In this document: piece by piece, positions 1-64,000 of the stretch
Layout of the letters: the number at the start of each line of letters is the position of its first letter
Position numbering within the stretch: position 1 is the stretch's first letter
Origin: Candidatus Woesearchaeota archaeon
GTDB lineage: Archaea; Nanobdellota; Nanobdellia; Woesearchaeales; SKGA01
Assembly: GCA_050187915.1 (NCBI GenBank)
Contig: JBFXLI010000001.1
Span: 35,920 to 99,919, forward strand
DNA: 64,000 bases
Direction: 5' to 3'
Notes under the pieces: model-generated
Databases searched by the model: none
What the model was told of the DNA's origin: nothing
Seen by the model: only the letters and a program-made list of their open reading frames with translations
Program-made: the position numbers and the translations under genes

Positions 1-872
1 TTTATTGGTTTTTCAATTTCTTTTATTGTGAAATTATAAGGAAACAAAGTTATTTCATCAATTGTATGAACTTTATCTAAATCCTCTGTCACTATTAATT
101 TATTTTCTTGAACATTAAATTTTTTAACATAATATTTTTTAGGTAAATTTAATTTTCTTGTTTGTCCTATTGTATAAAAATGTAATCCTTTGTGTTCTCC
201 TAATTTTTTACCTTCTAAATCAACAATATCTCCTTTTTTTATTCCTAATTTTTCTTCTATAAATTTTGGTAAATCTTTTTTGGAAACAAAACATAAGTCT
301 TGACTTTGTTTTATTTTTTTATAAGAAATTAAATTTTCTTTTTCTGCTAATTTGTAAACTTCTTCTTTAGTATAATCTCCCAAGGGAAGTATTAAATGTT
401 TTATCCACTCTTGAGGAAACATAGATAAACCATAAGTTTGATCTTTAGATGGATCTTTTGATAGTCTTAATTCAAAAATATCTTTGTTTTGAACAATTCT
501 TGCATAATGTCCTGTTGCTACATTTTCAATTCCATGTTCATTTGCCCATTTGAATAAATATTTAAATTTTAAATTTCTATTACAAAAAACACAAGGATTT
601 GGCGTTCTTCTATTTTTTAATTCTTCAATAAAATAACCCATAACTTCTTTTTCAAATTCTTTAGAAACATCATATATATGATGAGGTACATTTAATTTAT
701 TACAAATTTGTTTTGCAATGTTAAATGATTCAGAAGTTGAAGCTACATTTTCTTTTGAATTCCATGATGCCATTTTCAAAGATACTCCTATTGGTTCATA
801 TCCTTGTTTTTTTAATAAAACTAAAGTCATAGAGCTATCTACTCCGCCACTCATTCCTACTACTATTTTCAT
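1..872 (-). CDS. mnmA: tRNA-specific 2-thiouridylase MnmA/TrmU-like (PP-loop ATPase). The gene starts at 872 and runs off the window edge, so the C-terminus is missing.
   Basis: Reverse-strand translation from ATG at 872-870 gives MKIVVGMSGGVDSS (PP-loop SGGxDS), then CVFCNRNLKFKYLF and the HxxTGHYA-like block typical of MnmA. The frame has no stop to position 1. Confidence 0.7.
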   Translation of the reverse strand, partial: MKIVVGMSGGVDSSMTLVLLKKQGYEPIGVSLKMASWNSKENVASTSESFNIAKQICNKLNVPHHIYDVSKEFEKEVMGYFIEELKNRRTPNPCVFCNRNLKFKYLFKWANEHGIENVATGHYARIVQNKDIFELRLSKDPSKDQTYGLSMFPQEWIKHLILPLGDYTKEEVYKLAEKENLISYKKIKQSQDLCFVSKKDLPKFIEEKLGIKKGDIVDLEGKKLGEHKGLHFYTIGQTRKLNLPKKYYVKKFNVQENKLIVTEDLDKVHTIDEITLFPYNFTIKEIEKPI

Positions 873-1024
873 AATTTAAAGAAAAATTAAGTTATTTTTA
901 AATTGAATTGTTACTCTTTTTAAATAGATACAAATTCGAAACATATTTAAAGAAAACAAACTTTTCCATTTTTAGGGGAGTTGAATACAATTTATTGTCT
1001 CACCTCTTTTTCCCCGGGAAGGCC

Positions 1025-2809
1025 TTAATTGGCCTTCTTAGGGACTCTTTTTTTAGGTTTTGACTTTCTAGATGTAATTTTAAATACTAAAAAACCTGTA
1101 ATAAATCCCATAAAAAACAAGAAAACACAAAATAGCAATAATTTAATATCATATGCAAATGAATAGTTTTTTTGTTGTGGAAAATAATAACTTAAATCAC
1201 TAAATATTAATCCATATTCTGAAAATAACAAAGCAGTTTCTTCTTGTGTATCTATTAAATTTCTTGAATATTCTAAATAACTATAACCCATTATTGGAAA
1301 TGCATTTTTTTGTTTTGAAATCATTTCTTCAACTACATTTAATTTTTCTACAACAATTTCTTTTGTTTTATTTTCAGGAACACCAAAAATAGTCATAAAA
1401 TAATTTCCATTTGCTCTAGCTTTTGAAGCTGTGTATAAACACATAACATTATTTTGTTGATTTGAAAAATATTTTGCATGTTGATTTGCTTCTTTAATAC
1501 TTGATAAATAAATATCAGGAATATAAGCCTCTAAATAACTTAATATCATTTCTGATTTTTGAAGTTCACGAAAACAAGCGTTTCTTAGATGCTCTTCATC
1601 TATAATTAAAGATACTCCTTCTTGTCCTAAAAAAATACTCCAAGCAACTGCACTTTGATATCTTTCTATTGCAAAAGCTAAATCTGTATATGAAATATTT
1701 GTTGAATTTATATTTTTTAAATAATCTTTAGATTCTATTAATCTTTCTTGTATAATCATGTATGCTTCTAAATCTGTAAATGTTAATAATTCATATTCTG
1801 AAATACTTTTTTCAAATTTTTCAATTTTTTCATTTAATGAATTTAAATTTTCATTTAATAAAGTTTGACTTAAATTTTTAAGTTGTAATTCTCTTAATCT
1901 TAAGTTTGCTGAATAACAAAATGATGCAGTTGAATAATATTGTTCTTTTAATGAAGAATTTAAAGATTTTTCATAACTTTCTTGAGCTAAGACATATAAT
2001 TCGTCTTCTTTATTTTCAATTTGATTTAAGGATTCTATTGTTTTTTCGCATAAAATTTCGCTTGTTTTTTTCATAGTTTCAATATAAAATTCAGGTATTT
2101 GTATTTCTTTTTTATCTTCTGATTTAATTCCTGAAATTTTTTCAAATGCTTCGGAAATTGTTTTAACATAATATATATTTGAATATTTTTTAAAATCATT
2201 TTTGTTTAAAATTTCTTCATATAATTCATCAGTTTCATTAATGGTTGAATTTAATTGAGTTTTAAATTCTTCTTCAAAAATTAAACTATTATTTGTAAAT
2301 GCAAATTCAGGTAATATTATTAAATTTAAATTTTTTGCTGCTTCAACTTTTTCTTTTATTCCATCAACAGGTAAAATTATTCCTCCTGAAGAAATCATTC
2401 CTGTCATTGCAATATTTTCATTTATTGGAATATCTTCTAGTGTTGCTAAAGTTAGAAGAGTTATTGCTCCACCGGCACTAGGTCCACCAACTATTGCAGA
2501 ATCTGCTTTTATTGTATAAAAGAAATTATAATTTTCGCAATCAAATTTTGAGATTGAACAAGCAATTTCATTTGCGATTTTTGTTGAAAGTTGTGTATCT
2601 ATTTTTGACAATGGATAACTATCTATAAAAACTGAACCATGTCCTGGTTTTACTTGTAAAATTAATTGAGCTGTTTTTCCAACATAACTTCCGTTTTCTA
2701 ATTCTGCAACTGAAAGAAGCGTCATTGTGTTTACTTTATTTATATCTAAAGCATTTACAATAGGAAGTAATAATATTAAAATTAAACTTAGTAAAAATAT
2801 TTTTTTCAT
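1025..2809 (-). CDS. Signal-peptide / C-terminally membrane-anchored protein with an N-terminal Lon (S16) proteolytic domain, followed by a long helical region.
   Basis: Hydrophobic signal peptide MKKIFLLSLILILLLPIVNA. Then SAIVGGPSAGGAITLL...MTGMISSGG...KEKVEAAK, matching the Lon catalytic Ser motif GPSAG and the downstream Lys region. C-terminal TM helix plus a basic tail KPKKRVPKKAN. Confidence 0.5.
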   Translation of the reverse strand: MKKIFLLSLILILLLPIVNALDINKVNTMTLLSVAELENGSYVGKTAQLILQVKPGHGSVFIDSYPLSKIDTQLSTKIANEIACSISKFDCENYNFFYTIKADSAIVGGPSAGGAITLLTLATLEDIPINENIAMTGMISSGGIILPVDGIKEKVEAAKNLNLIILPEFAFTNNSLIFEEEFKTQLNSTINETDELYEEILNKNDFKKYSNIYYVKTISEAFEKISGIKSEDKKEIQIPEFYIETMKKTSEILCEKTIESLNQIENKEDELYVLAQESYEKSLNSSLKEQYYSTASFCYSANLRLRELQLKNLSQTLLNENLNSLNEKIEKFEKSISEYELLTFTDLEAYMIIQERLIESKDYLKNINSTNISYTDLAFAIERYQSAVAWSIFLGQEGVSLIIDEEHLRNACFRELQKSEMILSYLEAYIPDIYLSSIKEANQHAKYFSNQQNNVMCLYTASKARANGNYFMTIFGVPENKTKEIVVEKLNVVEEMISKQKNAFPIMGYSYLEYSRNLIDTQEETALLFSEYGLIFSDLSYYFPQQKNYSFAYDIKLLLFCVFLFFMGFITGFLVFKITSRKSKPKKRVPKKAN

Positions 2810-2849
2810 ATAAATTGAAGAAAATACAACTACTTAAAAAGTTTAGTGT

Positions 2850-3086
2850 TTATTTTCTAAAAACCTTAAAAGAATGAGGATTTAAACATAAAGTTCTATC
2901 ATCTTCAAGAGTTACTTCATAAGGCAATTCTTGATCATAAGTATTAATATGACTAACATATCCTATAGAACCTTTTTTCACAGGATTACCTTCGTCATCA
3001 AGAAGATTTTCATCAATTATTTTTATTTTATCGTTTTTTCCTATATAATCTCCTAAACCAATAATAGTTACAGTTCCATTAACCAT
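2850..3086 (-). CDS. Small hypothetical protein (78 aa).
   Basis: Intact ORF with no recognisable catalytic motifs. Sits 84 bp downstream of the 3171..4016 ORF. Confidence 0.35.
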   Translation of the reverse strand: MVNGTVTIIGLGDYIGKNDKIKIIDENLLDDEGNPVKKGSIGYVSHINTYDQELPYEVTLEDDRTLCLNPHSFKVFRK

Positions 3087-3170
3087 TGTTTCTATAATAC
3101 GTCCATAATCTAAATTCCAATAACCTCTGGCACATTCTAATTTATTTTCTTCGTTTCTTGATTCCCAATG

Positions 3171-4016
3171 TTATCTATATTCAGTGAATGCTTCATAATC
3201 TCCATCTGAAACTTTTCCAGATACTTCAACTGCATATACTATTCCACCATGCTCAGAAGCTAAAAAAGGATCTTTGAAAACAAAAACTGCATTTTCTCTA
3301 GAAGCATTTTCAGGAAATTCTTGTTGTCTTACTTTTTCAATATATGATTCAATTTCTGCAATTTCACCTGTGTAAGGATCAGGTCTTAATTTAGAAGGCT
3401 TAATAACATCACCTTTATTAAATAAAAATGAAGACGCATGATAATATTTAGATTTTAGTATAGGAAGTTTTTTATACTTTGTTACACGCTCATTTAAAAT
3501 CATTAATTGTCTATCAAATTTAATAACATCTTTATATTCTCCTTTCAATAAAATTATTTCTTTTTCAAGACATTTAGAAAGTAAAACTAAAATTCTGTTT
3601 GAATCAAGTATTGAATTAATACTATTATCTCTATCTTCAATAAATTTTAATAATTTTTTCTCTTGTTCAAGTAAATCCTGTAATTCGTCTAATTTATTAA
3701 GTGCATCATAAAGAGTTATTAATTCATGTTTAAATAACAATTTATGTCTTAATTCTTCTTTTTCAATGTTTTTTTCTAATTGTTTATATTCTTTTAATTT
3801 ATTTAATACGTGTAAATTTCGTTCTAAAAAATCTTTGGATTTTTGTAGAGTAAAATATAAATTCTGTCCAGACATATTATTTAACATTTTAATTAAATAA
3901 TTATATTTCTCTTGAGTAAATTGTTGTAACTTAGATAAAAATTGAAGAATATTATGAAGTTCAGTATCTTGTTCTTTTATTTCTTCTGGAATAGATTTTT
4001 TGGGATTAAAAAACAT
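3171..4016 (-). CDS. Hypothetical coiled-coil protein (281 aa).
   Basis: ORF rich in heptad-like K/E/L stretches (LEKNIEKEELRHKLLFKHEL...). The C-terminal ~100 aa are non-coiled. No family recognised. Confidence 0.35.
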   Translation of the reverse strand: MFFNPKKSIPEEIKEQDTELHNILQFLSKLQQFTQEKYNYLIKMLNNMSGQNLYFTLQKSKDFLERNLHVLNKLKEYKQLEKNIEKEELRHKLLFKHELITLYDALNKLDELQDLLEQEKKLLKFIEDRDNSINSILDSNRILVLLSKCLEKEIILLKGEYKDVIKFDRQLMILNERVTKYKKLPILKSKYYHASSFLFNKGDVIKPSKLRPDPYTGEIAEIESYIEKVRQQEFPENASRENAVFVFKDPFLASEHGGIVYAVEVSGKVSDGDYEAFTEYR

Positions 4017-4060
4017 AAATTAAAAATAAATTAAAGTATATATAAAGTTTTTTAAAAAGT

Positions 4061-4663
4061 TTAATGTTTATTTCTTCCTCTTAATTCAACTGTTTCAAGT
4101 CTTTTTAAAACTTTTTCAGAATCTTCAAACTTATATCCTTTCAAGAATTCTTTATAAAATTCAGTTACATTTTTATAATGTGTACTTTCTATTGCTTGTT
4201 TTAAAAGATGTATGTCTACTGCCATATCTTCTATTTTTTTAGAAAACAATGAAAGTCCAAAATCTATTAAATATAATTTTTCAGATTTATCAACAAGTAT
4301 GTTTGAAGTTGTTAAATCTCCGTGTATTATTCCATTTTCATGCATTTTTGCAAGCCAATTTCCTACTTTTTTAAGATAAATTTTTTTAGAAGTATCTTCA
4401 ATTAAAACATCTCTTAATCTTTTTCCATCTATAAAATCCATACAAATGGTAAATTTATCATCAGATTCATATATTTTAGGAACATTTATTTTTAATTCTT
4501 TTAATTTATTCATAACTTTAATTTCTCTTTTTGTTCTATTAAGTCTTATTTTATTGTCTAATTCAACATGTCGATAACTTTTTTGTATTCTTTTTTTTAA
4601 TATTTTATCGTCTTTTAAAACAAGTATGGCTTCTGCTCCTTGTGAAATTATTTTTTCTTGCAT
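4061..4663 (-). CDS. bud32: Bud32/Kae1-associated Ser/Thr kinase (KEOPS subunit), RIO-like.
   Basis: GAEAILVLKDD (glycine-rich loop), HGDLTTSNILV (catalytic loop), IDFGLS (DFG), and a C-terminal VELRGRNKH. The track ORF runs to 4684 (MLLFLCF...); I placed the start at the ATG at 4663-4661 (MQEKII...). Confidence 0.75.
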   Translation of the reverse strand: MQEKIISQGAEAILVLKDDKILKKRIQKSYRHVELDNKIRLNRTKREIKVMNKLKELKINVPKIYESDDKFTICMDFIDGKRLRDVLIEDTSKKIYLKKVGNWLAKMHENGIIHGDLTTSNILVDKSEKLYLIDFGLSLFSKKIEDMAVDIHLLKQAIESTHYKNVTEFYKEFLKGYKFEDSEKVLKRLETVELRGRNKH

Positions 4664-4772
4664 GAAACATAAAAAAAGTAACATAAATAAAAAGATTTGT
4701 ATTAATTGCCTTTAAATTTTAATGAAATAAAAACATAATGTTTATAAAGAAGTAATTTAGAAAACTATTAAA

Positions 4773-7415
4773 TTGAACTATTACGATAATTTAACGGAAA
4801 AAGAGGCAGACAAAAGATTAAAGGAATATGGACTTAATGCTTTGAAAGATGTTTCAAAATCAGGTCCACTTAAAATATTTCTAAGACAAGTAAAAGATAA
4901 TTTTATAGTTTATTTACTTTTAGCTGCAACAATTCTATCATTTATCGTTGGAAAAGATTTAACTGCATATACTATTTTAGTTGTTATAGTTGTTATAATT
5001 ATAATGGGTTTTGTACAAGAGTATAAAGCTGAAAAAGAAGTTGATGCTTTAAAAAAATTAATTAAAAATATTATTACTGTTGTAAGAGGTGGTGAAGAGA
5101 ATCAAATAGAATCTTCACTTTTAGTTCCTGGTGACATAATTTTATTAAAAATGGGAGAAAAAGTCCCTGCAGATTGTGTTGTTTTAGAAGAAAAAGAACT
5201 TGGCGTTGATGAATCTACTTTAACAGGTGAATCTTTAGCAGTTAACAAATCTCCTTGTTTAAAAGAAAAAGAAAAACATGAAAATGAAAATATGATTTTT
5301 GCTGGAACTTATGTTGTTAATGGTAAATGTACTGCAAAAGTTTTACACACAGGTATGAATACTGCTTTTGGAAAGATTTCAAAAATGATTTCAAAAGTAG
5401 AGAAAAAATTACCTCTTCAAATAAAAGTAAATAACCTTGCAAAATACATGGTATATATAACTTTATTTTTTGCATTTTTAACAGGATTTTTAGTTTTAAA
5501 TATAAATAAAGGAGTACCTGGAATATATATTGATGTATTAATACTTATGATTGCTTTTTGTGTTGCGGCATTTCCTGAAGGTTTTCCCGTGGTTTTAACC
5601 ATTGCTTTAACTCTTGGTGCAAAAAGAATGTCTGAAAAAAATGCAATTGTTAATAGGATGTCTGTTATTGAAACTTTAGGTGAAACAACGGTTATATGTT
5701 CTGATAAAACTGGTACTATAACTAAAGGAGAAATGACTGTTAAAAAAATATATGCAAATAATAGTTATTATGATGTTACGGGTTCAGGATATTCAAGATT
5801 CGGTATTTTTTTAAAAAATGGTAAAGAAGTAAAATTTGAAAAAAACAAAGTATTTGATTTAATATTTAAAAATTGTGTTCTTTGTAATGATGCAAAAATA
5901 AAAATAAATCCTGAATATGAAACTGAATACAAAGGACTTGGTTCTCCAACAGAAATTGCTTTAATGGTTTTAGCTTCAAAAGCAAATTATTCTTTAGAAG
6001 ATTTAAATTCTGAAAGAATTGAAGAAATAAATTTTAACTCAAGTAGAAAAATGATGACTGTTTTAAATAAAATAGGAAAAAAGAAATTTATTTTTTCAAA
6101 AGGAGCTCCTGAAATAATTCTACATAAATGTTCTCATATATATAAGAATGGGAAAAAAGTAAAACTAACTAAAAAAGAAAAAGAAAAATTACTAAAAATT
6201 ATAACTGAATTAAATTCAAATGCAATGAGAACAATAGGACTTGCATATAAAGATGAAACTAAAATTAAAAAAGAGAATTTTGAAAATAATTTAATTTTCT
6301 TAGGTATTCTTGGTTTAGAAGATGCTCCAAGAGAAGAAGTTAAAGAATCAATTTCAAAATGTTTTATTGCAGGAATTAAAGTTAAAATGATTACTGGAGA
6401 TAATTATGAAACTGCGGTATCCATAGGAAAACAAGTAGGTTTAGAAGGAAAAGTCTTAACAGGAATAGAAATGGATGAATTAAGTGATGAAGAATTAAAA
6501 AATATTGTAAATGATATTGTTATATTTGCAAGAGTACGTCCTGAACATAAATTAAGAATTGTTAATGCTTTAAAAGAAAATGGTGAAATAGTTACTATGA
6601 CTGGTGATGGTGTTAATGATGCTCCTGCTTTAAAAGAAGCACACATAGGTGTAGCAATGGGTAAAAATGGAACTGATGTTTCAAGAAGTGTTGCAGACTT
6701 AACTTTAAAAGATGATCACTTTAATACTATAGTAGAAGCAATAAAAGAAGGAAGAACTATTTTTAATAATATTAGAAAATTTACAAGTTATCTTTTAACG
6801 TGTAAATTCGCTGAGATAAGTATTTTATTTTTAGGTGTACTTCTCGCACCCTATTTAGGTTGGCAAGTTCCTTTTTTACTTGCAATACACATTTTATTTA
6901 TGAATTTAGTAACTGATGATTTACCTGCAATGACTTTATCTGTAACACCATCATCTGAACATATTATGCAAGAAAAACCTAGAAAAAATCATGAATTAAT
7001 GACTAGAAGTCATTTCATACTTAGTATTTTAGGTGGACTTACAATGTGTTTAATTGTATTGTCAACATTTTATATTTCATTTAATTTAATGAATCATGAT
7101 ATGAGTTATTCAAGAACGATGGCGCTTTTAACTTTAATTTGCATTGAAATTGCAAATGCATTTAACTTTATGTCGTTTAAAAGAATAATGAAAATCAAAT
7201 CATTTTTAGCAAATAAGTATTTATTTTTTGCTTCAATCATTTCAATAATAGCGACAATTTTAATAATTTATACACCTTTAAATAAGGTTTTTGAAACAAT
7301 TCCTTTAGCACCATTGGATTGGATTATTGCTTTATCACTTTGTTCAATTATGATTTTATTCTTCAATTTACTTAAATATTTAAATTCAAAATTTAATTTT
7401 TTAAAATTAGATTAG
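4773..7415 (+). CDS. P-type cation-transporting ATPase (type II, Ca2+/cation).
   Basis: CSDKTGTITKG (phosphorylation DKTGT), MITGDN, GDGVNDAPALKEAHIGVAMG, ~10 TM segments, 880 aa. Start is TTG at 4773 according to the track. Confidence 0.9.
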   Translation: MNYYDNLTEKEADKRLKEYGLNALKDVSKSGPLKIFLRQVKDNFIVYLLLAATILSFIVGKDLTAYTILVVIVVIIIMGFVQEYKAEKEVDALKKLIKNIITVVRGGEENQIESSLLVPGDIILLKMGEKVPADCVVLEEKELGVDESTLTGESLAVNKSPCLKEKEKHENENMIFAGTYVVNGKCTAKVLHTGMNTAFGKISKMISKVEKKLPLQIKVNNLAKYMVYITLFFAFLTGFLVLNINKGVPGIYIDVLILMIAFCVAAFPEGFPVVLTIALTLGAKRMSEKNAIVNRMSVIETLGETTVICSDKTGTITKGEMTVKKIYANNSYYDVTGSGYSRFGIFLKNGKEVKFEKNKVFDLIFKNCVLCNDAKIKINPEYETEYKGLGSPTEIALMVLASKANYSLEDLNSERIEEINFNSSRKMMTVLNKIGKKKFIFSKGAPEIILHKCSHIYKNGKKVKLTKKEKEKLLKIITELNSNAMRTIGLAYKDETKIKKENFENNLIFLGILGLEDAPREEVKESISKCFIAGIKVKMITGDNYETAVSIGKQVGLEGKVLTGIEMDELSDEELKNIVNDIVIFARVRPEHKLRIVNALKENGEIVTMTGDGVNDAPALKEAHIGVAMGKNGTDVSRSVADLTLKDDHFNTIVEAIKEGRTIFNNIRKFTSYLLTCKFAEISILFLGVLLAPYLGWQVPFLLAIHILFMNLVTDDLPAMTLSVTPSSEHIMQEKPRKNHELMTRSHFILSILGGLTMCLIVLSTFYISFNLMNHDMSYSRTMALLTLICIEIANAFNFMSFKRIMKIKSFLANKYLFFASIISIIATILIIYTPLNKVFETIPLAPLDWIIALSLCSIMILFFNLLKYLNSKFNFLKLD

Positions 7416-7426
7416 AAGAAAAGAAG

Positions 7427-7496
7427 AAAAAACTCTGGAATGTGTGAAAGGTGTGTTGAGGTGATTTTCAAAAGATAATAATTTCCAGAGTTTTTT
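7427..7496. terminator. Long inverted repeat between convergent genes; candidate bidirectional terminator.
   Basis: AAAAAACTCTGGAA (7427-7440) and TTCCAGAGTTTTTT (7483-7496) are a perfect 14-bp inverted repeat. They flank a 42-nt GT-rich loop, with A-run / T-run on either side. It lies between the 3' ends of the ATPase (+) and the acidic protein (-). Confidence 0.4.
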
Positions 7497-7502
7497 CTAA
7501 AA

Positions 7503-7817
7503 TTATAAACCATTTAATAAATCATCCATTTCATATTTTGATAATTTACCTTTATTTAAAGTACTCATTATTGGTTTCTTATCTCTTCCACCAACAACTT
7601 CATCAAATTCATATTCAGCTTCATCGATTTCTTCATCTTTAAGCATTTCTGTTTGAACTTCTTCTGTTTCTTCTGATGCTTCTTTTGCTTCTTCAAGTTG
7701 CTTGTTAAAAGCTTCTTCATAAACTTTTTCACTTATAGCATCAAATTCATCTTCAAAGCCTTCTCCAAAGTCTTCAAAAAGATCCTCATCATATTCATCT
7801 AAATTATCCTTAGCCAT
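7503..7817 (-). CDS. Highly acidic small protein (104 aa), hypothetical.
   Basis: More than 40% D/E (EDLFEDFGEGFEDEFD...); C-terminal KKPIMSTLNKGKLSKYEMDDLLNGL. No motif recognised. Confidence 0.4.
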   Translation of the reverse strand: MAKDNLDEYDEDLFEDFGEGFEDEFDAISEKVYEEAFNKQLEEAKEASEETEEVQTEMLKDEEIDEAEYEFDEVVGGRDKKPIMSTLNKGKLSKYEMDDLLNGL

Positions 7818-7840
7818 TTTAATTACCTCTTTTTAAAGTT

Positions 7841-7954
7841 CAATAATGAATTAATATAATCAGTCATTCTAATCCATTCTTCCAAAGTCATATCTAATTT
7901 AATTGGTGCTTTAAGAACAAGTCCTTTTCCTAGATTAATCGTTATGGTTTTCAT
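7841..7954 (-). CDS. Possible small ORF (~37 aa) between the acidic protein and the upstream gene.
   Basis: ATG at 7954-7952 gives MKTITINLGKGLVLKAPIKLDMTLEEWIRMTDYINSLLNFKKR. It overlaps the end of the 7935..8390 ORF by 20 nt. Below the ORF-track length cutoff. Confidence 0.2.
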
Positions 7955-8390
7955 TTTCTACCTCTGTCTTGTAAACAAAATCTACAATTTTATACATTTC
8001 ATGTTCTCTTAGAATTATAGTGTGAGGAATTGGACCATTATATGCATCCACATATTCTTTAGTAAATGAAACTTCTTCAAGATTAGCTAGCTCAACAGGA
8101 TTTAATTCTTCACAAGGTTTTCCTGAAGCATCTAAAAGATATTTAGGTTCAACCTCAGTTGAATGATGTGGTATTCCTACAACAACATATTTAATATCTG
8201 AAACAGAGTTATAATTTTCTTTTTGTATAACATCTAAATCAGGTACAAGAAAAGCTCCTACTAATTCATCATTTAAAACTTCAGAATTCAAATCACCGTT
8301 GTACTCTTCATCTCTAAATGCTCTTTGTGATTCATCATATATACTTGCTAAATTAAACAATTTGTTTTCAAGATCGTTATTTTCATTCAT
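7935..8390 (-). CDS. Hypothetical protein (151 aa).
   Basis: Intact ORF, no family recognised. Confidence 0.4.
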   Translation of the reverse strand: MNENNDLENKLFNLASIYDESQRAFRDEEYNGDLNSEVLNDELVGAFLVPDLDVIQKENYNSVSDIKYVVVGIPHHSTEVEPKYLLDASGKPCEELNPVELANLEEVSFTKEYVDAYNGPIPHTIILREHEMYKIVDFVYKTEVENENHND

Positions 8391-8599
8391 TCATCTCACC
8401 ATTTTAAAGTTAATACTTATTGTTTATGATTACTTATATATAAATGTTTCGTTTTTGTTGTTACTCTATAGTGGTTATATTATTATTTAATAAAATTAGA
8501 AAAATTCATTTATAAGCCTTAAAAACATTGAAATCATTAAAATTTAATTCCAAAAGTAATAAAAACAACTAAACTAATCCTTTAATAGGTGGCTTAATT

Positions 8600-9277
8600 T
8601 TGAACAAAAAAAACAAATCAATTGCTGCGATTATTCCTGCGTATAATGAAGAAAAAAGAATTGGAAATGTATTAAAGCAAATTTCAAAATCAAAACTAAT
8701 AAATGAAATAATTGTTGTAGATGATGGTTCAAAAGATAAAACTTCTGAAGTAGTTAAAAAATTTAAGAATATTAAACTTATAAGAAATAAAATTAATATG
8801 GGAAAAGCTTTATCTATGGAAAAAGGAGTTAAATCAACAAATTGTGAAATAATATTTTTTTGTGATGCAGACTTAAAAAAAATAACACCTAAAATTATTG
8901 AAAAAATAATAATGCCTGTAATTGATGGAAAATTTGATATGTATTTAGGTTTAAGAGGAGAAAGTAAAACTGAACAATTATTCAAAGTATTTGCATTAAA
9001 CACTGGAGAAAGAGCATTAACCAAACAATTGTGGGAAAAGGTTCCTAAGTTCTATAAATATAGATATAGAATTGAAGTTGGATTAAATTATTATGCACAA
9101 TTTTATGGAAAAGGATATGGATATGAAAACCTAGATTATCTACAAACATTAAAAGAAAATAAACATGGTTTTTCAAAAGGATTTTTTTTAAGAATGTGGA
9201 TGTACTTTGACATTTTTATGGCATATGTTAGAGCCTATGTAATAAATTTACCACTTAAAAAATTATTAAGAAGATAA
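8600..9277 (+). CDS. Family 2 glycosyltransferase (Dpm1/GtrB-like, small).
   Basis: AAIIPAYNEEKRIGNVLKQI...IIVVDDGSKDKT...FFCDADL (the DxD region of GT-A fold GT2). TTG start in the track. Confidence 0.7.
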   Translation: MNKKNKSIAAIIPAYNEEKRIGNVLKQISKSKLINEIIVVDDGSKDKTSEVVKKFKNIKLIRNKINMGKALSMEKGVKSTNCEIIFFCDADLKKITPKIIEKIIMPVIDGKFDMYLGLRGESKTEQLFKVFALNTGERALTKQLWEKVPKFYKYRYRIEVGLNYYAQFYGKGYGYENLDYLQTLKENKHGFSKGFFLRMWMYFDIFMAYVRAYVINLPLKKLLRR

Positions 9278-9302
9278 ACTAATAAATAAAAAAATAAAAA
9301 AA

Positions 9303-9800
9303 TCAATAATTTAAATAAACTATTGCAAAATTCAAAATCATTGCAAAGCTAACCCATAATATATAAGGAATTAGTAAGTACGCTGATGGTTTTGAAATTT
9401 TATAAAAATAATAAATTGTTATTGCTATTGCAATCAATAATATCACTATTTCTATTGAAGCTAAAAGTGGAGATTTAAAACCAAAAAATAAAATGCTCCA
9501 AAGTAAATTTAAAAATAATTGAATTGAAAAAATAGTTATTGCTTTTTTCTTAAATTTAGATTTTTTCTTGTTATCCCAAATAATATATAATGATATTCCC
9601 ATTAAAATAAATAAAGTTGTCCAAACAGGACCAAATAAATAATTTGGTGGATTAAAGCTTGGTTTAATTATTGTTGTATACCATGTTTTTACTGATGGTG
9701 CTGTAAATATAGAACCAATTATTCCTGCTAATTGACAAATTAAAATCGCAGAAACTAATTTCCAATAATTTATTTTTTTTAAATTTTTTATTTCAAACAT
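9303..9800 (-). CDS. tspO: TspO/MBR tryptophan-rich sensory protein.
   Basis: Five TM helices. NPPNYLFGPVWTTLFILMGIS and LLIPYILWVSFA are characteristic TspO blocks. Confidence 0.8.
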   Translation of the reverse strand: MFEIKNLKKINYWKLVSAILICQLAGIIGSIFTAPSVKTWYTTIIKPSFNPPNYLFGPVWTTLFILMGISLYIIWDNKKKSKFKKKAITIFSIQLFLNLLWSILFFGFKSPLLASIEIVILLIAIAITIYYFYKISKPSAYLLIPYILWVSFAMILNFAIVYLNY

Positions 9801-10654
9801 TTTATCGCCTCAAGTGCACTTTTTTCTTTATCTTTTACTTCTAAAGTTATATCAAAATCAAATTGTTTTGTTTCTTTGAGAAATTCTTTAAATTTTTTTA
9901 AATCAATATGTTTTGAATGGTTTCCTTTTTTATCTCCTTCATTACTATAATCAACCATTAAATTTCCATCTTTTTTCTGCCATGTTTTTATGGCTTTTGA
10001 AATTGATTCTTTAAAAGTCTCACCATTGTTTAAACACTCATGATGGTAACTATCATAAACTAAAGGAATATTTGTTGCTTTATTTACAATTAAACAATCT
10101 TTTAAGCTATAAGAACGATGGTCATTTTCTATAACTAATCTTTTTTTAATTTTATTGGGAAGTTTTTTGTAGTTCTCAATAAATCTTTTTATTGCTGATG
10201 TTTTATCTCCATAAACTCCCCCAATATGTATTTGAACTTTACAAGATTCATCAACATTTAAAGCATCTAAAAAATCACAATGATACTTTAATTCTGCTAT
10301 GCTTTTTTTAACAATATTCTCATCTTTTGCATTTATTATTACAAATTGGTCTGGATGCATAGATACTCTTAATTTATTTTCGTTTATGAATTTTCCAATT
10401 TCTTTAAAATCTTTTTTAAAATATTTAACCCAATCTATTTTACAAACTTCATGAGATGCAAAGGGAATTATGGCAGAACTTATTCTGTAGAATAATAAAT
10501 TGTTTTTTAAATTGAATTTTAATATTTCTTTTAAACAAGATAAATTATTTGAAACTTTTTCAATAAAATTTTCTTTTGTGAAATTTTTAAGTCTAAATGT
10601 TGAATTTGTGGAACATCCTATTTGAGTGTTTATACAAGCATATCCTATTTTCAT
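9788..10654 (-). CDS. uvdE: UV damage endonuclease UvdE/Uve1.
   Basis: MKIGYACIN..., HPDQFVIINA, HIGGVYGDK, and ENDHRSY, matching the UVDE TIM-barrel family. Overlaps the TspO start by 13 nt. Confidence 0.75.
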   Translation of the reverse strand: MKIGYACINTQIGCSTNSTFRLKNFTKENFIEKVSNNLSCLKEILKFNLKNNLLFYRISSAIIPFASHEVCKIDWVKYFKKDFKEIGKFINENKLRVSMHPDQFVIINAKDENIVKKSIAELKYHCDFLDALNVDESCKVQIHIGGVYGDKTSAIKRFIENYKKLPNKIKKRLVIENDHRSYSLKDCLIVNKATNIPLVYDSYHHECLNNGETFKESISKAIKTWQKKDGNLMVDYSNEGDKKGNHSKHIDLKKFKEFLKETKQFDFDITLEVKDKEKSALEAIKCLK

Positions 10655-10710
10655 GATTTAAATTAAGTAAAGATATATATTAATTTATTGATTTAAAAAA
10701 AGAAAAAAAA

Positions 10711-11487
10711 TTAATTTAATTTTAAACCGTTCGGAATTAATTCTCCTTCATAATAAAGGTTTCCTAAATGATTCATTTCGAATTTTCCTTCAGCTATATC
10801 TCGAATAGTCTTAGGAAAAATAACCCAATCACCAATTTCTTTTAATTTATTTTGATTTAGTTTAGTCAAATACTCTTTGTCAGTTCCTTCATAAGATCCT
10901 ATTATATTTCTTTCTAATTTTAAAGGTTCAGAAATCATAAGTATTCTTCCACCATCAACTTTTGGTTCAATAATGTGTGTTGAAGAACGTACATTGTCTT
11001 CTTCAGCTACAATTGCATCCCACACAGCATTATCTCCTACAAATTTTCTTGCTCCTTTTTCATCTAAAATAGATAAATCAGCAGGATGAACATTAATTCC
11101 TAAATATTCGCTAGCTAAATATGGAGAAACTATACTCATATATCCACCATAGGCTATAACTGATATTTCAAAAGGTTGAAGTGCTTTAATAGTTTCTAAA
11201 TCGAATTCTTCTCTTACTTGCATATCTCTTCTAGATTTATTTCTGTGTTTGTAAAAACTTTTTATATCTCTAGTAATAATAGGAATATCAAATTCTTTTC
11301 CTATTTTTGTAGCATTACTATCATATGTATCTGAAAAAATAACTTTCATTTGATAAGGTGATTTTCCTTTTTCTTTTTTTAATTCTTTTTCACGTTCAAT
11401 TATTTTTATTAAATTTGAACCTGAACCAGACATAAATCCTGCGACATTCATAACTCCATTTGATGGATTATATAATTTATATTTCAT
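10711..11487 (-). CDS. purN: Phosphoribosylglycinamide formyltransferase (PurN-like formyltransferase).
   Basis: MSGSGSNL (N-terminal SGxGSNL), GINVHPADLS (corresponds to NIHPSLLP), and THIIEPKVDGGRIL (VDxGPII region). Sits directly upstream of purM. Confidence 0.6.
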   Translation of the reverse strand: MKYKLYNPSNGVMNVAGFMSGSGSNLIKIIEREKELKKEKGKSPYQMKVIFSDTYDSNATKIGKEFDIPIITRDIKSFYKHRNKSRRDMQVREEFDLETIKALQPFEISVIAYGGYMSIVSPYLASEYLGINVHPADLSILDEKGARKFVGDNAVWDAIVAEEDNVRSSTHIIEPKVDGGRILMISEPLKLERNIIGSYEGTDKEYLTKLNQNKLKEIGDWVIFPKTIRDIAEGKFEMNHLGNLYYEGELIPNGLKLN

Positions 11488-11490
11488 TTT

Positions 11491-12687
11491 CTAAAACTCC
11501 AAATTAGTGTTATCAAAAGCATAGCCTTTAATTTTACTATCTACATCAGGAACTATTTCACCTAATTCATATGCTTTGAAATTAGATTGAAAAATTTGGT
11601 TTTTACCAATTTGATTTAAAGAATGGATTATTTCGTTTCTATGTTGTTTATCTACAACTAAAACCATTCCAGTTCCTTGATTGTAATCATGATACATTTC
11701 TTGTGTAGAAACAACTGCGTTTTTTTGTATCCAATTAAAAATAGGATGAGGTTGTTGAACATATGATTGAGCATAATCCAAAATCATTCCAGTATTTTCA
11801 GGAAGAATTCTTTTCATATTATCTATTCCTTCACCAGTTATATTTGCAATTGCTTTAATATGCGAACCATATTGTTCTAAAACTGAAAGAATTGCATCAA
11901 CATAAATTATTGTCGGAGTTAATACTGCTTCTGCAACAGATTCTTCACCTAGTTCAGCTAAACGTTGATTAATTTTATATGAATCAATATAACCTTTATT
12001 TTTAAAATCTATAGCAGCCTTCCAAGACATAGTTATACCATTACAATGAATTCCTGAACTGGAAACTCCTATAACTGAATCTCCACTTTGAACACGTCCT
12101 TTCCCTAAAGGATTTTTCACTAATGCTTCATCAGTTATTATTCCTAAAGCCATATTACACATATCATATGCTTTTTTAGGAATTGGTCCAGTTATCATTG
12201 CAGATAAAGAAGCATTTTCTCCACCAACAATTGCAGCTTTAGATAATTTTGCAGCAATGTATTTGCCTCCTGCCATTTGTTTTGCAACATCTAAATTTGC
12301 ATCATTCCAAGAATGATATTCATAAATTAAAACAGGTCTTGCACCAGAACAAATTAAATCATTGACACACATTGCAATTGAATCAATTGCAGTACAAGCA
12401 AGTTTTATTTCATCATCTCCATTGTACAAAGCATGAACAACTGGTTTGGAACCAGGTCCGTCCACACCACCTGAAAGAACTGTTTTCTTTATTCCAGAAT
12501 TAACCATTTTTTCTAAGTCTAAAGAAATTCCTCCTGAAAAATCATTGCCTTCTTCTGGAAACGAAATTCCTGAATTGTATAAATCTGCAATATTTTCTTT
12601 GGTTTCATTTCCAACTTTTACTATAACATCTACAACTGAATGTTCTTGTGCAAAATCTACTCCTGCTTCTGCGTATTTACTTGTCAT
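11491..12687 (-). CDS. purM: Phosphoribosylformylglycinamidine cyclo-ligase (AIR synthase, PurM).
   Basis: YAEAGVDFAQ, IDSIAMCVNDLICSGARP, GGENASLSAM, and GDSVIGVSSSGIHCNG align block-for-block with the PurM superfamily. Confidence 0.75.
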   Translation of the reverse strand: MTSKYAEAGVDFAQEHSVVDVIVKVGNETKENIADLYNSGISFPEEGNDFSGGISLDLEKMVNSGIKKTVLSGGVDGPGSKPVVHALYNGDDEIKLACTAIDSIAMCVNDLICSGARPVLIYEYHSWNDANLDVAKQMAGGKYIAAKLSKAAIVGGENASLSAMITGPIPKKAYDMCNMALGIITDEALVKNPLGKGRVQSGDSVIGVSSSGIHCNGITMSWKAAIDFKNKGYIDSYKINQRLAELGEESVAEAVLTPTIIYVDAILSVLEQYGSHIKAIANITGEGIDNMKRILPENTGMILDYAQSYVQQPHPIFNWIQKNAVVSTQEMYHDYNQGTGMVLVVDKQHRNEIIHSLNQIGKNQIFQSNFKAYELGEIVPDVDSKIKGYAFDNTNLEF

Positions 12688-12902
12688 TTTATTTTACCTT
12701 ATTAAGAATTACATTAGAGAATATATTTGACTTAAACTTAGAAATAACTTCTATTCTTTCAACCATTAATATTCCCCTTGTCAATCTCAGTCCATAAATT
12801 ATTAATAAATGTTACTATTTTGAAATAGTTAAAATTTTATTGCTAACATGTGACAACATCCTCATTGCAAAGTTTTATTAAATATTTCGCTACTCAAATA
12901 TT

Positions 12903-13307
12903 ATGGAAGAAATAAAATTACAAGTAGGAGTTAAAGCACTTTTAAAAAATAAAGAAGGAAAATATCTACTTTTAAAGAGAAATCCTGAAATTTATCCTGA
13001 TGTAAAAAATAACTGGGATATAGTTGGTGGAAGAATTAATCCTGGAAAATCTCTTTTTGAAAATTTACAAAGAGAAGTTTATGAAGAAACAAAGTTAAAT
13101 TTAATTAAAGAACCTGAATTAATTTTTGCTCAAGATATTTTAATTCCGAACAAACACGTTGTTCGTTTAACTTTTATTGGGGAAATAGAAGGTACACCAA
13201 TATTAGATGAAGAACATTTAGAATATAAGTGGCTAACCATTGAAGAAATGAAATTAATGTCTCAATTAGATAATAAATTAAAAGAAGTTTTAAAAGAGAA
13301 ATTTTAA
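12903..13307 (+). CDS. NUDIX hydrolase.
   Basis: Nudix box GGRINPGKSLFENLQREVYEETKL (GX5EX7REVXEETG). Confidence 0.8.
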   Translation: MEEIKLQVGVKALLKNKEGKYLLLKRNPEIYPDVKNNWDIVGGRINPGKSLFENLQREVYEETKLNLIKEPELIFAQDILIPNKHVVRLTFIGEIEGTPILDEEHLEYKWLTIEEMKLMSQLDNKLKEVLKEKF

Positions 13308-13955
13308 ATGAAAATTAGAAAATATAAATCTTCAGATAGAAAACAAGTAGAACATATTAACTTTGAAACTGCATTCTTAGGAAAATCTATGTCTAAATTT
13401 CTTTCAAACAATAAAATTTACAAAAACAACATCAAATATTATGTTGAAAAAGAACCTGAAAGTATTTTTGTTCTTGAAGATAAAAATAAAGTTGTTGGTT
13501 ACTTGTTAGGTTGTTTAGATGATAAAAACAATAGTGAAATATTTGAAGCTATTTCTACAAACATGAAAAATTTCTTTAAAAGTTTCTTCCTACCAAAAAA
13601 AGATAGAATTTATTGGAGAGGACAATTTTTTCAATTACTGAATATACTTTTAACATTTTCACCTGAAATGAGATTTAAAACTCCTAAAAACGCAGGACAT
13701 ATTCACATAAATCTTCTTCCAGAAGCTCGTGGAAAAAATTATGGAACAAAATTATTAAATGAATATGCAAAATATGCTAAAACAAAAGGAGCGAAAATAA
13801 TTCATGCTGGAAGTTTTAAAACAAATCTTAATCCTAACACTAATTTTTGGTTAAAAAACAAATTTAAAGTTTATTCTGAAATAAAAACTTCAATTTGGAA
13901 AAAACAATTACCTAAAGAAAATATTAAATTAGTTTGTTATGTTAGAGAATTATAA
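13308..13955 (+). CDS. GNAT-family N-acetyltransferase (putative).
   Basis: C-terminal HINLLPEARGKNYGTKLLNEYAKYAKTKGAKIIHAG resembles the GNAT acetyl-CoA binding motif A (R/Q-x-x-G-x-G/A). Start abuts the NUDIX stop (TAAATG). Confidence 0.5.
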   Translation: MKIRKYKSSDRKQVEHINFETAFLGKSMSKFLSNNKIYKNNIKYYVEKEPESIFVLEDKNKVVGYLLGCLDDKNNSEIFEAISTNMKNFFKSFFLPKKDRIYWRGQFFQLLNILLTFSPEMRFKTPKNAGHIHINLLPEARGKNYGTKLLNEYAKYAKTKGAKIIHAGSFKTNLNPNTNFWLKNKFKVYSEIKTSIWKKQLPKENIKLVCYVREL

Positions 13956-14375
13956 ATTTTTAATTAATAATTTAACTTCAGTAGAGATGTTGTAGTTTTG
14001 CAGTTCATTTTTATTTAACCAAATATAATTTTCATGTTCAGACAAAATTATATTAGAAAAATCTTGAATTTTTACAATAAAATTAAATTGTCTTGTTAAA
14101 TAATTATTTTTGGAAAAATAATCAAAAAAATCAACATATTTGATGATTTCATACAAATCTAAATTAGTTTCTTCTTTGATTTCTCTCCCCAATGCTTCTT
14201 TAATAGATTCTTTCAGTTCTATTTTTCCACTTGGAAGTTCATATAATCCTCCTTTAAAATCATTTTTAGAACGTTGAAGAAACAAAACTTGAGAATCATT
14301 TTGAATTATAGCTCCAACTACCAATCTGTTAATACCTTTTTTTCTAGCTTGTTTCAATAAATCTTCATAATCCAT
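13950..14375 (-). CDS. NUDIX hydrolase; last gene of the minus-strand sugar/aminocyclitol-like operon.
   Basis: Nudix box SGKIELKESIKEALGREIKEETNL. Its ATG overlaps the DegT stop by 1 nt. It is a paralog of the 18458..18889 NUDIX. Confidence 0.8.
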   Translation of the reverse strand: MDYEDLLKQARKKGINRLVVGAIIQNDSQVLFLQRSKNDFKGGLYELPSGKIELKESIKEALGREIKEETNLDLYEIIKYVDFFDYFSKNNYLTRQFNFIVKIQDFSNIILSEHENYIWLNKNELQNYNISTEVKLLIKNL

Positions 14376-15625
14376 TATAAAAGCTCCTTATAATTTTCTA
14401 CAACCTTTCGAATACCTTGAATGTATGCATTTACTTTTTTCATATCATTTTCACTATACCAAACAGGAAGTTTTAATAATTTAGAATGAAATTTTGTGGC
14501 ATTAGGAAAATCATTTTCAGCATAAATAACTTTCCCCATATAATTTGGAAATAATTCTCCGGGATTTTGAAATAAAGGTAAATAATTTAATGGGCATGTA
14601 GAACTAGGCATATCTACTTCTGATAATCCTTCTGCTTGTAAAGCTTCAAAAAATTTCTCTCTAGATAAATTTTCTAACTCTTCAGAGTTATATTTAATTA
14701 TAAACGCATACCAACTAGGTTGTATACTTTCATCAAAAATAGGTAATTCTATTCCTCTTAAATCTTTCAAAGAATCTATCATATACTTTGCAATTTTTCT
14801 TCGTCCATTTAAAATTTCTTCTAAATGTTCAAATTGTTGTTCAGCTATTGCATTAGCTAAAGGATGTGATCTTAATTTTAAACCCATTCCTGTAGTTGAA
14901 AATTTAGATAAACCATGATCTTTGGGTATTTCTAATTTACATCGTTTATTATAATGACCCAATAATAAAGCTCTATAAAATACTTCATCATCTTTTGTCA
15001 ATAAGAACCCTCCTTCACCACCTGTTAAAGTTTTTTGACCTTGCATACTAAACGCAGAAGAGTTTCCAAAAGTTCCTATTTTTTGACCATGATAACTAGC
15101 TCCATGAGCATGAGAACCGTCTTCCATTAATGAAAGATTATTTTTATTTGCAACATGTTTTATATTTTCCATATCTGCAGGAACACCCCACATATGAGTT
15201 ACTACAACACCTTTACTTTTGGAAGTTATTTTATTTTCTAAATCTTTAAAATCTAAATTTCCATTTTTATCACAATCAACTAAAACAGGTGTAGCACCTG
15301 TAAAAAATAGAGGCGTTACAGTTGCATAAAAAGTATAAGCTGGAACTAAAACTTCATCACCTTCTTTAAAATTTTCACCTACATACATTGAATGTAAAGC
15401 AGAAGTTCCTGAATTAGTTAGAATAGCATGTTTTACATTATGATATTCTTTTAACTTTTCTTCTAATCTTTCAATAATTCCTGAACGATTATATATCGAA
15501 ATATTTTCATCAAGTTGATTTAAAACGTATTTTTTAGTTTCATTCGATATTTCAGGCCAAATAAATTTAGAATCATCAGAATTAATAATTTTAGTTCCGC
15601 CATTCAAAGCAAGTTTATTTTTCAT
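14375..15625 (-). CDS. DegT/DnrJ/EryC1/StrS-family PLP-dependent sugar (or inosose) aminotransferase.
   Basis: LNGGTKII, VLVPAYTFYATVTP, VTHMWGVPADM, and SFSMQGQKTLTGGEGG (PLP-Lys region) are typical of the family. I placed the start at the ATG at 15625 (MKNKLALNGG), immediately after the upstream stop. Confidence 0.85.
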   Translation of the reverse strand: MKNKLALNGGTKIINSDDSKFIWPEISNETKKYVLNQLDENISIYNRSGIIERLEEKLKEYHNVKHAILTNSGTSALHSMYVGENFKEGDEVLVPAYTFYATVTPLFFTGATPVLVDCDKNGNLDFKDLENKITSKSKGVVVTHMWGVPADMENIKHVANKNNLSLMEDGSHAHGASYHGQKIGTFGNSSAFSMQGQKTLTGGEGGFLLTKDDEVFYRALLLGHYNKRCKLEIPKDHGLSKFSTTGMGLKLRSHPLANAIAEQQFEHLEEILNGRRKIAKYMIDSLKDLRGIELPIFDESIQPSWYAFIIKYNSEELENLSREKFFEALQAEGLSEVDMPSSTCPLNYLPLFQNPGELFPNYMGKVIYAENDFPNATKFHSKLLKLPVWYSENDMKKVNAYIQGIRKVVENYKELL

Positions 15626-15626
15626 T

Positions 15627-16247
15627 TCATTTCCTCTTAAGTATATCTTCAATAATTGAAGTGAGTTGTTGTGTATTTTCATTTAAATCATCAACAGATC
15701 TCATTTCTATAAATTCAACATTTTTTAGTTTTTTCGGCCTTTTTTCATAAATTATTCTTTTATATGCTTTTCTAAATTCAACTAAATCAGAATAATTTTC
15801 ATCACGTAGAAGATTTTGACGTATTTGTAATCTTTCCATGGCCTCAACAGGATCAATATCAATATAAATTGCAAAATCAGGTACAAAATTAGGTTCCAAT
15901 AAATCAATATACCATTCAGGAAGTATACCTAAATGACTTGCATAAGCAGTTATAATGCTTCTATCAGAAATTACAAAATCATTTTTGAATACATTCGGTG
16001 ATAGATTGGCTCTTGCTGATAAAGCATATAATGTTTCTTGAATCATTCTTGGATTAAATAAGCCTGAAAATATTCCTTTGGAATTTATTTTGTAAACTTT
16101 TTTTATTAGTTGACCAAAAAAATTATTTTTATCACTATAATTATAAATACTTAAATTAATATTTTTTTCTTGAAAAATATTTTTTTGAATGGAAACTTGA
16201 GTACTTTTTCCAGTTCCATCAATACCTTCCAACGCAATATATTTCAT
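15627..16247 (-). CDS. Thymidylate-kinase-family P-loop kinase (Tmk-like).
   Basis: MKYIALEGIDGTGKSTQ (P-loop), DRSIITAYA (the Tmk DRY/F motif region), and a LID-like ERLQIRQNLLRDENY. Start placed at the internal ATG at 16247, which abuts the upstream gene's stop. Confidence 0.65.
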   Translation of the reverse strand: MKYIALEGIDGTGKSTQVSIQKNIFQEKNINLSIYNYSDKNNFFGQLIKKVYKINSKGIFSGLFNPRMIQETLYALSARANLSPNVFKNDFVISDRSIITAYASHLGILPEWYIDLLEPNFVPDFAIYIDIDPVEAMERLQIRQNLLRDENYSDLVEFRKAYKRIIYEKRPKKLKNVEFIEMRSVDDLNENTQQLTSIIEDILKRK

Positions 16248-16248
16248 T

Positions 16249-17349
16249 TTAATCAAAATAATTCTCCAAAACTTCTTTTCTTCTAACATCTACAGTAGTA
16301 CAATGCAAACCTCCACCAAAAAGCTCGCTATGTCTAAGTCTAAAAGGAATTGGTTCAAATCCTGCACGTTTTAATGCATATATAGTTAATTCTGCATTGT
16401 CTCTAATTAAAATTCTTTTTTCATCAAGGGAAATAACATTTACACTCATACCAAAATCAGTTGCCATTTGCAAATGATCTGGAGGATAATTAAATTTTTT
16501 AGATTCATCTAATATAGGTATAATATCCCATTTTTGTAAAGCGGAAGGTAAATTTTGATATAAACCTTCCATAACACTTTCATTAACTAAAAGTTTTCCT
16601 GGTGCTATAGGAATTAAATGACCATCTAAATGACTATCTGAAATTCTTACTATGTGTATATTATATTTATCTCCAAAATGATTTTTTAACCAATATGCTC
16701 CCAATTCTTGATTTTTTGTTGCTGCATTAATAACTAAATCTTTTCCAAATTTCAGGCAATTAGCTGCATCAATTGAAATATCTAAATTAAATTCAATATC
16801 AACCATATCATTTATTGGTTTAAATAAATTATCTTTCCAATAAGATCTGTCTTGTTTATCTATACTTAAAAAAGGTCTTGGAGCTACAGTCCATTTAGCA
16901 CCTTTTCTAAAATAATCCATAAAAATGTCTCTCAATAAATAACCTTCAAAATATCTTTTTGTATTTGTGGGTGGTGTTTCAATTATTTCATCACCATAAC
17001 ACAAAAACATATCTCTTGGAGAATCAGATGCTGTTGTAAAAGAAGAAAAGTAAGGCGTTTTAATTTCGTTTATTTCATCTACTATTGCAGGTCGTCTTAC
17101 AACAATTCCCTCTTTCTCTAGAAGTTCTTGTAAATTATTTAAATCTTCTTGTCTTTCTTCAATATATCTTTTATCAATCATCCAAGGATAATTTCTATCT
17201 TTAAATTTACCATCTCTATTTTCATACATAAATCTAAAAGATTCATCAATTTTCAAATGATTAAAATTAACTGAATTTCCAATAATTATTTCTTGTAATG
17301 GAGCCCATTCAGTATAAACATTAACTGGACACGAATTTTTATTTTTCAT
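16249..17349 (-). CDS. Amidinotransferase (glycine amidinotransferase / inosamine-phosphate amidinotransferase StrB1-like).
   Basis: N-terminal NVYTEWAPLQEIIIG and C-terminal HSELFGGGLHCTTVDVRRK. These match the conserved ends of AGAT/StrB1 enzymes, including the catalytic Cys in GGxHC. Confidence 0.75.
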   Translation of the reverse strand: MKNKNSCPVNVYTEWAPLQEIIIGNSVNFNHLKIDESFRFMYENRDGKFKDRNYPWMIDKRYIEERQEDLNNLQELLEKEGIVVRRPAIVDEINEIKTPYFSSFTTASDSPRDMFLCYGDEIIETPPTNTKRYFEGYLLRDIFMDYFRKGAKWTVAPRPFLSIDKQDRSYWKDNLFKPINDMVDIEFNLDISIDAANCLKFGKDLVINAATKNQELGAYWLKNHFGDKYNIHIVRISDSHLDGHLIPIAPGKLLVNESVMEGLYQNLPSALQKWDIIPILDESKKFNYPPDHLQMATDFGMSVNVISLDEKRILIRDNAELTIYALKRAGFEPIPFRLRHSELFGGGLHCTTVDVRRKEVLENYFD

Positions 17350-18346
17350 TATTCAAAAACTCCTTAGGATCAACAAATCTATTTTCTTCCATAGATTTAT
17401 AACAAGCTTCAACAAAACTTGCATGTTGAAGATGATAATTAGGACTACCAATATTTTCTTTTTCACCTTTTAAAACTTGACAAAAATAATCTATTTGATT
17501 AGTTGATGCAGAAGGCCAAGCATTTTCTCTTATTAAAGATTCAACTAAAGTTCCATCTTCTTTAAATCTTTTAATACTACCTCTTTGAACATCAACAACG
17601 CCTTTACTTCCTATAACTCTTAAATACTCTGTTTTAGGAGCATAAAATCTAGATAATAATAAACTCCCATTTAAACCATTATCGTACGAAAATAATATTG
17701 ATGCTGTGTCTTCTGCATCATATTTTTCATCAGGTTTTGCGCTATTTGAATATCTGGCTTGAATTTTATTAGGTAAACCAAAATACCAAATAATCATATC
17801 TATCATGTGATATCCCATATCTATAATACAACCACCACCTGCCTTTTCTTTATCGCCTCTCCAACCTTCATGAGGTGATTTTACGAATAAAGAATATTTT
17901 GCATCAATTAAAAATGGTTTACCTATTTGATCTATTAATTGAAAAAATGTTTTATAAATAGGATTAAATCTTCTTTGTAATGTTGTCATAATTTCTATAT
18001 TATTTTCTTTTGCTAATTTCGCAAAATATTTGGCTTCAGAAACACTTATTGCAAAAGGTTTTTCCTTTAATATATGCACTCCTTGTTTTGCAGAGGATTC
18101 AATTATGGATTTATACTGATTATGAGGAACTGCAGCTATAATGAAATCTAATTTTTCATTATCAAGCATTGTTTTAAAATCAAAATAACTTCTTATTTCG
18201 TTTTCAATTCCAATCTTAGAAACTAAATCAGAATTAATATCGCAAATAGCTTCTAACTTAGCATATTGAGAATCTTTTATACCTGGCAAGTGATCTTCTT
18301 TAACTTGGTGTCCTAAACCAACTATACCTATTTTTAATAATTCCAT
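17339..18346 (-). CDS. Gfo/Idh/MocA-family NAD(P)-dependent oxidoreductase (inositol 2-dehydrogenase / sugar 3-dehydrogenase-like).
   Basis: MELLKIGIVGLGHQ (Rossmann GxGxxG) and EKPFAIS (the EKP motif of Gfo/Idh/MocA). Start set at the ATG at 18346; the track extends to 18466. Confidence 0.8.
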   Translation of the reverse strand: MELLKIGIVGLGHQVKEDHLPGIKDSQYAKLEAICDINSDLVSKIGIENEIRSYFDFKTMLDNEKLDFIIAAVPHNQYKSIIESSAKQGVHILKEKPFAISVSEAKYFAKLAKENNIEIMTTLQRRFNPIYKTFFQLIDQIGKPFLIDAKYSLFVKSPHEGWRGDKEKAGGGCIIDMGYHMIDMIIWYFGLPNKIQARYSNSAKPDEKYDAEDTASILFSYDNGLNGSLLLSRFYAPKTEYLRVIGSKGVVDVQRGSIKRFKEDGTLVESLIRENAWPSASTNQIDYFCQVLKGEKENIGSPNYHLQHASFVEACYKSMEENRFVDPKEFLNNEK

Positions 18347-18457
18347 AAAAATACAATTATTAATGTATTTAAAAAAATATCTAAGAATTATCCGTAAATT
18401 TTTCGGTTCATATATGATTTTAGAAAAACTTATAATATGATTGAATAAACATATAAT

Positions 18458-18889
18458 ATGAATCAAAAATATCAGAAAATAACTGTGGCGGGACTATTAA
18501 TACATAACAACAACGTATTAATTGTCAAAAGGTCTGAAAAAGAAGATTTTCTTTGTGGTTATTATGAACTTCCTGGTGGAAAAGTTGATTTCAATGAACA
18601 TCCTGAAGAAGCTTTAATTAGAGAATTTAAAGAAGAAACTAATTTAAACATAATTCCAAAAGAAATATACAGAGTTTTCACATATATTTCTCATGAAAAA
18701 CAGCGTCACACAATAGAACTTGTTTATTTAGTTGAATTAAATGACAAAATTGAAAATTTAAAACTTAGTGAAGAACATAATGATTTTAAATTTATTTCTT
18801 TAGATGAATTAAATAAATACAAATTAAGTGATGAAATAAAATTGAATATTAAATTAGGTTTAAAAGAAAGTCTTTTAAAAACTAATTAA
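18458..18889 (+). CDS. NUDIX hydrolase.
   Basis: Nudix box GGKVDFNEHPEEALIREFKEETNL. It is divergent from the operon promoter region and paralogous to the 13950..14375 protein. Confidence 0.8.
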   Translation: MNQKYQKITVAGLLIHNNNVLIVKRSEKEDFLCGYYELPGGKVDFNEHPEEALIREFKEETNLNIIPKEIYRVFTYISHEKQRHTIELVYLVELNDKIENLKLSEEHNDFKFISLDELNKYKLSDEIKLNIKLGLKESLLKTN

Positions 18890-18933
18890 TATAGTTTATT
18901 ACAATAAAAATATAAATAAACCTTAATTCTTAA

Positions 18934-19008
18934 GTGTAACCCTGTGTCTTAAAGACTCTAGAGCGGGCCTTCGTGCCTTTATGAAAGAGTTCGAGTAACA
19001 CAGGGCTC
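18934..19008 (+). ncRNA. GC-rich structured intergenic element; candidate small ncRNA or processing hairpin.
   Basis: CCCTGTGT (18940-18947) pairs with ACACAGGG (18998-19005), enclosing ~50 nt that is roughly 55% GC in an otherwise ~27% GC genome (GAGCGGGCCTTCGTGCC...). No ORF. Confidence 0.25.
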
Positions 19009-19040
19009 AATTTCTAAAGATTTATAAAATAAATTGAATT

Positions 19041-19763
19041 TTGCTAATTATGGATGAAATTACTCATATATCTCAAAGAGATAGTCCAAAAATCATAAAA
19101 TATCCTTTTGTATTAGTATATGACATAATGTTGCCTCATTTAGGAAATCAATATAAAATAAATCCTAAATTAAATGAAAGATTATTTCGTAATTTAAATT
19201 TTAATAGTAGAAAAATAGCTTGTGTAGATGTTCTTGAAGATATGGGTATTAAATATTTGAAGGAAGGAAAAGATAATTTTCTAGAAAAAGCTTTGGAATG
19301 TTATAGATTTTCAATTTGGACAAGATTCCGTTTTTCTTTAGAAAAGAAATTAAATCCAAATCAAATAATACCTAAAAATGAAAAAAAATTTCTTAATATT
19401 GAATCAAATTTTGAAAAAAAATTATCTAGTTATTTGGATAAATTAAATGAAAAAGATAAATTTGATTATTATAATTGGGTAGATACCTTAAGATCTATGC
19501 ATGATGATTTAAATTATCAATTTGCTAGTGGAACCTATAATACTATTGATTTTGCTAGATTATGTTTTAGATTGGGACGCTACAACGATGGTTTAAATGC
19601 AATTGAAAAATTAACTAAAAATCAAACTGAATATCAAAAAAGTCAAGGTGATTTATTATTGGCTTTGAAAAAAAAAGCGGAAAGAGAAAAATCTGAACAG
19701 CTAATTGATGTAGAATATTTAAAAGAAAAAATAAAATCAAATATTATTTATATGGAATCCTAG
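19041..19763 (+). CDS. Hypothetical protein (240 aa).
   Basis: Intact ORF, no family recognised. Confidence 0.4.
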   Translation: MLIMDEITHISQRDSPKIIKYPFVLVYDIMLPHLGNQYKINPKLNERLFRNLNFNSRKIACVDVLEDMGIKYLKEGKDNFLEKALECYRFSIWTRFRFSLEKKLNPNQIIPKNEKKFLNIESNFEKKLSSYLDKLNEKDKFDYYNWVDTLRSMHDDLNYQFASGTYNTIDFARLCFRLGRYNDGLNAIEKLTKNQTEYQKSQGDLLLALKKKAEREKSEQLIDVEYLKEKIKSNIIYMES

Positions 19764-20052
19764 TAAATTTTTTACAATTTTTACAAAATTTTATAATTTT
19801 TCCTTTTTGAACTCTTGTTCTTGAATTTTCTGGTGTTAAAACTGAGTAGCAATGTTTGCAAAATGTTCTTTTTATTTCTCTTGAAAGTCTTAATCTGAAA
19901 GTCATGGATATTTTTCTTATTAATTCCGTATATCTTTGAGCTAAATCTAAATCTGAAAGCAAATTCTCTTGTTGTTGTTTGAATAATTCTGCAATATGCT
20001 CTTTTGCCTTTATTTTTTGAAGTGACTTAAAACTAGCTTTTTTACCTGCCAT
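19744..20052 (-). CDS. rnp4: RNase P protein component Rpr2/Rpp21.
   Basis: N-terminal helical IAELFKQQQ...AQRYTELIRKI. Zinc ribbon CKHCYSVL...CKNC. Start placed at ATG 20052 (MAGKK). Confidence 0.7.
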   Translation of the reverse strand: MAGKKASFKSLQKIKAKEHIAELFKQQQENLLSDLDLAQRYTELIRKISMTFRLRLSREIKRTFCKHCYSVLTPENSRTRVQKGKIIKFCKNCKKFTRIPYK

Positions 20053-20105
20053 AAACATCAAAAAAATCAGTAAATATAAAAACTTATGCACTTTTTTAAG
20101 TTGAT

Positions 20106-20555
20106 ATGGAAGAACTTCGTAAATTTTTGAAAAATTGGGATGAAAATATAAGTTTCAATTTTGAAAATGTCATAAAAATTGGTAGAGAATACTTTTTAGT
20201 TAATAAAAATGTTAAAGAATTTATGAATAAAATAAAATTAGATGTTTTTTCAGCAGGTATTTTTCTTGGTGAAATGAAGAAAAAATTTATTCCTTCTATG
20301 GCTTTAATTGAAATGATTTCTACAGATAATAAGATTATTGTTGATGATAAAACTGCTTGGCTTTTTGCATGTGGTAGAGATATTTTTGATACTAAAGATG
20401 TGAAAAAAGAAGGAAACAGCAAACAAGTTCTTGTTTTAAATGAAAAAAGAGAAGTTTTTGGTTATGCGTTTAAGTGTAAAGATAGAGGAAAATATATTTA
20501 CAAAAATGATTTAGATATTGGTAATTATTTAAGACGAGAGAAAAGTAAAAGATAA
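20106..20555 (+). CDS. NIP7/UPF0113-like PUA-domain pre-rRNA processing protein (putative).
   Basis: ~150 aa. FLGEMKKKFIPSMALIE resembles the Nip7 fGkftKtgkFrL block. The C-terminal half is PUA-like. It is divergent from rpp21. Confidence 0.4.
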   Translation: MEELRKFLKNWDENISFNFENVIKIGREYFLVNKNVKEFMNKIKLDVFSAGIFLGEMKKKFIPSMALIEMISTDNKIIVDDKTAWLFACGRDIFDTKDVKKEGNSKQVLVLNEKREVFGYAFKCKDRGKYIYKNDLDIGNYLRREKSKR

Positions 20556-20587
20556 GTTTAAAAATAAATTTCTATTTTACTCTTTTT

Positions 20588-21139
20588 ATGTTCTATAATT
20601 TATTTAAAGAAAAAGATAAAAAAATTCAAGTAAAATTAAATTTAAATAGATTCGGAATTTTAATAGTTGATATGCAATATTCTTTTTTGAAAGAAATACA
20701 TCCAAAAAAATCAAAAGAATTGATAGAAAGACAAAGGGAATTAATTGAAATATGTGGTGAAAAAAATTATCCTGTAATAGTTGTAGAATATAGTAATCAT
20801 GGGAAAACACATAAAGATTTGAAAGAAATAATTGAAAATTTAAAATATAAATGTTTTTTAGAAAAAGAAAAAGATGATTCTTTTAAAAATACTTCTTTGA
20901 AAGGTGTATTAAAATATTATAACATAGATGATTTATTAATAACAGGCATTAGTTCTTTATTTTGTGTTAAAGACACAGTTCAAAGTGCCAGAAGATTTTT
21001 TAACAATGTAATAACATCCAAAGATTTAATGGAAGTACAAGCTTATTTTGTAAACAGAGTTGATGTAGAATTGAAGTGGTATAGAGAAAATACAATTTAT
21101 TTTGAAGATTATAAAAAAATAATAAGTTTAATTCGATAA
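20588..21139 (+). CDS. Isochorismatase-family cysteine hydrolase (nicotinamidase-like).
   Basis: ILIVDMQYSF (Asp), and LLITGISSLFCVKDT (catalytic Cys in the VxxG..C.V context). Confidence 0.5.
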   Translation: MFYNLFKEKDKKIQVKLNLNRFGILIVDMQYSFLKEIHPKKSKELIERQRELIEICGEKNYPVIVVEYSNHGKTHKDLKEIIENLKYKCFLEKEKDDSFKNTSLKGVLKYYNIDDLLITGISSLFCVKDTVQSARRFFNNVITSKDLMEVQAYFVNRVDVELKWYRENTIYFEDYKKIISLIR

Positions 21140-22249
21140 TACTTCAATTCCTGGTAGTTTTTTTCCAGATAATAATTCTAATGAAGCACCACCACCTGTT
21201 GAAACATGTGTAAAGTTATATTTTTTTACTGCTGATGCTGTATCTCCACCACAAATTATTGTTTTTGCATTTAATTTAGAAATAAATTTAGCGATTTCAT
21301 TTGTTCCTTTATCATAAGGTTTTTTTTCAAACATTCCTAATGTTCCATTCCAAATTATTGTTTTTGCATCTTTTAAAACTGCTTTAAATAATTTAATGGA
21401 TTGTTTTCCAACATCATAACAATACATTTGTTTTGGTATTTCATCAAAAGGCATATTTAAAATTATTTTGTTGTCTGATATTTGTCCGCTTAAATCTACA
21501 GGAAATATTATTTTGTCGGAATATTTTTTATAAATTTCATTTGCTTCTTTAACTAATTTTTCTTCATAAAGAGATTTTCCAATTTCTAAACCAAATGATT
21601 TAAAGAAAGTAAATTCGCTTGCTCCTGCAATTATTAACTTATCAACTTTTTTCAAAAGTTCTTTTAATAAAGGTAATTTGTCGGAGATTTTTGCTGCTCC
21701 AAATATAGCAACAATAGGAGATTTTTGATTTTTTAAAGTTACATGTTCTACTTCTTTCATTACTAAAAATCCTGCATAGGAAGGCAATAATTTAGCTAAA
21801 TTATACATTGATGCATCTTTTCTATGGCTTGTTCCAAAGGCATCATTTATGTAAATATCTGCAAATTTAGAAAGTTTTTTTGCAAAAGTTAAACTTCCTT
21901 TTTGTTCTCCATCATCAAATCTTAGATTTTCAATTAAAATTATTTGTTTATCCTTAGGAATTTCTTCATTAAAATTAGTGTGAAAATAAATTTCTTCTTT
22001 AATATATTTTTTTAAAATTTTAATTATTGGTTTTAAAGAATATTTTTCTTCAATTCCAGTAGGTCTTCCTAAATGACTTGCTAAAATTATTTGCTTTGGA
22101 TTTTTTTTAAGAATGTAGTTTATAGTTTCAAGAGATGATTTTATTCTTAAATCATCGCTAACTTTTCCATTTTCGATTGGAACGTTAAAATCACACCTTA
22201 CAAAAACTTTTTTGTTTTTTAAATTTGCTTGGTTTATTGTTCTTAACAT
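21128..22249 (-). CDS. pgk: Phosphoglycerate kinase.
   Basis: VFVRCDFNVP, HLGRP, and GGGAS plus C-terminal hinge motifs. 373 aa. Confidence 0.9.
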   Translation of the reverse strand: MLRTINQANLKNKKVFVRCDFNVPIENGKVSDDLRIKSSLETINYILKKNPKQIILASHLGRPTGIEEKYSLKPIIKILKKYIKEEIYFHTNFNEEIPKDKQIILIENLRFDDGEQKGSLTFAKKLSKFADIYINDAFGTSHRKDASMYNLAKLLPSYAGFLVMKEVEHVTLKNQKSPIVAIFGAAKISDKLPLLKELLKKVDKLIIAGASEFTFFKSFGLEIGKSLYEEKLVKEANEIYKKYSDKIIFPVDLSGQISDNKIILNMPFDEIPKQMYCYDVGKQSIKLFKAVLKDAKTIIWNGTLGMFEKKPYDKGTNEIAKFISKLNAKTIICGGDTASAVKKYNFTHVSTGGGASLELLSGKKLPGIEVLSN

Positions 22250-22278
22250 AATAAAATTTAGATTTACATATATATAAA

Positions 22279-22590
22279 TTAATTCTTTTTGAAATAATTT
22301 ACTATTCTTTCATTTAATTTTGGATTTGATTGTTTACCTAATTTATAATATACTTTTCTTGTGGTTGTTCCCCAAGAGAAATTTCCTTTTTCATCTACAA
22401 CATTTTCAATTTCAAATAGTTCCATAACTACTCCTTTTTGAAGTTGATAATAAATATTTCTTCGAGAAGTATTTGGAAATAATTTAACATAATATTTATG
22501 TAAATTGTATGCAGTTTCTTTGCCTAAAACAAATAAAAGTTCAATAATATTATCTCTAACTAAACTTTTACTTGGTCTTCCTCTAGTCAT
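22279..22590 (-). CDS. Small winged-helix (PadR-like) putative transcription regulator.
   Basis: RGRPSK..IIELLFVLGKETAYNLHKYYVKLFPNTSRRNIYYQLQKGVVMEL has a PadR-like HTH plus wing pattern. Start placed at MTRGRPSK. Confidence 0.35.
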   Translation of the reverse strand: MTRGRPSKSLVRDNIIELLFVLGKETAYNLHKYYVKLFPNTSRRNIYYQLQKGVVMELFEIENVVDEKGNFSWGTTTRKVYYKLGKQSNPKLNERIVNYFKKN

Positions 22591-22610
22591 AATGAAAATA
22601 AAATAAAAAA

Positions 22611-22808
22611 CTAACATTTCTTAAAGTTAGCTACAGTGTCTATTAAATCAACATGTCCTAAAAATATTGCTCTGCAACAATATCTATCTAAACCAAGTTC
22701 ATCTAAAACAGTTTTTCTTTCTTCACCTTGTTCAACTCTTTTTTTAAAGTCTTCCCAAAGGTGTCCTATTGGTTTCCCACAACTCATGCAACGAATTGGA
22801 ACAATCAT
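22611..22808 (-). CDS. rpoN: DNA-directed RNA polymerase subunit N (RpoN/Rpb10).
   Basis: MIVPIRCMSCGKPIG...RYCCR (CxxC...CC zinc bundle), 65 aa. Confidence 0.85.
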   Translation of the reverse strand: MIVPIRCMSCGKPIGHLWEDFKKRVEQGEERKTVLDELGLDRYCCRAIFLGHVDLIDTVANFKKC

Positions 22809-22869
22809 TTTTTATCCTCTTTTAAAAAACACATAAAATGTGTCAAAAATAAATTTTTGAAACAAAAAT

Positions 22870-23274
22870 CTAACGATAAGATTTTTGTCTTTTAGCTCTT
22901 GCTTTTCCGTGACTATTTGGTTTACTTGATTCTTTTCTTCTTATATCTGCAACTAAAAGTAATCTATCATAATTTAGAAATTCTTCTTTTAGTTTTGGTT
23001 CAGCTTCAACTAATCCTCTTGCTATTGCTAATCTTGCTGCAATAGTTTGACTCATAACTCCACCACCAGATATATTTAATGAAATATCATATTTTTGAGC
23101 AACTTTACCTGCAATTATTAAAGGTTCTTGTAATTTTAATCTTGCAATTTCTGGTGTAAATACATTTAAATTTAAATTATTTATTTTTACTAAGCCAGTA
23201 CCTTTATTTATTGTAGCTCTTGCAATTGCACTTTTTCTTTTTCCACTTGACATTATTGCTTTCATGAATATCAC
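22870..23274 (-). CDS. rps9: 30S ribosomal protein S9.
   Basis: GKRKSAIARA...GGG...QTIAARLAIARGL...RRKESSKPNSHGKARAKRQKSYR. Confidence 0.9.
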   Translation of the reverse strand: MIFMKAIMSSGKRKSAIARATINKGTGLVKINNLNLNVFTPEIARLKLQEPLIIAGKVAQKYDISLNISGGGVMSQTIAARLAIARGLVEAEPKLKEEFLNYDRLLLVADIRRKESSKPNSHGKARAKRQKSYR

Positions 23275-23682
23275 CTAATTATATTTCAATGCTTCTTCTA
23301 AAGTTATATATTTCAGTGTTTTGAATTTTTCTACTGAACAATCTGGTAACTCGAATATTTTTGCATCTTTAAATTCTTCTGGTACTCCTTTGAAACATAA
23401 AACTCTTTTGAAAGCTTCTGTTCCTTTTGTTTGATGATGAGGTAACATTCCTCTTATTACTCTTCTTACATATCTATCAGGTAATTTTGGCATGAAAGGT
23501 CCTTTTGTTGGAATTCCCATTTCTCTGTCTCGTTTAAAATCTGCTAATATTTTTTTACGTGTTCCTGATATGATTGCTTTTTCAGCATTTATGATTCTAA
23601 CATCTTGTCCTAACAAAGCTTGTTTTGCAGCATATGTAGCAAATCTTCCTAATACTAAATTTTTTGCATCTATAACTATCAT
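23275..23682 (-). CDS. rpl13: 50S ribosomal protein L13.
   Basis: IVIDAKNLVLGRFATYAAKQALLGQDVRIINAEKA, the archaeal L13 signature. Confidence 0.9.
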   Translation of the reverse strand: MIVIDAKNLVLGRFATYAAKQALLGQDVRIINAEKAIISGTRKKILADFKRDREMGIPTKGPFMPKLPDRYVRRVIRGMLPHHQTKGTEAFKRVLCFKGVPEEFKDAKIFELPDCSVEKFKTLKYITLEEALKYN

Positions 23683-23687
23683 TTTAT

Positions 23688-24080
23688 TTACCCCATCAAT
23701 TTGACTTTACTTGCTTTTGGATTTTTTTCCATAAGTTGTTCTATAGTCAATATTTCGCCTTTTGCCGCTAAAATTTTATCTTTAGCTGATTCAGATAAAG
23801 ATAATGCAACAATAGTTAATTTCTTTGTAAGATCACCAGTACCTAAGACTTTTCCTGGTACTAAAACTAAATCTCCTTCTTTTGCGTATTTTTCTAATTT
23901 GAATATGTTAACTTCTCGCTTTGTATTTGTAGGTCTCTCTAATTCTGTTGCTACTTTTTTCCAAAATGGAACTTTGTTTTCAATAGCAAGTGTTTTCAAA
24001 TCAGTTATTACTCGCATCAAATAGTTGTTTTTTATGTGTTTCATGGGTACATCCCTTCTTTTGTTTTTTGTTGTTTTCAC
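23688..24080 (-). CDS. rpl18e: 50S ribosomal protein L18e.
   Basis: Position in the S13-operon block. KVNIFKLEKYAKEGDLVLVPGKVLGTG matches L18e. Confidence 0.8.
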   Translation of the reverse strand: MKTTKNKRRDVPMKHIKNNYLMRVITDLKTLAIENKVPFWKKVATELERPTNTKREVNIFKLEKYAKEGDLVLVPGKVLGTGDLTKKLTIVALSLSESAKDKILAAKGEILTIEQLMEKNPKASKVKLMG

Positions 24081-24132
24081 AACACAAATGCATTAAGCAT
24101 TTTCGCCGATTGATAATCGACTTGATTTTAAT

Positions 24133-24909
24133 TTATTCTTTTACAAGTTTTACAAATGTATCTAATTGTTTATCGAACATTTCAATTGCACTTAAAACAA
24201 TTTCTTTTGGTGTTAAAAAACCAAATGATTCTAAAATAAATACAAATGAATTTGGATTATATGTTATTGAAACTATATCTGTTTCAACATCTGAACATGC
24301 ATCCATTAATTGAGGTGTATTTATCAAACTTGCATCAATTTCTCCTTTTTTATTAAATACTTGAGGTGGAAATTTATCTTTGAATTCATCAAATTTTTTG
24401 CTTTTGTTGTTAACTTTTATAGTTGGTTCATTGTAGTACCAAACTAAACCTGGATTCCATTTAGAATGTTCTTTTCCTAGTCCAAGTTTTGCAACTGCTT
24501 CTAATTTTAGTTTTTGTCCTTCTAATAATTTTGTTATTATTGTTTCTGGATATACAGGAACAACTTTTGGATCTGAAGAAACTAAATCTTTTGCATAAAC
24601 TGTTCTTGGACCTTCAACTTCCATTGTTAATTTCAATTGACATTGAGCACATCCTACTCCTTTACAACTGCAAACACTTGACATATTGTATGATTTCAAA
24701 TCAGTTTTTAAAACAATTAATCCTAAACGATGAGCTAAGATTTCATCAAATAAAACTGAATCATTTTTATAAAATGTTACATCATCAATTGCCATTGTAG
24801 GAACTTCAGATAACATTAATCTTCTTAATGTATTCGCATACGCTGCAGTAACATCACTTAAGGTGAAACTAATTTTATCTTTTGTTTGTTCCATAATTTT
24901 TAAATTCAT
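24133..24909 (-). CDS. rpoD: DNA-directed RNA polymerase subunit D (RpoD/Rpb3-like).
   Basis: ANTLRRLMLSEVPTMAIDDV, and a 4Fe-4S-like Cys cluster SVCSCKGVGCAQCQ in the insert domain. Confidence 0.85.
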   Translation of the reverse strand: MNLKIMEQTKDKISFTLSDVTAAYANTLRRLMLSEVPTMAIDDVTFYKNDSVLFDEILAHRLGLIVLKTDLKSYNMSSVCSCKGVGCAQCQLKLTMEVEGPRTVYAKDLVSSDPKVVPVYPETIITKLLEGQKLKLEAVAKLGLGKEHSKWNPGLVWYYNEPTIKVNNKSKKFDEFKDKFPPQVFNKKGEIDASLINTPQLMDACSDVETDIVSITYNPNSFVFILESFGFLTPKEIVLSAIEMFDKQLDTFVKLVKE

Positions 24910-24963
24910 TTTTATTGCCTCAAATTTTTTTAAATTTAAGATGCAAAAGCATCTTTTGCAAGT

Positions 24964-25413
24964 TTAAGGACGACGTCCTCTTTTACCACCTTTCTTTCTA
25001 CATCCTCCATGAGGAATGGGTGTTACATCTTCAATGAAACCAATTCTTAATCCCATTCTTGAAAGCGCTCTAACTGCTGCTTGAGAACCTGGACCTGGAT
25101 TCATTGGACCATTGTGTCCACCTGGTGCTCTTACTTTTATGTGTAAGCCAGATAAACCTTTTTCTTTAGCTATTTCTGCAACTTTTTTTGCTGCAGTCAT
25201 TGCTGCTGTTGGACTTGATTCTAATCTATCTGATTTTACAACTTGTCCACCAGATGCTAAAGTAATAGTTTCTGAACCAGTTATGTCTGTAACGTGAATT
25301 ATTGTGTTGTTATATGAAGCATATATATGAACTATTCCCCAACGAATATCTGATTTATGATCTTTGTTAGTGTGTTCTTTGCTTACTGCTGGTTTTTCTT
25401 CAGTGTTACTCAT
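24964..25413 (-). CDS. rps11: 30S ribosomal protein S11.
   Basis: [18 protein letters not shown]...[15 protein letters not shown]...[11 protein letters not shown]. Confidence 0.9.
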
Positions 25414-26099
25414 TGTTCATCACCTTTAATTTCATTTTTTGTTTCCATTGGTTTAACTTCTTTAACAACTTCATCAACATCTTCTATATCTGAACCATCA
25501 TCTAATAATTCATCTTTTATTTTAACTTTTTTAGATTTAGTTTTTGATTCTTTTTCAACTTCTTTTTTCATTTCTAAATCTTCTTTAGGTAAAGCTCTTT
25601 CTGGATGACTTCCATTGAACAATGCTGATTTTGAAGAAAATTCAATTGATTGTTCTTCATTTAATGAAACTATATATGAAGGAGATGTTAATTTTTTTCC
25701 TTCAATTAATACATGTTCATGAACTATGAATTGTCTTGCTTGTAATGGAGTTCTTGCTAAACCTTTTTTATAAACAATTGTTTGCAATCTTCTTTCCATT
25801 AAATCATCTAAAGTTAATCCTAAAACTGAATCAAAATCAACTTCACCTTTTACTAAACCTAATTCTTTAACTCTATCAAATAAATGTTTTGTTTCTATTT
25901 CAGATTGTTTAGTTCTAAGAATAATTAATTTTTTAGCTCTATTTTTGAAATTTTTCAAAATAGTTTCCATTTTCCAAATTTCTTTTTTGTTTCTAGTACC
26001 ATACTCTGTTCTTATACGTCTTTCATCAATGATTCTTGCTTTAATCCAAGGATGTCTTGGAGTATTATATTTTTTACGAATTTTTTTTGGATCTCCCAT
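25410..26099 (-). CDS. rps4: 30S ribosomal protein S4 (S4/S9e type), with a ~55-aa acidic/lysine-rich C-terminal extension.
   Basis: S4 domain [25 protein letters not shown]. The C-terminus is [41 protein letters not shown]. Confidence 0.85.
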
Positions 26100-26110
26100 T
26101 TCACTTCACC

Positions 26111-26572
26111 TTATTTTCTCACTGTTGTTTTTTTCTTAACTGCAGTGCTTTTTCCTTTATTTGGACGGAAATTGGATCTTGTTCTTTGTCCTCTAACAGG
26201 CAATCTCCATTGGTGTCTTAATCCTTTATTTGATTTTATCATTTTTTGACGTTTAATATCGCCATCTTTAATAAAGTCTAAATCTGCTAAATAAATATGC
26301 ATATCTTCGCCAGTTTCATAATCTTTTTGTCTGTTTAAGAAATAATTAGGCATTCCTGCACTTATAGGATTTTTCAAAACTTTTTCAAGTTTTTCAACAT
26401 CTTTGTCTGTTAAATCACCAGCTTTCATACTAACGTCTAATCCAGCTAATTTACATGTTGCCTGAGCAAACATATCTCCAACGCCTTTAATCTTTTGTAA
26501 AGCAAGATAAAGTTGTTTTTCACCTTTAATATCGGTGTTCATTACCCTTACTATGTGTCTAAATTCTACCAT
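26111..26572 (-). CDS. rps13: 30S ribosomal protein S13.
   Basis: FRHIVRVMNTDIKGEK...ALQKIKGVG...GQRTRSNFRPNKGK. Start set at ATG 26572; the track extends to 26623. Confidence 0.85.
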   Translation of the reverse strand: MVEFRHIVRVMNTDIKGEKQLYLALQKIKGVGDMFAQATCKLAGLDVSMKAGDLTDKDVEKLEKVLKNPISAGMPNYFLNRQKDYETGEDMHIYLADLDFIKDGDIKRQKMIKSNKGLRHQWRLPVRGQRTRSNFRPNKGKSTAVKKKTTVRK

Positions 26573-26742
26573 ATCAATCACATTTTTATTTTTTAGCCAA
26601 AATTCTGTGTAAAATTTTAGCAACCAAGAAATCGCATATAAAGAAAATCCTATACGCGTTAACTCGGATTTATATAATTAAGAAATTTCATTAATTTATA
26701 AAGGTTTGGTTATAATGTTCACTTATAAATTCAAATAAAACG

Positions 26743-26817
26743 GGCAGGGCCTGGGATTTGAACCCAAACTAGAAGATCCACAGTCTTCTGTGCTAACCAG
26801 ATTACACTAACCCCACC
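26743..26817 (-). tRNA. tRNA-His (anticodon GUG), with the G-1 residue genomically encoded and no encoded CCA.
   Basis: The minus strand reads G(-1)-GTGGGGT-TA-GTGT-AATCTGGTTA-GCAC-A-GAAGA-CTGTGGA-TCTTC-TAGTT-TTGGG-TTCAAAT-CCCAG-GCCCTGC-C. The cloverleaf folds: acceptor 7 bp (three G.U pairs), D arm 4 bp, anticodon stem GAAGA/TCTTC with loop CTGTGGA (U33, GTG at 34-36, G37), T arm TTGGG/CCCAG with a TTCAAAT loop, and discriminator C73 pairing G-1. A TATA-like TTTATAT sits ~25 nt upstream. Confidence 0.8.
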
Positions 26818-26857
26818 AGAAGTTAGAATATAAAGAAAAATTATGTTGTTTTTAAAG

Positions 26858-26989
26858 GTTACGAGTGAAATAAGTAACCTAGGAATGTTAATGAGTATGG
26901 TTTTGAAGAACGTAGTTCGAAAAACTTAGGAACGTCAGTGAGTATTGTTACGAGTGAAATAAGTAACCTAGGAATATTAATGAGTAGAG
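26858..26989. repeat. Degenerate tandem/direct repeat (~89-bp period, two 43-bp copies plus a partial internal copy) between the Lrp gene and tRNA-His.
   Basis: GTTACGAGTGAAATAAGTAACCTAGGAAT[G/A]TTAATGAGTA occurs at 26858-26900 and again at 26947-26989. The 46-bp stretch between them holds a third degenerate half-copy (TAGGAACGTCAGTGAGTATTG). Each unit contains a hairpin GTTAC-N11-GTAAC. Confidence 0.5.
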
Positions 26990-27148
26990 TTATGATGAAA
27001 TTAAATTAAAGAAAATAATGGAAATGTATTTTCAAGCTAAAATACGGGTAGTAATTATGTTTTTTCATTATTTATGTTTGTTTGTTAACTTATCTTTCTT
27101 ATTTAAACACAATTGGTTGCTTGAAAATACACCCAAAATTATAACAAA

Positions 27149-27631
27149 TTAATAATTTGCATGTAATATTGGATTAAATTCCATAAATCCTTCTCGTTTA
27201 ATATCCTCTAATATGAAGTATTCTTTTGATTTCTTTAAATTGTAAGTTGAAATGTCTTTGAAGAATTTATCAAAAGAAGACATATTTTCAAATATAGCTT
27301 CGATTAAAAAATCAAAACCATTATTTATTCTAAATATGTTATTAACACTTTGATGTTTTTCTAAAAATGTCTTCAATTCTTCTGTTTTTTCAACTTTTAA
27401 CAACAATTGAGCCCTTATATCAAAACCTAATTCTCTGAAATTTAACAAAGATGTATGTTTTTTTATCAAATGTTGTTCTTCAAGTGTTTTGAGCTTCTCA
27501 AATAAAGTGCTCACAGGAATTCTTGTTTTCTTACTTAGATCGGTCAATCGAACTCTTGAGTTAGCTCGAAAGTGTCGAATTATGTCCGAATACTTGTCGA
27601 ATGATTCCATATTACAATTACTTTCTTTCAA
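27149..27631 (-). CDS. Lrp/AsnC-family transcriptional regulator.
   Basis: N-terminal HTH (ANSRVRLTDLSKKTRIPVSTLFEKLKTLEEQHLI). C-terminal RAM/AsnC domain (DIRAQLLLKV...). Confidence 0.8.
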   Translation of the reverse strand: MKESNCNMESFDKYSDIIRHFRANSRVRLTDLSKKTRIPVSTLFEKLKTLEEQHLIKKHTSLLNFRELGFDIRAQLLLKVEKTEELKTFLEKHQSVNNIFRINNGFDFLIEAIFENMSSFDKFFKDISTYNLKKSKEYFILEDIKREGFMEFNPILHANY

Positions 27632-27807
27632 AAATATATAAACATTTTTTATGAAATTTAATGTTTGTTTCAGTAATTTCCTGAAACAAAAGCCATTTTT
27701 TTGTTTTATTTATAAATAAATCATTAGTTTTTCTATTTTTGTTTCAGAAATTATTTTGTTTCAGTAATTTTCAGAACATTTATAAACTTAGTAGTAATTA
27801 AAACTAT
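27632..27807. promoter_or_regulatory. Divergent promoter region with repeated GTTTCAG half-sites (putative Lrp operator) and TATA boxes.
   Basis: TGTTTCAGTAATTTCCTGAAACAAA is a 7-bp inverted repeat, with further copies TTGTTTCAGAAATT and TTGTTTCAGTAATTTTCAGAAC. A TTTATAAA TATA-like element sits ~25 bp upstream of the ATG at 27808, so the mRNA is leaderless. Confidence 0.4.
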
Positions 27808-29397
27808 ATGCATCCAACTGAATTTAAAATTATTCAACTACTTGGAAAAGAAACAAAAGAACTTAATACAACTGAACTTATTTCTGAAATTTTCAAGAAT
27901 GAATTTAAAAAAGTAAATGAAGATTTAAAAAGTTATGAAAAAGTAATAGTACAAGAAGCAAAAAGAACAAAGGCACAAATGCATAGAAAAATTCTATATC
28001 ATTTAAATAAATTAACCAAAGAAAATTATATTTATGTTGTTAGCACTCATGGTAAAGGTGAAAAATTATTTAAAATTAATGAAGAAAAAAGACTTGAAAA
28101 TACTAAAGATGATGAAATAAAAACAATTTTAGATAATTTAAATAAAAATAAAGATACATTTCCTTTAGGATTGGAAGGATACGAAGAAGAAGGAATTATA
28201 AGAATACATGGTGAAACAGATTGGAGTAATAAAATAAATGCTATTTTTTTAAAACCAATTTTAGACATAAATAAATTTATGAATTTATTACATAATATTT
28301 ATTCGTACATAAATGATTGTATAGGAATTTTAAATTTTCAAGAATATATCGAAACTAAAAATGAAGATGAAACAAAAAATTTTTTAAAAAAAATAAATTT
28401 AGACAGTACAGATTATGGTAAAAGAATTTCAATACAAATTAATTTAGAAAGAAAAGTTAATTTTAATAAAATGTTAGAGTTTATTAAATTATTTTCTGAG
28501 TTGAAACCAAAAAATATAGAATGTGTTTTTCAAATAACAAAAGAAAGTCTGAAAGAAAATTTAAAATTATTTAAAGAAATAACTCAAATATTTTGTAAGG
28601 AAAAAATAAGAATAAATATACAAAATTCACATGTACATGAAGCTCCTATTATTGTTGGTTTAACTGGTACGTATAGTTTGTGTAAAAAAGATTGGGATAG
28701 TTATAATAAAATTCAAGATAAAGTTATAGGTGTATGTGTGTCTGATACTGTTATAGGAATGGATGTAGAAAAAATATATAATTTACCAAAGTCTTTTGTA
28801 ACTATGAAAGAAATTTTTTCAAAAATTTCAAAAGCATTACTTTTGGCATCATCTAATCATAGAAAAAAATCAGATAGTTTATTTAAAAAAATAAATGATT
28901 ATAATAAACCTTATGAAAATTATTTTTTCTCAGTATCTTCTAACTACATACGTTTGTGGAATTATGATCCTGATAGAGAAGATTATAATATGTTTGTTTC
29001 AAGTTTACAAGATATAGAACAATATTTAGATGATTTTTCAAAAACAGAAGAAACTATTTTTAAATCATGTGGAATTCCAATAAGATTTAAAATTTCTTTA
29101 TCAAGTGCATTTGGTAAGTTTGGAGAAAAAATGAGTAAAAGAAAGTATGAAAAAATTACTATAAAAAATAAGGAAGATTTAACTTCTGAAAAAACTAAAA
29201 ATTATATAGAAAAAAGAAAACAATTATTTGATTTATTTATGTGTGACAGAATAAGATTTTTTAGAAATGAAGATTATAATACTACTAAGATAACAGATGA
29301 ATTTTTTACAATAATGGATAATTATAGATTACCTTTTTTTTCTTATGATTTTAAACCAAGACAAGGAAATTTAACACTTAATACATTTTTCAAATGA
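27808..29397 (+). CDS. Large hypothetical protein with an N-terminal winged-helix domain (529 aa).
   Basis: N-terminal MHPTEFKIIQLLGKETKELNTTELISEIF... is HTH-like. The remaining ~430 aa have no recognisable motifs. Its stop overlaps the next gene's start (ATGA). Confidence 0.4.
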   Translation: MHPTEFKIIQLLGKETKELNTTELISEIFKNEFKKVNEDLKSYEKVIVQEAKRTKAQMHRKILYHLNKLTKENYIYVVSTHGKGEKLFKINEEKRLENTKDDEIKTILDNLNKNKDTFPLGLEGYEEEGIIRIHGETDWSNKINAIFLKPILDINKFMNLLHNIYSYINDCIGILNFQEYIETKNEDETKNFLKKINLDSTDYGKRISIQINLERKVNFNKMLEFIKLFSELKPKNIECVFQITKESLKENLKLFKEITQIFCKEKIRINIQNSHVHEAPIIVGLTGTYSLCKKDWDSYNKIQDKVIGVCVSDTVIGMDVEKIYNLPKSFVTMKEIFSKISKALLLASSNHRKKSDSLFKKINDYNKPYENYFFSVSSNYIRLWNYDPDREDYNMFVSSLQDIEQYLDDFSKTEETIFKSCGIPIRFKISLSSAFGKFGEKMSKRKYEKITIKNKEDLTSEKTKNYIEKRKQLFDLFMCDRIRFFRNEDYNTTKITDEFFTIMDNYRLPFFSYDFKPRQGNLTLNTFFK

Positions 29398-30059
29398 GGT
29401 ACAATATGGAAATTAAAGATAAAGATGTAATGCAAATGTGGAAAAAAAGCATTAAACATGTTTTGGAAAATGGAAGAGAATATGTTGATAATGATAAAAG
29501 AATTTGTAAGGAAGTTTTTAATTTAATGTTAGTTGTTGAGAATGTTGAAAAAGAAAAAATAGAAATGCCAATGAATTTAATATATGATTTCGAAAAATGG
29601 ATATATCCATCAAAAGAAGAACTTATAAATTTAATTTTTAAAAAATCTCAAGCTCCTGTTTATGAATATACTCATGGAGGAAGAATTTTTAATTTTGGTA
29701 ATGTAAAAAATCAAGTAGATGAATTTATTATTCCTGTTTTGAAAAAAGATAATGATTCAAGAAGAGCTTTAGTTATTATTTATGATCCATTAATAGATTC
29801 AATTTTTGGAAATATAAATACGCCTTCATTAATATCTTTACATTTTAGAATTATTGAAGATAAATTAAATATAACTGGTTTAATTAGAAGTAATGATTTA
29901 TTATTTGGTTTACCTTCTAATTTATTTCAAATTTATTTAATTCAAGAATATGTTGCAAAACAATTCATGTTAAAACTTGGTTCTATGACTATTATAAGTC
30001 ATTCAGCTCACTTTTTTATAGAAAGTGAAAATCCTTTATTAGATAAATTAAAAGAATAA
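29394..30059 (+). CDS. Thymidylate-synthase (ThyA)-fold protein whose catalytic Cys-His dyad is replaced by Ser-Leu.
   Basis: Collinear with ThyA. DSRRALVIIYDP matches DSRRIIVSAWN, and INTPSLISLHFRI sits where ThyA has LAPCHAFFQFYV. ITGLIRSNDLLFGLPSNLFQIYLIQEYVAKQ matches [33 protein letters not shown], and SHSAHFF sits where ThyA has GGDTHLY. R-S-D and the Asn of the PxN motif are kept; the nucleophile Cys is not. Confidence 0.65.
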   Translation: MRYNMEIKDKDVMQMWKKSIKHVLENGREYVDNDKRICKEVFNLMLVVENVEKEKIEMPMNLIYDFEKWIYPSKEELINLIFKKSQAPVYEYTHGGRIFNFGNVKNQVDEFIIPVLKKDNDSRRALVIIYDPLIDSIFGNINTPSLISLHFRIIEDKLNITGLIRSNDLLFGLPSNLFQIYLIQEYVAKQFMLKLGSMTIISHSAHFFIESENPLLDKLKE

Positions 30060-30099
30060 AAATATAAATTAAATAAAAATACTTAAAAAAGGTTTAAAA

Positions 30100-33000
30100 A
30101 TGGAATTCAAAACTATCACAGAAAAATGGCAGAAAAAATGGGAAGAAGGAAAAATATTTGAAGTTGAAAAAAACGAAAAACCTAAATTTTATGTTTTAGA
30201 AATGTTTCCTTATCCTTCGGGTTCTGGACTTCATGTTGGTCATGCATTTAATTATACTATTGGAGATGTTATTGCAAGGTTTAAATTAATGAATGGTTTT
30301 AATGTATTGCATCCAATGGGATATGATAGTTTTGGTTTACCAGCTGAAAATGCTGCGATAAAAGAAGGTATGCATCCTGATGAATATACACAAAAGTCTA
30401 TGAAAAATTTTAAAATTCAACAAAAAAGATTGGGATTAACTTATGATTGGAATAGAATGGTCGCAACTAGTACTTCTGAATTCTATAAATGGGATCAATG
30501 GATTTTCATTCAAATGTATAAAAAAGGTTTAGCTTATCGTAAAAAGTCTCCTATTAATTGGTGTCCAAAATGTAATACTGTTTTAGCCAATGAACAAGTT
30601 CATAATGGAAAGTGTTGGCGTCATGAAGATACTTCTGTTGAAATTAAACATTTGACTCAATGGTATTTTAAAACAACTGCTTATGCTGAAGAATTAAATG
30701 ATCAAAGTAAACTTGAAGAATGGCCTGAATTAGTTAAAAAACTACAAAAAAATTGGATTGGTAAAAGTTATGGTACTGAAGTTGTCTTTAGTATTAAAGA
30801 TAAAAATATATCTAATGTAATTATTGTTCATGGTTCAAATTCAACTGAAGAAGGGTCAAAAAAATCTCCTGAAAATGAAAGACATTGGAAACGTTGGTTG
30901 AAAAACGAACTTGAAAAAGAAGGAATTAAAGTTTCAAATGAATTGTATCCTAATGATTGGTATCCTAAATATAATGATTGGAAAGAATTATTTGAAAAAA
31001 ATAATATTGATGAAAATAGCATATTAATAGGACATTCTGCAGGTGGAGCATTTTTAGTTAGATGGTTAGATGAAACTGGAAGAAAAATAAAAAAATTAAT
31101 ACTAGTATCACCAGGAAAAGCAGGAAAACAAAGTAGAAATTTTTTGGATGATCTTTATGGAAATGTAACAATTAAAAATATTGGTAAAAATGTTAAGAGT
31201 GAAATTGTTATTTATACTTCAAACAATGATATTGAAAAACACATTATTGGAGCTAAAGAATATTCTGAAGAATTACCTGCTAAAGTAATAACTCTTGAAA
31301 ACAAGGGACATTTCACAGAAAAAGAAATGGGTACAAAAGAATTTCCTGAATTATTAAATGAAGTTCTATATGAAGATTGGAAAGTTTTCACAACTCGTCC
31401 AGATACTTTAATGGGAGTTACATTTTTAGTAATCTCAGCTCAACACACAAGACTAATGGAATTAGTTACAAAAGATCAAAAGAAAAAAGTTGAAGATTTT
31501 GTGAAAAAATTAACTTCTGTATCTGAAGAAGAAATTGACCAATTAGAGAAAGAAGGAGTATTTACTGGCAGTTATGCAACCCATCCAATTACAAATGAAA
31601 AAATTCCAGTTTATGCTGGTAATTTCGTTCTAGCTGATTATGGTTGTGGTATGGTTATGGCTGTTCCTACTCATGATCAAAGAGATTTTGAATTTGCAAA
31701 AAAATATAATATTCCTATGAAGCAAGTTATTGCGCCATATTTTATAACTGACAAAGGTCCTGATGCTTTTCAGGTAGGAAAACCAGTTGTGAAAAGACAT
31801 TCAATTCATGTTATAATAAAACATTGGAGTGAAGATAAATACTTATGTCTTGATTGGACTAAATTTGGTTGGCATACTTTAGTTGTAGGAGGAATAAATG
31901 AAGGAGAATCTCCTGAAGAAGCTACAGTTAGAGAAATTGAAGAAGAAACAGGTTATCAAGACATTAAATCAATTAAAAATTTAAACTTAGATATAATTGG
32001 TGAATTTTACGCTTCTCATAAAAATGAAAATCGTTCCGCACATTTTGTTTCTATGTTTGTGGAACTGGGTTCTGATAAACAAGTTGAAACTAAACCAGAA
32101 CATAATAAACATCATAAAATGGTTTGGTTAGATAAAAAGGATGTAATGAATTTTTTAAACATTCCAACTTATAATAAAAATTGGGAAACTTATTTGAATG
32201 AAGAATGTGCATACACTGATGCTGGAAGATTAATTAATTCTGGTAATTTTAATGATTTACCTAACGATAAAGCTAAAGAAGAAATCACAAAAGAACTTAC
32301 AAAATTAAATAAAGGGAATAAAACTGTAAATTTTAAATTAAGAGATTGGTTAATTTCCAGACAACGATATTGGGGAACACCTATTCCAATAATTTATTGT
32401 GAAAATTGTGGTGAAGTTCTTGATGAAAATATTCCTGTTACTTTACCTATGGATGTTAAATTTGGTGAAGGTAATCCTTTAACAACTTCAGAAAGTTTTG
32501 TTAATTGCAAATGTCCTAAGTGTGGAAATGATGCAAAACGTGAAACAGATACTATGGATACTTTTGTTAATTCGTCTTGGTATAATTTAAGATATGCTGA
32601 TGCAAAAAATAATAAAGAAATTTTCAACAAAGAAAAAGTAAATTATTGGAATCCAATTGATTTATACATTGGCGGAAAAGAACACGCTTGTATGCATTTA
32701 ATATATATTAGATTCTATACTAAATTTTTACGAGATTTGGGATTATTAAATTTTGATGAGCCTGCAATTAAAATGTTTAACCAAGGTATGATTCAAGGTG
32801 CTGATGGAAATAAAATGTCTAAATCTAAAGGTAATACTGTTGATGTTACTGAAATTATTGATAAATATGGTGCTGATGCATTAAGAATGTATTTAGTTTC
32901 TGTTGCTGGACCTGAATCTGATTTTAACTGGAATGATAGAGGTTTAGAATCTATTGCAAAATTTTTGAATAAAGTAGAAGATTATTTTGAAAATGTTAGA

Positions 33001-33702
33001 ATAAATTCTTCAACACAAAAAACAAATAATAAAGTTCATTCAACATTGAAAGAAGTTACAATTTTAATTGAAAAGATGAGATTTAATTTAGCAATAATTA
33101 AAATAAGAGAATTATTTGATTATTTATCTAATGAAGAAAGTAAAGAAAATTTAGAAATATTTGTAAAAATGTTAAGTCCTTTTTGTCCTCATTTAGCAGA
33201 AGAATTATCGGAAAAAATTGGTAATAAAGAATTTGTTTCAATTTCAAATTGGCCTAAATTTGATGAAAGTAAAATAAATTCTGAATTTGATTTTGAAGAT
33301 AAATTTATTTTAGAAGTTAAAGAAGATATTTCAAATGTTCAAAAATTACTTAAAATAGAAAAAATAAATTCTTTGAAATTAATAGTTGCAAATAAATGGA
33401 AATATGATTTATATTTAAAATTAAAATCAATATTAAATGAAATTTCAAATCCAAATGAAATTATTCCTAAAATTATGAATTCAGAATTAAAACAATATGG
33501 ACAAGAAATTATGAAAATAGTTCCTAAAATTGTAAAAACAAAAGTAGTTCCTGATTTTGTTTCTCAAGAGAAAGAAGAAGAAATTCTTAAAAATTTAGTT
33601 AAGGAATTTGATTTTAAAGTTGAAGTTAGTTTAGCTGAAGACTCACAAGAAGCAAAAGCAAAGAATGCAATGCCCGGTAAACCAAGCATAATTGTAAATT
33701 AA
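30100..33702 (+). CDS. leuS: Leucyl-tRNA synthetase, bacterial type, 1200 aa, carrying two inserted domains (alpha/beta serine hydrolase and NUDIX).
   Basis: PYPSGSGLHVGHAFNYTIGD (HIGH), TTRPDTLMGVTF (CP1 start), VPTHDQRDFEFAKKY, RDWLISRQRYWGTPIP, and KMSKSKGN (KMSKS). Insertion 1 is at ~30817-31367 (GHSAGG, YdeN-like). Insertion 2 is at ~31735-32215 (Nudix box GGINEGESPEEATVREIEEETGY). Confidence 0.9.
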   Translation: MEFKTITEKWQKKWEEGKIFEVEKNEKPKFYVLEMFPYPSGSGLHVGHAFNYTIGDVIARFKLMNGFNVLHPMGYDSFGLPAENAAIKEGMHPDEYTQKSMKNFKIQQKRLGLTYDWNRMVATSTSEFYKWDQWIFIQMYKKGLAYRKKSPINWCPKCNTVLANEQVHNGKCWRHEDTSVEIKHLTQWYFKTTAYAEELNDQSKLEEWPELVKKLQKNWIGKSYGTEVVFSIKDKNISNVIIVHGSNSTEEGSKKSPENERHWKRWLKNELEKEGIKVSNELYPNDWYPKYNDWKELFEKNNIDENSILIGHSAGGAFLVRWLDETGRKIKKLILVSPGKAGKQSRNFLDDLYGNVTIKNIGKNVKSEIVIYTSNNDIEKHIIGAKEYSEELPAKVITLENKGHFTEKEMGTKEFPELLNEVLYEDWKVFTTRPDTLMGVTFLVISAQHTRLMELVTKDQKKKVEDFVKKLTSVSEEEIDQLEKEGVFTGSYATHPITNEKIPVYAGNFVLADYGCGMVMAVPTHDQRDFEFAKKYNIPMKQVIAPYFITDKGPDAFQVGKPVVKRHSIHVIIKHWSEDKYLCLDWTKFGWHTLVVGGINEGESPEEATVREIEEETGYQDIKSIKNLNLDIIGEFYASHKNENRSAHFVSMFVELGSDKQVETKPEHNKHHKMVWLDKKDVMNFLNIPTYNKNWETYLNEECAYTDAGRLINSGNFNDLPNDKAKEEITKELTKLNKGNKTVNFKLRDWLISRQRYWGTPIPIIYCENCGEVLDENIPVTLPMDVKFGEGNPLTTSESFVNCKCPKCGNDAKRETDTMDTFVNSSWYNLRYADAKNNKEIFNKEKVNYWNPIDLYIGGKEHACMHLIYIRFYTKFLRDLGLLNFDEPAIKMFNQGMIQGADGNKMSKSKGNTVDVTEIIDKYGADALRMYLVSVAGPESDFNWNDRGLESIAKFLNKVEDYFENVRINSSTQKTNNKVHSTLKEVTILIEKMRFNLAIIKIRELFDYLSNEESKENLEIFVKMLSPFCPHLAEELSEKIGNKEFVSISNWPKFDESKINSEFDFEDKFILEVKEDISNVQKLLKIEKINSLKLIVANKWKYDLYLKLKSILNEISNPNEIIPKIMNSELKQYGQEIMKIVPKIVKTKVVPDFVSQEKEEEILKNLVKEFDFKVEVSLAEDSQEAKAKNAMPGKPSIIVN

Positions 33703-33724
33703 TTTTATTATTTTAATTATATTC

Positions 33725-34050
33725 TGAAAGAAAAAACTGACGTCTGCTCCACTGATTCGCTGACTCCAGAAAAAAGTGGCGCGCAAGGCAGTGGACTTAA
33801 CAAATATCTGAATGATAGTCTGAAATAATTCTACTCTCTGCAACCCTTTAAACACCGATTGAATGTACGCATGGCTGCTACCGTCAGGTCCTGACCAGGT
33901 TTGTAAAACAAACGATCAAAAAGGACAGAGCATCAAACAAATTAAATCAGCATGCAAACATTTGCAAGCCGCCTGCCAAGCTTCGATTCGCCCAACGATC
34001 CGTTTGACGCAACAGGTGAGGATCAGCCACCCAATCTAGCCATCTTTAGA
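33725..34050. other. Non-coding GC-rich island (~48-50% GC against a ~27% background); candidate structured RNA (possibly SRP/7S RNA on the minus strand) or foreign DNA.
   Basis: No ORF of 60 aa or more apart from one spurious one overlapping the LeuRS end. It contains GACGTC, GCGCGC, AAGCTT and GCATGC, all rare in this genome. The minus strand carries CCUGGUCAGGACCUGACGGUAGCAGCC, which resembles SRP RNA helix 8 (CCAGGUCAGGUCCGGAAGGAAGCAGCC in E. coli 4.5S), with the U-A pair covarying to A-U. Confidence 0.3.
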
Positions 34051-34080
34051 AAAGAATAAGTTGTTTATAAAAGTAATGTT

Positions 34081-35001
34081 CTAAATTAAAAAAATCAATA
34101 ACCAACTAAAAATAGCTCCTAGAAAGCATCCCATTGAAATAAATGGCATTGCAGGATAAAATTTGCCTTTTTTAGAATAGTAAAATAATAAGAATAAAGC
34201 TAAAGTTGTTATAATTATTATTGGTAAAACGAATAAATAAGAGTTTATAATTGAAAAACCATTTTTAATTAAATTTTCCATAACAACTCCTGTAAATAAC
34301 AATGGAAAAACTACGTCTCCTCCACCAAGTATTGCTGTTTTTGATTTATTTTTTGTAGAATTTTTTAAATTTATTTTTTTATGAGATTGTTTTATTTTAT
34401 TTGCTTCATAATTTATTGTCAATCCTGCAAACATATTTGATTCTGCTGTAAACTTTGCTAAAGTAATCATGTGTTTACTTTTCCAAACTGCATACATATC
34501 ATATATTGAAATTAAAATTAATACTATTGAAATCCAAAATAAATCAAATAAAGGAACTAAAAATATTGCAAGTCCTGAATACATTAAAACTTCAGTTATA
34601 TTGTGAGTATATATATTTGGTTTTAATATTTTTATTGTAGCTATAATTATTGCTAAAATTAAAGCAATTTGTGCAGATAGAATTACACCTAAACTTATTG
34701 ATACTGTCATTATTACTGCTAATATGTACCAAAATTTCCAAATTTTTTTAGCCTTGTATTTAGCTAAAAATAACAATAATAATGTTCCAATTAATACTCC
34801 TATTATTATATATATTAAGCTTTGCCCACCATTAAATTCAGGACGTTCACCTATTACTGTTTCTGGATGTACAACAACTAATTCTCCTGTATCAGATATT
34901 GTTAAATTATCTATATCTGCTGCAATAAAAGCTAAACCTATTAATTGAGATAAGAAAAATATAAAAACTAAAATTAATGTTACTTTAAATTCATGTTTCA
35001 T
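34081..35001 (-). CDS. Presenilin/signal-peptide-peptidase-like intramembrane aspartyl protease (A22 family homolog).
   Basis: Polytopic membrane protein with the three hallmark motifs in order: ISIYDMYAVW (YD), AILGGGDVVFP (GxGD), and FYPAMPFIS (the PAL-like motif). Confidence 0.6.
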   Translation of the reverse strand: MKHEFKVTLILVFIFFLSQLIGLAFIAADIDNLTISDTGELVVVHPETVIGERPEFNGGQSLIYIIIGVLIGTLLLLFLAKYKAKKIWKFWYILAVIMTVSISLGVILSAQIALILAIIIATIKILKPNIYTHNITEVLMYSGLAIFLVPLFDLFWISIVLILISIYDMYAVWKSKHMITLAKFTAESNMFAGLTINYEANKIKQSHKKINLKNSTKNKSKTAILGGGDVVFPLLFTGVVMENLIKNGFSIINSYLFVLPIIIITTLALFLLFYYSKKGKFYPAMPFISMGCFLGAIFSWLLIFLI

Positions 35002-35915
35002 CTATTTTTAGAAGTTTTAGTTGGTTTAATAATGTTTTTCTTTTTGGGAGAAATTTTTGATTTTTTGACTGATTTCTTTTTGACTGATTTCTTTTTGACT
35101 GATTTCTTTGATTTATCAATTGAAATATTATTCTTAACATTATTAGTATATGCCGAAAAAGAACTATTTTCACTAAAGAATTTTGAAGTTCTAGATATTT
35201 TTATCATTCTTGTGAGTCTAAAACTTGTTTGAAAAATTTTTATAATTCTAGCAGCTCTAACTATTTTAAATGCTCTAAAAAAACCTATTGAAGGTATTGA
35301 AGCTAAAACATCGAAAAAGTTTTTTGTAATGAATTTTTTAAAAGATTCAGCTTTTTCATAAAGTATTATTACATCAACTATAAATAAAGCAGTTATAATT
35401 AAATCAACCATATCTAATATTGCAATATAATTTGATAAATCATAAAATGTTTGGAGTAAAAGTTGTAAAATTGCTACTGCTACTGCTACTAAAATAATTA
35501 TTCCCCATAATATTTCAAAAGAAGATTTATCTAAATGTTCGGGCGTAATTTCTGAATGAATTGAATCTTCTATTCCTGATGCTTTAGTAATTGTGTTTAA
35601 TATTTCTTTAAATCCAACTGTAACTACAGAAGCTGCTGAAACTAATATGAAATTGGATAATATTTTACCAAATGGTGAAAGTGAAAAAAATGAACCTAAC
35701 ATATTTAATAAAATTGAACCTGCAATAACAAATGAAACACTTGCAATCAGAAAATCTTTTTCTTCTGAAAGTAAAAATAAACCTACTAAAACTCCTGAAA
35801 ATACGAGTACAATTGATTTTGCAATTTGTAAATTAACTGAAAATGTTTGGAAAGAACCATCTATTATTGCGAGCATTGAAGCTAAGACAAAAAAATAAAG
35901 TCCTACTTTGTTCAT
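34998..35915 (-). CDS. Membrane protein with a voltage-sensor-like domain (S4-type Arg/Lys repeats) and a K-rich repetitive C-terminal tail.
   Basis: Four N-terminal TM helices. Then an S2/S3-like helix with acidic residues (LDMVDLIITALFIVDVIILY). Then FRAFKIVRAARIIKIFQTSFRLTRMIKISR, with a basic residue every third position. The tail is KSVKKKSVKKKSVKKSKISPKKK. No pore-loop/selectivity filter is evident. Confidence 0.45.
   Translation of the reverse strand: MNKVGLYFFVLASMLAIIDGSFQTFSVNLQIAKSIVLVFSGVLVGLFLLSEEKDFLIASVSFVIAGSILLNMLGSFFSLSPFGKILSNFILVSAASVVTVGFKEILNTITKASGIEDSIHSEITPEHLDKSSFEILWGIIILVAVAVAILQLLLQTFYDLSNYIAILDMVDLIITALFIVDVIILYEKAESFKKFITKNFFDVLASIPSIGFFRAFKIVRAARIIKIFQTSFRLTRMIKISRTSKFFSENSSFSAYTNNVKNNISIDKSKKSVKKKSVKKKSVKKSKISPKKKNIIKPTKTSKNR
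35061..35110. repeat. 15-bp tandem repeat (~3 copies) inside the CDS, encoding the KSVKK repeats.
   Basis: GACTGATTTCTTTTT repeated three times head to tail at 35067-35110. Confidence 0.7.
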
Positions 35916-36166
35916 TTTTTGTTGTTCCTCATCACTTTAATTCTTGCTTTTCTTACTTCATGATGTTCATCTATAGCTAATTCTTCTTCTATAGGTGCAT
36001 AAGTCATACTAATAAATGAAGCAACAAACATACAAATACTTATAAAACCGACAATAAAAGCCCAATTTAAAGAATAATTTTTTAAGAATAATGTTGAAAT
36101 TAATATTCCTAGCATAGATACTAACATAAAACTTCCAGATAATGGTGCTACTTTAAACATTCTCAA
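35912..36166 (-). CDS. Small two-TM membrane protein, hypothetical.
   Basis: 84 aa with two hydrophobic helices and a basic tail. Overlaps the downstream gene by 4 nt. Confidence 0.35.
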   Translation of the reverse strand: MRMFKVAPLSGSFMLVSMLGILISTLFLKNYSLNWAFIVGFISICMFVASFISMTYAPIEEELAIDEHHEVRKARIKVMRNNKK

Positions 36167-36211
36167 CTCACCCCAATGAACTTATTTGACGTGTTTCATT
36201 TATATATGTTT

Positions 36212-36433
36212 CTATTCGAGAAGTTCAAATCTAGGCACAATTTTGCCTTGAAATTCGACTTTTTCAAGAAACATTGATAATGGACGAACCCAAAATTCAT
36301 TAAAATTAGCATCTAATCTTTTGTATAAAACTAATTCTTCTAAAGTTTCGCTGTGTTTAGCAATTCCAATAACTTCATATAAATGTCCTTTAAAATTTCT
36401 ATATTTGCCTAATTTCAATTTTTCCATTGACAA
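36212..36433 (-). CDS. DUF1653-like small protein.
   Basis: KYRNFKGHLYEVIGIAKHSETLEELVLYKRL...WVRP, the pattern typical of DUF1653. Confidence 0.45.
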   Translation of the reverse strand: MSMEKLKLGKYRNFKGHLYEVIGIAKHSETLEELVLYKRLDANFNEFWVRPLSMFLEKVEFQGKIVPRFELLE

Positions 36434-36510
36434 AAAACAACATAAAAAGTATATAAATTTAAGGAAAATTTAACAATTAATTTATAAATAAATAAATATT
36501 TTCAAAAAAT

Positions 36511-38094
<1,584 letters not shown>

Positions 38095-38149
38095 TTATAA
38101 AATTATTGTAATAGAAAACTATTTAAAAAAGAAATGAAGAATAAAGTGT

Positions 38150-39091
38150 GTGGAAAACGATATTTACACAAGATATAATAATTTATTAATAAGACATTTT
38201 AAATTATTTATTGAAAATAATCTAAAATTATTCATGAGTGATGATTGTGATAGTAAAAAACTTCTTTTGGAAAAATTAAAATTTGAACTTGACAGAAGTG
38301 CAGTTATAAGAAAAGATATTCCAAATAAATCTGTTCCATTTGTTAAAATATACAAAAATATTTATTCTTTGTTGTTTGAAGATAAAATTTTCAAAAAATC
38401 TTATTTAACTTTGTTAAAAAAAGAAGGGGAGAAAACAGGAATTTCTAGTATGTTAAACAAATCCAATGACAAATTAATAAAATATGAAAATGAAATATAT
38501 GATTTTATAATGAAAGAAGTTAAAGAACATAAGTTAGATGTTAATTCATTTGCTTTTAAAAATTATGTTCCTGCCGGAATTCTTTCAAAAAGTTTTTTAG
38601 GTAGGTGCTTAGTTATGATGCTTTTATTTTTAATGTCTTATGGAAATATAGGTAGCATTTATGGACAAGATAAAACAGTTTTAAATAATTATACACAAGA
38701 AGAACTAATAGAAAAAAATAATTTAAATTTAAATAAAGAAGAAATGAAAAAATTAAATCAACTTCTTGAAAAATTAGAGTTTGGTGAAAATAAATTTCAA
38801 ACAATTGAAGGAAAGAAAATTTTTGTGAATAAATTTAAAACAGATGAAGGAAGTATTAAAATTGAATTTGGTGGAAAAGCTGAGTCTTTTTCGATAAGTG
38901 ATTTTCCTCAATTAATAATTGATTCTACTAAAACAATTAAATTAAAACCTGCTTTTATAGATTTATTGATGTATAATATGAGAAACTCTAGTGAAAAAGA
39001 GAAAGAAATAATTAAAAATAAAATTTATCAAAAGATGCAAGAAGAAAAACAATTAAATAAAATAATTAATTCAATAATTATAAATAAATAA
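38150..39091 (+). CDS. Hypothetical protein with one internal TM segment (313 aa).
   Basis: Intact ORF, K/E/N-rich, central hydrophobic helix LVMMLLFLMSYG. No family recognised. Confidence 0.35.
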   Translation: MENDIYTRYNNLLIRHFKLFIENNLKLFMSDDCDSKKLLLEKLKFELDRSAVIRKDIPNKSVPFVKIYKNIYSLLFEDKIFKKSYLTLLKKEGEKTGISSMLNKSNDKLIKYENEIYDFIMKEVKEHKLDVNSFAFKNYVPAGILSKSFLGRCLVMMLLFLMSYGNIGSIYGQDKTVLNNYTQEELIEKNNLNLNKEEMKKLNQLLEKLEFGENKFQTIEGKKIFVNKFKTDEGSIKIEFGGKAESFSISDFPQLIIDSTKTIKLKPAFIDLLMYNMRNSSEKEKEIIKNKIYQKMQEEKQLNKIINSIIINK

Positions 39092-41500
39092 TCATTTCCC
39101 TAATTTATTTTCAAGTTCTGCTATTGCTAATGTTGTTTTAACAACTGTATCAGGATTTAGACTCATTGTTTGAATTCCACATTCAACTACAAATTCAGCA
39201 AATTCAGGATAATCTGATGGAGCTTGGCCGCAGATTCCAATATATTTTCCTTTTCTATTTGCAACTTCAATAACTTCTTTAACTAATTTTTTTACGGCTG
39301 GATTTCTTTCATCATATATTGATGAAACTATTTCTGAATCTCTATCTAATCCTAATGTTAGTTGTGTTAAATCATTTGTTCCAATTGAAAATCCATCAAA
39401 AATATTTAAAAATTCATCTGCTAATAAAACATTGGAAGGAATTTCACACATTCCAATAACTTGTAAATCATTTTCTCCTTGTTTTAATCCATTTTTTGAC
39501 ATTTCATTTATTACTTTATTTGCTTCTTCTATTGTTCTACAAAATGGAATCATAACTTTTAAATTTTTTAAACCCATTTCATTTCTAACTTTAAGTATTG
39601 CTTGACATTCTAAGGCAAATCCTTCTACATAATTTCCTTGATAGTATCTTGAAGCTCCACGCCAACCAATCATTGGATTATCTTCTGTTGGTTCAAAAAA
39701 TTTTCCACCAATTAAATTAGCGTATTCATTTGATTTAAAATCACTCATTCTAAGAATTACTGGCTTTGGATAAAATGCTGCAGATATTTTTGCAATTCCG
39801 TGAGCTAATTTTTCAATAAAATATTGTTTTTTATCTTTATATCCTGAAGTCATATCTGAAATTTTTTGTTTTACTTCATCATTTGTTAATTCATCGAAAT
39901 GTATTAATGCTAAGGGATGTATTTTTATGTATGAATTTATTATAAATTCTTCTCTTGCTAATCCTACTCCTTCATTTGGTAAAAAACTAAGAGTAAATGC
40001 ATCTTCAGGATTACCAACATTCATCATTATTTTGGTTTTTGTTTTTGGAATATTATCTAAAGTTAATTTTTCAACATCGAATTTTAATTTTCCTTGATAA
40101 ATATATCCTTCGTCACCTTGACTGCAATCAACAGTAACTTCTTGTCCATCAATTAATTTTTCTGTTCCATTTTCAGTTCCAACAACACAAGGAATTCCCA
40201 GTTCACGACTAATGATTGCAGCGTGACAAGTTCTACCTCCACGATTGGTTACTATTGCAGATGCTATTTTCATTATTGGTTCCCAATCTGGATCTGTCAT
40301 ATCTGTTACAAGAACTTCTCCTTTTCTAAATTTATTTATGTCTTTAACATCTTTTATTACTTTAACTGAACCTGCACCTATTTTTTGTCCTACACTTCTT
40401 CCTACAACTAAAGTTGTTGCTTTTTCTTTTAATTTATATGTTTCAAGAATATTTAGATTTTTTCTTGATTGAACTGTTTCTGGACGTGCTTGAACTATGA
40501 ATAATTTTCCACTCTCGCCATCTTTAGCCCATTCCATATCCATAGGCTTGAAATGATTTGCAAGTCTTGAATAATGATCTTCAATTTGTTGTGCCCATTT
40601 TGCAAGTAATAGTATTTCATCATCAGATATACAAAATTTCCTTCTTTCTGAAATTGGAACATCAACATTTTTTACAGGTTTATTTCCTTCGTTACTATAA
40701 ATCATTTTTATTGCTTTTTCACCTATTTGTTTTGAAATTATAGAACGATAACCTTCTCTTAGTGTTGGTTTAAATACATAAAATTCATCTGGGTTTACTG
40801 CTCCTTGAACTACATTTTCTCCTAAACCATAAGCTCCTGTTATAAATATTGCATCTTTAAATCCTGTTTCTGTATCTATTGAAAACATTACTCCACTTGA
40901 AGCTAAATCACTTCTAACCATTTTTTGAACTCCAATTGAAAGTCCTATTGAAAAATGATCGAAATTTTTATCCACACGATAACTTATTGCTCTGTTTGTA
41001 AATAGAGAAGCAAAACATAATTTGCATGCATTAATTAAATCATTTGGTCCTTTTATGTTAAGATATGTTTCTTGTTGTCCAGCAAAAGAAGCATCTGGTA
41101 AATCTTCAGCTGTTGCACTGCTTCGTACTGCAACATCAACATTATTTCCATATTGTAAACATAAATTATTATAAGCTTCAACAATTTGATTTTTTAAATC
41201 ATCTGGAAATTCTGCATGTCTTATTAAACTTCTAACTTTATGTCCTCTTTCAGAAAGATTTTGCATGTCATGAGTGTTTAAATCTGACAATATTTGTTTT
41301 ATTTCTTCACGAATTCCTGATTTGTCAAGAAGATAATGATATGCTCTTGCAGTTATACAAAAACCATTTAGAATATTAACTCCATAAGGAATTAAGTTAC
41401 TATACATTTCACCAAGAGAAGCATTTTTTCCACCAACTAAACCAACATCACCAATACCAACTTGGTCAAACCAAAGAATTAAAGCATCATTTTTATTCAT
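39092..41500 (-). CDS. ppsA: Phosphoenolpyruvate synthase (pyruvate, water dikinase).
   Basis: N-terminal PPDK_N (LVGGKNASLGEM), phosphohistidine domain GGRTCHAAIISRELGIPCVVG, and a C-terminal PEP-utilising TIM barrel. The real start is the ATG at 41500, preceded by GAGGTGA (SD-like); the track start is GTG at 41509. Confidence 0.85.
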   Translation of the reverse strand: MNKNDALILWFDQVGIGDVGLVGGKNASLGEMYSNLIPYGVNILNGFCITARAYHYLLDKSGIREEIKQILSDLNTHDMQNLSERGHKVRSLIRHAEFPDDLKNQIVEAYNNLCLQYGNNVDVAVRSSATAEDLPDASFAGQQETYLNIKGPNDLINACKLCFASLFTNRAISYRVDKNFDHFSIGLSIGVQKMVRSDLASSGVMFSIDTETGFKDAIFITGAYGLGENVVQGAVNPDEFYVFKPTLREGYRSIISKQIGEKAIKMIYSNEGNKPVKNVDVPISERRKFCISDDEILLLAKWAQQIEDHYSRLANHFKPMDMEWAKDGESGKLFIVQARPETVQSRKNLNILETYKLKEKATTLVVGRSVGQKIGAGSVKVIKDVKDINKFRKGEVLVTDMTDPDWEPIMKIASAIVTNRGGRTCHAAIISRELGIPCVVGTENGTEKLIDGQEVTVDCSQGDEGYIYQGKLKFDVEKLTLDNIPKTKTKIMMNVGNPEDAFTLSFLPNEGVGLAREEFIINSYIKIHPLALIHFDELTNDEVKQKISDMTSGYKDKKQYFIEKLAHGIAKISAAFYPKPVILRMSDFKSNEYANLIGGKFFEPTEDNPMIGWRGASRYYQGNYVEGFALECQAILKVRNEMGLKNLKVMIPFCRTIEEANKVINEMSKNGLKQGENDLQVIGMCEIPSNVLLADEFLNIFDGFSIGTNDLTQLTLGLDRDSEIVSSIYDERNPAVKKLVKEVIEVANRKGKYIGICGQAPSDYPEFAEFVVECGIQTMSLNPDTVVKTTLAIAELENKLGK

Positions 41501-41713
41501 AATAATCACCTCTTGAAGCTTAAAACTAGAAAAAAGATCTCACCTCTTTTTCCCTAGTTTTAGACTATAATTATTATGTTTGTTTTGAGTTTATAAATGT
41601 TAGTTACTATTTTAAAATGAATACTGAATTTAATTAAATCATGTATTTTTAAATTAAATAAGAAAAATAAAAGAAAAAATGAAAAAATAAAAAAGAAAAT
41701 TAAAATTAAAAAA

Positions 41714-42769
41714 TTATTTCTTTAAATAAAGAGTTTGACTTGGGAAAGCAAATTCAATTTTCTCTTTTTCAAAAGCTTTTTTTATTTCGAAATTAATTTC
41801 ATCTTTAGTTTCTAAAATTTTATCTAAATCTTTAATCCAATAAATTAATTGTATATCTAAACTATATTCATTAAAATTTACAAAATGAATTAAAGAATTA
41901 TCGTCTGTACTTTTATTTTTTAAAACAATATCTGACAATATTTTTTTTGTTTTTTCTAATTTTTTTGTTGATGTTGAATATTCAACTCCTAAAATTAGTT
42001 TAACTCTCCTTGCTTTTTCTCTACTTATATTTTCAACTACAGAATCTGCAATTTTTCTATTTGGAACTATTATTTGTGTTCCATCCCATGTAGTTAAAAC
42101 TGTAGATCTTAAACCAATTACTTCAACAAAACCATCTTTACCATCAACTAAAATTCTATCTCCAACTTTAAATGGTTTATCTGATAATAAAGCAGCTCCT
42201 CCAAACATATTTGATAATATGTCTTGCGCTGCTAAAGCAAATGCTAAACCTCCAATACCTAATCCTGCAAGTAGACTTGTAATATCATATCCTAAATTTC
42301 TTATTATCATTAAAAGTGCTATTGCTAAAATTACAAAATTTACAAGTTTTTTCACAATTGGATAAATTGATTTATCTAAAGCCAATTTTTCATTGGATGA
42401 GGTTGGATGGAAATTATGAAACATAATAGCATCAACAAATTTCAAAATAAACCAAACAACTACAATAACCATTAACGAATAAAGTGTATTATCATAATAA
42501 ATTGTAAAATTCTCCGATAGTGTTAAAACATATCTTGCATAATGAAAACCTAATATAAATATTGCAAATATAATTGGCTTTTCTAAAGCATTTACTAATA
42601 AATCATCAACATTTGTTTTTGTTTTTTTTGATAAAACTCTAAATACTTTTTTAAATAAAAAATAAGTTATTTTAGTAATTAAATAGGTTCCAAATAATAT
42701 TGCAATAAAAGTTAAATATTGCATCAAACTGTTATTATAAATTTTAATCGAATATAATATCTCTAACAA
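41714..42769 (-). CDS. MscS-family small-conductance mechanosensitive channel.
   Basis: Three N-terminal TM helices, then GDRILVDGKDGFVEVIGLRSTVLTTWDGTQIIVPN (the MscS beta-domain signature). Confidence 0.8.
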   Translation of the reverse strand: MLEILYSIKIYNNSLMQYLTFIAILFGTYLITKITYFLFKKVFRVLSKKTKTNVDDLLVNALEKPIIFAIFILGFHYARYVLTLSENFTIYYDNTLYSLMVIVVVWFILKFVDAIMFHNFHPTSSNEKLALDKSIYPIVKKLVNFVILAIALLMIIRNLGYDITSLLAGLGIGGLAFALAAQDILSNMFGGAALLSDKPFKVGDRILVDGKDGFVEVIGLRSTVLTTWDGTQIIVPNRKIADSVVENISREKARRVKLILGVEYSTSTKKLEKTKKILSDIVLKNKSTDDNSLIHFVNFNEYSLDIQLIYWIKDLDKILETKDEINFEIKKAFEKEKIEFAFPSQTLYLKK

Positions 42770-42857
42770 ACTATCACCAGAAATATAAAAAAAGTATTGA
42801 TATTTAAAATTTGCTCTTAAAAATTAACTTAATCTACTCTAAAGTAATGAAATAAAA

Positions 42858-44153
42858 ATGATACGAAAGTTTTATAAACGAAAATTTATAATTAAAACTA
42901 TGAAAAAAATTATTTATGCTTTCAAACGACTTTTAGGTGGAAGAGTAGGTAATTTAAATGAAAAATGGAAATTTGATACTAAATCTGTAATTCTTACAAC
43001 TCCAATTGTGGCAGGGGTTAATGAAAATAGCCAAACTGAAATTTTATTTGGAACTAAAGAAGGAAAAGTTTTTTCATTGGATGAAAATTCAAATGTTAAA
43101 TGGATATTTGATAGTAAAGAAAAATCGGATGAAGTTGAATTAATGTTTTTAGATAATGATTATATGAATAGTATTAAATCTACACCAAATGTTGATGATG
43201 TTGATAATGATGGAAATAAAGAAATTATTTTTGGTTCTGAAATAGGTAATATGTACTGTTTAGATAATAATGGTAAAGTTAAATGGAAATTTGAAACTAA
43301 AAGTCCTATTCGAGGTTCTCCATTAATAAAAGATTTAATTGGAAACAATCAAAAAGAAATTATTTTTGGAACTTTAGATGGAAAAATATATATTTTATCT
43401 TGTAAAGGAAAAGAAGTTACACATTTTAATGTTGGACAAGGTATTGAAACTATGCCTTTATTTGTTGAGAACAAATTAATTTTTGGAACTAATGAAGGTG
43501 AAATACGTGCGTACAATTTAAAAGGAGAATTGTTTTGGACATATAAAACAAACAATAAAATTTCTGCAGATGTTATTGTTACAGATATTTGTAAAATGAA
43601 TAAATATTGTTTAATTGTTGGTTCTCAAGATGGAAATTTATATAATTTATCTTTAGATGGTGAATTAAATTGGATGTTTAAAACAAATGGTTCTATAATG
43701 TCAAAAGTAGCAATAGGAGATATAAACAACGATGGAAAAGAAGAAATAGTTTTTGGTTCATGTGATAATAATATTTATTGTTTGAAATACAATGGAGATA
43801 AATTATGGTCTTATGAAACTGATTTTTGGGTTGTTAGTACACCTATTTTAAAAGATATAGATAAAGATGGACATATTGAAATTATTGCAGGTAGTTATGA
43901 TCATAATTTGTATGTTTTAGATAATCAAGGAACATATATGTTAAATTATATTCCAGGATTATCTGGAATTGTAAATCAAACTGGAAATTATTCAAGTACG
44001 AATAATTTAGAAGTGGGTGATGTTGTAGGTAAAAAATTATGGCAATTTAAAACCGATGATATGATTGTTGGTTGTGCTATAATAGATGAAAAAAATGAAG
44101 TAATTGTTAATACTAAAAGTGGAAAGATAAGTAATTTAAAATTACATGATTAA
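42858..44153 (+). CDS. Beta-propeller repeat protein (PQQ-like / FG-GAP repeats).
   Basis: Repeated DGKV/IY.L.....KWKF.T blocks. Recurrent Ca-binding-like D.DNDGNKEIIFGS, DINNDGKEEIVFGS, DIDKDGHIEIIAGS (FG-GAP style). Confidence 0.55.
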   Translation: MIRKFYKRKFIIKTMKKIIYAFKRLLGGRVGNLNEKWKFDTKSVILTTPIVAGVNENSQTEILFGTKEGKVFSLDENSNVKWIFDSKEKSDEVELMFLDNDYMNSIKSTPNVDDVDNDGNKEIIFGSEIGNMYCLDNNGKVKWKFETKSPIRGSPLIKDLIGNNQKEIIFGTLDGKIYILSCKGKEVTHFNVGQGIETMPLFVENKLIFGTNEGEIRAYNLKGELFWTYKTNNKISADVIVTDICKMNKYCLIVGSQDGNLYNLSLDGELNWMFKTNGSIMSKVAIGDINNDGKEEIVFGSCDNNIYCLKYNGDKLWSYETDFWVVSTPILKDIDKDGHIEIIAGSYDHNLYVLDNQGTYMLNYIPGLSGIVNQTGNYSSTNNLEVGDVVGKKLWQFKTDDMIVGCAIIDEKNEVIVNTKSGKISNLKLHD

Positions 44154-44164
44154 ATGGTGAGATT

Positions 44165-44983
44165 TTGGCTGAATCAATTATAACAAAAAAAAGCGACATT
44201 GTAAGAATTAAAGTTCATATAAATGGATTAGATGAACAACTAGAAAATGGAATTCCTAGTGGACATATAACTTTAATATCTGGTGCTGCAGGTACAATGA
44301 AATCTTCTGTTTGTTTTAATATTTTATATCATGAAGCCTTAATAAATAAAAGAAATGGTTTGTACTTATCTTTAGAACAATCTCATAGTTCTATTATTAA
44401 TCATATGATAAATATGGATTATGATTTAACAAAAATAAATTTAATTGTTATAAATAATTTAGCAGATATAGGACAACATATAAAAAAAATTAATCAAACA
44501 AATATGGGTTCTTTAATTCTTGTTGATGTTGGATGTATCAGAAAAGAAATAAAAGATTTATCTAACAATGAAAATAAAAGTTGGTTAAATGTTGTTAAAA
44601 ATATTTTAAAGAAAATAAAACTTGAAAGTAAATTAGATTTATTTGTTTTAGATTCATTAAGTGCTCTTTATGTTTTATCAAAATTTGAAAATCCAAGAAT
44701 TGAATTATTTTTCTTATTTGAATTTTTAAGAGATTTAAATTTAACTTCATATTTAATAACTGAAGCTTCTGGTGAAGGAAAAAACAAATATGGTGAGTAT
44801 GATGAAGACTTTTTATCTGATGGAATTATATTTATAAATTTAAATAGTTATAGAAGAAAACAAATACGAGAAATAAGTATTGTTAAAATGAGAACCACAA
44901 AATGTAATCACGATATTTTTTCATTGGAATATAGAGAAGGTAAATTTCATGCAGAATATGGTGGACAAAATCCTTTACTTTAA
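44165..44983 (+). CDS. KaiC/RadA-superfamily ATPase-like protein with a deviant Walker A.
   Basis: GIPSGHITLISGAAGTMKSS (KaiC-like P-loop context, but GxxGxMKS not GK[ST]). Walker B-like LFVLDSLS. Confidence 0.55.
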   Translation: MAESIITKKSDIVRIKVHINGLDEQLENGIPSGHITLISGAAGTMKSSVCFNILYHEALINKRNGLYLSLEQSHSSIINHMINMDYDLTKINLIVINNLADIGQHIKKINQTNMGSLILVDVGCIRKEIKDLSNNENKSWLNVVKNILKKIKLESKLDLFVLDSLSALYVLSKFENPRIELFFLFEFLRDLNLTSYLITEASGEGKNKYGEYDEDFLSDGIIFINLNSYRRKQIREISIVKMRTTKCNHDIFSLEYREGKFHAEYGGQNPLL

Positions 44984-45868
44984 ATTATTAGCTAAATAAG
45001 CTGCACCTAATAATCCTGCATCATCTGATAAAGAAAATTTTTCTAATTTTAAATCTTTAAATAAACTTTCAGGACAATACTTTTTAATTTCTTTTTTTAA
45101 CTTTAAATAAACATCTTTAGATACGTTACTGACTCCTCCACCTAAAACAATTACTTCAGGATTTAAAGTTGTTATCATAGTTCCTATTATCCAAGCTAAA
45201 GATGTAACTACTATATTTGAAATTTTTTTAGCTCTAGAATCTTTTAAAGATAATATTTTTGAAGGTAATATATAATCTTTTTTATCATGTAAATACATTT
45301 TTTCAATATATTTTCCACCACATAAATGTTCTAAATGATGATAATGTTTATTTTGAGAATCTAGATTTATAGGAACTTTTATTTTTCCAATTTCACCAAA
45401 TGCATTATTTGCGCCTTTTATTAATTGTTTATTTATAACTAATCCACTTCCTATACCTGTACCCCAAATTATACCGAGAACAGAACTTCTTTTATTTGAT
45501 TTACCATAAATACTTTCAGCTAATGTAAAACAATTTGCATCATTTTCTACAATAACTTTAACTTTAGTTTTTTGATGAATTATTTTTTGTAAATTAACAT
45601 TTTTAAGAGAAGATAAATTATTTCCAGTTATTATTAATTTTCCAGACTTATCTATTGTTCCTGATGTAGATATTCCTATTGCTTTAATTGGAACTTTATA
45701 TATAGATGATAAAAATTTTATAACATATAATATGTTGCTTATTAAACTTGATTTTGTTTCATTTTGATGTAGAAAAACTTTTTTTGAGTGGATAATATTT
45801 CCTTTCTCATCTACAATCGCGCCTTTTATTTTTGTCCCACCAATATCTACTGCTATTACAACCATCAC
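44975..45868 (-). CDS. ROK-family sugar kinase (glucokinase/N-acetylglucosamine kinase-like).
   Basis: IAVDIGGTKIKGAIVDEKGNII, and LGGGVS near the C-terminus. Confidence 0.8.
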   Translation of the reverse strand: MMVVIAVDIGGTKIKGAIVDEKGNIIHSKKVFLHQNETKSSLISNILYVIKFLSSIYKVPIKAIGISTSGTIDKSGKLIITGNNLSSLKNVNLQKIIHQKTKVKVIVENDANCFTLAESIYGKSNKRSSVLGIIWGTGIGSGLVINKQLIKGANNAFGEIGKIKVPINLDSQNKHYHHLEHLCGGKYIEKMYLHDKKDYILPSKILSLKDSRAKKISNIVVTSLAWIIGTMITTLNPEVIVLGGGVSNVSKDVYLKLKKEIKKYCPESLFKDLKLEKFSLSDDAGLLGAAYLANNLK

Positions 45869-45938
45869 AATTTTGTGTGTTTATTTATTTATAAATTTAA
45901 TGATTAATTTAATATATGAGAACAAACTTCTTTTATTG

Positions 45939-47189
45939 ATGAAATTCATACATTTAGCTGATTGTCATTTAGATGGTTACAGAGAAGAAAAATTAAATAA
46001 ATTGAGTTTGGACAATTTTGAATATGTTATGAATTTTAGTGTTTCTGAAAGTGTTGATTTTATTTTATTAGCAGGTGATTTATTTAACACAGCACTTCCA
46101 AAAATTGAAACTTTAAAAGAAGTTGTTAATATTTTAAAAAATGTAAAAGATAAAGGAATTATGATTTATTTTATTCCGGGAAGTCATGATTATTCTCCTA
46201 ATGGTAAAACTATGCTTGATGTTTTAGAAAATGCTGGATTAATAAAAAATGTTTTTGTTGGTAAAATTGGTTCTGATGAAAGTTTATATTTAGATTGGAC
46301 TATTGATGAAAAAACTAAAGCACACATTACAGGTATTCATGGATTAAAAGGTATGCTTGATAAAAATTATTATTCTAAATTAGATTATTCAAATTTAATT
46401 TCAAATGAATTTAAAATATTTATATTTCATACTGCAATAAAAGAAATGCTACCTAAAGATTTAGAAATGATTGAATCTTGTTCTGTTGATATTTTACCTC
46501 CAGGATTTGATTATTATGCAGGTGGACACGTTCATGTAAGAAAAAGGGGAGCGGGGAGCGGGGAGCAGATGCTGGATTCTGACACGCTGGGAGCTGAAGA
46601 CAGTGGTTGGAAAAATAAAGTTATTTTTCCTGGGCCTACATTTCCAAATAATTTTGCTGAACTTGAAAAGTTAAAATATGGAAGTTTTGTTTTTTTTAAT
46701 GATGGTAAATTAACTTTTGAAAAAATTCCTTCAAAAGAAGTTGAAGTGTTGAATATTGATTGTGAACTAAGAAATCCAAATGAGGTTCAAGAATTTATTG
46801 AAACTAAAATTGAAGAAATTGATGTTAAAGATAAAATTGTTCTTATGAGATTTTCTGGTGTTTTAAAATCTGGAAAAGTTTCTGATATTGATTTTAAATT
46901 AATGAATAAAATTTGCTTGGATAAAGGAGCATATATTGTTTTACAAAATACTAATAAATTGAAAAGTAAAGAATTTGTTGAAGTTGAAGTTAGTGAAGAA
47001 TCTTCAGATGAAATTGAAGACAAAACCATATTTGAAAATTTAAATCAAATAAATTTACCTTCTGATATTGATGAGAAAGAATTGATTTTAAAATTGATGA
47101 ATATTTTAGATACAGAGCAATTTGATGGTGAAAGTAAAACTAATTTTACTGAAAGATTAATTGAAGAAACAAAAAAATTAATTAAATAA
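45939..47189 (+). CDS. mre11: Mre11/SbcD-type DNA repair metallophosphoesterase, with a GC-rich in-frame insert.
   Basis: MKFIHLADCHLDG (motif I), GDLFN, and GGHVH (motif IV). A 69-bp GC-rich segment at 46540-46608 encodes KRGAGSGEQMLDSDTLGAEDSGW. Start placed at ATG 45939. Confidence 0.7.
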   Translation: MKFIHLADCHLDGYREEKLNKLSLDNFEYVMNFSVSESVDFILLAGDLFNTALPKIETLKEVVNILKNVKDKGIMIYFIPGSHDYSPNGKTMLDVLENAGLIKNVFVGKIGSDESLYLDWTIDEKTKAHITGIHGLKGMLDKNYYSKLDYSNLISNEFKIFIFHTAIKEMLPKDLEMIESCSVDILPPGFDYYAGGHVHVRKRGAGSGEQMLDSDTLGAEDSGWKNKVIFPGPTFPNNFAELEKLKYGSFVFFNDGKLTFEKIPSKEVEVLNIDCELRNPNEVQEFIETKIEEIDVKDKIVLMRFSGVLKSGKVSDIDFKLMNKICLDKGAYIVLQNTNKLKSKEFVEVEVSEESSDEIEDKTIFENLNQINLPSDIDEKELILKLMNILDTEQFDGESKTNFTERLIEETKKLIK

Positions 47190-48056
47190 TTATTTCTTTA
47201 ATTTATCTATTATTTTTAATGAATTAATATTTAATTTAGAAAATGCAAACCACTTTTTTCCTAAATCTTTAAGTGACGCCCCTATGTGATAAACTTCATT
47301 GTCAATTATTAAAAATCTGTCGTGGGAATCTTTGAATTCATTTATTTGAATATTGTTATATTGTTGATTATATTTTTCTAAATCTAATTTTAATTGTTTT
47401 GTTATTTCTTTTGTATAAATTGTTGTTTTTAATTTTGTTTTTGAAAAAAGGGTAAGAATTGATTCATCAATGTAATTATCAATTAAAATCATTTCTTTTT
47501 TTGCAGATTTAATTAACTTATTTATGAAAAAATATGCTTCAAAAATTTGTCCGTTAAAAAATATTCCTTTTTCGGGTTTAATATCTTTTTCTTGAATTAA
47601 ATTAAATACTTGTTCGAATTTTTCATCAGTTTTTATTTGATATTCTATTTGTTTTGTTTCTAGATTTGATAATTTTGAAAGAAAGTCTGCATTTGATTGT
47701 AAAAATTTTCTCATTTGAACAAAGGCACGCATAATTTGAATATTTATTTTTATAGCAATTTCACTTCTTAAAACACTTGAAAGCATTGCAACTCCTTGTT
47801 CTGTGAAAACAAAGGGAAGATATCCTCCAAACTCTTGTTTAGAAGGGGTCGCAAATTGCGACCCCATAAGTTCTACTTCGTTTTTATTTAATTCAAACAT
47901 AAAATCTTCAGGAAATCTTTCTATATTTCTTTTAACTTGTTCTTTTAGCCTTTTGGTAGAGATATTGTATAATTTCGCTAAATCTTTGTCAAGCATTACT
48001 TGTTTTCCTCTTAAATTGTAAATTTTATTTTTTATAGTTAATTCGATTTCATTCAT
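47190..48056 (-). CDS. ORF6N-domain protein (KilA-N/antirepressor-like DNA-binding N-terminus).
   Basis: YNLRGKQVMLDKDLAKLYNISTKRLKEQVKRNIERFPEDFMF matches the ORF6N signature. The C-terminal ~150 aa are typical of ORF6N-associated C-domains. Confidence 0.55.
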   Translation of the reverse strand: MNEIELTIKNKIYNLRGKQVMLDKDLAKLYNISTKRLKEQVKRNIERFPEDFMFELNKNEVELMGSQFATPSKQEFGGYLPFVFTEQGVAMLSSVLRSEIAIKINIQIMRAFVQMRKFLQSNADFLSKLSNLETKQIEYQIKTDEKFEQVFNLIQEKDIKPEKGIFFNGQIFEAYFFINKLIKSAKKEMILIDNYIDESILTLFSKTKLKTTIYTKEITKQLKLDLEKYNQQYNNIQINEFKDSHDRFLIIDNEVYHIGASLKDLGKKWFAFSKLNINSLKIIDKLKK

Positions 48057-48144
48057 AAAATAATTTATTTAAAGTTTTATTTATATTTGACTTGGAAAAA
48101 ACCGAAAATTTCACGAAAAAAAGTTAAAAAAAAAGAAAAAATAA

Positions 48145-48531
48145 TTAATTAAATAGTTTTTTGCCATCAACTTTTGTATCAGATATATATTTTATAATTA
48201 TAAACCATAACGCACAAGTAATCAAGAAAGAATATATGAATGAAAATATATTTACATTATTTGCTAAAGGGATTTCTCCAAATGGAATATAAAATAAAAA
48301 GAGAATCATTAATCCAAAAGATAAATGTAACCATAATTTGGTTTTTTCTTTAAGTTTAAAAAAATAATATATGGCAATACTCATTAATATAGGAACAATA
48401 AATAATACCGATGTAGTTATTATAAAAAAATATTCAAAAGCAATAGCTAAAATTAAAGATATTGTTAATGAAAATAAAACATTAAAAAGTAAATAAATAG
48501 ACATCACCCAAACAAATGGCGTTCGTTTCAT
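48145..48531 (-). CDS. Hypothetical 4-TM membrane protein.
   Basis: 128 aa with four hydrophobic helices. Overlaps the AsnRS stop by 4 nt. Confidence 0.35.
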   Translation of the reverse strand: MKRTPFVWVMSIYLLFNVLFSLTISLILAIAFEYFFIITTSVLFIVPILMSIAIYYFFKLKEKTKLWLHLSFGLMILFLFYIPFGEIPLANNVNIFSFIYSFLITCALWFIIIKYISDTKVDGKKLFN

Positions 48532-49820
48532 GGTTTATACCTCAACATTGTTCTTGGAAATGGTATTGCATCTTTGATATTATCAAGTCCACAAATCCAT
48601 GAAATTACTCTTTCTGTTCCAACGCCATATCCTGAATGAGGAACTGAACCATATTTTCTGGAATCGAAATACCATTCATAGTTTACCGCATCTTCACCAT
48701 CTGCTTCTAATCTTTGTTTCATATCTTCCACATCTAAAGAACGTTCACTTCCACCAACAATTTCAACACCACTTTGTGGCGCTAACATGTCAAAACATAA
48801 AGCTTCTTCTGGAAATTCTGGATCTCTTGGTTTGTAAAAAGCCATAGCAGAAACTGGATAATGTGTAACAACAACTGGAGTAAAGTAATGTTTCATGATT
48901 GCTTGTTCTTCTATTGTTCTTAAATCTTTACCATATTCGATTTCCATTCCATCTTTTTTAATTAAATCTAATGCTTCACTGTATTTTATATTTGGCCATT
49001 CTTTTTTACACATTTCAATTAATTTTTCTGGATCTTGTTCTAATAATTTAAATTCTTCTTTACATTTAATTGCAACTTGCTCAATACAATATTTTAATTC
49101 CTTTTTTGCAAATTCTGCAACATCTTGTAATTTAAACCACGCAGCTTCCATTTCAGCCATCCAAAACTCAGATAGATGTCTTGAAGTTTTTGATTTTTCT
49201 GCTCTAAAAGTAGGACCAAAATTATATATTTTCTCTAAAGCAAAAATTCCTGCTTCAGCATACAATTGCCAAGTTTGAGCTAAATAAGTTATATCTTGAT
49301 AATATTTAACTTCAAAAACCGTACTTCCACCTTCAGATTGAGTTGGTTGTAAAATAGGTGTATCGAATCTAAAAAATCCTTCATTTTTAAAAAACTCATC
49401 TCTGGCTTGAATATATGCACTTCTTATTTTAAATACTGCAATTTGTTTTTGCATTCTGATTGCTAAATGTCTATTGTCTGCTAAAAATTCAACTGATTGA
49501 TCTTTTTGTATTGGAAATTCTTTAGATTCTCCAATTAATTCGAAATCTTTTACAGCGATTTCATAACCTGTTGGAGCTCTTTCGTCTTTCTTTATTGTTC
49601 CTGTAATCGTCATTGAAGCTTCTATTTGAAGTTTATCTGCTATTTGGAATTTTTCTTCTCCAACTATTGCTTTCTCAATAACACATTGAATTGTGCCTGT
49701 AACGTCCCTTAAAATAATAAATTTTAATTTAGCGCTACCTCGTTCTCTGTAAACCCAACCACGAATAGAGACTTCTCCTTCGCCTTTTTTCATTGCATCT
49801 TTTATGGATATAAATTTCAT
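48528..49820 (-). CDS. asnS: Class IIb aminoacyl-tRNA synthetase, most likely asparaginyl-tRNA synthetase (Asp/Asn family).
   Basis: N-terminal OB fold (VSIRGWVYRERGSAKLKFIILRD). Motif 2 FRAEKSKTSRHLSEFWMAEME (AsnRS-like SRHL.EFWM). Motif 3 GYGVGTERVI. 430 aa. Confidence 0.7.
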   Translation of the reverse strand: MKFISIKDAMKKGEGEVSIRGWVYRERGSAKLKFIILRDVTGTIQCVIEKAIVGEEKFQIADKLQIEASMTITGTIKKDERAPTGYEIAVKDFELIGESKEFPIQKDQSVEFLADNRHLAIRMQKQIAVFKIRSAYIQARDEFFKNEGFFRFDTPILQPTQSEGGSTVFEVKYYQDITYLAQTWQLYAEAGIFALEKIYNFGPTFRAEKSKTSRHLSEFWMAEMEAAWFKLQDVAEFAKKELKYCIEQVAIKCKEEFKLLEQDPEKLIEMCKKEWPNIKYSEALDLIKKDGMEIEYGKDLRTIEEQAIMKHYFTPVVVTHYPVSAMAFYKPRDPEFPEEALCFDMLAPQSGVEIVGGSERSLDVEDMKQRLEADGEDAVNYEWYFDSRKYGSVPHSGYGVGTERVISWICGLDNIKDAIPFPRTMLRYKP

Positions 49821-50071
49821 TTTATTTGACCTCGTAACTTATTATTTTGTGCATATATGTGTTTTAATATTATTTATTATAAAAAAATAAATTTACACTT
49901 TATTATAAACTTTTGTGAATTAGTTAGAAATCAATTAATTATAGAATAAACTACTTTAAACTCAACTTTTCCTAAAGTTTGTGTTTTGTAGTATGCAAAC
50001 ATCTTAAATTTAAGAATTGGGTATAAATATATAAATTTATGCTTTAAAAAATAAAAATAAAAAAAATAAAT

Positions 50072-50380
50072 TTACTTTTTAGTAACTTTTTCTTCTTTCA
50101 TAATTTTTTTAGCAATTAAGAATACTACTAAAGCAATTATTATGAAGTTTAAAAGTTCTCCAACAAATGCTCCCCAATTAATTACGAATGGTCCTAAAAT
50201 AAATTGTGCTGTTCTCCAAGCACCACCTGGAATCATTGGTGTAATTATTGGCATAATTATGTTGTCTACTAAAGATTTTATTAAAGCTGTTGCTGCAGCA
50301 CCTATGATGAATGCGATAGCTAAAGCAATAACTTTGTATTCTTTTAAAAATTCTAAAAATTCTTTTCCTGTTTTTTTCAT
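50072..50380 (-). CDS. mscL: Large-conductance mechanosensitive channel MscL.
   Basis: FLKEYKVIALAIAFIIGAAATALIKSLVDNIIMPIITPMIPGG, the MscL TM1 signature. 102 aa. Confidence 0.8.
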   Translation of the reverse strand: MKKTGKEFLEFLKEYKVIALAIAFIIGAAATALIKSLVDNIIMPIITPMIPGGAWRTAQFILGPFVINWGAFVGELLNFIIIALVVFLIAKKIMKEEKVTKK

Positions 50381-50432
50381 AAATATTACCTCAAATAAAA
50401 TATTATTTAGTTAAATCAATATATAAATTTTT

Positions 50433-51887
50433 TCAATTTTTATAAACTCTTCCTGCAGATTCTGATCTTTGAGTTTCATTTAAATATATTACTGCTGTAT
50501 TTAAATCTAAATTTTGTTGTATAAATCTTAAAAGCCAACTTATTCCACTTGGTTTATTTAAATATTCTTTTTTAGTTTGTTGTGGATCTCCGATGATTAC
50601 TAATTTAGAATTTTTTCCTTGTCTATCCACAATTTTTTCCATTTCATCTTGTAATATGTTTTGAGATTCATCAACAACCATTTCAGTATTTTGAAATGTT
50701 GTTCCTTTAATTTTATCTATATCCCAATATTCAAATAAAGGTATTCTTGAACCTACATATACTCCATTTCGTTTAAAAGTAGTATAATGATAAGAAGATA
50801 AATTTTCATCATATGGATATTCCATTGATTCGCCATATTTACTTAAATCTTCAAAAGGTGGTTTTGTTATACCTAAACTAGTGTATAATTTTTGATATGC
50901 TTTCAAAGAAGCTGAATCTTCTTCTTTTCCACGTATCATTGTTATTGAATAATATTGTGGAAGTTCATCTTCATTTTTAACCATCAATCCTCTAAGTGCA
51001 CAGGCTAAAGAAGTTAAAGTTTTTCCAGAACCTGCAACACCTGTAACTACAACCAAACTTATTTTTGGATCTCTTAAAACTTTTGTTAAAAGATATTGTT
51101 CTAAATTTATTGGTGAAAAACCTAAAATGGGTTTTGATATTTCTTGGTTTATTTCTTCTTTTGATTTTCTATAAAAAATATTTTCTAAAATATGTTTATT
51201 ATCTCCTACTCTATGTAGTTGAAGATAATGACTTTTATCATATTTAGTTGAATTTAAGATAAAAAATTTGTTGTTATTTAAAATCATATTTTGAGGCAGC
51301 ATTCGTTTTATCTCTGCTAGTGGAAATTCTTTTTTAGAATAAGTTAAATCATTTATTTCTTTTTCCATGTATGATGGAAGATTTATTTTTGTTATTGAAC
51401 CATCAACTAATAATTCTAAATTTTTCTTTGGAAAAGACGGATACTCTACTTTTCTGAAATTTTCTCTTAATAAATCATTAAACATTAGTGGATCTGTTGC
51501 TATTGCATCGACTTGTTTTTTATCTTCAGGTTTATGATAAAATAATTTAATTTGTTTATCAACTAAAAAACAGTTTTCTGATTCTTTCCATATTCCATTT
51601 TTATTTACATAATGAAGAAATGATAAAATTTCAGGATGTCTTTTTTTTTCTATAGGTAACTTATCTAAATCAACATATATTTCAGTTATTTTTCTTCCAT
51701 CTTTTGGTAAGAAATGTTTGAATATTTCAAATGAATAATTATAAATTAATTCTGGAGGAATTAAATGTTTTGGTGTTTCAGATGATTTTTCATATTTGAT
51801 TTCTTCTTGAATTAATTTTAGTAATGCTTTTTTTTCTTTAGAAACAGCCTTTTTTGAATGTTTACGTTTATTTTGTCTTTTTGGCAT
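50433..51887 (-). CDS. PhoH-like P-loop ATPase with a ~260-aa N-terminal extension.
   Basis: VVTGVAGSGKTLTSLA (Walker A), and VVDESQNI...VIIGDPQQ (PhoH signature). Confidence 0.65.
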   Translation of the reverse strand: MPKRQNKRKHSKKAVSKEKKALLKLIQEEIKYEKSSETPKHLIPPELIYNYSFEIFKHFLPKDGRKITEIYVDLDKLPIEKKRHPEILSFLHYVNKNGIWKESENCFLVDKQIKLFYHKPEDKKQVDAIATDPLMFNDLLRENFRKVEYPSFPKKNLELLVDGSITKINLPSYMEKEINDLTYSKKEFPLAEIKRMLPQNMILNNNKFFILNSTKYDKSHYLQLHRVGDNKHILENIFYRKSKEEINQEISKPILGFSPINLEQYLLTKVLRDPKISLVVVTGVAGSGKTLTSLACALRGLMVKNEDELPQYYSITMIRGKEEDSASLKAYQKLYTSLGITKPPFEDLSKYGESMEYPYDENLSSYHYTTFKRNGVYVGSRIPLFEYWDIDKIKGTTFQNTEMVVDESQNILQDEMEKIVDRQGKNSKLVIIGDPQQTKKEYLNKPSGISWLLRFIQQNLDLNTAVIYLNETQRSESAGRVYKN

Positions 51888-52014
51888 AATAATTTCTTTT
51901 AATACATATTTATATATATTTCTATTTTGTAACTACTATTGAGTTTATAAATGATGTAAAGAAGTTATAACTTATTTGTGAATAAAACAAGAATTTAACA
52001 AAATTTTTGTAAAT

Positions 52015-52257
52015 TTAACTTTTACAACAAATAGCCAATTCATTATCTAATAATTCTTCACAACCCATATGATCAAAAAAAATACTATTATTAAAATTAA
52101 GACAATCTTCTTTAGAATTCATACACACACCACCAATTTCATTACAATTTAAAGATTCTTCATGAATATATTTTTTAGGAATGGATGTAAAAATTAAAAA
52201 AAGAGTAATTATTATAATAATAGAAACAATTAAAATTATTTTTGTTATTTTTTTCAT
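52015..52257 (-). CDS. Small secreted/membrane-anchored cysteine-rich protein.
   Basis: N-terminal hydrophobic anchor (MKKITKIILIVSIIIIITLFLIF), then 8 Cys in ~55 aa (CNEIGGVCMNSKEDC...GCEEL...ICCKS). Start placed at ATG 52257; the track uses TTG at 52275. Confidence 0.4.
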   Translation of the reverse strand: MKKITKIILIVSIIIIITLFLIFTSIPKKYIHEESLNCNEIGGVCMNSKEDCLNFNNSIFFDHMGCEELLDNELAICCKS

Positions 52258-52266
52258 TTTTTTCAC

Positions 52267-52320
52267 CTTTTCCAATCAAGCAAAAATCTTGCTCCTTCTT
52301 TTATTTCTTTTTCAAGATAT
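52267..52320. repeat. Left copy of a perfect 54-bp direct repeat.
   Basis: CTTTTCCAATCAAGCAAAAATCTTGCTCCTTCTTTTATTTCTTTTTCAAGATAT is identical at 52267-52320 and 53650-53703. Confidence 0.75.
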
Positions 52321-53612
52321 TAATTTAAAAGTTTGTTGTATTTTTCTAAGATAGACAATCTATACGCTTCTAATTCAGGAAAATGCTTAGGAGTTATCAT
52401 ATAGGATATATGAGAAGAACTTTCTGAATCTTCACCATTAATACTTTTAGAATTTTTTTTATAAACAGTTACAATTATATCTCCTTGCAAAGATATCGTT
52501 ATCATAATATCTCCAAATTCCCTATTTGTTTCTCTAAAAGAATAATTTTCAATCTCAAGTCTATCTGAAATAATTTTAATGAAAATAGGACCTGTAACTC
52601 CTATGGCACCACATAAACTTACAGGCAAAACTTTATTATTTTTAGCTGTTTCCTTTATTTTTTTAATTAATTCTCTTTGTTGTTCTTTCGAATTTAATTT
52701 AGTATAATTAGAATCATTTTCTAAAATTTCTCTAGCAATTTTTTCGAATTTGGGATATTCAGAAATTTCAAAATGTTCGCTTGAAAATGAATTTTTTAAT
52801 CTTGTTAAAACTTCTTTTTTCATTATTTCAAAAGGCTCTTTGACTAAATCTAAATAATCTTGTGAGTCTAATAATTTTGATTCAGACAACAAATTATAAA
52901 TTTTAGATAAATTTTCGAAAGTTTCACCAGAATAGGTATATTTATTTCTCTCAATATATAATAAAGGACTATCTTCATATTTTACCACATTATACTCTAA
53001 ATCACAATTTTTAACATAATCGAGTAATTCTGTTTTAAGTTTAACTTGAAAAGATGAATCTGTTTGTACTTTAGATATTGTATCTTTTATTATTTCTCCT
53101 AATAAAATGGCAGGTATTAATATAATTATAAATGCTTTTGATAAAGAAAAATTTAAAGATTTATGCTCTAAATTTATATTTTTAAATGAGTATTTTTGAG
53201 ATTTTATTATCTCTTGAAGATTTTTCTCAAAATTAGTTTTTTCCAAATTTTTTAAAATGCCATCTTGAATTTCAAAAGCATCTGAATTTTTGATAACATC
53301 CTTTAATTTTTTAGTAAATGAAAATAAATTAATAAGTTGAGTTTTGATTTTATCAAGATTTTTATAATTATCGATAATTAATTTATCACTAATAATTTCG
53401 TTAATTTTATTTTCTTTACTTAAAATTCTATCAAGTACATCATTTAACTTTCTAAAATCATCTTTAGATAAATTATTTTTTTTATTTTCAATTTCGAGAA
53501 TAACATCAATTATTTTATTTTGTAAATTTAAAAATAAATTACCTAATCTAATATCGAACTTTAATGAATTTATTTTATCTCTTGATTTATTATTAAATAG
53601 GAATTTAAACAT
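52320..53612 (-). CDS. Hypothetical protein (430 aa, one TM helix) lying between the 54-bp direct repeats.
   Basis: Intact ORF with an N-terminal coiled-coil-like region and a central TM helix (KAFIIILIPAILLGEII). No recognisable family. Confidence 0.4.
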   Translation of the reverse strand: MFKFLFNNKSRDKINSLKFDIRLGNLFLNLQNKIIDVILEIENKKNNLSKDDFRKLNDVLDRILSKENKINEIISDKLIIDNYKNLDKIKTQLINLFSFTKKLKDVIKNSDAFEIQDGILKNLEKTNFEKNLQEIIKSQKYSFKNINLEHKSLNFSLSKAFIIILIPAILLGEIIKDTISKVQTDSSFQVKLKTELLDYVKNCDLEYNVVKYEDSPLLYIERNKYTYSGETFENLSKIYNLLSESKLLDSQDYLDLVKEPFEIMKKEVLTRLKNSFSSEHFEISEYPKFEKIAREILENDSNYTKLNSKEQQRELIKKIKETAKNNKVLPVSLCGAIGVTGPIFIKIISDRLEIENYSFRETNREFGDIMITISLQGDIIVTVYKKNSKSINGEDSESSSHISYMITPKHFPELEAYRLSILEKYNKLLN

Positions 53613-53645
53613 AATACTAAGAAATATATAGTTATATATATAAAT

Positions 53646-54851
53646 TTATCTTTTCCAATCAAGCAAAAATCTTGCTCCTTCTTTTATTTCTTTTTCAAGA
53701 TATTTTTGTTGAATATTAGAAGAAAATTCTTTTTTTTCAGTACCAGAAAAATATTCTTTTAAAAAGTCTTCCGCAAATTCAGAATAATTTCCTTTTTTAA
53801 TTGCTTTTCTTAAATCTTCAACTAATTTATTCATAAAATAAAGATTGTGTATTGTGGCTAATTTAAATGCTGTTAATTCATGATTTTTAAATAAATGATG
53901 TACATACGCCCGAGAATAATTTTTACAAACTTCGCATTTGCATTTTTCATCGATTGGATTTTCATCTTCTTTATATTTTTTCTTTAAAATATCTATTCTT
54001 CCTTTTTTTGTTATTAATGAACCGTGTCTAGCATTTGACGTTGGATATATTGAATCAAAACAATCAACTCCTAGTCCTACTGCCCAAACTATGTCTGGAG
54101 GAGAACCAAGTCCCATAAGATATTTTATTTTGTGTTCATCAAAACATTTTACTGCTTCTTTAATTGTGTCAAATAATTCTGCTCTTTTTTCTCCAACAAC
54201 TAAACCCCCAAGAGCATACCCATCAAATTCCATTCTGTTTATTTTTGTTGTTGAGAATCTTCTGTATTCTGCTTTAGTTCCACCTTGAGAAATTCCAAAA
54301 AGAAGTTGATTACTTCCATATTCTTTTTTTAGTTTGCTGTGTTCTGTAAGACAGCGTTTCGCCCAAAGATGTGTTCTTTTTATTGCGTCAACATAATCTT
54401 TTCCATTTAAGCCGTAATGAGCTACATCATCAAATGTCATTGCCACATCTGAATTTAATTTAAATTGATTTTGTATTGCTAATTCTGGTGTGTAAAAACT
54501 TTTCTTTCCTGTTTTGTCTTTAAATAAAACTCCTTCATCTGATTTTTTTAAAAGAAAGTCTTTACTTAATACTTGAAATCCGCCTGAGTCTGTGAAAATT
54601 GTTTTTTTGAAATTCATAAATTTGTGAATTCCTCCTAATTTTTCTACTACATCAATTCCAGGATACAATGATAAAATGAAAGAATTTGAAATTATACTTT
54701 GAAAGTTTAAATCTGTTATTTCTTTTGAATCCAAGGATTTAACTGTTCCTCTTGAAGCTACAGGCATGAAGAAAGGAGTTTCTACTTTACCGTGTTCTGT
54801 TTCAAGAATACCGACTCGTGCTGTACCATCTTTATGAGTTATTTCAAACAT
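53646..54851 (-). CDS. tgt: tRNA-guanine transglycosylase (Tgt; short QTRT-like form without a PUA domain).
   Basis: FTDSGGFQV (catalytic Asp region), LGSPPDIVWAVGLGVDCFDS, and the Zn site CKCEVCKNYSRAYVHHL. 401 aa. Confidence 0.8.
   Translation of the reverse strand: MFEITHKDGTARVGILETEHGKVETPFFMPVASRGTVKSLDSKEITDLNFQSIISNSFILSLYPGIDVVEKLGGIHKFMNFKKTIFTDSGGFQVLSKDFLLKKSDEGVLFKDKTGKKSFYTPELAIQNQFKLNSDVAMTFDDVAHYGLNGKDYVDAIKRTHLWAKRCLTEHSKLKKEYGSNQLLFGISQGGTKAEYRRFSTTKINRMEFDGYALGGLVVGEKRAELFDTIKEAVKCFDEHKIKYLMGLGSPPDIVWAVGLGVDCFDSIYPTSNARHGSLITKKGRIDILKKKYKEDENPIDEKCKCEVCKNYSRAYVHHLFKNHELTAFKLATIHNLYFMNKLVEDLRKAIKKGNYSEFAEDFLKEYFSGTEKKEFSSNIQQKYLEKEIKEGARFLLDWKR
53650..53703. repeat. Right copy of the 54-bp direct repeat. 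This copy encodes the C-terminus of Tgt.
   Basis: Identical to 52267-52320. On the minus strand it encodes ...KEGARFLLDWKR* of the Tgt protein. Confidence 0.75.
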
Positions 54852-54889
54852 ATAAAAAAGAATATAAGATTAAAATAAAAAGGTAACTA

Positions 54890-55690
54890 TTACTTTTCAT
54901 TTAAGTAATGCAACACATCTTCAACTTTTTTGTTGTTGAAAATTATTTCTCTTAAAGCATGTGTTAATGAAAATGGTTGCTTTGATTGCCAAATGTTTCT
55001 TCCTATTGCTAAACCTGTTGCTCCTGTTTGAAGTATTTCATAAGTTTTACGTAAAAAGTGTTCAGGTGTTTCTTTTGTTCCACCTGCAGTTAAAACTCTT
55101 GCACGTCCAGCATTTTTCACAACCCATTTATATCCTTCTACATCATGATTGTATTTTAATTTAAGAAAATCTGCACCAAGTTCTAATCCTATTCTTGCAG
55201 CATGGGCGATAGTATTTGTATCTTCATCGTTAGGTATAGCTTTTCCTCTTGGATACATCCAAGCAATTACTGGAAGTCCTGCGTCATGTGCTTGTTCTAC
55301 AACTTTTCCAAAGTTTTCAAATTGTTCTGGTTCAAACTCGCTTCCTGGAAATAAAGTATAGCCTACTGCTGAAGCACCTAATTTAATAGCTCTATCTACT
55401 GAACAAAGTTGTTTTGATATTGGTTCGATATGAGGTAAAGCAGTTTTTCCATTTAACTTAACTATTAAAGGAACATCTTTATAGTGTTCGTGATAATATT
55501 TTTCTGCTAAACCATGTTGTAAAATAACACCATTATAATTTCCTTCTAAAGCTATGTCAAGTATATATGTAGGATCTATATTTTTTAAATTGAAGTCTTT
55601 TGGTCCATGTTCTAAGCCTTGATCACAAGCTAAAAATAATGAACGATTTTTTTTCATTAGTTTTGAAACGTTAATTTTCATTTGTATCAC
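54890..55690 (-). CDS. fbaB: Class I fructose-bisphosphate aldolase / DhnA-FbaB family (archaeal type).
   Basis: LFLACDQGLEHGP and IVKLNGKT (Schiff-base Lys context). 266 aa. Confidence 0.7.
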   Translation of the reverse strand: MIQMKINVSKLMKKNRSLFLACDQGLEHGPKDFNLKNIDPTYILDIALEGNYNGVILQHGLAEKYYHEHYKDVPLIVKLNGKTALPHIEPISKQLCSVDRAIKLGASAVGYTLFPGSEFEPEQFENFGKVVEQAHDAGLPVIAWMYPRGKAIPNDEDTNTIAHAARIGLELGADFLKLKYNHDVEGYKWVVKNAGRARVLTAGGTKETPEHFLRKTYEILQTGATGLAIGRNIWQSKQPFSLTHALREIIFNNKKVEDVLHYLNEK

Positions 55691-56939
55691 ACTCTTGATT
55701 TTTTAAGCAATCTAAAATTATATCTGACATTTCAAATTTAGATTTTATATTTTGTAGTTTATTTGTATGTTTTTCTAAATTGAAAACATTATTTAGCCAA
55801 TCAATAAAATGATTTCCGGAATTATGAAAATTAAAAACTTCATCTGGCATAAATTTAAGTTTTAAAGCTAAATCTTGTATGGAATATAATTTCTCTCCAT
55901 TAGATAATATAAATTCTTTTCCTTCTGGAGCTTTATAAGAATTAAAATCATGTGTATCTATTAATTTAATTTCTCCTTTGAATTCATTCATTTTATTTTC
56001 TATATCTTGTTTGAAAATTAAATCAGATTTTGCTCCAAGTTTAACAATAACATTTTCAGATTGTATCATTCCTAATTTTAATGAGTATGAAATATCTTTT
56101 TCAAGTATTAATCCTGCAACAAAACCACTTGCAAATGCATCTCCTGCTCCTGTACATTCAACAACTTTGATGTTTTGACTTGGTGTTGCAGAATAAATTT
56201 TTCCTTCATGTGTTGCAACAACTCCATTTTTTCCATCTGTTATAACTATATATTCTGGTCCTAATTTGGATAATTTTCTTATTAAATTAATGGTATTATC
56301 TTCTTTGTCGTTAATTAATAATTGTGCTTCATCTTTATTTAAAATTAAAACATCAACATTTGTTAATATTTCTCCTAATTCAGATAATCCTCTTTTTGCT
56401 TGATAACTTGATGGATTGAATGCGATTTTTGCTCCTGTTTTTTTTACAACTTTAATTATTGATTTTAATGTTTCGAAACTTTTTCCTATCATTGAAGAAG
56501 CGTAAAGCCATTTTGTTTGTAGATTTGATAATAAAACATCTGCTTCTCTTAATTCATTATTTACGCCTTTATATGTTAAAATAGTTCTGTCTTTTTGAAA
56601 TGAATCTAAAATTATAGAATATCCTGTTTGTCCTTCACGAGCTCCAATAAATTGAATATTTTCTTTATTTAATAAATTTAAAATTTTGGTTCCATTTTCA
56701 TCTGCACCTAATTTTCCTAAATAGGCTGTTTTAAATCCAAGTCTTGAAAAAGAAACTGCTGTATTGGTTCCACCGCCGCCTATCATAAAATCGAGTTCAT
56801 TTATTATAACTTTATCTCCAACTTTATATGCTAAAAATTCTTGTTCTGAGTTAGAATCTTGTATTTTTATTAATTCAGAAGTTTCAGTATAGGCAAAAGC
56901 ATCAACTGTCGCACTACCTATTGTTATTACGTCAAACAA
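55671..56939 (-). CDS. PfkB-family carbohydrate kinase with an extra ~110-aa C-terminal domain.
   Basis: MFDVITIGSATVD, GGGGTNTAV, and GAGDAFASGFVAGL (PfkB motif 2). The C-terminal extension (from about aa 310) has no recognised family. Confidence 0.75.
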   Translation of the reverse strand: MFDVITIGSATVDAFAYTETSELIKIQDSNSEQEFLAYKVGDKVIINELDFMIGGGGTNTAVSFSRLGFKTAYLGKLGADENGTKILNLLNKENIQFIGAREGQTGYSIILDSFQKDRTILTYKGVNNELREADVLLSNLQTKWLYASSMIGKSFETLKSIIKVVKKTGAKIAFNPSSYQAKRGLSELGEILTNVDVLILNKDEAQLLINDKEDNTINLIRKLSKLGPEYIVITDGKNGVVATHEGKIYSATPSQNIKVVECTGAGDAFASGFVAGLILEKDISYSLKLGMIQSENVIVKLGAKSDLIFKQDIENKMNEFKGEIKLIDTHDFNSYKAPEGKEFILSNGEKLYSIQDLALKLKFMPDEVFNFHNSGNHFIDWLNNVFNLEKHTNKLQNIKSKFEMSDIILDCLKNQECDTNEN

Positions 56940-57003
56940 ACTACCTCAACCTCTACAAGAGATTGAGAAATAAGAGTTTATAAATGTAACTATTTTCCCA
57001 ATA

Positions 57004-57062
57004 TTGCCAGTGATGAGGTTATTCCCGTCTGATTTATGATGAAAAGAGAGTTATCTGAGGCA
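57004..57062 (+). ncRNA. C/D box sRNA (2'-O-methylation guide).
   Basis: Terminal stem GCC...GGC. C box GTGATGA (57009-57015). 12-nt spacer GGTTATTCCCGT. D' box CTGA (57027-57030). C' box TGATGA (57035-57040). 12-nt spacer AAAGAGAGTTAT. D box CTGA (57054-57057). Canonical archaeal geometry. Confidence 0.75.
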
Positions 57063-57116
57063 TTATTACAATAAAAAACATAATTAATATAAGAGAATGA
57101 AAAATACTATATAAAA

Positions 57117-58229
57117 ATGGAAATATTCATAGCAACCAAATATCCTGAAACTTGTGCTTTAGAAGTCAAAGAATTAATTAAAAAACCATCAAAAATTTAT
57201 GAAAATGTGTGTTTTGTGAAAGACGTTAGTAAACAAGAAATTACAAAATTATGTTATCATTTACAAAGTTCTGAAAGAATTTGTGTTTCTTTGATTGATT
57301 TTGAAATACAAGAATTAAAAAAACAATTAGAAAAAATAGATTCTATTGAAAAATCTTATTTAAAAAATATTAATTCGTTTGAAGTTAGAAGTGAAAGAGC
57401 AGAAAATATTGATATAACATCTAATGAACTTAACAAAATTATTGGTGACAAAATAAATAATATAACTAAATTAAAAGTTAACTTAACTAATCCTGATATG
57501 ACTTTTTATGTAGTGGCAACAAATCATTTTTTTGTGGGTATTGATGTTGTTGGTTTTGATATGAGTAAACGTCCTTATAAAATAACTAATCAAACAGATT
57601 CATTGAATGGTGCTTTTGCTTATCATTTATTAAGAGTTTGTAATATTAAAAAAACTTCATCTATTGTGGATGCATTTGCTGGTACTGGAACTATTCCTAT
57701 TGAAGCTGCGTTATTTCAAAGTCAAATTTCAACATTTAAATTTGAAAATAAATTTAATGGATTTAAGTTGGATTTTATAAAAAATGAATTTTTAACGCAA
57801 GAAGAAATTGAAAAAAAATTTAAATTTGAAAAACAATTAGATATTTATGCTTATGATGGTTTAATTAAACATCTTCTTGGAATACAAAAAAATTCTAAAC
57901 TTGCAGGTATTGATAAAAACATAAATAGTTCTAAACTTACTATTGATTGGTTGGAAACAAAATTAGATGAAAATTCAATAGATTTTATTATAACAGATCC
58001 TCCAAAATTTAATAAAAAATTAGATAATTTAAAGGAAATAGAAAAATTAATGGATGAATTATTTTATCAAGCTAAATTTGTTTTAAAAAATAAGGGTATT
58101 TTAGCTATACTAACTAATAGAACTGAAGAAATAATTTTACAAGCAAAAAAACATAAATTTAAAAATAAAAATATTTTAGAATTAAAAAGAGGAGAACAAA
58201 TTTATTATTTTATGATATTTGAAAAATGA
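57117..58229 (+). CDS. THUMP-domain class I SAM methyltransferase (Trm14/TrmN-like tRNA m2G methyltransferase).
   Basis: N-terminal THUMP-like region, VDAFAGTGTIPIEAAL (motif I), and ITDPPKF (the DPP[YF] motif IV of N-methyltransferases). 370 aa. Confidence 0.6.
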   Translation: MEIFIATKYPETCALEVKELIKKPSKIYENVCFVKDVSKQEITKLCYHLQSSERICVSLIDFEIQELKKQLEKIDSIEKSYLKNINSFEVRSERAENIDITSNELNKIIGDKINNITKLKVNLTNPDMTFYVVATNHFFVGIDVVGFDMSKRPYKITNQTDSLNGAFAYHLLRVCNIKKTSSIVDAFAGTGTIPIEAALFQSQISTFKFENKFNGFKLDFIKNEFLTQEEIEKKFKFEKQLDIYAYDGLIKHLLGIQKNSKLAGIDKNINSSKLTIDWLETKLDENSIDFIITDPPKFNKKLDNLKEIEKLMDELFYQAKFVLKNKGILAILTNRTEEIILQAKKHKFKNKNILELKRGEQIYYFMIFEK

Positions 58230-58238
58230 GGTTTTAAA

Positions 58239-58697
58239 ATGGCTAGCTGTGATATGTGTGGAAAAGATGACAGATTAATTAAAGTTAAATTAGAAGGAAC
58301 AATAATGAATGTATGTACTTCATGTTCAAAATATGGAGAAAAAATAAATGAAACTAATTTTAAATCAAAATCTTATTTTAAAAAAATGGAATCTGAAATA
58401 GAAGAAGTTTTAGTATCAAATTATTCAACACTCATTAAAAATTCACGAGAAAAACTTAACTTAAAACAAGAAGATGTTGCAAAAAAAATAAATGAAAAAG
58501 AATCTTTAATACATCAAATTGAATCTGGAAGTATAACACCTAGATTAGTAACTATAAAAAAACTTGAAAAGTTCTTTAATATAAAATTAATTGAAAAAAT
58601 AGAAAATAAAGCTTATGAACACAATAAAGAAAATTCTAATTCTGAACTTACCATAGGTGATTTATTAGAAAAAGCGATGAAAAAAAATAAAAAATAA
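58239..58697 (+). CDS. mbf1: Archaeal multiprotein-bridging factor 1 (aMBF1): zinc ribbon plus HTH-XRE.
   Basis: CDMCGK...CTSCSKYG (C4 zinc ribbon). LIKNSREKLNLKQEDVAKKINEKESLIHQIESG (Cro/C1-type HTH). Confidence 0.75.
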   Translation: MASCDMCGKDDRLIKVKLEGTIMNVCTSCSKYGEKINETNFKSKSYFKKMESEIEEVLVSNYSTLIKNSREKLNLKQEDVAKKINEKESLIHQIESGSITPRLVTIKKLEKFFNIKLIEKIENKAYEHNKENSNSELTIGDLLEKAMKKNKK

Positions 58698-58698
58698 T

Positions 58699-59367
58699 TT
58701 ATTCAGTTTTATTTTGATTTTCTATGAATTTTTTTAGTGTTAATGCATCTAAATATCCTTCATAATATTCTTCATTTATAACTAATGAAGGTGTATAATC
58801 TTGTACACCATATACTTTTTTCAATGCATCTAGTGCAGATAATTCTAAATCTACATCAAAAGAATATATCTTTATATGAGGATAATTTCTTTTCATATAA
58901 GATAATACTGTTCCTTGTTTTGAACAATCTACACATTCTTTACTATTTGAATAAAAATATAATATTACTGAATTATCTATATTAGGTTCTAAATTACATT
59001 GTTCAATTTGTTTGTTCGCCAATAACCAATGTTTCATTTCTAATGTGAAATAATATTTTTTTAATCTAATTACTCTTTCATCATTAAATCCTAAATTATT
59101 TTCCATATAATCTAACTTTACAGCTAAATCATTTAATCTTTCTGAAATTACTGAAAAATCATCACTTTCACAAATTGAACTTTCAATTAATTCAAATTCA
59201 ATTTCTGTTCCTAATGTTTCTAATCTTAAATCATCATATAATTCATTTAAATTTTCTATTTTTGCTTGATCTCCTATTTTTCCAATATAAATTCCGGAAA
59301 AGAATATCAATAGTGTAAAAAATAAAACCAACAATGATTTTTGTATTGAAAATTTTTTTCTATGCAT
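58699..59367 (-). CDS. Membrane-anchored thioredoxin-fold protein with a CxxC motif.
   Basis: N-terminal TM anchor. SNSKECVDCSKQG (CVDC) in a thioredoxin-like C-terminal half. Confidence 0.45.
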   Translation of the reverse strand: MHRKKFSIQKSLLVLFFTLLIFFSGIYIGKIGDQAKIENLNELYDDLRLETLGTEIEFELIESSICESDDFSVISERLNDLAVKLDYMENNLGFNDERVIRLKKYYFTLEMKHWLLANKQIEQCNLEPNIDNSVILYFYSNSKECVDCSKQGTVLSYMKRNYPHIKIYSFDVDLELSALDALKKVYGVQDYTPSLVINEEYYEGYLDALTLKKFIENQNKTE

Positions 59368-59388
59368 ATTATCACCTTACGTTTTTAT

Positions 59389-60645
59389 TTATAATTTATT
59401 TGATTTGTGTCCCCACTTTACTTCTTTCTTATTAGCTAATCTTAATATTGATAAAATCCACCAAAAACCAAATAAAAACCAATAAACTATCATGTAAAAT
59501 ATATATGATAAAGCTATTGATTTTTTTTCACCTGAAACTTTTTTTGATAAATATAATATTAATAAACCAATCAATAATGATATTATGGATATTGCTGCTA
59601 TTGAATTTGTATTTAAAAAAAATACATCTAAATGAAACCAATCTAAATTAAATATATCAAAATTTATTGAAGATAAATCTTTGTAATATTTTAATAAGTC
59701 TAATAATTTTTTAATCAAAACATAAAACAAAGAAACTATAACAAATAAAACTGAGATAAATGATGAAGGTAAAATAAATAAACCTAAATTTCCATGTTTA
59801 TGTGAAAATAAATCTTTATAATCATATACATTTTTTATAAAACCTGAATACCATCTTACTCTTTGTTTTAATAAACTATTAAATGAATCTAATCCCATTG
59901 TATATATATATGCATCAACTGAATTTTCAATTATTAAGTTTTTTTGTTGTATTCTTAAAGCCATTTCTATATCTTCTGTATGGTGTGCTTTTCTATAATA
60001 ACCAGTTGATTTAACAAACTCAGTTCTATATATGCTGAATGGTCCTGGTGTAACATGAATACTTCCAAGTTCTGCAAATACTTTTCTTAAAAATATTCCC
60101 ATCATAAACTCGATTTCTTGTATTCTTTGAAGAAATGTTTTAGGTTTATAGACTTTCATAGAAGGCGTTACGGATGCTACTTTTTTTGAATAGAAAAAAG
60201 GAATTATTCTTCTTAAAGCGTATTTATCTACAAAGCTATCTGCATCTAAAGCTCCAAAATATTCTGAATTTATTCTTTCTAAAGCATAATTTAAAGCAGT
60301 ATACTTTCCACCATTTTCTTTTCTATAAATTTTGATATTTCTATTATTTAAAGTTTCAATAAACTTTTTAGTTATTTCATATGTATTATCTGTACTTCCA
60401 TCATCAACTACAACTATTTCTAATTTATCTTTATCATAATCAAGATTTAATAATGATTTTAATGTTTTTATTACTGTATCTTTTTCGTTAAAACAAGGCA
60501 CTATTATAGATACAGTTGGATAGGTATTTGTTAGTCCTCTTTTTAGATTATTTCTAGATTCAAACATTATTAAAAGAAAATATACAGAAGTATAAATTCC
60601 AAAAAAAGTCAGCACATATATTAACATGTCTCCAAAAGCAACCAT
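59389..60645 (-). CDS. Processive-type family 2 glycosyltransferase (QxxRW motif), membrane-integrated.
   Basis: SIIVPCFNE...VVVDDGSTD, DADS, and QRVRWYSG (Q(Q/R)xRW). N- and C-terminal TM helices. Confidence 0.7.
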   Translation of the reverse strand: MVAFGDMLIYVLTFFGIYTSVYFLLIMFESRNNLKRGLTNTYPTVSIIVPCFNEKDTVIKTLKSLLNLDYDKDKLEIVVVDDGSTDNTYEITKKFIETLNNRNIKIYRKENGGKYTALNYALERINSEYFGALDADSFVDKYALRRIIPFFYSKKVASVTPSMKVYKPKTFLQRIQEIEFMMGIFLRKVFAELGSIHVTPGPFSIYRTEFVKSTGYYRKAHHTEDIEMALRIQQKNLIIENSVDAYIYTMGLDSFNSLLKQRVRWYSGFIKNVYDYKDLFSHKHGNLGLFILPSSFISVLFVIVSLFYVLIKKLLDLLKYYKDLSSINFDIFNLDWFHLDVFFLNTNSIAAISIISLLIGLLILYLSKKVSGEKKSIALSYIFYMIVYWFLFGFWWILSILRLANKKEVKWGHKSNKL

Positions 60646-60741
60646 TTTAACCTAAAAAAGCATTTTTCTATTTATTAATAAAACTATCTACCCTTAATAA
60701 AAATTATGAAATTCATTTATAAATGAAGCATATACTAAAAC

Positions 60742-62148
60742 TTATTTAATAGAATAAATGAAAACTTGTTGATTACAATCATCTTTGAATGTTTTTTCTA
60801 AGTAAATTGCATCATAATCATCCAATATTTTTTGATTTATCTCTAAACCACCATTTTGTACATAAATAAATGAAGATGTATTATATTTTTCAATAAACAT
60901 TGTTAAATTATCGTTCCAAAAACTGAATACTTTATGATTACCATAATACCCATACCATGGCCAAGAATTAGAAACAATTGTTTTGTCTTCAGGAATATTT
61001 TTCATGGCATAATCTATTGAATTATAAAATGCCCCATCTTTTTCACAATTTATTTGTTCGTTCATACTATAAATTTTATCGTTTGCAATTAAAAGTGAAT
61101 TAAATATAATTAAAGTCACTAAAATAATTTTTATAAATTTGAAATTTATTTTTGAAAACAAATATTTTAATCCAATTACTAGCGCTAAAAATAAAAATGG
61201 AGATATCATTAAAACATATCTTGTTAGTTTCAATCTTATGTAAAATAAATGGAAACATAGTGTTAAAACTATTAAAATTAATAAGAAATAATCTTTAAAT
61301 TCTTTCTTTTGATTTTTATCTAAAAAATAAAGTAAATAAAACAAAATTAATAACAATGACAATCCTAATTCTAAATAAATATCTTTTAGAAATAAAAGTG
61401 GAGATTGCCATGTGGTATATTCAGCAATTACTGAACTTTGAGTCATTAAATCCCATAAAGGATTTTTATATTTTAGATAATTATATAACATCCAAGGAGT
61501 TAAAATCAATAAATTACCTAATGCATAAAAAATCATACTTTTAAAATAAAATAAATTTTTATTTTTCAAGAATTGCTTTATTAACATGATTCCTAAATAT
61601 GAAATTATTATAAATGAAAACAATACAGCTGAAAATCTCATTAAAAAAGATAAAGATGTAAAAATTCCTGATAAAAATAGTTGATATTCTTTTCTTTCTT
61701 TCAAGAATTTTAAAAAGAACAATATTGCTAATAACATAAAACAAAGGGAAGGAATATCTGTGTATACTCTATAACTCCAAAATAACAATGTTGATGAAAA
61801 TGCAAATAAGAATGTGGATAAAAAAACATATATGTCTTCTTTGAAGAATTGTTTTGAAATTAAATAAAATACATAAATAGTTAATAATGAAAATAATATC
61901 ATTAAAATTTGAGCTGATATGATTGATTCTCCAAATAATAACCAAATAAATGCAATAAAATATTCTAACAATGGAAATCTAAAATCTTCAGTAAAATTAG
62001 ATGTTGTTATATGACTTCTTGCGTTTCCTAAATAAACAGGTTCATCCCATAAAAGTAGACTTCCTGAAAAAATAAATTGTAAATAAAATGTTGTGATTAA
62101 AAATAATAAAATAAAAATCCAATATTTCTTTAAAAAATTATTTTTCAT
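60742..62148 (-). CDS. GT-C fold polytopic membrane glycosyltransferase (ArnT/PMT, GT39/GT83-like), putative.
   Basis: 468 aa with 11 or more TM helices. The first loop contains LWDEPVY, which is DE-like. Sits adjacent to the Dpm1-like GT2. Confidence 0.5.
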   Translation of the reverse strand: MKNNFLKKYWIFILLFLITTFYLQFIFSGSLLLWDEPVYLGNARSHITTSNFTEDFRFPLLEYFIAFIWLLFGESIISAQILMILFSLLTIYVFYLISKQFFKEDIYVFLSTFLFAFSSTLLFWSYRVYTDIPSLCFMLLAILFFLKFLKERKEYQLFLSGIFTSLSFLMRFSAVLFSFIIISYLGIMLIKQFLKNKNLFYFKSMIFYALGNLLILTPWMLYNYLKYKNPLWDLMTQSSVIAEYTTWQSPLLFLKDIYLELGLSLLLILFYLLYFLDKNQKKEFKDYFLLILIVLTLCFHLFYIRLKLTRYVLMISPFLFLALVIGLKYLFSKINFKFIKIILVTLIIFNSLLIANDKIYSMNEQINCEKDGAFYNSIDYAMKNIPEDKTIVSNSWPWYGYYGNHKVFSFWNDNLTMFIEKYNTSSFIYVQNGGLEINQKILDDYDAIYLEKTFKDDCNQQVFIYSIK

Positions 62149-63199
62149 TAAATGTCCACCTATCGTTAATGAAGTAATTTATTGGAAAAGATAAAGCTAT
62201 ACCTATTACTTGAGATATTAATGGGTTTATCATAAATAATCTAGTCAATAAAGAAAATACACTAACTGTAATAATTAAAGCCACTATTGAAGTTATATTA
62301 AATTTAAATAATCTTGAAATAAAAGAATATTTTTTCTTTACATGACTCCAAGTCCAAATGTTATTTAATAAAAAATTTGTTTGAATTGAGACTGCAACAC
62401 CTAAGAAAGATGCTAACTCAGGAAATAAATTAGCTAAAGTTCCTAAATATAATATAAATAAATTAACAAATATTCCAGAAACACCTACGATTGCAAATGG
62501 AATAAAGTGTAAATTTGTTTTTATAGCGTGTTTAAACAACATTAAAAGATAATCTATAATTACTTTAGTACTTAATTTACTTTCACCTGCTTGTCTTGTT
62601 TTGAAATGATAAGCTACTTCTGCTGTTTTAAAATTTTTATTTTGGAATAAAATATCTAATAATATTTTATAACCTCTTCCATCTAATTTAGACTTATATT
62701 TCATAAAAACAGATTTTTTTATTCCAAAAAAACCAGACATGGGATCAGTTATTTGTTTAGATAAAAATGGCCTTGCTAGCATTGCTGCAAATCTACTTAC
62801 AAAAATTCTATATTTTGACCAACCTGCAACAGAACCCCCTTTTCTAAATCTTGTTCCTATTACTAAATCATTAGTTTTTATTTTTTCAAACATTAAATCA
62901 AACTTTGTTTCATCATGTTGTCCATCTGCATCTGTAACAAACACATATTCTCCTTTAGCCTTAATGAAACCATCTATTATTGCTGAAGATAAACCTTTTT
63001 TATTTTTTCTTCTTATACAATAAATTAAATCATTATTTTTAAATGTTTTATCCACTAATTCCCATGTTTTATCTGGAGAATCATCATCAACTACAATTAT
63101 TTCATACTTTTCTTTTGATTTTATTGCTTTTTTAATATTTTTAATAGTAGTTAAAATGGATTCTCTTTCATTATATGTTGGTAATATTATTGAAAACAT
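62138..63199 (-). CDS. Polyprenol-phosphate glycosyltransferase (Dpm1/GtrB-like GT2) fused to a C-terminal GtrA-like TM domain.
   Basis: FSIILPTYNERESI, IIVVDDDSPDKT, and VTDADGQHD. The C-terminal four TM helices are typical of GtrA. Confidence 0.75.
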   Translation of the reverse strand: MFSIILPTYNERESILTTIKNIKKAIKSKEKYEIIVVDDDSPDKTWELVDKTFKNNDLIYCIRRKNKKGLSSAIIDGFIKAKGEYVFVTDADGQHDETKFDLMFEKIKTNDLVIGTRFRKGGSVAGWSKYRIFVSRFAAMLARPFLSKQITDPMSGFFGIKKSVFMKYKSKLDGRGYKILLDILFQNKNFKTAEVAYHFKTRQAGESKLSTKVIIDYLLMLFKHAIKTNLHFIPFAIVGVSGIFVNLFILYLGTLANLFPELASFLGVAVSIQTNFLLNNIWTWSHVKKKYSFISRLFKFNITSIVALIITVSVFSLLTRLFMINPLISQVIGIALSFPINYFINDRWTFNEK

Positions 63200-63232
63200 A
63201 GGATTTTTTTGAAATTTAAAGTATTTAAAACT

Positions 63233-64000
63233 TTAGTTTAAAACTTCAAAGAAATATATTTGAATATTGTTTTTATCATATATTTTTTGAAAATTATTAT
63301 TATATTTTATAACAAATAATAAATCTTCTTGATCGTTGGGCCAAATTTCACCACTTTTCATTTTTTCATCTATTAAAATGTATGAAATTTTATTTTGAAT
63401 CATTAAATCTTTTATTTCAATATATTTTCTAGAATAAAATATTGAATTAGCAATTTTTTGATTATCACTATTTTGATTGTTAAATGGTTTTAAATCTGAA
63501 TAATATTCAATAAAAAAATCATACTTTTGATTTGTTAAAATATAATTTTGGTTTAAACCGTCTTTTATATCTTTTAAGAATGTCAATGCTTCAACTTGAT
63601 TTTGATTTGGATATTTGATTAAATTATCTTGAATTGTTGTTGATATTGAAAAGAATATTATACAACAAATTAAAATTATAGTTAAATATTTTAATATATC
63701 TAAATCCCATTTTTCAAATATAATTTTTTTCAAATATTTAGCTGATAAAAAAACAAAAACTAAAGCAACTATTATTCTTAAATACTCATTAAATAAAGAT
63801 ATTATAAAATATAAAAATATTAATATGCATTGAAATTTATAATCTTTCAAAAAGGAAGAATCATAAAGTCCTAAAAAACCAAATATTAAAATTATCAAAG
63901 AATAACCTGAACTCGAACCAAAGAAAGAAAATAATGATAAGGAATTTATAGTATTAAAAATAGCAATATCTGAAGATAAATTTAATATTAAAATTACAAA
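63233..64000 (-). CDS. Polytopic membrane protein, N-terminus probably outside the window.
   Basis: The track ORF starts at TTG 63898, but the frame stays open to the window edge. Hydrophobic helices throughout. No family recognised. Confidence 0.3.
   Translation of the reverse strand, partial: FVILILNLSSDIAIFNTINSLSLFSFFGSSSGYSLIILIFGFLGLYDSSFLKDYKFQCILIFLYFIISLFNEYLRIIVALVFVFLSAKYLKKIIFEKWDLDILKYLTIILICCIIFFSISTTIQDNLIKYPNQNQVEALTFLKDIKDGLNQNYILTNQKYDFFIEYYSDLKPFNNQNSDNQKIANSIFYSRKYIEIKDLMIQNKISYILIDEKMKSGEIWPNDQEDLLFVIKYNNNFQKIYDKNNIQIYFFEVLN

Follow-up and report, generated by a model that had tools for sequence, protein, structure and literature searches.

Most described low-complexity protein regions are encoded by triplet or hexamer repeats and are homopeptides that follow genome composition, such as poly-Asn in AT-rich Plasmodium. 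Rickettsia palindromic elements (RPEs), selfish DNA that sits in frame within protein genes, are 100-150 bp long, multicopy and recognisably the same across many genes, and the tandem tracts of contingency loci typically run well above 5 units, the length needed for high slippage. The heptanucleotide repeat of neuO, the O-acetyltransferase gene of the E. coli K1 prophage CUS-3, offers a close comparison for the locus described here: an (AAGACTC)n tract lies in the 5' coding region, and full-length translation occurs only if n is divisible by 3 (PMC13001214). Copy number changes by slipped-strand mispairing; tracts range from 3 to 53 units, with 20 the commonest, and 66% of alleles are OFF (PMC13001214).

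We analysed a translated 7-nt repeat in the mre11 gene of a Woesearchaeota archaeon, carried on a 64,000-nucleotide (64-kb) stretch of DNA, hereafter the window. Like the neuO tract, it lies within an ORF whose frame needs units in threes and in which all three phases are read. Whereas neuO has long perfect tracts that are demonstrably phase-variable, the Mre11 insert has 3 perfect units with the rest decayed and no OFF allele among 9; and whereas the neuO tract is N-terminal in an accessory, phage-borne gene, the Mre11 tract is internal and encodes a hairpin beside the active site of a core archaeal repair nuclease. With slippage-made low-complexity regions and cryptic simple repeats (PMC3523016), the insert shares lineage specificity, fast evolution, a hydrophilic and probably disordered character, a tolerant surface site, indel-driven change and a composition set by the repeat unit, not by genomic codon bias. 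Unlike most low-complexity cases, it is non-triplet and runs counter to a strong AT bias. RPEs, too, are extra translated segments of atypical sequence located at the surface of conserved gene products; unlike them, the Mre11 insert occupies a single locus, forms no palindrome and has no other copy in the window.

The gene belongs to the mre11/sbcD nuclease family (45939-47189, plus strand; start at MKFIHLADCHLDG) and encodes 416 aa, a product 100% identical to an NCBI Woesearchaeota MAG protein labelled 'exonuclease SbcCD subunit D'. Metallophos was the sole Pfam match above the curated cut-off (47.8 bits against 21.5; E 3e-12), and the top PDB sequence matches were P. furiosus Mre11 (4hd0/1ii7). 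The protein has the calcineurin-like phosphoesterase motifs I-V of the family (D-x-H, GD, GNH(D/E), H, GHxH), with D8, H10, D47, H83, D84, H164, H197 and H199 invariant across 120 homologues; in the alignment to P. furiosus, motif III reads GSHD, as in the window's Mre11 family, whereas solved archaeal enzymes have GNHD. An AlphaFold model (mean pLDDT 89.8) predicts the nuclease and capping-domain fold of Mre11/SbcD. When this model was compared with the PDB using Foldseek, the top 16 matches were all archaeal Mre11 (E down to 2e-19), with target-normalised TM scores of 0.64-0.75, the best ones reaching 0.73-0.75; the phosphoesterase core, capping domain and C-terminal helices of the P. furiosus (1ii7/3dsc) and M. 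jannaschii (3av0) enzymes match those of the window protein. A Rad50/SbcC partner is usually encoded beside Mre11/SbcD. Here the neighbours of mre11 are a ROK kinase, a KaiC-like ATPase, an ORF6N protein and an Asx-tRNA synthetase, and a Pfam scan of 10 window ORFs, of which 7 exceed 400 aa, identified no rad50-sized SMC-like gene.

The variable segment lies between motif V and a fixed 3' boundary. On the 5' side, the codons GGT GGA CAC GTT CAT (46521-46535, plus strand) encode phosphoesterase motif V, GGHVH (G195-H199), which aligns with the P. furiosus GHIH motif. All five residues are invariant in a 20-sequence alignment; in the 120-sequence alignment G196, H197 and H199 are invariant, while G195 and V198 are conserved in at least 90%. 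The variable segment begins two codons 3' of this motif and ends at the returning β-strand and the PGP, which close the hairpin (K225-P233, KNKVIFPGP; 46611-46637, plus strand), in which P231, G232 and P233 are all invariant across 20 sequences and, across 120, G232 is invariant and P231/P233 nearly so. On archaeal Mre11 structures the insert site is the hairpin HKRYETSYSGSPVVYPGS, 3' of motif V. Solved archaeal enzymes have a short hairpin at this site, with 13 aa from the motif V His to PGS in P. furiosus, whereas that of the window's clade is 3-29 aa longer. In the otherwise confident AlphaFold model, pLDDT is low across residues 201-230 and strands 202-205 and 227-230 flank the low-confidence insert, which is thereby predicted to extend the β-hairpin that follows motif V. 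The loop's ascending arm is basic and its descending arm acidic, and the extension is probably disordered.

After GGHVH the codons read GTA AGA AAA AGG GGA GCG GGG AGC GGG GAG CAG ATG CTG GAT TCT GAC ACG CTG GGA GCT GAA GAC AGT GGT TGG (V200-W224). Those for K202-W224 (KRGAGSGEQMLDSDTLGAEDSGW; 46542-46610, plus strand) make up a GC-rich hypervariable loop-coding segment, defined by GC content, period 7, homology and low pLDDT. It holds a perfect tandem array, (GGGGAGC)x3 (46546-46566, plus strand; TRF score 42, 100% match), and no second period-7 array reaches a TRF score of 36 anywhere in the 64 kb; in the phase used by the relatives it reads GAGCGGG x3, and it encodes G-A-G-S-G-E within RGAGSGEQ. 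The window has 25.3% GC overall and its 60-nt GC maximum (0.65) falls in this block; at 100 nt, GC is 0.53 at the block versus 0.15-0.30 in the flanks. GC1/2/3 is 0.62/0.54/0.58 in the block versus 0.39/0.23/0.09 in the rest of mre11. Window-wide codon use outside the block comprises 438 CAA versus 10 CAG, CTG as 9 of 1800 Leu codons and a GC3 of 0.111. GC-ending rare codons account for 14 of the 24 codons of the window insert, and runs of 24 codons with at least 10 GC-ending ones number 24 of ~16,400 window-wide. In both GC and GC3 the block stands out more than any other part of the ~50 window ORFs, and no other strong GC3 island was detected in these ORFs or outside mre11 in the loci of relatives.

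The original prediction of an in-frame GC-rich block with (GGGGAGC)x3 directly after GGHVH, written in codons that are otherwise avoided, agrees with the sequence as read and with the GC3 values above. It also proposed that the frame is kept and an extra surface loop made. The 416-aa ORF is intact around the block, which is almost certainly translated as such a loop; pLDDT is low between the two flanking strands. A 69-bp insert had been proposed as well; the block does span ~69 nt, but it also takes over the native hairpin tip, and the net gain over insert-less relatives (15 aa from GGHVH to PGP) is only 16 aa, or 48 nt.

Among the best 120 homologues, a GGHVH-PGP spacing above 17 aa was confined to the 8 closest (18-44 aa); 100 of the remaining 112 had the standard 15 aa, and 12 had 14-17 aa or a variant flanking motif. 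Alignments show the window segment and the inserts of L001-L008 and L011 to be homologous, the last being a single new locus added by genome scan, and a DNA alignment gives their common core as GAACAGAATGCAGAAACTGAA, with the uncertainty inherent in aligning hypervariable DNA. Nine insert loci including the window, all from independent assemblies, were compared. Carriers are monophyletic with 100% bootstrap, their sister being the insert-less L009; within the clade, the window and L001 are sisters (90.5% bootstrap) with L005 as outgroup to both. Because the carriers form a fully supported clade, the insert is ancestral to it and not foreign; the sample is small, at 9 sequences in roughly 6 independent lineages. 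A metagenome scan for further clade members yielded almost solely distant homologues, and a second protein search, focused on the insert and its surroundings, yielded only distant partial proteins; from a cluster listing came two further sequences, both near-identical, as well as four 56-aa proteins that are unrelated and have no tblastn match to any locus.

Inside the insert, close relatives diverge strongly. L002 and L006 share 95% protein identity outside it, while their inserts, of 29 and 18 aa, are hard to align and the conserved core is entirely deleted in L006; between L004 and L008, identity outside is 96%, but several indels separate the two inside. Relatives 95-96% identical outside thus differ by large indels inside, which marks the aligned insert as hypervariable.

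Autocorrelation identified period 7 as the only significant period in the inserts, with a combined Z of 6.8 over 8 loci (4.9 once two perfect arrays were removed); period 14 appeared as its harmonic (Z 3.5), and period 3 was negative. The window segment (Z 3.1) gives the strongest period-7 signal of 4,128 ORF windows, and no other period-7 island was found in the window's ~50 ORFs or in the relatives' non-mre11 genes. The cyclic consensus of the unit is GAACAGA, and wrap-around alignment to it exceeds shuffles in 7 of 8 loci (z 2.3-3.9). Permissive TRF reported 7-nt arrays in the window, L001 ((GAACGGC)x3.6), L004 (6.1 copies), L005 (6.9 copies) and L008, where GTCAGAA x2 begins at the Val-Arg codons. 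Orthologous arrays occupy the same position and phase, with GAACAGC/TAACAGC/AAACAGA in L005, GAACGGC x3 in L001 and GAGCGGG x3 in the window; the last two are each perfect, and every one of their 3 units shows the difference at the same 2 positions. Such unit-wide differences between same-phase arrays show concerted evolution. Next to the window array, GAG CAG ATG CTG GAT TCT GAC (EQMLDSD; 46563-46583, plus strand) forms the conserved insert core in DNA, pairwise and wrap-around alignments. It is homologous to the relatives' GAACAGAAT(G/A)C(A/T)GAAAC(T/A)GAA (EQN(A/T)ETE), and the core, too, is a run of decayed 7-nt units.

The homologues' inserts use the same unusual GC-rich codons as the window block. 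Pooled over nine loci, the Gln CAG:CAA ratio is reversed, from 1:49 in the rest of the gene to 23:1 in the insert; CTG makes up 10 of 16 Leu codons in the insert versus 4 of 375 outside, and GC3 is 0.41 versus 0.15 (Fisher p 1e-19). CWG is ~6-fold enriched, with 68 occurrences in 708 nt of insert versus 953 in the 64-kb window.

We consider it likely that the block is a translated hypervariable loop that arose once and has been remodelled by slippage of a 7-nt tandem repeat. Replication slippage is the mechanism that we infer, and the loop may have some effect on the Mre11 enzyme. The native Val-Arg codons GTC-AGA-A, directly after motif V, may have been the seed, and the single origin in the clade would have been followed by continued remodelling of units with the consensus GAACAGA. 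Since 7 cannot be divided by 3, an in-frame array needs three units per 21 nt, and each base of the unit is read at all three codon positions. In a surface loop, a unit would survive only if each of its three phases were free of stops and non-hydrophobic. This three-phase filter, probably the cause of the GC richness and the odd codons, would raise G+C to ~0.4, evenly at codon positions 1, 2 and 3, and, together with turnover outpacing AT-biased decay, would produce the 'wrong' codons CAG, CTG, GCG, GGG, AGC and ACG. Random heptamers simulated at 25% GC, and retained only when none of the three phases contained a stop and no more than 1 codon was hydrophobic, had a mean GC of 0.40-0.41, the pooled GC3 observed. 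In the window lineage, repeated homogenisation of units from GAACAGC to GAACGGC to GAGCGGG would have led to three perfect GGGGAGC copies. The case is ordinary in kind, yet a clean example.

Several observations sit less easily with this explanation. The filter predicts a GC of ~0.4, yet the unit found in the window has a GC of 86%, and in its lineage three changes in a row went towards G (A to G, A to G, C to G). A further force may therefore be at work there, such as drive, GC-biased conversion or selection for Gly/Ala. For such concerted evolution towards G-rich units despite strong AT pressure, slippage, biased conversion and selection are the candidates. The CAG:CAA ratio of 23:1 is more extreme than a GC3 of 0.4 predicts, the 24 Gln codons being non-independent, partly inherited copies of one unit. 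C and G are the best-kept unit positions (83-85%), the opposite of simple AT-biased decay, in a wrap-around alignment that is biased by anchoring on rare letters. In favour of the explanation, by contrast, decay is visible: where L004 and L008 keep two ancestral CAGs, L011, at ~5% divergence from them, has CAA or AAT, so G is under no strong protection and turnover must replenish it.

The original prediction offered three origins, of which a slippage-generated repeat is the one that we favour, while foreign DNA and the remnant of a mobile element or intein have fared poorly. An in-frame insertion of foreign or selfish DNA (RPE-like element, mobile GC cluster, intein remnant, BHB intron or DGR variable region), or an assembly chimera, would account for GC and codon usage that depart sharply from the host gene and for a position in a DNA-metabolism gene adjoining a catalytic motif, where inteins typically sit. 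We nevertheless regard this as extremely improbable and as largely refuted, since a homologous insert occurs at the same codon in all members of a monophyletic clade. A recent foreign arrival is contradicted by the eight closest homologues, which in the ortholog alignment share insert, site and GC-rich codons, an outcome that the original prediction had itself named as refuting it; and because the relatives' independent assemblies have the same feature at the same codon, a chimeric assembly, the other outcome that had been envisaged, is very unlikely. A search for further copies, also suggested earlier, returned none in viral contigs (exact 39-mer) or in phage and plasmid records (blastn), and none in the window, be it a second copy of the block's 61-mer with up to 3 mismatches (chance expectation also being none) or a copy or DGR template of the GC-rich part by word-7 blastn. 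The block therefore lacks, within the 64 kb and these collections, the multicopy character of an RPE- or GC-cluster-like mobile repeat, and its fold (z-score -1.6) is not palindrome-like. Inteins have at least ~130 aa, splicing blocks A, B, F and G and a nucleophile at +1, whereas the extra segment is 3-29 aa in the clade, the 23 aa of the window block are far too short, and Metallophos is the only Pfam match above cut-off. A BHB intron, excised from RNA, would tolerate frame breaks and stops and show a BHB structure at its boundaries; the eight different insert lengths are all multiples of 3 and stop-free, a regularity unneeded in an intron but subject to ascertainment bias, and no consistent fold was found. 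For a DGR target, with its nearby template repeat and reverse transcriptase and variation limited to adenine positions, the relatives differ by the wrong kind of change, unit-size indels instead of adenine-specific substitutions, and no reverse transcriptase was present among the ~10 ORFs scanned with Pfam.

Selection might instead act on the nucleic acid, with the periodic C-N-G (CAG/CTG every ~7 nt) serving as a signal and the loop residues as a by-product; the signal could be a protein- or small-RNA-binding array, or a rare-codon cluster that slows the ribosome after the catalytic core has been made. Consistent with this are the near-exclusive use of CAG for Gln (23/24 codons in inserts versus 1/50 outside), the retention of the core CAG in 5 deeply diverged lineages, the conservation of C and G in the unit, the CWG enrichment and the GC-ending rare codons of the window insert. 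Yet the frame-1 share of CWG (30/68) follows trivially from Thr/Ser/Ala codons succeeded by Glu/Asp codons, CAG became CGG in the window and L001 units, the two CAGs of L011 went through G to A changes at only ~5% divergence, and L006 dispensed with the core altogether, which makes a selected signal unlikely. The nine inserts, when folded, gave z-scores from -3.7 to +1.8 and no common structure, and C/D-box spacing did not fit by eye. Two narrower candidates were also rejected: a G-quadruplex does not serve as a general explanation, since its three G4 runs occur only in the window copy and are not conserved in relatives, and an internal SD-plus-ATG restart is present in the window, L005 and L008 and absent in the others. 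A further alternative is a contingency switch, in which gain or loss of one unit would frameshift mre11 right after the catalytic motifs and turn the nuclease reversibly off. A perfect non-triplet repeat does lie within the ORF in both the window and L001, the homogenisation of unit variants over all three copies in two lineages implies repeated gain and loss of units, and neuO may serve as a precedent by analogy. With perfect units numbering only 3 (window) or 3.6 (L001), decayed arrays elsewhere and no truncated close relatives in the region-focused protein search, we judge such a switch highly improbable; all 9 assembled alleles are in frame, compared with 66% OFF for neuO, a comparison with ascertainment bias because all the sequences were found as intact proteins. 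Taken more broadly, the array might be a working device in DPANN archaea, either this reversible frameshift switch or a self-renewing GC-rich array spread by biased conversion or drive, which we consider quite unlikely; such an array could be kept because a variable acidic loop by the active site helps evade viral Mre11-Rad50 inhibitors. If either holds, this would be the first time that a contingency-type locus is seen in a core DNA-repair gene of an archaeon.

If the loop is indeed slippage-born, a sharp 'foreign-looking' island of GC-rich codons in an AT-rich genome can arise locally, with no requirement for horizontal transfer. A translated non-triplet tandem repeat must suit three reading phases, and this need alone would enrich G+C at every codon position, which is a caution for scans of compositional islands and a simple, testable rule for spotting repeat-born loops. 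The analysis also marks a fast-evolving loop beside the Mre11 catalytic site in one Woesearchaeota clade.

Elsewhere in the window, the runner-up period-7 signal, at 55690-55790, is simply an A-rich tract. The 'GGAGCAGA(C/T)G theme' that the original prediction saw as shared with the GC island at 33725-33745 amounts to a chance resemblance: no exact match between the insert and other parts of the window exceeds 10 nt, a length usual for shuffled inserts, and a further occurrence of the 8-mer lies at 4632. No significant fold was detected in the 33725-33745 segment, which is the flank of an archaeal SRP RNA gene (33773-34046, minus strand); this SRP RNA and one tRNA are the only Rfam matches in the window.

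The mre11 gene (45939-47189, plus strand) encodes a 416-aa nuclease of the Mre11/SbcD family, which is 100% identical to a protein from a Candidatus Woesearchaeota MAG at NCBI. The protein matches Pfam Metallophos, its top PDB sequence match is P. furiosus Mre11, and archaeal Mre11 structures are the top Foldseek matches of its AlphaFold model (mean pLDDT 89.8). The codons for motif V (GGHVH; 46521-46535, plus strand) are directly followed by a GC-rich block (46542-46610, encoding K202-W224), whose DNA reads as the original prediction gave it and includes a perfect (GGGGAGC)x3 array identified by TRF (46546-46566, plus strand). The GC content of the window is 25.3%; its highest 60-nt value (0.65) falls in the block, where GC3 is 0.58, compared with 0.09 in the remaining gene and 0.111 across ~50 window ORFs. 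Together with these extremes, the array, which is the sole period-7 tandem array in the 64 kb window, bears out the anomaly, which is real and statistically extreme.

Measuring the spacing from GGH(V/I)H to PGP in the 120 best homologues, we found the standard 15 aa in 100; a further 12 had a spacing of 14-17 aa or differed in a flanking motif. A spacing of 18-44 aa was seen only in the 8 closest homologues (60-72% identity), the loci of which were compared at the DNA level. In a tree built with the insert removed, insert-bearing sequences formed one clade (100% bootstrap), with the insert-less locus L009 as its sister. The inserts have a common core, GAACAGAAT(G/A)C(A/T)GAAAC(T/A)GAA, encoding EQN(A/T)ETE, which was apparently deleted in L006 and takes the form GAGCAGATGCTGGATTCTGAC (EQMLDSD) in the window; the inserts of the relatives and the window are homologous. 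The insert is GC-enriched in every lineage (0.36-0.51 versus 0.23-0.29 in the remaining gene). Pooled over nine loci, GC3 is 0.41 inside the insert and 0.15 in the remaining gene (Fisher p 1e-19), the Gln CAG:CAA ratio is 23:1 inside and 1:49 outside, and CTG accounts for 10/16 Leu codons inside and 4/375 outside. The insert is ancestral to this clade, with no recent import.

Autocorrelation of eight distinct inserts revealed one significant period, 7 nt (combined Z 6.8, or 4.9 with two perfect arrays removed), with a harmonic at 14 and a negative signal at period 3, which is unusual for coding DNA. Using permissive TRF, we found 7-nt arrays in five loci (the window, L001, L004, L005 and L008), with copy numbers of 6.1 in L004 and 6.9 in L005. 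Wrap-around alignment gave a cyclic consensus, GAACAGA, which scored better than shuffles in 7/8 loci and which over three phases reads E-Q-R-T-E-N-R, in agreement with the amino-acid make-up of the inserts. These results favour slippage, one of the origins proposed in the original prediction, and mark the insert as a decayed heptanucleotide repeat. As the L008 array (GTCAGAA x2) starts at the Val-Arg codons directly after motif V, we suggest that native GTC-AGA-A may have been its seed.

In three lineages the arrays coincide in both position and phase, with units GAACAGC, TAACAGC and AAACAGA in L005, GAACGGC x3 in L001 and GAGCGGG x3 in the window. Given that the window and L001 are sisters (90.5% bootstrap), with L005 outside the pair, the CAG-to-CGG change, which both carry, came first, with two further changes to G later in the window lineage. 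Each unit change is found in all three copies, a pattern of concerted evolution that cannot result from independent point mutation. Change is also fast: L002 and L006 proteins are 95% identical outside the insert, while their inserts (29 and 18 aa) are only partly alignable, L006 appearing to have lost the 5' portion, core included, and to have acquired a short GGAAC duplication, and L004 and L008 (96% identical outside) differ by several indels inside. Point decay runs towards A/T, with two ancestral CAGs lost in L011 at ~5% divergence. Insert G/C is thus not strongly protected site by site and must be renewed through turnover.

Because 7 is not a multiple of 3, an in-frame array needs three units (21 nt), such that every unit base is read at codon positions 1, 2 and 3. 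We took every possible heptamer, with weights set by a 25% GC composition, and retained those that were stop-free in all three phases with ≤1 hydrophobic, aromatic or Cys codon. The survivors had a mean GC of 0.40-0.41, equal at all codon positions by construction, compared with the pooled insert GC3 of 0.41. This three-phase filter accounts for the general GC effect without foreign DNA. It only partly explains the 86% GC unit of the window, the run of G-ward changes in that lineage and the 23:1 CAG excess, which does not come from independent codons as these are largely copies of one unit. Possible added forces are GC-biased conversion in the array, slippage that favours stabler units or a selective advantage of a Gly/Ala-rich linker.

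We considered whether the periodic CAG/CWG reflects a nucleotide-level signal or conserved rare-codon cluster. Retention of CAG in the inserts fits such a signal, but frame 1 explains half of the CWGs, L011 has lost CAGs and L006 apparently the core, and the inserts have no conserved fold, making this reading unlikely. The closest known system to the window's tract is (AAGACTC)n of neuO, the O-acetyltransferase gene of E. coli K1 prophage CUS-3, in which n must be a multiple of 3 for full-length translation (PMC13001214). With only 3 units in the window and no known OFF allele, a comparable phase-variation switch is very unlikely. The foreign source raised in the original prediction is contradicted by close relatives sharing both the insert and its reversed codon use, the very outcome that the original prediction had named as its refutation; moreover, neither a further copy nor a template was found in the window, and searches of viral contigs, phage records and plasmid records gave no match. 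Foreign or mobile DNA, an intein scar, an intron, a DGR or a chimera is hence extremely improbable, each having failed its own defining tests. The cause is instead local and of a known kind, namely a hypervariable translated loop, probably produced by non-triplet repeat slippage and common to a small Woesearchaeota clade. The mre11 insert exemplifies how a foreign-looking codon island can arise from a non-triplet repeat.

All insert variants are stop-free and in frame, although this sample is biased, as they were found as intact proteins. In the AlphaFold model, residues 201-230 are placed with low confidence, as an excursion that links strands 202-205 and 227-230 (10-residue pLDDT means of 68, 56 and 77), a lengthened form of the P. 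furiosus Mre11 hairpin HKRYETSYSGSPVVYPGS. By sequence, the insert has a basic ascending arm and an acidic descending arm across lineages. We infer a tolerated, disordered surface loop, which could affect the nearby active site or contacts with Rad50 or DNA.

Elsewhere in Mre11, motif III (residues 81-84; 46179-46190) is GSHD rather than GNHD, the canonical form in Mre11 and calcineurin-like phosphoesterases. Across all 120 Woesearchaeota/Nanoarchaeota homologues compared, Ser82 is retained almost without exception, indicating family-wide replacement of the usual Asn metal ligand. An SD-like purine run (GGAGG, AGGAG or GGGGAG) followed 0-3 nt on by an in-frame ATG occurs in three inserts (L008 2092-2104, L005 ~3700-3712 and window 46560-46571); not being conserved in other lineages, it is probably incidental.

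The gene order ROK-family kinase, divergently transcribed mre11 and Asx-tRNA synthetase seen in the window (44165-45868) recurs in several relatives (L002, L004, L005, L008 and L009), the synthetase gene not being adjacent to mre11 in L005. No rad50 lies beside mre11 in any locus seen, and a KaiC-like ATPase gene lies upstream in the window and L009. An ORF6N-domain gene (47190-48056, minus strand) and a small membrane ORF (48145-48531, minus strand) separate mre11 from the synthetase gene in the window; since the latter directly follows mre11 in L002, L004, L007 and L008, 47190-48531 looks like a local insertion.

Four unrelated 56-aa proteins, P0121-P0124 (MSIDSEYAELYH...), share a 90% cluster (that of P0006) with a 430-aa Mre11; no locus gave a tblastn match to them, and their grouping with it is thus probably an artefact of how the database was clustered. 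The theme supposedly shared with the GC island at 33725-33745 did not hold up: the island flanks an archaeal SRP RNA gene (33773-34046, minus strand; Rfam RF01857, 101 bits), and the shared 8-10-mer is equalled by shuffled inserts. The ~50 nt 3' of this gene (33719-33772, minus strand) carry four CTGA motifs between two T-runs and do not fold significantly (z 0.43). An ORF (34998-35915, minus strand) is overlapped by a perfect tandem repeat of 15 nt, TTTTTGACTGATTTC x3.2 (35062-35109, TRF score 96), which would encode 5 aa per unit in frame. Finally, an intergenic 42-nt unit (26858-27001, x3.3 at 63% match) adjoins tRNA-His (26742-26816, minus strand), the sole tRNA gene of the window.

Follow-up and report, generated by a model that had tools for sequence, protein, structure and literature searches.

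On the minus strand of the window (the whole 64-kb stretch of AT-rich woesearchaeotal DNA that was analysed), the tRNA-guanine transglycosylase gene tgt is followed by a 430-aa gene (ORF430), an orphaned copy of the tgt 3' end (T2), a short Cys-rich gene and a conserved intergenic motif in front of a PhoH-like gene (Table 1). The Pfam TGT domain reaches to about aa 368, and the duplicated part of tgt falls in a conserved C-terminal extension, the tail of which (...KYLEKEIKEGARFLLDWKR) is conserved among relatives.

Table 1. Features of the tgt locus, with positions in the window.
Feature	Position	Strand	Remarks
Conserved intergenic motif, ~100 nt	51900..52006	-	12-bp palindrome AAGTTATAACTT; ends in TATA box of PhoH-like gene
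T3, degenerate third tgt terminus	52010..52031	-	TTGTTGTAAAAGTTAA+ATTTA vs TTGATTGGAAAAGATAA+ATTTA, 18/22 identical, stop aligned to stop
Cys-rich ORFan, 80 aa	52015..52257	-	N-terminal hydrophobic anchor or signal, 6 Cys
T2, orphaned tail copy	52263..52321	-	52267-52321 (55 nt) identical to T1, then G TGA
ORF430, 430-aa ORFan	52320..53612	-	Self-match only in sequence searches
Spacer, tgt stop to ORF430 ATG, 33 nt	53613..53645	-	TATA-like TTTATATATA box ~23-32 nt upstream of ATG
T1, functional tgt 3' end	53650..53704	-	55 nt, then A TAA (53646-53649); exact match to 52267-52321
tgt, bacterial-type tRNA-guanine(34) transglycosylase, 401 aa	53646..54851	-	Pfam TGT 2e-126; NCBIfam TIGR00430 2e-118, above cut-off

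The duplicated tgt tail and the two genes behind it

An exact direct repeat of 55 bp (52267-52321 = 53650-53704), with a start-to-start spacing of 1383, is the sole long exact repeat within the 64-kb window. At the window base composition an exact direct repeat of at least 55 nt is expected by chance about 3e-19 times, in keeping with an earlier note on this DNA, which had held that such a repeat does not arise by chance. The same note gave the repeat as 54 bp of perfect match made of the tgt end plus its stop context, in a genome of about 27% GC. The exact match is real, with a length of 55 bp; it spans the last 18 codons of tgt minus the last base of the Arg codon and leaves the stop codon outside, and the window GC measures 25.3%. 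Within the 5 nt past the repeat two positions differ, AGA TAA in T1 versus AGG TGA in T2. Both mismatches are synonymous (p roughly 0.05), each copy reading Arg and stop, which suggests that each tail has served as a working tgt end. T2 stands in frame behind the ORF430 stop codon and still encodes ...DWKR-stop. T1 differs from the tgt tail of the relatives by 2 substitutions in 55 nt, and the AGA TAA ending is common to both. The order in the contig is tgt body, 55 nt, ATAAATTT, and then ORF430, 55 nt, GGTGA and the Cys-rich gene. A hairpin in the repeat had been suggested as a recombination or terminator site; its 5-6 bp stem is no better folded than shuffled sequence (z -0.4 to -1.2), and the same folding comparison gave no attC-like fold in the repeat core. 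No credible Rfam match was found across the locus, and the core pattern is absent from the viral contigs searched. The single metagenome match to the core (L015) proved to be an ordinary tgt end of the L002 lineage.

ORF430 matches no family in Pfam, NCBIfam, PHROGs, PADLOC or PDB sequences, as the earlier note had it. A word-indexed search of 5.8e9 clusters and a full HMMER search over 1.84e9 representatives both returned the protein itself only, and viral and metagenome contigs (2.9 million viral contigs among them) contain no homologue; the proposed search of viral collections for this protein yielded no link to a mobile element. One low-complexity match (E 3e-4) was disregarded. As far as sequence comparison reaches, ORF430 is a true ORFan. 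It had been described as having one TM helix and a coiled-coil N-terminus: one hydrophobic segment (~aa 157-175) is indeed present, and the structure model draws the N-terminal half as long helices, though with low confidence. Its predicted make-up is a helical Lys/Asn/Leu/Ile-rich N-terminal half with a mixed alpha/beta C-terminal part, and the AF2 pLDDT of 41 (full length) or 42 (C-terminal 254 aa) is too poor for a fold search. The GC content of 21.2% and GC3 of 11.8% are within the host range (z = -1.1; GC3 equals the window mean). The spacer with its TATA-like box would be the architecture expected of a leaderless archaeal promoter; several other window genes likewise carry a TATA-like box ~25-32 nt before the ATG and no Shine-Dalgarno (SD) sequence. 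At the opposite end, the ORF430 stop codon consists of a T and an AA that lies inside the repeat, giving a 2-nt overlap with T2.

The Cys-rich protein found only itself in the protein collection and has no family match. Neither ORFan matches any family, toxin and immunity families included, and the structure models were unusable for this comparison; the two are most likely strain-specific membrane or secreted proteins. The T2 variant AGGTGA yields a GGTGA SD 5 nt before the Cys-rich ATG, and SD-like GGTG/GAGG motifs occur upstream of 24/61 genes versus a 7% background. The earlier statement that the left repeat copy supplies the upstream region of this gene is thus borne out, the two mismatches being what creates the SD. 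At its other end, the last 5-6 codons and the stop codon of the Cys-rich gene are a remnant of a third tail, T3, which was the top scorer when 176 other ORF tails were aligned at their stops (18; runner-up 15). When up to 2 mismatches are allowed, chance alone should give 0.24 matches per window to the tail 18-mer. One more such match, the fourth, at 62182-62199 (+), is antisense of a conserved GT2-GtrA C-terminal coding region and was rejected, as it fits this chance rate. Downstream of T3 follows ATTTAC..., homologous to the sequence past the tgt stop in relatives (AGTTTAC / TTTTTAC), and T3 is read here as the ancestral tgt end. A tail at the end of the Cys-rich gene, followed by the post-tgt sequence of the relatives, points to two successive (nested or serial) insertions rather than the single-gene insertion proposed before.

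The organism has been seen in one sequencing run, SRR27751817, for which our literature search found no paper. In the independent Logan assembly of this run (k=31), a 1388-bp contig corresponds to window positions 52292-53679, i.e., the insert with exactly 30 nt of repeat at each end, and another contig begins 30 nt into the left copy and continues into the Cys-rich gene. Both junction types are present as k-mers, so ORF430 is truly bounded by tgt-tail sequence on both sides; the order across the full 55 nt is as given by one assembly.

The tgt-asnS interval in related genomes

The closest relatives (tgt 87-89% identical) lack both ORF430 and the Cys-rich gene, and neither inserted gene is carried by about 10 related lineages. 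Among these lineages we found no tail duplication and no integrase adjacent to tgt; a shared arrangement with diverged repeats, which the earlier note had weighed against an insertion, is not what the relatives show. The arrangement that the note had hoped to see in them, tgt followed directly by the Cys-rich gene, is absent as well: an empty site of the form tgt-AGGTGA-Cys-rich was seen nowhere, the nearest relatives being no closer than the tgt identity given above. Genomes with tgt-ORF430 but no T2, or with tgt-Cys-rich but no ORF430, as a donor or an intermediate would have, were not found, and the species is known from the single run.

The interval between tgt and asnS is hypervariable across the ~10 related lineages. 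Depending on the lineage it holds a 298-nt gap without a gene, a 96-aa reverse ORFan, an M20 peptidase plus three small ORFs, an MscS-like gene, or a 122aa-PhoH-MscL set with more genes, whereas the flanks are conserved (PfkB-DeoC-tgt on one side, asnS-Metallophos-KaiC-propeller on the other). A variable slot between conserved flanks is the pattern of a recombination hotspot, and the region right after tgt looks like a gene-turnover slot that has received insertions repeatedly. Its downstream edge is the conserved motif, 85-87% identical to L002, L015, L017, L018, L019 and L021 (alignment score 104 vs 21.7 +/- 3.6 for shuffles). This motif starts 2 nt past the tgt stop in relatives and, in L017, after the 96-aa reverse ORFan. 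The T1 flank (AGATAA ATTTA) is of the ancestral type kept at T3 and in the relatives. A BLAST extension had also aligned the sequence after T1 with the post-tgt region of the relatives; beyond the first 5-6 nt this homology was rejected (19 vs 19.8 +/- 3.5 for shuffles).

Origin of the duplicated tails

With a probability of about 0.4, the duplicated tails were left behind when DNA was inserted twice in succession through general recombination with the conserved tgt gene as anchor, old tails being displaced and no element-borne integrase taking part. Which event came first, where the DNA came from and how its far ends were joined illegitimately are inferences. The starting state would be that of the relatives: tgt ending in ...AAAAGA TAA, then ATTTAC... 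and the conserved motif before the PhoH-like gene. In the older event, DNA carrying a tgt 3' end and the Cys-rich gene would have recombined homologously within tgt and been joined illegitimately, at its far end, inside the last ~20 nt of the resident tgt. The Cys-rich ORF would thereby have run into the old terminus (T3) and used its stop codon; the new tgt end may have evolved or arrived as AGG TGA, doubling as the Cys-rich SD. In the recent event, DNA of a very close relative with tgt, TAA, ATTTA, a TATA box of its own and ORF430 would have recombined likewise, its far end being attached 55 nt short of where the resident Arg codon ends. The resident tail (T2) would then be orphaned between ORF430 and the Cys-rich gene, with tgt left intact (T1), and the ORF430 unit, flanked by 55-nt repeats, could loop out and re-enter by ordinary homologous recombination. 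The observed order is intact tgt, then T2 with the Cys-rich gene, then T3 with the ancestral flank, and the slot content varies between related genomes around a conserved anchor gene, as expected of such 3' displacement. The duplicated lengths differ (55-60 nt vs ~20 nt), which is easier to reconcile with illegitimate joins at arbitrary points than with a single fixed att core. The host-like GC and GC3 of ORF430 and its host-style TATA box fit a closely related donor, and a T1 flank resembling that of T3 and of the relatives is what incoming chromosomal DNA of a relative would bring. A donor strain in which tgt is directly followed by ORF430 was not found, ORF430 being present in this genome only.

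Several observations count against serial recombination. Site-specific integration is classically recognised by an intact gene end restored together with a perfect direct repeat, as is seen here. Both inserted ORFs adjoin their tails without spare bases, as a minimal att-bearing cassette would, and the synonymous mismatches past the repeat are equally explained by an element that integrates and excises. To our knowledge, homology-facilitated illegitimate recombination is rare and has been demonstrated in bacteria only, DNA uptake and recombination of DPANN archaea are uncharacterised, and our comparison turned up no donor or intermediate genome.

It is possible, if somewhat doubtful, that the 1383-bp unit of ORF430 and one tail is instead a miniature att-flanked integrative element, similar to a bacterial cis-mobilizable element (CIME), or the remnant of a larger element with its integrase deleted. 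In this reading attP would carry the tgt 3' end, a recombinase from elsewhere in the genome or from a helper would integrate and excise the unit at the tail, and the Cys-rich unit would be an older accretion. The perfect 55-nt repeat does include and regenerate the target gene end, synonymous differences keeping Arg and stop in both copies, and the insert is missing from relatives. Two units stand in tandem at one site, as in accretion at att sites; the likeness of all three tails centres on the ...AAAAG/stop boundary, which is compatible with one crossover point, and a circular form would agree with the loop that the assembly graph makes at the repeat. Yet none of the 61 larger ORFs of the window matches an integrase, recombinase or transposase family, the insert itself holds, as the earlier note had observed, one ORF without a family match and no integrase, and no cognate integrase-bearing element using the tgt tail turned up in the window, in the ~10 related loci or in viral contigs. 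The related tgt lineages lack the tail duplication, the cargo has no homologue anywhere searched, the composition is host-like, and the core shows neither significant structure nor inverted repeats. A deletion remnant should leave some non-coding debris, of which the unit has none, and the older, Cys-rich unit would measure only 248 nt; we know of no integrative element so small. With no homologue of either inserted gene in viral, metagenome and protein collections a family of circulating elements is not in evidence, and nothing shows that the insert is a self-contained mobile element. Of the integrative-element-style insertion at the tgt 3' end that was first proposed, the insertion with a regenerated gene end is supported, as is the lack of ORF430 in the closest relatives. 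Nothing marks the unit as a mobile element: homologues and terminal inverted repeats are missing, composition and expression signals are host-like, and the tails of the ~10 lineages are unduplicated. Recombination without an integrase, with conserved tgt as the anchor and a hypervariable slot behind it, accounts for the data at least as well as an integrative element does.

Two further readings concern the contig and the type of insertion. A contig that misrepresents the molecule, so that a free 1383-bp circle, a tandem array (ORF430 plus one tail) or a strain mixture was written as one integrated copy, is distinctly unlikely. The largest default k of metaSPAdes is 55, and a 55-mer common to two sequences is a single vertex of the graph; the repeat is exactly 55 long, the k=31 contigs all break exactly 30 nt into it with no available assembly joining both flanks across the whole repeat, and the organism is known from one run. 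But metaSPAdes as the source of the contig is an assumption, and both junctions (tail-ORF430 upstream, and ORF430 end-tail) are present as k-mers in the independent assembly of the run. A 55-nt identity between the ORF430-bearing molecule and tgt would still have to be biological, and the decayed third tail shows that insertions which duplicate the tail have truly taken place at this locus, whatever the assembly. Insertion by a transposase, a casposase or an integron-type system, the repeat being a target-site duplication or an attC-like site, is largely refuted and retains almost no probability. It would account for direct repeats bounding a compact single-gene unit, but the target-site duplications known to us are of 2-15 nt, far exceeded by 55 nt, and the insert has no terminal inverted repeats (score 14 vs 16.2 +/- 3.2 for shuffles). 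The window has no match to transposase, Cas1 or IntI families, an IntI integrase with attI beside the insert being equally unsupported by any tyrosine recombinase family match in the window, and the core lacks an attC-like fold. Moreover, the homology of the copies runs past the perfect repeat to the stop, which a staggered cut would give only by a coincidence of ~4% (codon-frequency estimate).

Comparison with known systems and significance

[quoted passage not shown] The tgt locus resembles the 3' displacement arrays of Rhs, CDI and T6SS systems: a conserved upstream gene serves as the homologous anchor, incoming DNA brings a new 3' end and downstream gene(s), and the former 3' end is displaced along with the gene behind it and orphaned, leaving serial tails with the newest nearest the intact gene (PMC5361080). 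It differs from them in its anchor, a housekeeping gene for tRNA modification with a tail that is no variable toxin domain; in its tails, identical or nearly so instead of polymorphic; in matching no toxin or immunity family; and in its host, a DPANN archaeon, a group for which the process is not known.

Elements that integrate into a gene 3' end and bring a replacement end include phage 21 and e14 in E. coli icd, and ICESt1 and ICESt3 in Streptococcus thermophilus fda. They share with the tgt locus repeats made of the 3' end of the target gene, an intact gene and synonymous differences just past the core; unlike these elements of 10-60 kb with their own integrase beside att, the present unit is 1.38 kb long and consists of one ORFan without a recombinase. 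Integron cassettes, with archaeal integrons reported in 2022, are a further parallel: small units of one gene each are piled up at a single site, the most recent closest to where insertion takes place. In contrast to those, there is no IntI here, the repeated sequence is the coding end of a gene and shows no attC-like structure, and ORF430 has a promoter-like box of its own. 'Flexible genomic islands' are integrase-free hotspots of gene flux between conserved core genes, and the tgt-asnS content likewise differs in almost every lineage between syntenic flanks; the double-crossover replacement of such islands leaves no duplicated gene ends, whereas the one-sided joins proposed here left scars. 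CIMEs, catalogued in ICEberg 2.0 (PMC6323972), are att-flanked elements without an integrase that are mobilised by a related ICE. The ORF430 unit is likewise flanked by attL/attR-like repeats and has no recombination module of its own, but CIMEs share att sites with a known cognate ICE, and here neither a helper nor any other att use of the tgt tail was seen in the window or the ~10 loci.

A more far-reaching idea, which we regard as a long shot, is that the tgt tail is a reusable capture site for tiny self-expressed cassettes, each a gene with its own TATA box or SD plus one tail, the newest next to tgt, that loop out and re-enter via host recombination or an unrecognised recombinase. If so, the locus would be an integron-like shuffling platform without an integron integrase, with the coding end of a housekeeping gene as the recombination site, and the Cys-rich peptide and ORF430 would be exchangeable surface or host-interaction cargo.

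At present this is an observation in a single genome with two ORFan genes, and its value is mainly mechanistic. DPANN archaea have tiny genomes and few described mobile elements, and how they gain strain-specific surface or secreted genes is poorly understood. Beside a conserved gene, the locus keeps scars of gene gain that are unusually easy to read: two orphaned tails, of which one is perfect and the other decayed. It could become a model case of how an archaeal symbiont acquires genes without an integrase; should a recombinase prove to act on the tail, the locus would instead offer the first hint of a minimal cassette system.

Tail copies of tgt and the genes between them

The exact direct repeat described in the earlier note at the 3' end of tgt is real, although its length is 55 nt and not 54. 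The two copies, T1 at the working end of the gene and T2 orphaned downstream of it, lie 1383 nt apart (start to start) and form the sole long exact repeat within the 64-kb window; the chance expectation of such a pair is ~3e-19 at the window composition (25.3% GC). All genes of the locus are on the minus strand (see table). The repeat sits in the C-terminal extension of tgt past the Pfam domain. This extension is conserved in relatives, with 2 of the 55 positions in their tails differing from the window tail. That T1 and T2 match perfectly therefore suggests that the event was recent, that the donor was very close, or that the copies were homogenised. A hairpin inside the repeat had been proposed as a recombination or terminator site, but its stem is 5-6 bp and its folding does not surpass that of shuffles (z -0.4 to -1.2).

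Features of the tgt locus, related contigs and the rest of the window
Feature	Position	Strand	Description
tgt	53646-54851	-	Bacterial-type tRNA-guanine(34) transglycosylase; Pfam TGT 2e-126; TIGR00430 above cut-off
T1	53650-53704	-	Last 18 codons of tgt minus last base of final Arg codon
T2	52267-52321	-	55 nt; first AA is part of ORF430 stop codon
ORF430	52320-53612	-	430 aa; ORFan
~100-nt motif	~51900-52006	-	Far edge of slot
~100-nt motif, L002	6310-6386
~100-nt motif, L017	6524-6622
96-aa ORFan, L017	6207-6497		Reversed, between tgt stop and motif
ORF6N gene	47190-48056	-	288-aa ORF6N/KilA-N-type (phage-associated) protein; ORF6N 7e-34
DeoC-tgt gap	54852-54889		38 nt
ThyA-like ORF	29394-30059
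Thymidylate kinase	15627-16289
tgt-terminus-like stretch	62178-62210	+	33 nt, 82% identical to tgt terminus plus flank
GT2-GtrA gene	62138-63199
Leucyl-tRNA synthetase ORF	30100-33702	+	1200 aa; Ser_hydrolase aa 259-418 (6e-13), NUDIX aa 590-684 (9e-11)
53-nt direct repeats	26858-26999	+	Two copies, 91% identical, 89 nt apart
tRNA-His	26742-26816

Read in the tgt sense, T1 is followed by A TAA, 33 nt containing TTTATATATA, ORF430 from its ATG to AAT T, T2, G TGA AAAAA, and the ATG of the Cys-rich gene. Past the core common to both copies, the flank is ATAAATTT on the ORF430 side (T1) and GGTGAAAAAATG on the Cys-rich side (T2). Two of the next five nt differ (AGA TAA versus AGG TGA), and both versions still read Arg plus stop, for which we estimate a chance of ~0.05; this suggests that each copy is a present or past working tgt end. 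The T2 variant also creates AGGTGA 5 nt upstream of the Cys-rich ATG. Since motifs of the GGTG/GAGG type precede 24 of the 61 window genes against a 7% background, AGGTGA is a credible Shine-Dalgarno sequence for the Cys-rich gene. A TATA-like box lies ~23-32 nt before the ORF430 ATG and merges with the T1 flank; as several other window genes without a Shine-Dalgarno sequence share this architecture, we infer a putative leaderless promoter for ORF430.

With 430 codons at 21% GC, ORF430 cannot be a chance ORF. It has no recognisable family, as previously thought: no match was found in Pfam, NCBIfam, PHROGs, PADLOC or PDB, and among 5.8 billion protein clusters and 1.84 billion representatives (full HMMER) it matched only itself. 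The viral-database search proposed earlier for this protein was run, and neither the viral nor the metagenome contigs searched yielded a relative. AlphaFold2 without an alignment gave a pLDDT of 41-42, too low for any fold inference. The N-terminal half is helical and rich in Lys, Asn, Leu and Ile, with one hydrophobic segment in the protein at ~aa 157-175. The composition of ORF430 is host-like (GC 21.2%, z -1.1; GC3 11.8% versus a window mean of 11.7%). For the Cys-rich protein (80 aa, 6 Cys, N-terminal hydrophobic anchor), the protein collection search found no homologue beyond this genome.

A third tail and the tgt-asnS interval

The Cys-rich gene itself ends in a tgt-like sequence, T3. 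Its last 5-6 codons, stop and next 5 nt read TTGTTGTAAAAGTTAA-ATTTA, while the tgt terminus reads TTGATTGGAAAAGATAA-ATTTA, with 18 of 22 positions identical and the frame shared. When ORF tails were aligned at their stop codons, T3 scored highest (18); among the 176 other ORFs the runner-up reached 15 and the bulk 7-11. The chance expectation for the tail 18-mer, at up to 2 mismatches, is 0.24 occurrences per window. One further such match, at 62182, lies antisense to a GtrA gene; the stretch containing it falls in the C-terminal GtrA domain of the coding region and was judged to be chance. Downstream of T3 come ATTTAC... and then a ~100-nt motif, which in the closest relatives starts 2 nt past the tgt stop (TAA-AGTTTAC... 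or TAA-TTTTTAC...; alignment score 104 versus 21.7 +/- 3.6 for shuffles). Given the top tail score, the low chance expectation and the relatives' post-tgt sequence that follows, the best reading of T3 is that tgt originally terminated here and that the Cys-rich ORF has since taken over this sequence as its own end. What had been taken for insertion of a single gene would then be a series of two: T1, ORF430 unit (1383 nt), T2, Cys-rich unit (248 nt), T3, ancestral flank.

The species is known from one sequencing run, SRR27751817, and identity to the nearest tgt proteins reaches just 87-89%. Five related contigs (L002, L015, L018, L019, L021) carry tgt, then the motif directly, a 122-aa ORF, a PhoH-like gene and MscL. 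On L017 (JGI Ga0645780_00016) a 96-aa ORFan abuts the tgt stop without spacer and without tail duplication, filling the slot that holds ORF430 and the Cys-rich gene in the window. In more distant lineages tgt is followed by an MscS-like gene (L003), by an M20 peptidase and three small ORFs, or by only a 298-nt gap before asnS. With such varied content between recurring flanks (PfkB-DeoC-tgt; asnS...Metallophos...KaiC-like...beta-propeller), the tgt-asnS interval is a hypervariable slot. The arrangement anticipated for relatives, tgt directly followed by the Cys-rich gene, was not among these, and none of the ~10 related lineages duplicates its own tgt tail.

The upstream side of tgt is also rearranged: where all relatives with 87-89% identical tgt (L002, L017, L018, L021) have thyX and a thymidylate kinase gene separating tgt from the DeoC aldolase, the window has a 38-nt gap, and its own ThyA-like ORF and thymidylate kinase sit elsewhere. 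The ~100-nt motif, also present on L018, L019 and L021, is conserved at 85-87%, a level that the tgt genes of the same genomes do not exceed. Within it lies the perfect palindrome AAGTTATAACTT (12 bp), and its end is formed by the TATA box of the PhoH-like gene (or of the 122-aa ORF). It has no Rfam match and may be an operator, regulatory region or small RNA. No window gene other than the ORF6N gene has a mobile-element flavour. It adjoins an unannotated 128-aa ORF between asnS and the Metallophos gene and shares the variable neighbourhood of the tgt locus, at a distance of 4 kb.

Origin of the tail series

The reading we favour, at a probability of about 0.4, is that general recombination, with the conserved tgt as its anchor, made the insertions one after another; the far end of the incoming DNA would join illegitimately inside the resident tgt tail. 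It is favoured because the duplication lengths are unequal (55-60 nt versus ~20 nt), the slot is hypervariable, signals and composition are host-like, the flank after T1 is of ancestral type, and neither a recombinase family match nor an element family was found. The closest described process is that at T6SS effector-immunity and Rhs loci, where homology-facilitated illegitimate recombination was proposed for orphaned 3' ends (PMC5361080).

The main rival, somewhat unlikely in our judgment, invokes an element: either a miniature one, att-flanked and moved in trans, or what is left of a larger one. Regeneration of a gene end is textbook behaviour for such elements and tandem accretion would fit as well, but an att-like structure is absent, the older unit measures only 248 nt, no relatives were found, and neither the window nor the ~10 related tgt loci gave an integrase family match or a helper. 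The lack of an integrase in the insert pointed out earlier was borne out by a Pfam scan of all 61 window ORFs of at least 110 aa and the small ones at the locus, which gave no match to an integrase, recombinase, transposase or Cas1 family in the 64 kb. Terminal inverted repeats are missing from the insert, as is the core pattern from the viral contigs. Insertion of the transposon or integron type is all but excluded. An assembly loop, which is compatible with the element model and not exclusive of it, is improbable. The repeat length, exactly 55 nt, coincides with the largest default k of metaSPAdes, not necessarily the MAG's assembler. Independent Logan k=31 contigs of the run end precisely 30 nt inside the repeat (L001 is identical to window 52292-53679; L016 starts at 52296), and these 30 nt show that tail sequence really does border ORF430 at either end. 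The same contigs fit a single integrated copy, an added circle or tandem array, or presence in part of the population, and do not show which. T3, as read here, is independent of the assembly issue and shows that the locus really underwent a tail-duplicating insertion. Another improbable reading, more novel than the others, takes the tgt tail for the reusable recombination site of a cassette-capture platform.

Other window features and significance

Elsewhere in the window, the leucyl-tRNA synthetase ORF has Ser_hydrolase and NUDIX domains embedded among its synthetase and editing-domain segments, unusual insertions for an aminoacyl-tRNA synthetase. A GTTAC...GTAAC stem occurs in the 53-nt repeats beside tRNA-His, as do three TAGGAAyGTyArTGAGTA-like units; this non-coding stretch is apparently richer in G+C than its surroundings, has no Rfam family, and possibly represents small RNA genes. 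The organism is archaeal: the window also contains an archaeal SRP RNA, and NCBI assigns the ORF430 protein to a Candidatus Woesearchaeota MAG (locus tags AB7V77_).

Insertion sites with duplicated gene ends are familiar, and with a single genome and two ORFans without assigned function the finding is a modest one. New here are the setting, a housekeeping tRNA-modification gene of a DPANN archaeon, and the combination of no recombinase family match, ORFan cargo and tails in series.
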